A stretch of DNA of 14,868 nucleotides from Promethearchaeota archaeon (GTDB taxonomy: Archaea > Asgardarchaeota > Lokiarchaeia > Sigyniarchaeales > SOKP01): contig JAHLWP010000063.1 in assembly GCA_019057865.1 (NCBI GenBank), forward strand, positions 1 to 14,868, in the 5' to 3' direction. The translations under genes and the position numbers were made by a program. The notes below the pieces were generated by a model. That model made no database searches and was not told the origin of the DNA. It was given only the letters and a program-made list of their open reading frames with translations. Below are positions 1 to 14,868 of this stretch, one piece after another. The number at the start of each line of letters is the position of its first letter. The stretch's first letter is position 1.

Positions 1-2
1 GT

Positions 3-236
3 AGTATTATTAGAATAGGAGACATTAATTATAACTTTCTCTGCAATCAACTTTATGATATATACTTTGTATTAAAATCCGCTAATAGAGATAAAGAAAA
101 AGATATTAATGGTTATCTTAAAAAATTAGAAGAATTATTCATAGAAGAATTTAGAATGGATTTAATAGCTTTTGATGGTGATACTTCAATATTTAAAAGA
201 TTCAAAAAAACCTTAACAAAGTTTCTTGAAAAATAA
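3..236 (+). CDS. Partial CDS (3' end), longin-like/roadblock-type small domain protein
   Basis: Not in the ORF track. Frame 3 is open from the window edge to TAA at 234-236: SIIRIGDINYNFLCNQLYDIYFVLKSANRDKEKDINGYLKKLEELFIEEFRMDLIAFDGDTSIFKRFKKTLTKFLEK. Beta-strands followed by L..L...F...F and F.GD.S.F..F helices resemble the C-terminal half of longin domains. Confidence 0.65.
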   Translation, partial: SIIRIGDINYNFLCNQLYDIYFVLKSANRDKEKDINGYLKKLEELFIEEFRMDLIAFDGDTSIFKRFKKTLTKFLEK

Positions 237-253
237 AAGAAAAAGAAAATTGA

Positions 254-913
254 TTACACTAAACTGGTAAATATAGCACCTAAAGCGATGTAGAATTGAG
301 CTAGAAAATATGTTACCATATTAATTATTCTCTTTTGCTTGGCTGCTTCATCCCATTTATTTAAAGCGAGGAAAGTATCAGAAAAGATAAAAAATAGAGA
401 GCCAACGTAAATAAAAATAAATTCTAATCCTGCAAATTCAGCCAACCGTAAAACCGCGGCAATATGCATTATCAGTATAGCAGCCATGTAGACTAATACG
501 GGAATCTTTAAATCTCCAGTTTTATTGATAAATTTTGGAATTGTAAATAACATAATCAAAATTACAGGCCCAAGCAAGAATAACCCCCAAATATTAAAAT
601 CAGAGATATCACTTATGGATATGAAAAATGAAATTATAAAGAATATTTGGTTTAGTAAAAATGCCACCATGCCATATAAAAACCATTTTTCATTCTTTAG
701 CATCATGAAAAAATCCCCAGCCCATCCACATAGTAGAGCAACCAATATTAGCCAATCAATGTTAGGATGAGCTCCAAATATATAAAACAGAACAATAAAA
801 GGCAATACGAGCGGCTTAAAGCTTGTAATTAATGTATCATTATCTTTATACTCACCATAAATTTCTAAGGTTGCAAAAATGAAAACACAAACTATAAAGA
901 GGTATAGAATCAT
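254..913 (-). CDS. YhhN/TMEM86 family lysoplasmalogenase-like multi-pass membrane protein
   Basis: 219 aa, about 7-8 TM segments, with family motifs KPL, L..GWAGDFFM, F.YGMVAFLLNQ, PVLVYM, GSLFFIFSDTFLA and TYFLAQ. Confidence 0.88.
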   Translation of the reverse strand: MILYLFIVCVFIFATLEIYGEYKDNDTLITSFKPLVLPFIVLFYIFGAHPNIDWLILVALLCGWAGDFFMMLKNEKWFLYGMVAFLLNQIFFIISFFISISDISDFNIWGLFLLGPVILIMLFTIPKFINKTGDLKIPVLVYMAAILIMHIAAVLRLAEFAGLEFIFIYVGSLFFIFSDTFLALNKWDEAAKQKRIINMVTYFLAQFYIALGAIFTSLV

Positions 914-1240
914 ATTTTTTCCATCTAAAAAGTGTTTTTTAGTAATTATCCACTAGGAATTAAAGGTTTAAATAATTTTTTATTAAAAATTACATATTCT
1001 AATAGCTTCCTTTAGACCCATTCTTATTCTTTTAATCTTATTAAGAAAATTAATAAAAAATTATTGATTTTAAAACAATCCCTCCAATAAGCATAATAAC
1101 GATTATATATGCTAATTTTATCATTAATTTAAAATTCTAATTTATTAAAAATTTAAAAAAAAAAGATTTATTTTTATTTATTTACCCATAGACCACTGAA
1201 TTTCATTAAAAATCCTTATTTAGTTTTTGATTCACGTAAT

Positions 1241-2410
1241 TTATTTCTTAACTAAAATCTCTTTTAGTTTCTTTGCTCCTCCATTGTTGAAGAAATCCTT
1301 GATTTTATCAGAATATTCCGGTAAAAGTTGCAAAAATGGCATAATTGCTCTTGATAGTGATGTAAATGCCTCATTTCCATCCCCCATTATAAACATTTTA
1401 TCAGGACTTAAATTCTTGAAAATTTCTGGTAAAATGTTTGTTAATTGTACCGCTAAAAATCGCTCATCAGCACTACTCATCGCTTCTACTTGTTTTAGAA
1501 AACCTTCAGCTTGGGCAAGCATCTGTTGTCTTATGATTTCAGCTTCACCTTCAGCCTGAGCAATTAACTTTCTTTTTATTTGTTGTGCATCTGCATCAGC
1601 TTCAATAACTTTCTTCTGCCTTTCACCATCAGCTTCAATTTTTTTGCGTTCTCTTTCCTGCTCAGCAATAACAATTTCTTTTTCTTTTCTTCGCAACTCA
1701 ATTTCTCTTTCAACAAGTTGTTCTTGAATTCCAATTTCATTTTTTACTTCTAACTCTCTTATTTTTGATTCTCTTTCAGCTTCAGCTCTAGCAATACGAG
1801 CTTTTCTATATTCAACAGCTTGTTTAGTCGCTTCCATGTTTTTCTTTAATTCTGGCTCTTGAATAATAACTTCTAATATCTCAAAGGTTTCTATTATTAC
1901 ACCCCAATCAGCAGTTAATTCGTGTAGATCTTTTGAAACATGATCAATTATTTCTCTTCTTTCTCTAATAATTAGTTCAAGTGGCATATTCGCACAAGTA
2001 GTACGTATAATTGCCTCAGCAGCACCTTTTAATATTTTTTCTACATAGTTTTCATTTCTGGGAATCCATGAAACCGCACTAAACGCTTTCTCAGGATCAA
2101 TAACTTTCCAGATAGCCATCCCTACGATTTCTATGTTCTGGTATTCTTTTGAGACTACTTGGTCATGAGCTTCAAGAATAGTTTGGATACTTGTAGTTGG
2201 AATGACTACATACTCATCGATTAATGGCAATAATATTAAACTACCTCCTAAGCCAGCACTTTTAACTTTACCATTTCGTAAATGGATAACAAATTGATTC
2301 GTTTTGAACTTCCTGTATCTTGCGGCAAAGAATATTATAAACAAGAAGAGAATTATGGGAATTACAACACCTAAACCTACAAACCATGGATTTAATTCTA
2401 CAAATAACAC
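1241..2410 (-). CDS. SPFH/band-7 domain flotillin-like membrane scaffold protein
   Basis: N-terminal TM helix, SPFH core (WKVIDPEKAF...EAIIRTTCANMPLELIIRER...DWGVIIETFEILEV), then a long Ala/Glu-rich coiled coil with flotillin-type AEA/EAD/AEG repeats. GTG start, GGAGGT upstream at 2425-2430. Confidence 0.9.
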   Translation of the reverse strand: MLFVELNPWFVGLGVVIPIILFLFIIFFAARYRKFKTNQFVIHLRNGKVKSAGLGGSLILLPLIDEYVVIPTTSIQTILEAHDQVVSKEYQNIEIVGMAIWKVIDPEKAFSAVSWIPRNENYVEKILKGAAEAIIRTTCANMPLELIIRERREIIDHVSKDLHELTADWGVIIETFEILEVIIQEPELKKNMEATKQAVEYRKARIARAEAERESKIRELEVKNEIGIQEQLVEREIELRRKEKEIVIAEQERERKKIEADGERQKKVIEADADAQQIKRKLIAQAEGEAEIIRQQMLAQAEGFLKQVEAMSSADERFLAVQLTNILPEIFKNLSPDKMFIMGDGNEAFTSLSRAIMPFLQLLPEYSDKIKDFFNNGGAKKLKEILVKK

Positions 2411-2514
2411 CTTTTTCTCTTCAAACCTCCTTTTTTTTAATTTTCATAAAATTTTATTGTACTTTTTTTATCAGATTTTGCAATTTCATTATTAATCCAT
2501 CTATAAGATTGGAC

Positions 2515-2748
2515 TTATCCTCCGAACTCGGTAATTAATAACGTTATCATTAAAGGGACAATCATAAACGTTAATATCAATATAATATACATTACAAAAG
2601 TAAAAACGAATTTAGGTTTTAATCTATGACCCCTAAAAATTTGCTGTTTACTAACGTTTTTTCTATGTTCCTTCAAGGATTTTTCATTTTTTTCATTCAA
2701 ATTTTCAATAATTATTACATTATCTAAAATCTCTTCTTCAACACTCAC
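2515..2748 (-). CDS. Small protein with one C-terminal TM helix (tail-anchored-like), in the NfeD-flotillin cluster
   Basis: 77 aa, hydrophilic N-terminus then FVFTFVMYIILILTFMIVPLMITLLIT. The GTG start is 7 nt after the stop of the upstream gene, with GGAGATGA as a candidate RBS. Confidence 0.65.
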   Translation of the reverse strand: MSVEEEILDNVIIIENLNEKNEKSLKEHRKNVSKQQIFRGHRLKPKFVFTFVMYIILILTFMIVPLMITLLITEFGG

Positions 2749-2755
2749 TTTTTAA

Positions 2756-3715
2756 TCATCTCCTTTTTTTAATTAATTTTTTAGTATAATCAACCAACAA
2801 ATAACCATTTTTTACATCACAAATATAAACTGTATCCCCTCTTTCAAATTCGGATCCCTCAATTAATGGTTTAACATGTAACCTTTCAAATTTCATAGGC
2901 GTATTGGAGGGAACTTTTATGATTCCTCCCCTCTTATCAACCGGTAAAATAATCTCTCCTTTTTTACCAATTAAGTTCAGGGTTGATGATATACTATAAT
3001 ATCTTGACTTTGCTAGCTTTTTCCACCCATAATTAATAAATTTTGTAATTATGTATGCCAAAAAGGGGGTTATAAAAAGAATGACAAATTTCAATGTTTC
3101 ATTAATTGAATAATATAATATTATACCAGAAATGCCAAATACTAAAAATGCTGTTGATAATAAGAGCATTATTGGTGCAGGAGTAATATCGGATAAACTA
3201 GTATCAATTTCACCCTCAGTTTCCATATCAACATCAATATCCGAATCTACTTCTACCCCCGCATCCACATCAACCTCAGCTTCAATTTCAACAGCATCTA
3301 CTTCAATTTCAACCCCCATATCATAATCTACATCAACATCTACCTCCGCATCTATATCTATATCGACATCTGAATCAATATCAATGTCAATATCAGTGTC
3401 AATATCCACGTCAATATCTGCATCAACATCTACATCTACATCAATATCAGCATCTACATCCATCTCAACATCCAATTCACCCTCTCCTGAAAGGCTAGAT
3501 TCCATTTGAGCTAAAAATGTTGATATAATAGACAATATAATTCCCCCGATAAATAAGCCTAAACAAATACTAAAAAATATATCATAAAGTTGGTTAAAAG
3601 AAAAACTCACTGAAGTCATGATCGTCCCAATAGAGAAAATTGAAACTATCGCAAAGGTATCTTTTTTCTTCCAACGTATATTCCTAAATCGATTTATCGT
3701 GGATTTTCTAATCAT
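2756..3715 (-). CDS. NfeD/YqiJ/YuaF-like membrane protein (TM helices, acidic low-complexity loop, C-terminal OB fold)
   Basis: Four hydrophobic segments, P(I/L)MLLLSTAFLVFGISG typical of YqiJ/YuaF, C-terminal NfeD OB motif (LIGKKGEIILPV...GGIIKV...FERGDTVYICDVKNGYLLV). Lies upstream of a flotillin, the established pairing. Confidence 0.85.
   Translation of the reverse strand: MIRKSTINRFRNIRWKKKDTFAIVSIFSIGTIMTSVSFSFNQLYDIFFSICLGLFIGGIILSIISTFLAQMESSLSGEGELDVEMDVDADIDVDVDVDADIDVDIDTDIDIDIDSDVDIDIDAEVDVDVDYDMGVEIEVDAVEIEAEVDVDAGVEVDSDIDVDMETEGEIDTSLSDITPAPIMLLLSTAFLVFGISGIILYYSINETLKFVILFITPFLAYIITKFINYGWKKLAKSRYYSISSTLNLIGKKGEIILPVDKRGGIIKVPSNTPMKFERLHVKPLIEGSEFERGDTVYICDVKNGYLLVDYTKKLIKKRR
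3203..3478 (-). repeat. Degenerate hexanucleotide coding repeat giving a (D/E)-(V/I/A) dipeptide tract
   Basis: Plus strand shows runs of acatca/atatca/acatct/atatct units, encoding aa ~80-171 ELDVEMDVDADIDVDVDVDADIDVDIDTDIDIDID... Confidence 0.9.
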
Positions 3716-3758
3716 TTTACAAATTTAATTATATTAAAAGAATTTCAAAAAAATACTA

Positions 3759-4253
3759 TTAATTCTTAATTTTAATTCCACATTGATGACAAAATTTTGC
3801 ATCCTTTTCTAGTTTTTCTCCACAATATCGGCAAAATTGAATTTCTTGATGGACAGGAATAGTGTTTTCAGGTTTATCAAAAAAAAGTGCTTCCTGGTTA
3901 ACTTGTACGGGTCTTCGAATTATGTAAGGATTTTTTTTAGGACTTTCGTTTTTAGATTGGTATGGATTTTCTTTATATCCATTGATTTTCATTGTTTTAG
4001 AATTCACACTCGCTACAGCAGCAATAATACCTCCAATAACGAAAATTGATATTAAAAAGACTATACCTCCAATAATCCATATTGAATGAATCGCAAAGCC
4101 ATCGAATTTAGAATAACTAAGAAAGCCAAAAAAGAAAACGCCAAGTCCCAGAAATAGTAAGATAAGGGAGATTAATCCACCAATTTTATGGTGAGCACTT
4201 CGATTTCGCCTATTTGGTATAATTGGAATCATCCATGCCATTTTTTTTCTCAT
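3759..4253 (-). CDS. Two-TM membrane protein with C-terminal zinc ribbon
   Basis: Two hydrophobic helices, a flexible linker and terminal FCRYCGEKLEKDAKFCHQCG (CxxC-x10-CxxC). Confidence 0.85.
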   Translation of the reverse strand: MRKKMAWMIPIIPNRRNRSAHHKIGGLISLILLFLGLGVFFFGFLSYSKFDGFAIHSIWIIGGIVFLISIFVIGGIIAAVASVNSKTMKINGYKENPYQSKNESPKKNPYIIRRPVQVNQEALFFDKPENTIPVHQEIQFCRYCGEKLEKDAKFCHQCGIKIKN

Positions 4254-4382
4254 ATATTTTTATATCTTTTTATATTTTAAATTATCCCAAATATATATAT
4301 ATATAATCATATATTTAAATGTTATGATCAATTCATGACTTTGAAAAAATAAAAGCTCTAACTATCTAAATAGAGTATTTGG

Positions 4383-4715
4383 ATATATATATTTATATAT
4401 AATTACTATATGAATAATTTGATTCAGAGAGAAATATTTTATAAAAATGCTTTAAAAGAGAAAAAAAGATAATCTGAGTCTAACATTGGATTTCGTTCTC
4501 TATTAGACTCAATTGATTTTGTATTAGAGAAAAATAAAATTATATTCCATATAAATCCATAAGGACCAAATTTTTACAAAATCCAATTAATGACAAAATT
4601 CATTAATTTGAAATAAAATTAATTGAAGTAAAAATAAATAGAAGAATGATCATATATATCTTTATATATAAAGAAAAACATTTTTTAATGCCGTTATTTC
4701 CTTTATATATTAAAG
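4383..4715. promoter_or_regulatory. Divergent promoter region with repeated TATA-like/palindromic elements
   Basis: Near-identical 20-mers at 4383-4402 (atatatatatttatatataa) and 4652-4671 (atatatatctttatatataa), a perfect palindrome tctttatatataaaga at 4659-4674, a related ctttatatattaaag at 4701-4715, and an inverted repeat tgagtctaa (4475-4483) / ttagactca (4503-4511). Confidence 0.4.
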
Positions 4716-4758
4716 ATTAAAGTATTTAAATATAAAAATATATATTCAAATTGAGACA

Positions 4759-5541
4759 TTGGTAAAAAATATTTTAGGAGTTGATTCTATCACAAAAGAA
4801 AACGAAACTTCTGATGATAAAAGTAATAATACCCAAAAAGACGAAACTAAAGAGCCTGAGTCTAAAGATAAACCTATATATGTAAAAGTAAGTGATGAAA
4901 CAAGGGGTTTAATTGATAAATATAAGGAACATGGTACTACTATCTCAGACTTGATAAAAAATGCAATTAAATGTTATGATGATTTTAATTTAATTTCGCC
5001 TGAAATACATGCTATTATCGATAAATATATAGAAGAAGATGAGTCTAATATTTCATTTATAGAACGTGCGGTTAAATATTATGGAGAGCAAAAAATCCTT
5101 GATAGAGATCTATGGGTTCGAGCTAGAGATGAGATGAAAATGATGTTAATAGGCAAAACTACTTTTAATCAGCTTATAGCTGCTGCTGAAGCTCCAAAAG
5201 AAAGTTTAACAAAGCCTTGGAGCAAAAATGTAGCTATTGATATAATATTATGGTATACAGGTAAACCACTTAAGAATCTAACGATTGAAGAGATTTTGCA
5301 AACAATTCAAAAGATGTGGGTTGTTGCGAATTACTTTTATATAATTGATATTAAAAAAGAGAAGAAAGATGAGTATCATCTATTATTTCGGCATAGACAA
5401 AATAAACGCTATTCTGCCTATTGGTTAGGCTATTTTACAGAATTATTTCACTCAGAAGAAATGCCTTTTAAAATCGTAGTTGAGGGTCATACTTTTGATG
5501 AAACATTATCAATGATTGTAAAAGTAGGGTATGAGAAATAA
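4759..5541 (+). CDS. Putative transcriptional regulator: tandem ribbon-helix-helix-like N-terminus plus V4R/H-NOX/Bet3-like C-terminal domain
   Basis: KPIYVKVSDETRGLIDKYKEHGTTISDLIKNAIKCY fits an RHH pattern and is repeated degenerately as LISPEIHAIIDKYIEEDESNISFIERAVKYY. The C-terminal helix-helix-strand-strand-H-helix-strand-strand order resembles V4R-like folds. TTG start. Confidence 0.55.
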   Translation: MVKNILGVDSITKENETSDDKSNNTQKDETKEPESKDKPIYVKVSDETRGLIDKYKEHGTTISDLIKNAIKCYDDFNLISPEIHAIIDKYIEEDESNISFIERAVKYYGEQKILDRDLWVRARDEMKMMLIGKTTFNQLIAAAEAPKESLTKPWSKNVAIDIILWYTGKPLKNLTIEEILQTIQKMWVVANYFYIIDIKKEKKDEYHLLFRHRQNKRYSAYWLGYFTELFHSEEMPFKIVVEGHTFDETLSMIVKVGYEK

Positions 5542-5564
5542 TAAAAAAAAATAATTTTTAAAAA

Positions 5565-5942
5565 TTATTTTGCTGATTCATCTTCTTCCATTATACCAAG
5601 CTTGTTTCCTTCTGTATCTTTAAACATATAAAAATAACCGATTCCAGGGACTGCTATTTTTGGTGAGATAACAGTACCTCCATTATCTTCTATCTTTTTA
5701 CTTACTTTATCAACCGATGGAACTTTAATATAGTTAAAAATCTGATCTTCTGATTCCTCTCTTTTTTGTAAACCACCATTTATTCCTTCTTCATTTTCAT
5801 CTCCTGCATTAATTACCCAGTATTCCATAGGGCCTTCCCATTTTTCTATTTTCCAATTGAAAATATTCTCATAAAATCGTTTTGCTCGTATTGGATCATC
5901 AGCATTAATTTCAAAATGAACAACTTTTGGGATTTTAATCAC
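5565..5942 (-). CDS. VOC family (glyoxalase/bleomycin-resistance) protein
   Basis: VVHFEINADD...FYENIFNW...GINGGL...YIKVPSVD...GG.VISPK..VPGIGYFYMFKDTEGNKLGIME. The exact start codon is uncertain (see findings). Confidence 0.92.
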   Translation of the reverse strand: MIKIPKVVHFEINADDPIRAKRFYENIFNWKIEKWEGPMEYWVINAGDENEEGINGGLQKREESEDQIFNYIKVPSVDKVSKKIEDNGGTVISPKIAVPGIGYFYMFKDTEGNKLGIMEEDESAK

Positions 5943-6052
5943 CTCAATTTTTAATGGTAGATAATTGTTTTAACATTTTAAAAAAATTTCTATATTGAAC
6001 TGTTTTCAAGAAAATAAAAAAACCTTAAAATCCTTAATTACAAATTATAATT

Positions 6053-7120
6053 ATGAATTATTATTCTAAAGAAGCTCTATTAGCTTCTATTGGGAATATT
6101 ACCAATCTTATTGAATTAAAACAAAAAAATGGAAATTCAATTATTATTTCCGAATATGGGGGGCGTCCTTTAGGATTATTTCCACGAGAAGATTGCTATA
6201 GTTTACTATGGATAAATTCTGAAATTAAAGAAGCCATCAAAACACGAGATAGAGTAATTGGAGGAGACAGGTATTGGATAAGCCCTGAACGTGACTTCTT
6301 TTATAAAGATCCTGAGAATTTTAGAGATTGGGAATGCCCATCTTCGTTAGATCCTGCATATTATGAGGTTTTAGCAAGTAATTCTAAGTCATGTACAGTT
6401 TCAAGTCCCATCTCAGTTTTGAATCAAAGAACTAAAGAATTGTATAGTGGGGAAATTACTCGCCAATTCAAACTTATAGAGGAACCTCTTAGAACTGGTG
6501 TTGAATATTGTGGTATAGAGTTTTTAGATGATTGTGTGCTTTATAGAGCAAATTTAAAAGTTAATGGGTGGTCTTTAGCTAATATAATAAGTGGTGGTCC
6601 TTCAAACCCAGGCACAGTTTTAGTACCAACTAAACCAGATCCAAAACCTCTTTCTTATTTTCGAAATATTCCCTCAAATCGTTTAAAAATTGGAGAAAAT
6701 TATTTAGCATATAAAATCGATGTGGATGATATCTACAAATTGGCAATTCGCCCCGAAGATATTAATTATGGAAGAAAAGCAAAGATTGGATATATACTAA
6801 AAATTCCAGATTCAGAGGATTATGGATTTTTAGTTAAATTATCTAACGATATTCCAAGAAGTCAAGATGAATGTTTTGACGTCGCGAGAGATCATCCCGA
6901 TTCTGAAATAGGAGTTATCCAATCATATAATTCTGAGTCTCCAGATAAGCCTTTATTAAATTATGGAGAAATTGAGCTTCAGTTGAGTCCATTTAAAACC
7001 ATTGATAATGCTTCCCATTGTAAAGCAACACATCAATTAATCGGTTATATTGGCAAAAAAGAAGAGATTCTAGACATTATAGAAAAATATCTGGGGATAG
7101 ATAATCCTTTCTTATTTTAA
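6053..7120 (+). CDS. Conserved hypothetical protein, DUF6786/DUF4380-like (probable galactose-mutarotase-like beta-sandwich)
   Basis: Motifs YGGRPLG, LLWIN, GGDRYWISPE, W..P..LDP, IQSYN and YGEIELQ resemble these families from memory. Clean 355-aa ORF with ATG start. Confidence 0.55.
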   Translation: MNYYSKEALLASIGNITNLIELKQKNGNSIIISEYGGRPLGLFPREDCYSLLWINSEIKEAIKTRDRVIGGDRYWISPERDFFYKDPENFRDWECPSSLDPAYYEVLASNSKSCTVSSPISVLNQRTKELYSGEITRQFKLIEEPLRTGVEYCGIEFLDDCVLYRANLKVNGWSLANIISGGPSNPGTVLVPTKPDPKPLSYFRNIPSNRLKIGENYLAYKIDVDDIYKLAIRPEDINYGRKAKIGYILKIPDSEDYGFLVKLSNDIPRSQDECFDVARDHPDSEIGVIQSYNSESPDKPLLNYGEIELQLSPFKTIDNASHCKATHQLIGYIGKKEEILDIIEKYLGIDNPFLF

Positions 7121-7159
7121 TTTTAAGTATTAAAGAAGAAAATAAGAGAAAATTAGCTT

Positions 7160-9079
7160 TTATATATTTAATTTACTTCTCCAAAAGTTAATTTTTTTTA
7201 ATAACATATCTTTCTCGGAAAGGTCTAATATCTTAGGTATAGATTTGAGAGCAGTGACCTCTATTCTGATTTGTCGTAGAATAGCACTAAAACCTTTTTT
7301 TTCGAGGATTTCGTCTTGTAGCTGTTGGAAACCTGCAGCTAACTCATATCCAGGCAGTGTTTCTAGGTTTTTTATTAAACTATCAAATTGATATGAAAGA
7401 GTAGCATCAGTTGGACTAATAGTACCGGTATAAGTCTCTGTTTGGGTCTCAACTTCTATTTTTTCTGATGGTATTTCGATAGGTTTAACGGGTTCTGGTT
7501 TAATAATCTCTTCTGCTTTAACTTCAGGTTCTTCTTTTGGTATTGAAACCCTTCGCGCGGGTTCTTTTGATATCTCTGGTTTTATAGGCTGTTGATATTG
7601 CTTAGGTATAAATCCAATTTGATCGATTTTTTTACTTTGCATCCATACATCTTCGAGTAAGCCAGCAAATAGTTTAATATGCTCATCAAGCACAGAGCCC
7701 ATACCTGCGACTTGCATAGTTCCGAGGTCTATATCTTTAGAAATTACACAAACTATTACTTCTTCAAAATCTCTATTTATTGACCATATATTTTCTCTTG
7801 GATAATGTCTTACATCGAAATTAGGAAATTGGCTGATTTGATTTAAGATTTTAACATCATCAGCATTACTTAAATCAAGATTAGTTGAAATCCTCACGTT
7901 TACATGTTTTTTTACCTTAGAAAGAGCGATGAAGTCAACATCTTCTAGTTTTGGAGCAATAATATAAATTCTCATTTTAATACGAGGGATTGATTCATTA
8001 ATTTGTGCTTTCATTCCCTCGATACTCCTTACAAACCATACATCTTTAAAACTTAACATTGAAGCTTCCTTAGAGCGATCCCAGAATTCTTGCATTGTTG
8101 CTTCAGCACTATCTAGTTGATTAATGATATTATTTATTATATCGGTTTGAAGAGTTTCAAAAATTTCTTTCTGGAATAAATTCTTTAATTCAGCAATACC
8201 CGCTATGATGTCATCATATACGCCAGTAACTCGGTTTTCTAGATCTTCTAAAGTACTTTTTAATCCAGATTCTATATCTGTAAATATAGTACCTAAATCT
8301 GTGGTTATTTCACCAGCAGTATCAGAAAGACTCCCCAATTGATTAATAACTTGATCAAGCATATTTTGTGTTGTTCCGACGAATTTGGTTTTAAAATAAT
8401 CTGTCATTTCATTAAATTGTTCAGAAACAACACGAGAAACGATTTTTTCAGCCATGGCTTTTAATGCTCCAATTCGAAATTGAGTTTCAAACTTATTCGA
8501 AATCTCGGATTTAATAGTTTCTAATTTGGTTTCCATAATATCAAATTCTTTCTCAATATCTGCTGGTACAATCTCTTTTAAGTTTAAAATAAATCTTTTA
8601 ACATCGTGGAATCTCTTTACTTGTTCAAGTTCACTCTCAAATCTATCAAACTGGGTTTTAATTTGAGCAGGAAGTTTAGTTTTCATAACCTGAATATATG
8701 TTTTATAGTCATCTAGTTTCTTTAATTTTGCTGAATGTTCTTCCATGGAATCGAATCGTTCTTGCAAATTTTTAGGAGAAACTTGCTGAAATGTTTTAAT
8801 TGTTTCTTTGAAATAGCGAATTTGATTTAAAAGCGCGGCATATGGAGGTAAAGCCATATAAAATGGCGTTTTTCCAGGAATTTCTCTGACTAAACCCTTT
8901 TCAAATAAATTATTTGCTATTTGTACTGCTCTTTCTTCATCAACATTAGCTATTAATGCAATTTCACCAGTCATTACGGGACCTCTTCCCGTTATTTTAA
9001 AATAAGTCTCAACTTCATCATGTGCTAATCCAATAAGTTCTAAAACATGCTTTGTTGCTGATACTTCTTCATGCGACAC
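7160..9079 (-). CDS. TrmB-type wHTH + long amphipathic helical repeats/coiled coil + inactive PLD-like (TrmB effector) domain + Pro/Glu linker + small helical C-terminal domain
   Basis: N-terminus LELIGLAHDEVETYFKITGRGPVMTGEIA...LFEKGLVREIPGKTPFYMALPP is a TrmB HTH. VWFVRSIEGMKAQINESIPRIKMRIYIIAP...VNVRI...INRDFEEVIV...LFAGLLEDVW matches the TrmB PLD-like domain without HKD. GTG start, AGGTG RBS, 18 nt after the upstream stop. Confidence 0.75.
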   Translation of the reverse strand: MSHEEVSATKHVLELIGLAHDEVETYFKITGRGPVMTGEIALIANVDEERAVQIANNLFEKGLVREIPGKTPFYMALPPYAALLNQIRYFKETIKTFQQVSPKNLQERFDSMEEHSAKLKKLDDYKTYIQVMKTKLPAQIKTQFDRFESELEQVKRFHDVKRFILNLKEIVPADIEKEFDIMETKLETIKSEISNKFETQFRIGALKAMAEKIVSRVVSEQFNEMTDYFKTKFVGTTQNMLDQVINQLGSLSDTAGEITTDLGTIFTDIESGLKSTLEDLENRVTGVYDDIIAGIAELKNLFQKEIFETLQTDIINNIINQLDSAEATMQEFWDRSKEASMLSFKDVWFVRSIEGMKAQINESIPRIKMRIYIIAPKLEDVDFIALSKVKKHVNVRISTNLDLSNADDVKILNQISQFPNFDVRHYPRENIWSINRDFEEVIVCVISKDIDLGTMQVAGMGSVLDEHIKLFAGLLEDVWMQSKKIDQIGFIPKQYQQPIKPEISKEPARRVSIPKEEPEVKAEEIIKPEPVKPIEIPSEKIEVETQTETYTGTISPTDATLSYQFDSLIKNLETLPGYELAAGFQQLQDEILEKKGFSAILRQIRIEVTALKSIPKILDLSEKDMLLKKINFWRSKLNI

Positions 9080-9097
9080 GTTTAATGCAACACCTAA

Positions 9098-10225
9098 TTA
9101 TTTTTTATATGCTTCTTCGAGTAATTCTAAATGTTTAATTGCCAATTCTTTTTTAAGTTTCCCATCAACACGATGTTGCCGAATTTTCTCAATTATATAT
9201 TCTGGATAAAATGTGTGAGTTACAATATCCGTAAATAAAAATACCCATAGACTACCCTTGCTATCCCTTATAAGTTTAATAATTTGATCTTGCTCCATAC
9301 TTTTTAAAAATTCACCAATTTGCTCAACGCTTTCCCCGGGACCTTTAGGAATTTTATTTAGGGGATATGCTCGTTCTCTAAAAAGCGTGATAAAATCATA
9401 TTTATCAGGATTTACCATATTTTTAGCTATCTTTAGATTATCCTCTAAGCTGGGTTTATAGGTTTTAAAGAAATTATTCACCTCTTCGAGATATATTGTA
9501 GCTAATTCGGGAGTAGGAAGCTTTTTTCTTGCTTCCTCTACTAGTTTAGCTACAGGTGTTCTCAAAATAGTAAAATCAGAAAGTAGAAATAATGAAATAT
9601 CTGAATCACCCTCAATCCAATCTTGTTTGACAATTCCTGTTTTTACGAAAGGATCTAATGTAACTTCAATATTTGATATTATTTTACTTAACCTTTCTTC
9701 GAGAATTGCTTGTAAATCTTTCCTAGATAATGGTTTATCTTGTAAAACCTCTAAAATTGTTCTTCCCTTTTCACTAGTATAAATTTGTGCTAATCTTTGT
9801 TCCTTTGTTAAATTTTTCAACCTCTCTAAAAGAAATAATGCGTTTTTTAGATAGTTTTTTAATTCGTTTACAACGTCATAAGTTTGGGAAATACCTGTTC
9901 CCATTTGTCGAAGATAATTTAAGGTTGTTTCATTAATTTCTTGAATCACTGCTTCACCAAACATGTCAGGGTCTTCCCCTAACTCTAACATTAGATTTAC
10001 CATTATGGGTCTTTCAGATTCCATTCCAGTAAAAAAACTCGCCACATTGGAACGTGCTTTTTCCAGTCTTACTAAAACATTTCCAGCTTCTCCTGCTCCT
10101 GTTATATGGGCATAGAAGATGCGCATCATATCATCCAAATCAATATCTAGGCTTTCAGGATAATTAAGCGTAACAGCTAAACCTCGATCTTCAGTCCATT
10201 CAGTAATTATAAATCCTCTTGGCAT
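9098..10225 (-). CDS. Longin/uDENN-like N-terminal domain + two tandem winged-helix modules (NPRL2/NPRL3-like architecture)
   Basis: MPRGFIITEWTEDRGLAVTLNYPE matches the start of uDENN/NPRL2-type longins (hydrophobic strand, F/W-xx-x-x-G, strand, YP). wHTH1 is GRTILEVLQDKPLSRKDL...TLDPFVKTGIVKQDW and wHTH2 is KYDFITLFRERAYPLNKI...FLKSMEQDQIIKLI. Confidence 0.6.
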   Translation of the reverse strand: MPRGFIITEWTEDRGLAVTLNYPESLDIDLDDMMRIFYAHITGAGEAGNVLVRLEKARSNVASFFTGMESERPIMVNLMLELGEDPDMFGEAVIQEINETTLNYLRQMGTGISQTYDVVNELKNYLKNALFLLERLKNLTKEQRLAQIYTSEKGRTILEVLQDKPLSRKDLQAILEERLSKIISNIEVTLDPFVKTGIVKQDWIEGDSDISLFLLSDFTILRTPVAKLVEEARKKLPTPELATIYLEEVNNFFKTYKPSLEDNLKIAKNMVNPDKYDFITLFRERAYPLNKIPKGPGESVEQIGEFLKSMEQDQIIKLIRDSKGSLWVFLFTDIVTHTFYPEYIIEKIRQHRVDGKLKKELAIKHLELLEEAYKK

Positions 10226-13200
10226 TTAATTCACTTCCTCTTTTTTAAGATTAATTTTTTCAATTTTATTAATTTTCTCAGGTTGTATTAATTCTAAACT
10301 TAAAATTTTCACACTATCTTGCAGATTATTTTTTATAATCTCTTCTCGTTTATTTACTATAACTGGTTTTGTCTTTTTTGCTTTACTAACCTTTTTCCTT
10401 AAAGCTCTTATCTTCCTAACTAAAGGTGGGAATCGCCAACGTTTAATATATAAGGTAAAAATTGTACCAACAACCAATATTACACCAATAAATCCATATA
10501 CTAATAAAGAAATAAGCCAGCTTAAATTAGGTCCAGGAGATACTGATGGTCTACTTACTATCAATGTTATTTTATATTCTTGAAAAATATAATCATCCCC
10601 GTAAACAGCATATATTTTTATTTCATGAACTCCTTCTCGAACGTTAAACAAAGTTACATTGTATATCCCATCATTATCTAGATCTTCAAGTTCTCCCTGT
10701 CCATAGGCCCATGTGAATGTCACATTAGCATTTTTAATCGTGTTATTTAAAGGATCTTTTAAAATAATTTTTAATAATACATCTTCTCCGACATCAACTT
10801 CTATTTGGTCACCTCCATCTGCTCGGCTAATAATTCCAACTATTTTATTTATAGTAATTCTTATCCCTCCTATAGTTTTAATTATATAATTGGGTGCATA
10901 AGCGATAATTGTAAATAATTTAGTTCCAATACCTAAAATGGTTGTATCAAGACCACCTGGGATATAATATTGCCCTAAGCCAGCATCTTCTGTTAAATTG
11001 AAGGTTAAACTCTCTCCTTCCAATTGTATTGTCGCATTACTAATGTGTTGTGATTCATTATCCATGAATTTCACAGTTATATTTAAGAATTCTTTTATTG
11101 GAAGTTCATAGACGGGATCACTTGTTTTATCTATACCATCTAAAAATAATTGTAATTGCGAAGACTTTTTAGTTACTTCAATAAAAAAGTTAATGGTTTG
11201 AGGCTGATAATTAACGACTTCTGCAAATACAGTTAATAAAGTAACTTCTTGGGCAAGAGTATTAGCTTTTAGACTATAATTGTAATACTCATTTGTTTCA
11301 TCAAAATATCTATCTGGCAGTAAACTAACTGTTGCATTTGGTAAATGTTTACCTGTTAACTGATCACTGAAAGTTATAGTCACATTTATGACTGCATCAA
11401 GTTCAACTGTAATTTTACCATTATTAGATGTTTCATTACCATTTAATAATAATTTTAAAGAAGACGCTAATTCAGTAATTTGGACTCTAATTAGAACAGA
11501 TTGGGGTTCATATTTATACGGATCTATTGAAATAATGAAGGATTGAAGTGTGAGTGATGCATAAGCAGATGTATTACATTCTAATTCATAATGCCCAACG
11601 CTAGGTTGTGTTAAATGATAATCACCAAGCCATTCATCAATAGTAATGTCTGTTGTATCAATCCAATTTAGAGGATTATTTTTTTCTGTATAATTAAATC
11701 GCACAGTAAAATTTTGTTTCCAAGGAGTAGTGAAAAAATCAGTTTCAACCGTCAAAATTGTCTCTTTAATTACATCAACTGTAATATTTATGGTTTTATT
11801 CAAATAATAGCTTGAATTAGCATAAATCGTTACAGTATTGTTTCCTGCCTCAGCTTTAGAAGCATTAAATTCATATAAATAAAATCCTGGACTAGTTTGG
11901 ATTAATGATTCATCGACTCCTGTAAAATCTGTATATACATATGCATTTTCAATAGCTGTACCATCTATTAAATCTCTAAATGATACTTTAATATTAATTA
12001 TTCTATCGTCAATTACATTTTCAATGAAATATACACCTTCATCAGGATAAAGAAGAGAATCATGGATTACTATAAACTTTTTATAAATAATCCCTGTTTC
12101 ATTTGAACCAAAGGATGAATATGAATTATTCCAAGTGATAACCGCTTCATATTCTCCTGCTTTATAATTTGGAATGTTATCAGGTATCATAATAGGATCA
12201 AAATAGACCGTTCCAGTACTATCAACTAGTTTTATTTGAGTTTTTGAGGTCCATATAGAACTATCTGGAAATCTTATTTGAAGCTGGGCTTTGGTTTGTT
12301 GGATATATCCAGAAACCAATGCGGAATTATAAATTTTTCCTGTAATGTTAATATATTCTCCACTTAGGAATTCATTATTAAGCTCCCAATCACCTGTAAC
12401 ATTATTATATATTTCCATTTCTTTACAGTAATTAGGTGATACTGCTGTTAGCCTCCAAAATCCATTTGTATTACTTGTTATGGAACTTACTGGAATATTT
12501 ACAATTTTTTTGTTTCCATGTTCTTTTATCGAAGTTTGAGAAAGAGAATCAGGATTTAGAGAGAAAAATACTCCTGTTAAATTAAAATCTGAAGGATATT
12601 CAACAGTCATATTCGTTTCTTCATATCCAGTTGGAATCTCCATATGCGCATACGTTGTCCAATTCACATTGCTATTATTAGATACAATAAAAGATGACCC
12701 TTGATAATTTAGATTTGGATCAGCAGTATAATAGGTTTCAGGACTAAATTTATTTGTAAACAAATTCAAATTTGTCTCAAGTTCTATTTTATAACTTATC
12801 CAACTCCCGTCTTCTTCAAAAGTTAAAGGCCAATTAAGATTACTACTAAAATTAGCAATTACTGATGATTGGATACTTCCATTCCAATTACCTAAAATTC
12901 CAACATAACCTTTACCATAATTACCATTATCAATAACATCCTCATTGTTTAATTGCAAATCAAGTTGAGATGGTTTTGCTTTAGCTTTAACGATTAGCGA
13001 TACGTTATCAATGAGAACAGAATAATCCTCTGCATAACCAGAATATGGATTTCCACTAACTCTTTTAAATTCTAAAGTAACATTCATATCTTTAACTCCA
13101 ACAGGAAATAATTGTCCATCATTAACATCTAAGTATATAGTTGGTGGATTATACCATTGCCCAGTAGAAGGGTTACCACATGCTTCTAGCATTGATGCAA

Positions 13201-13945
13201 GACCATTACCCCATAAAATCTTATTATTTACTATAACTTGTAATACAAAATGATTATTATATATATCACTATATTTCGGAAAGACCGCAAAGCTTAACCA
13301 AGCTTCATCTACATCCCCTCTATCAATTTCAAAAATAGTTTCCCACCAACATTTATCACCAACATCATAATAATTATTACTATAATCTCCAATCAATAAC
13401 TGCAAGCAATCAGCTCCATCAGATCCAGAATAACCATCGTCAAAATAATTACCACTCATGTAATTAGTATCTAATGTATCCATCGTTTTAAATGTCCAAT
13501 TGGCAACATAATTACTATCATTATCATCTCTAGAATAATCATTATCATCAGGACCACAATGAAAAGTTCCATTAATCCAATTTCTTGTATCATATAAATT
13601 TGTTATTGTAGAATTTAATTGATATCCCATCCATCCATCTAATTCTACATATTGAGAATTATCATAAGAATTATTATTAAAACTTATTTCCAAATTAGTT
13701 TTTGTTCGATTAGCATAGTGAGTTACATTCCAAGGAGAGCCTATACCGGTGAAAGTATTATCAGTAGCTAAAGTATCAGATGCTAAATTGGGTATTTCTT
13801 CAGAAGGGGGAATCTCTTCAATGTTATTCGAGTCATTCGAATCATTCGAAGTATTTATTGGAAACAAATAAGAAATTGGAAACGAAAATAAAACAATGAC
13901 AAGTAATATTACCAAGCCTTTAATCCTAATATTTTTCTCCTTCAT
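10226..13945 (-). CDS. Large single-pass cell-surface (glyco)protein with Ig-like beta-sandwich repeats, C-terminal TM and basic cytoplasmic tail
   Basis: N-terminal basic + hydrophobic signal/anchor, Asn/Asp/Tyr/Trp-rich beta ectodomain with many N-x-S/T sequons, about five ~100-aa repeats (aa ~628-1131; I.V.F.D...G..I.NA.V...G.Y...T..A), a DLDNDG Ca-binding-like motif, TM WLISLLVYGFIGVILVVGTIFTLYI, then FPPLVRKIRALRKKVSKAKKTK. Confidence 0.85.
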   Translation of the reverse strand: MKEKNIRIKGLVILLVIVLFSFPISYLFPINTSNDSNDSNNIEEIPPSEEIPNLASDTLATDNTFTGIGSPWNVTHYANRTKTNLEISFNNNSYDNSQYVELDGWMGYQLNSTITNLYDTRNWINGTFHCGPDDNDYSRDDNDSNYVANWTFKTMDTLDTNYMSGNYFDDGYSGSDGADCLQLLIGDYSNNYYDVGDKCWWETIFEIDRGDVDEAWLSFAVFPKYSDIYNNHFVLQVIVNNKILWGNGLASMLEACGNPSTGQWYNPPTIYLDVNDGQLFPVGVKDMNVTLEFKRVSGNPYSGYAEDYSVLIDNVSLIVKAKAKPSQLDLQLNNEDVIDNGNYGKGYVGILGNWNGSIQSSVIANFSSNLNWPLTFEEDGSWISYKIELETNLNLFTNKFSPETYYTADPNLNYQGSSFIVSNNSNVNWTTYAHMEIPTGYEETNMTVEYPSDFNLTGVFFSLNPDSLSQTSIKEHGNKKIVNIPVSSITSNTNGFWRLTAVSPNYCKEMEIYNNVTGDWELNNEFLSGEYINITGKIYNSALVSGYIQQTKAQLQIRFPDSSIWTSKTQIKLVDSTGTVYFDPIMIPDNIPNYKAGEYEAVITWNNSYSSFGSNETGIIYKKFIVIHDSLLYPDEGVYFIENVIDDRIINIKVSFRDLIDGTAIENAYVYTDFTGVDESLIQTSPGFYLYEFNASKAEAGNNTVTIYANSSYYLNKTINITVDVIKETILTVETDFFTTPWKQNFTVRFNYTEKNNPLNWIDTTDITIDEWLGDYHLTQPSVGHYELECNTSAYASLTLQSFIISIDPYKYEPQSVLIRVQITELASSLKLLLNGNETSNNGKITVELDAVINVTITFSDQLTGKHLPNATVSLLPDRYFDETNEYYNYSLKANTLAQEVTLLTVFAEVVNYQPQTINFFIEVTKKSSQLQLFLDGIDKTSDPVYELPIKEFLNITVKFMDNESQHISNATIQLEGESLTFNLTEDAGLGQYYIPGGLDTTILGIGTKLFTIIAYAPNYIIKTIGGIRITINKIVGIISRADGGDQIEVDVGEDVLLKIILKDPLNNTIKNANVTFTWAYGQGELEDLDNDGIYNVTLFNVREGVHEIKIYAVYGDDYIFQEYKITLIVSRPSVSPGPNLSWLISLLVYGFIGVILVVGTIFTLYIKRWRFPPLVRKIRALRKKVSKAKKTKPVIVNKREEIIKNNLQDSVKILSLELIQPEKINKIEKINLKKEEVN

Positions 13946-14196
13946 TTACATCCCTCAAGAAATATAAAATATTAACATTTTTTATTATTGATTTTTTAAA
14001 AATTGATATATTGATTTTTATTTTATATAAAACTTTTAAATAACAAATAAAAAATAAATTATGGTATATAAAAATCTTTTTGTATGTAATTAACCAAAAA
14101 ATAATGTTCAAATAAATCTCACTGATTTGATATGTTAAATCTTTAGATAAAATAATTTAAATCCAATTTTCTTAATAAAAGTTAATTCTTTTAGCT

Positions 14197-14451
14197 CTAT
14201 GATCTTTTAATCTTTTTTTTTTTTAGTTCAGTTAATTCTATATGTAAAAATTTAATTTGACTTTGAAAATTACTTCTAATAATATCATTACGATTGCTAG
14301 CTATAATTTGTTTTGTCTTTTTTACCTTTCTAACCTTTTTCCTCAATTTTTTTATTTTTCTTATCAATGGTGGATATTTAAAATGAGTTTGATATAAACT
14401 AAAACCAGTAATCAGACCGATAATTCCAATCCCTAATGTATAAATGAGCCA
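14197..14451 (-). pseudogene. Orphan 3' fragment (TM + basic tail) of a paralog of the large surface protein
   Basis: Manual translation WLIYTLGIGIIGLITGFSLYQTHFKYPPLIRKIKKLRKKVRKVKKTKQIIASNRNDIIRSNFQSQIKFLHIELTELKKKKIKRS*. 26 of 48 residues are identical, ungapped, to the tail of 10226..13945. No ATG/GTG/TTG before the TM, and an in-frame TAA at 14473-14475. Confidence 0.85.
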
Positions 14452-14534
14452 TAAAGAATTATCTTTAGTGGTTTATACTCTCTTTGTAATTTCTCAACAA
14501 TTTCATTTAATATTTTATCGATTTTCCTTTCCAT
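14433..14534 (-). pseudogene. Truncated 5' fragment of a minimal nucleotidyltransferase (MNT, pol-beta superfamily) gene
   Basis: ATG at 14534 preceded by GAGGA. Translation MERKIDKILNEIVEKLQREYKPLKIILYGSFIH* matches the MNT N-terminus (I.E.L...Y.P.KIIL(F/Y)GS) but stops before the catalytic DxD motif. Confidence 0.75.
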
Positions 14535-14868
14535 TATTTTTAAAATCCTCTGCTCTTATGATAAAAATACATTGTAGGTTTTTAAACATATCTAGATAAA
14601 TTAAACCTGTTAAATTATTATAAATTCGCATTTAAATTAATAGCAATAACAAGATTGGTTTTACAAATCAAAAGAAAGAGTAAAATTTCCAAAATTTTTC
14701 TTTAAATCGTAAGGATTTTAAACTTAAGTAAAAACTACCTATAAGAATATTATTTTTAGAATGTCTATTTTTAGGTTATTTTATCATAATATTTAAATAT
14801 TCAATTATTATATTGAAAAATAAATAATAAAATTGTGAAATCTATGAAAAAAGCAAAAATTTGGGAAG

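Follow-up and report, generated by a model that had tools for sequence, protein, structure and literature searches.

The window, i.e. the whole stretch of 14,868 nucleotides that was analysed, carries three co-oriented genes on its minus strand, A (13945-10226), B (10225-9098) and C (9079-7160). Checking of the ORF coordinates confirmed the layout given in an earlier note on this DNA in every position: the TAA stop codon of A (10228-10226) directly abuts the ATG start codon of B (10225-10223), leaving a gap of 0 nt, and the TAA of B is followed by the GTG start codon of C after exactly 18 nt (9097-9080). This spacing suggests that A, B and C are co-transcribed as a single operon. Shine-Dalgarno-like sequences (GAGG/AGGTG) are located ahead of the starts of both B and C. 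Upstream of A an AT-rich spacer of 250 nt (13946-14196, minus strand; GC about 0.24) contains several TATA-like boxes and is the probable promoter region of the A-B-C unit, and a T-rich tract past the stop codon of C (7121-7159, minus strand), which faces the end of a convergent gene, is a probable archaeal terminator. Beyond the spacer lies the remnant of a second A-like gene (14197-14367, minus strand) that comprises a transmembrane helix plus tail, the ectodomain portion being missing or replaced. The upstream gene of 267 aa, conserved across related loci, encodes a short-chain dehydrogenase (SDR) of the ordinary kind; it serves as a synteny anchor and lies outside the module.

Gene A (10226-13945, minus strand) encodes a surface protein of 1239 aa that, judged from ORF, composition and hydropathy analysis, is glycoprotein-like and single-pass, with one transmembrane helix and a basic tail. 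A hydrophobic signal/anchor at its N-terminus (aa ~8-30) is followed by an acidic ectodomain (pI 4.3) with 42 NxS/T sequons, as compared with ~19 expected from composition. The C-terminal part of the ectodomain (aa ~640-1135; 10541-12028, minus strand) consists of β-rich repeats of ~100 aa each, with a periodic motif at aa 650, 853, 954 and 1056 and sub-threshold matches to Big_1, Invasin_D3 and MG2. These repeats are probably Ig-like, as the earlier note had claimed; the periodicity speaks for this assignment, which is weakened by the Pfam profile search, where the Big_1 match (aa 1056-1111) stayed below the curated cut-off (20.9 vs 34.9 bits). The transmembrane helix (aa 1141-1167; 10445-10525, minus strand), with a hydropathy maximum of 2.42 at aa 1144-1145, leads into a cytoplasmic tail of 72 aa (aa 1168-1239; 10229-10444, minus strand) with the core RFPPLVRKIRALRKKVSKAKKTKPVIVNKREEII, which is very basic (pI 12 for aa 1173-1200).

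The basic tail was said to be conserved, and this holds well beyond the locus: the motif F-K-Y-P-P-x-V-R-K-I-R-K-L-K-K-K is conserved in 41 A-like proteins adjoining B genes, and the transmembrane helix and the motif are kept while the ectodomains vary. A-like genes are between 285 and 1536 aa long, and for many of them just the last ~110 aa can be aligned. All four proteins with the tail motif in the source genome adjoin B paralogues.

Gene B (9098-10225, minus strand) codes for a soluble protein of 375 aa with 411 homologues, every one of them unnamed. Its AF2 model (pLDDT 90.6, pTM 0.84) comprises a longin domain and two winged helices, bearing out with high confidence the domain order that had been read from the sequence. 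The longin domain (aa 1-138; 9812-10225, minus strand) has a β-β-α-β-β-β-α topology, with modelled strands at residues 4-11, 15-22, 48-54, 59-65 and 74-81 and helices at 30-41 and 86-108. Using VIA-align we found Z scores of 9-12.3 against more than 30 solved longin domains (110-134 residues aligned), placing the domain in the longin superfamily fold. Lst4 is the best match (4zy8_A, Z 12.3, rmsd 3.2, 128 aligned), and further matches include FLCN (6nzd_H, Z 11.9), FNIP2 (Z 11.7), an NPRL2-size GATOR1 chain (9o5d_D, Z 11.3) and C9orf72 (Z 10.6). Only G15, P23, H40 and S63 are invariant in this domain. Winged helix 1 (aa 139-223; 9557-9811, minus strand) is ArsR/SmtB-like (7p6f, Z 8.5, rmsd 2.1, 74 aligned; 6ez1, Z 8.4), and Pfam matches to HTH_5 and HTH_20 occur among B family members; winged helix 2 (aa 256-341; 9203-9460, minus strand) resembles 5znx (Z 8.5) and 4k2e (Z 8.4) and matches the PH1932 profile (E 9e-4). 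The C-terminal helices (aa 342-375; 9101-9202, minus strand), directly preceded by an invariant P341-E342-Y343 motif, make up the central part of the groove in which the tail is predicted to bind, as indicated by conservation and the complex model described below.

By its model B is closest in shape to NPRL2, FLCN and Lst4. NPRL2 and NPRL3, the subunits of eukaryotic GATOR1/SEACIT, carry a longin domain at the N-terminus and repeated winged helices after it (PMC3747258) and thus share with B a longin domain plus at least two winged helices; the sizes are also alike (375 aa vs ~380 aa). Foldseek aligned B co-linearly with the GATOR1 chain 9o5d_D over 371 columns (E 1e-3), and in an Atlas shape search the NPR2 clusters were the best full-length eukaryotic matches, covering residues 1-371 of 375 with TM 0.35-0.43. 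Membership of the NPR2 family by sequence was ruled out, since neither B nor any of 30 family members gave a Pfam NPR2 match at E ≤ 1 and a profile search detected PF06218 nowhere in the source genome. The setting of GATOR1 differs as well, there being no DEPDC5 or Rag context at the A-B-C locus, and we know of no docking of GATOR1 on a surface-protein tail and no pairing with a TrmB-like protein.

Two sequence features of GAP-type longins were followed in the orthologue alignment. The aromatic-x(3-4)-G-P motif in the β1-β2 loop of NPRL2, FLCN and SMCR8 (PMC12290439) is kept in part, as W10-x4-G15, with G15 invariant, W10 present in at least 90% and the next Pro in one paralogue only (C87). 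An arginine finger such as NPRL2 R78 or FLCN R164 is not conserved in the β4-β5 loop of the family; B has R72, which most orthologues lack.

The GAP complexes FLCN-FNIP (Lst7-Lst4) and C9orf72-SMCR8 provide the best match to the longin fold of B, but there the longin is followed by DENN domains, whereas in B it is followed by winged helices. As is predicted for B, these complexes are recruited to a membrane protein, C9orf72-SMCR8 through WDR41-PQLC2 (PMC12290439); their recruitment proceeds via other proteins instead of a receptor tail. Asgard families with NPRL2/FLCN-like longin domains, some tied to small GTPases, are described in the part of the report by Liu et al. considered here (bioRxiv 10.1101/2020.10.19.343400), and these families and the Loki longin 8yqg (8yqg_B, Z 12.0 in VIA-align) have this type of longin in common with B; tail-bearing surface proteins, a tail-adaptor pairing or a TrmB-like partner do not appear in the portions of these reports on which we draw. 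In eukaryotic cargo-tail adaptors and in SR-α (SRX longin)/SR-β a longin protein is likewise tied to a short membrane-protein tail or an Arf-like GTPase, and SR chains (7obq_y, Z 9.8; 7nfx_y, Z 9.7) as well as an AP σ subunit are among the matches of the B longin. This likeness is an analogy only, as the predicted contact of B uses its winged-helix half and not the longin, and no vesicle coat is known to us in these archaea.

Gene C (7160-9079, minus strand; GTG start) encodes a TrmB-type protein of 639 aa. Its N-terminal winged helix (aa 1-79; 8843-9079, minus strand) is a genuine member of the TrmB family, as had been proposed: the PF01978 match spans aa 14-79 and scores 34.5 bits (E 1.8e-8) against a cut-off of 25.6 bits, and the region matches PDB entry 3qph (E 3.9e-5) and TrmBL2 (5bpi_D, Z 10.4, rmsd 2.8, 113 aligned). 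With a pI of 5.6 this winged helix lacks a basic character, which makes it uncertain whether C binds DNA. The long helical region that was expected next is modelled as a coiled-coil hairpin of three very long helices (~260 aa; aa 80-340; 8060-8842, minus strand); its matches to chemoreceptors, SMC and Tc toxins (Z 10-11; chemoreceptor 2ch7_A 11.4, SMC 5nnv_D 11.3) reflect long helices only, for which such Z scores are common. The conserved α/β domain that follows (aa 346-488; 7616-8044, minus strand) is probably a TrmBL2/TrmB PLD-like domain. For this part of the claimed architecture the structural alignment is favourable, TrmBL2 chains 5bpd_B and 5box_A matching residues 5 to 470/477 of the C model with residues 2 to 249/256 (Z 10.7-10.8, 217-227 residues). 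Sequence comparison gave less: the hhalign match of the domain profile to a bona fide TrmB-family protein was weak (E 0.0025, probability 12%), neither the single sequence nor a 21-row profile matched a PDB sequence, Pfam yielded no match to Regulator_TrmB (PF11495) in C, and the Atlas feature scores were only 0.75-0.76. Reading the sequence of aa 346-488 revealed no HKD motif (HxK(x)4D), so the domain does not qualify as a catalytic phospholipase D; to our knowledge the motif is not expected in TrmB-type PLD-like domains.

The remainder of C consists of a Pro/Glu/Lys-rich disordered linker (aa 489-555; 7415-7615, minus strand; pLDDT <50), which is variable across the alignment and missing from short variants, and a conserved four-helix domain (aa 556-639; 7163-7414, minus strand; KGFSxVLxQI ... 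FWxxKL) identified from alignment and model. Compared with TrmBL2/TrmB of Thermococcales, C shares the winged helix and the dimerisation helix (22-23% identity, rmsd 2.6-2.8), but carries a coiled-coil insertion of ~240 aa between its two domains and adds the Pro-rich linker and, at its C-terminus, a bundle of helices; a sugar-binding subdomain was not detected in C.

The three genes are a conserved unit. The order A-B-C is found in 16 of 18 orthologous loci (17 other genomes), an arrangement far beyond chance that substantiates the proposed co-location of the triplet. Of the two exceptions, one (L046) reaches the contig end, and in the other (L050) B is followed by a 228-aa ORF without a match to C and then by the contig end, the other B copy of that genome (L056) having C. 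The B orthologues are 55-94% identical and all 374-387 aa long. Across the wider B family, which spans distant Asgard families, a tail-bearing single-pass protein is encoded within 1.3 kb of 42 of 60 genes (families f1, f2, f3, f13, f15 and f21), and in about 20 of these 42 A-B pairs the stop of A and the start of B abut or overlap. C adjoins 19 of the 60 genes, in this clade only, and an Arf/Rag-like GTPase with an N-terminal extension is encoded within 1.4 kb of 20; in one locus (G048) GTPase, B and A form one string. The third partner put forward by the earlier note, C, stands for the orthologous loci, but the recurrent third partner elsewhere is a small GTPase and not a TrmB-like protein. 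In the source genome the fused-GTPase profile found no GTPase gene in the A-B-C operon or beside the B paralogues, and the best orthologue of the fused GTPase (C24, 9460-10359) is unlinked to any B gene. A weak search among longer proteins of 658-2000 aa yielded no fused A-B protein. Two receptor-like arrays of the source genome with a cytoplasmic α/β domain in cis (C71, C23) do not belong to the B longin family (hhalign probability 0.25%) and provide no Rosetta-stone fusion.

Complex modelling placed the tail of A on the C-terminal half of B with ipSAE values of 0.80, 0.81 and 0.80, the best control reaching 0.21; the score is the model's own confidence, all evidence here being computational, and the ipSAE mark is attained by 58 of 80 solved complexes as compared with 2 of 110 mismatched pairs. 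The pLDDT of the partner was 68-70, and at least 90% of the contacts were common between runs. In the model residues 1173-1215 of A (10301-10429, minus strand; chain 2 residues 7-49) lie in a groove formed by the wing of winged helix 1, the last strand of winged helix 2 and the C-terminal helices of B. Seven of 27 invariant or near-invariant positions of B are found among the 34 interface residues (2.4 expected, p 0.006), an enrichment that is not independent of the alignments supplied to the complex model, and the entropy contrast is weak (1.75 vs 2.11, p 0.07). The P-E-Y motif is kept also in lineages without an adjacent A gene and may therefore be structural. Altogether, the model suggests that B docks on the conserved inner tail of A, supporting binding rather than showing it. 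Recruitment of the adaptor by the tail, as envisaged in the earlier note, is consistent with this prediction, but the predicted site is the winged helix 2/helical half of B and not the longin domain.

We give about even chances to the explanation that the operon is a conserved Asgard device coupling cell-surface proteins to a cytoplasmic adaptor. A would display a variable ectodomain, free to diverge, on the outside and a conserved basic juxtamembrane tag on the inside; the C-terminal half of B would dock on this tag, leaving the longin domain available as a platform on which a partner could bind. Elsewhere among the Asgard lineages this partner would probably be the Arf/Rag-like small GTPase encoded next door, whereas in this Lokiarchaeial clade C would be co-expressed with B and, as gene order hints, might contact it. 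C would then most likely be an output or scaffold drawn to the membrane, either DNA-binding or a filament-like tether. The cellular role may lie in organising or anchoring surface proteins or in relaying their state, and kinase-free signalling or membrane/DNA tethering by the module is conceivable.

Rather unlikely, in our estimation, is outside-in signalling, in which ligand binding or clustering of A alters the hold of its tail on B and releases or sequesters C, so that transcription changes without a kinase. That membrane proteins can sequester regulators is well established, Mlc-PtsG being an analogous precedent, and several differing receptors with one adaptor per locus would recall chemoreceptors with CheW; the predicted tail-B complex and the TrmB winged helix of C with its TrmBL2-like second domain also fit. 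Yet nothing indicates that the single-pass, glycoprotein-like ectodomain of A senses ligands, the winged helix of C is acidic to neutral, TrmBL2 is a chromatin protein and not a specific regulator, and C is limited to one clade, in contrast to an A-B pairing seen throughout the phylum. Improbable, too, is that B chiefly is an NPRL2/FLCN-like GAP or GEF, recruited by the A tail to switch an Arf/Rag-like GTPase at the membrane with C as an accessory. The shape of B, closest to Lst4, FLCN and NPRL2 in the longin and to NPR2 clusters over its full length, the neighbouring GTPase genes in a third of the loci and the GAP-type longins described in Asgard archaea (PMC12290439) argue for such a role; the variable R72 in place of a conserved β4-β5 arginine, the missing Pfam NPR2 match and the lack of a GTPase gene in the operon or beside the paralogues by the fused-GTPase profile argue against it. 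That both B and C are conventional transcription factors of the winged-helix type controlling the adjacent surface-protein genes with no physical link to A, as their ArsR-like and TrmB winged helices and the frequent encoding of regulators beside their targets might suggest, has a similarly small chance, as it leaves unexplained one cytoplasmic tail on unrelated ectodomains, the abutting stop and start codons, the longin domain of B with its small-GTPase linkage elsewhere and the controlled prediction of the tail-B complex.

We found no published description of the A-B-C module, and the predicted link from surface to cytoplasm via the A tail and B would be undescribed. Lokiarchaeal cells lack an S-layer and carry numerous complex proteins on their surface (PMC9834061). 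Such proteins may mediate cell-cell contacts relevant to eukaryogenesis. Through the operon they would be joined to a eukaryote-like longin protein by a physical link that is conserved and open to testing; the tail peptide and B form a pair whose small size permits direct biochemical and structural study, and the ties of the B family to Arf/Rag-like GTPases in sister lineages offer a handle on the roles of Asgard longins and GTPases at the membrane. The operon would furthermore be the first instance in a prokaryote of a longin-family adaptor that reads a shared signal in cytoplasmic tails. Going beyond coupling at this operon, we tentatively entertain, while considering it doubtful, a general Asgard tail-tag system in which many unrelated giant surface proteins share one cytoplasmic signal, read by an NPRL2-like longin/winged-helix adaptor that recruits to the membrane small GTPases or, in Lokiarchaeia, a coiled-coil protein of the TrmBL2-like kind. 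If true, this would be a prokaryotic forerunner both of cargo-tail recognition by adaptors and of the membrane recruitment of GATOR1/folliculin-type longin complexes.

The surface-protein gene (A; 13945-10226, 1239 amino acids), the gene for the longin and winged-helix protein (B; 10225-9098, 375 amino acids) and that for the TrmB-type coiled-coil protein (C; 9079-7160, 639 amino acids, GTG start) follow one another in head-to-tail order along the minus strand of C84, a 14,868-bp contig that the window covers in full and one of the 87 contigs of the 4.26-Mb Asgard source genome. The ATG of B follows the TAA of A with 0 nt between them and 18 nt separate the TAA of B from the GTG of C, both junctions being exactly as claimed in the earlier note. 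The B and C starts are preceded, at a distance of 10-13 nt, by GAGG and AGGTG motifs, a 250-nt spacer of ~24% GC with several TATA-like boxes precedes A, and a T-rich tract followed by the end of a convergent gene is located 3' of C. Taken together, these sequence features make A-B-C look like a single transcription unit. Elsewhere in the window we found a membrane protein gene without Pfam match (2756-3715, minus strand) encoding a long acidic (Asp/Glu-Val/Ile)n repeat; the second gene downstream of it on the same strand (1241-2410) encodes an SPFH/Band 7 protein, with a small 77-amino acid ORF between the two.

A starts with a hydrophobic segment and has an acidic ectodomain (pI 4.3) with 42 NxS/T sequons compared to ~19 expected, a single transmembrane (TM) helix (residues 1141-1167) and a 72-residue tail, the first 28 residues of which have a pI of 12. 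All Ig-like Pfam matches were sub-threshold (Big_1: 20.9 bits vs a cut-off of 34.9 bits), but a motif recurs at residues 650, 853, 954 and 1056, i.e. with a period of ~100 residues, so that the Ig-like repeats ascribed to A are plausible, yet unproven.

We compared 18 orthologous loci, drawn from 17 further genomes that belong to the same family and a sister family. One to three A-like genes precede B in these loci and C directly follows B in 16 of them, confirming co-location of the three genes in other genomes. Of the two exceptions, L046 is cut short by the contig end, and in L050 a 228-amino acid ORF without C match lies between B and the contig end; L056, the other B copy of the same genome, has C. 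A DUF6786 protein gene (6053-7120, plus strand, 355 amino acids), convergent with C and probably unrelated to the module, holds the same position in most orthologous loci, providing a synteny anchor. The A-like proteins comprise 285-1536 residues and their alignment to A is often limited to the last ~110 residues, which correspond to the TM helix and the tail motif F-K-Y-P-P-[LM]-V-R-K-I-R-K-L-[KR]-K-K ... K-P ... N-x-R-E-E-I. The conserved basic tail is thus common to proteins whose other parts often fail to align. In the window's own genome each tail-motif protein adjoins a B paralogue, the order being A-B-C on C84, overlapping A'-B' on C23, and two A-like genes divergent from B'-C' on C14. 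One A-like protein on C14 (74491-78048, plus strand, 1185 amino acids) contains the TM-plus-tail motif twice (residues 511-574 and 1054-1112), suggesting either internal duplication or the fusion of two A-like genes. The window itself holds a 56-codon ORF (14197-14367, minus strand) covering no more of a second A-like gene than its TM end and basic tail. The 81% nucleotide similarity to the middle A-like gene of the closest relative breaks off near 14428, suggesting loss or replacement of the ectodomain part, unless the contig simply ends at an assembly break.

The TrmB winged helix of C was confirmed by a Pfam match above cut-off. In the C model (pLDDT 68.5) this N-terminal domain, located before residue 80, is followed by three very long helices (80-340), in agreement with the long helical region noted earlier, an alpha/beta domain (346-488), a disordered Pro/Glu/Lys linker (489-555) and a four-helix bundle (556-636). 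TrmBL2 chains align with C across the winged helix as well as the alpha/beta domain (217-227 residues at 17-18% identity, Z 10.7-10.8; model 5..470/477 vs chain 2..249/256). The first 58 columns of the alpha/beta profile correspond to the beginning of Regulator_TrmB in a bona fide member of the TrmB family encoded by a different Asgard genome (E 0.0025, probability 12%). C therefore reads as a TrmBL2 in which ~240 residues of coiled coil are inserted and a tail domain is appended. The "PLD" label of the alpha/beta domain, favoured by the TrmBL2 alignment and the weak profile match but lacking any sequence match in the PDB, is probable rather than secure. Short C variants of 487-514 residues (L042 9093-10637, L051 6485-7948, L055 924-2426) end just past the alpha/beta domain and have neither Pro-rich linker nor C-terminal helical bundle. 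L095, from a lineage without the long form (G023), encodes a canonical short TrmBL2-like protein (209-985, minus strand, 258 amino acids, TrmB and Regulator_TrmB), at distances of 2.3 kb to a tail-bearing protein and 5 kb to a B homologue. With its TrmB winged helix C might be the DNA-binding output of ligand-triggered signalling, a reading that we regard as rather unlikely.

B matched no family in Pfam or NCBIfam, and all of its 411 homologues are labelled hypothetical; many have exactly 375 residues and 70-98% identity, the close ones being assigned to Promethearchaeota or Lokiarchaeota. Folding B from a 30-row alignment spanning the family gave a confident model (pLDDT 90.6, pTM 0.84) with a longin domain (residues 1-138, beta-beta-alpha-beta-beta-beta-alpha), a long helix, a winged helix (139-223), a helical spacer, a second winged helix (256-341) and two C-terminal helices. 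VIA-align matched the longin domain to those of Lst4 (Z 12.3, rmsd 3.2, 128 residues aligned), Lokiarchaeal 8yqg (Z 12.0), FLCN (Z 11.9), FNIP2 (Z 11.7) and the NPRL2-size GATOR1 chain 9o5d_D (Z 11.3), and the winged helices to ArsR/HlyU-type domains (Z 8.4-8.5), corroborating the longin/tandem winged-helix assignment. C-terminal extensions beyond B occur in f12 homologues of 525-580 residues and in one of 692 residues in G180 (L064 7543-9285, L085 6019-7596, L086 6047-7645, L068 8023-10101); in f12 a protein matching the C coiled coil and alpha/beta domain is encoded ~4 kb from the B homologue.

A single complex prediction with controls, in which the 73 C-terminal residues of A (35-row alignment) were paired with B (30-row alignment), gave ipSAE values of 0.81, 0.80 and 0.80 vs 0.21 for the best control, a level attained by 58 of the 80 solved complexes and 2 of the 110 mismatched pairs in a benchmark that is approximate with user-supplied alignments. 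The partner pLDDT was 68-70 and at least 90% of the contacts were common to the runs, involving P1173 to about I1215 of A and residues 162, 217-230, 249-258 and 335-373 of B. Seven of the 27 invariant or near-invariant B positions (D217, P224, P341, E342, Y343, L366 and L369) fall into the 34-residue interface (p 0.006 against an expectation of 2.4), with a weaker contrast in entropy (p 0.07), in a test that is not independent of the alignments used for the prediction. The model supports binding of B by the A tail, as the earlier note had proposed, but the predicted site comprises the winged-helix and C-terminal half of B and not the longin domain.

Of the 201 Asgard genomes sampled, 141 yielded members of the B family. 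Among 60 B genes in 55 loci, picked on the B match alone, 42 have a tail-bearing single-pass protein within 1.3 kb (f1, f2, f3, f13, f15, f21), 20 a GTPase with a ~125-residue N-terminal extension within 1.4 kb (f7, f8, f12, f13, f15, f19, f26, f1) and 19 C within 40 nt (f1 and f2 only), counts that are descriptive as relatives are not independent samples. They identify surface protein and B as the stable core, to which, judged from gene neighbourhoods, GTPase and C are putative alternative third partners. All three extension-bearing GTPases scanned matched Pfam Arf, Roc and Ras, and two also Gtr1_RagA. In f8, f19 and f26 a gene 13-124 nt past the B homologue (L067 9161-10009, L063 7163-8011, L073 9188-10132, L077-L079) encodes ~280-314 residues, in which an Arf/Roc/Gtr1-like G domain is fused to the N-terminal domain of ~125 residues. 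GTPase, B and A occur together only in L081 (G048:C18, 2-8028, minus strand) among the loci examined, where genes for an extended Arf/Rag-like GTPase (288 amino acids), a B homologue (398) and a tail-bearing surface protein (2003) overlap or abut in this order. Five genomes with B apart from an A gene have a tail-like motif in 3-5 mostly very large open frames each; 15 of these 19 frames span 1174-5022 residues, the others 279, 338, 815 and 2116. The window's genome also encodes five ~760-residue receptor-like proteins (C71 7978-10269 and 25938-33071, C23 73901-76201; signal, ectodomain, one TM) with a ~200-residue cytoplasmic alpha/beta domain in cis, which has no detectable kinship to the B longin domain (hhalign probability 0.25%). 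The ordinary alternative, B and C being plain local transcription factors without contact to A, leaves the conserved tail, the longin domain of B, the GTPase linkage and the tail-B complex score unexplained, and we consider it improbable.

GATOR1 chain 9o5d_D is co-linear with B over 371 columns (Foldseek), and an independent ESM Atlas shape search matched eukaryotic NPR2 clusters to B residues 1-371/375. As NPRL2/3 consist of a longin domain plus two or more winged helices (Levine et al., PMC3747258), B has the same architecture. Sequence speaks against membership of B in NPRL2/3: the NPR2 profile matched neither B, its relatives nor the window's genome, and the catalytic arginine is not conserved in the B family. 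We consider it improbable that B acts as a genuine GAP or GEF brought in by the tail. Longin families of Asgard archaea, among them "NPRL2-like longin" groups, are already published (bioRxiv 10.1101/2020.10.19.343400; PMC12290439; PMC9834061). Our literature search found no paper joining Asgard, longin and "cytoplasmic tail", and the accessible portions of the accounts of NPRL2-like Asgard proteins describe no tail-adaptor-TrmB operon.

Our preferred reading, to which we give about an even chance, is an adaptor module: variable surface proteins would share one cytoplasmic tag, and B would hold this tag on their tails while its longin domain is left available to a partner, which in many lineages may be a small GTPase and in that of the window is probably C.
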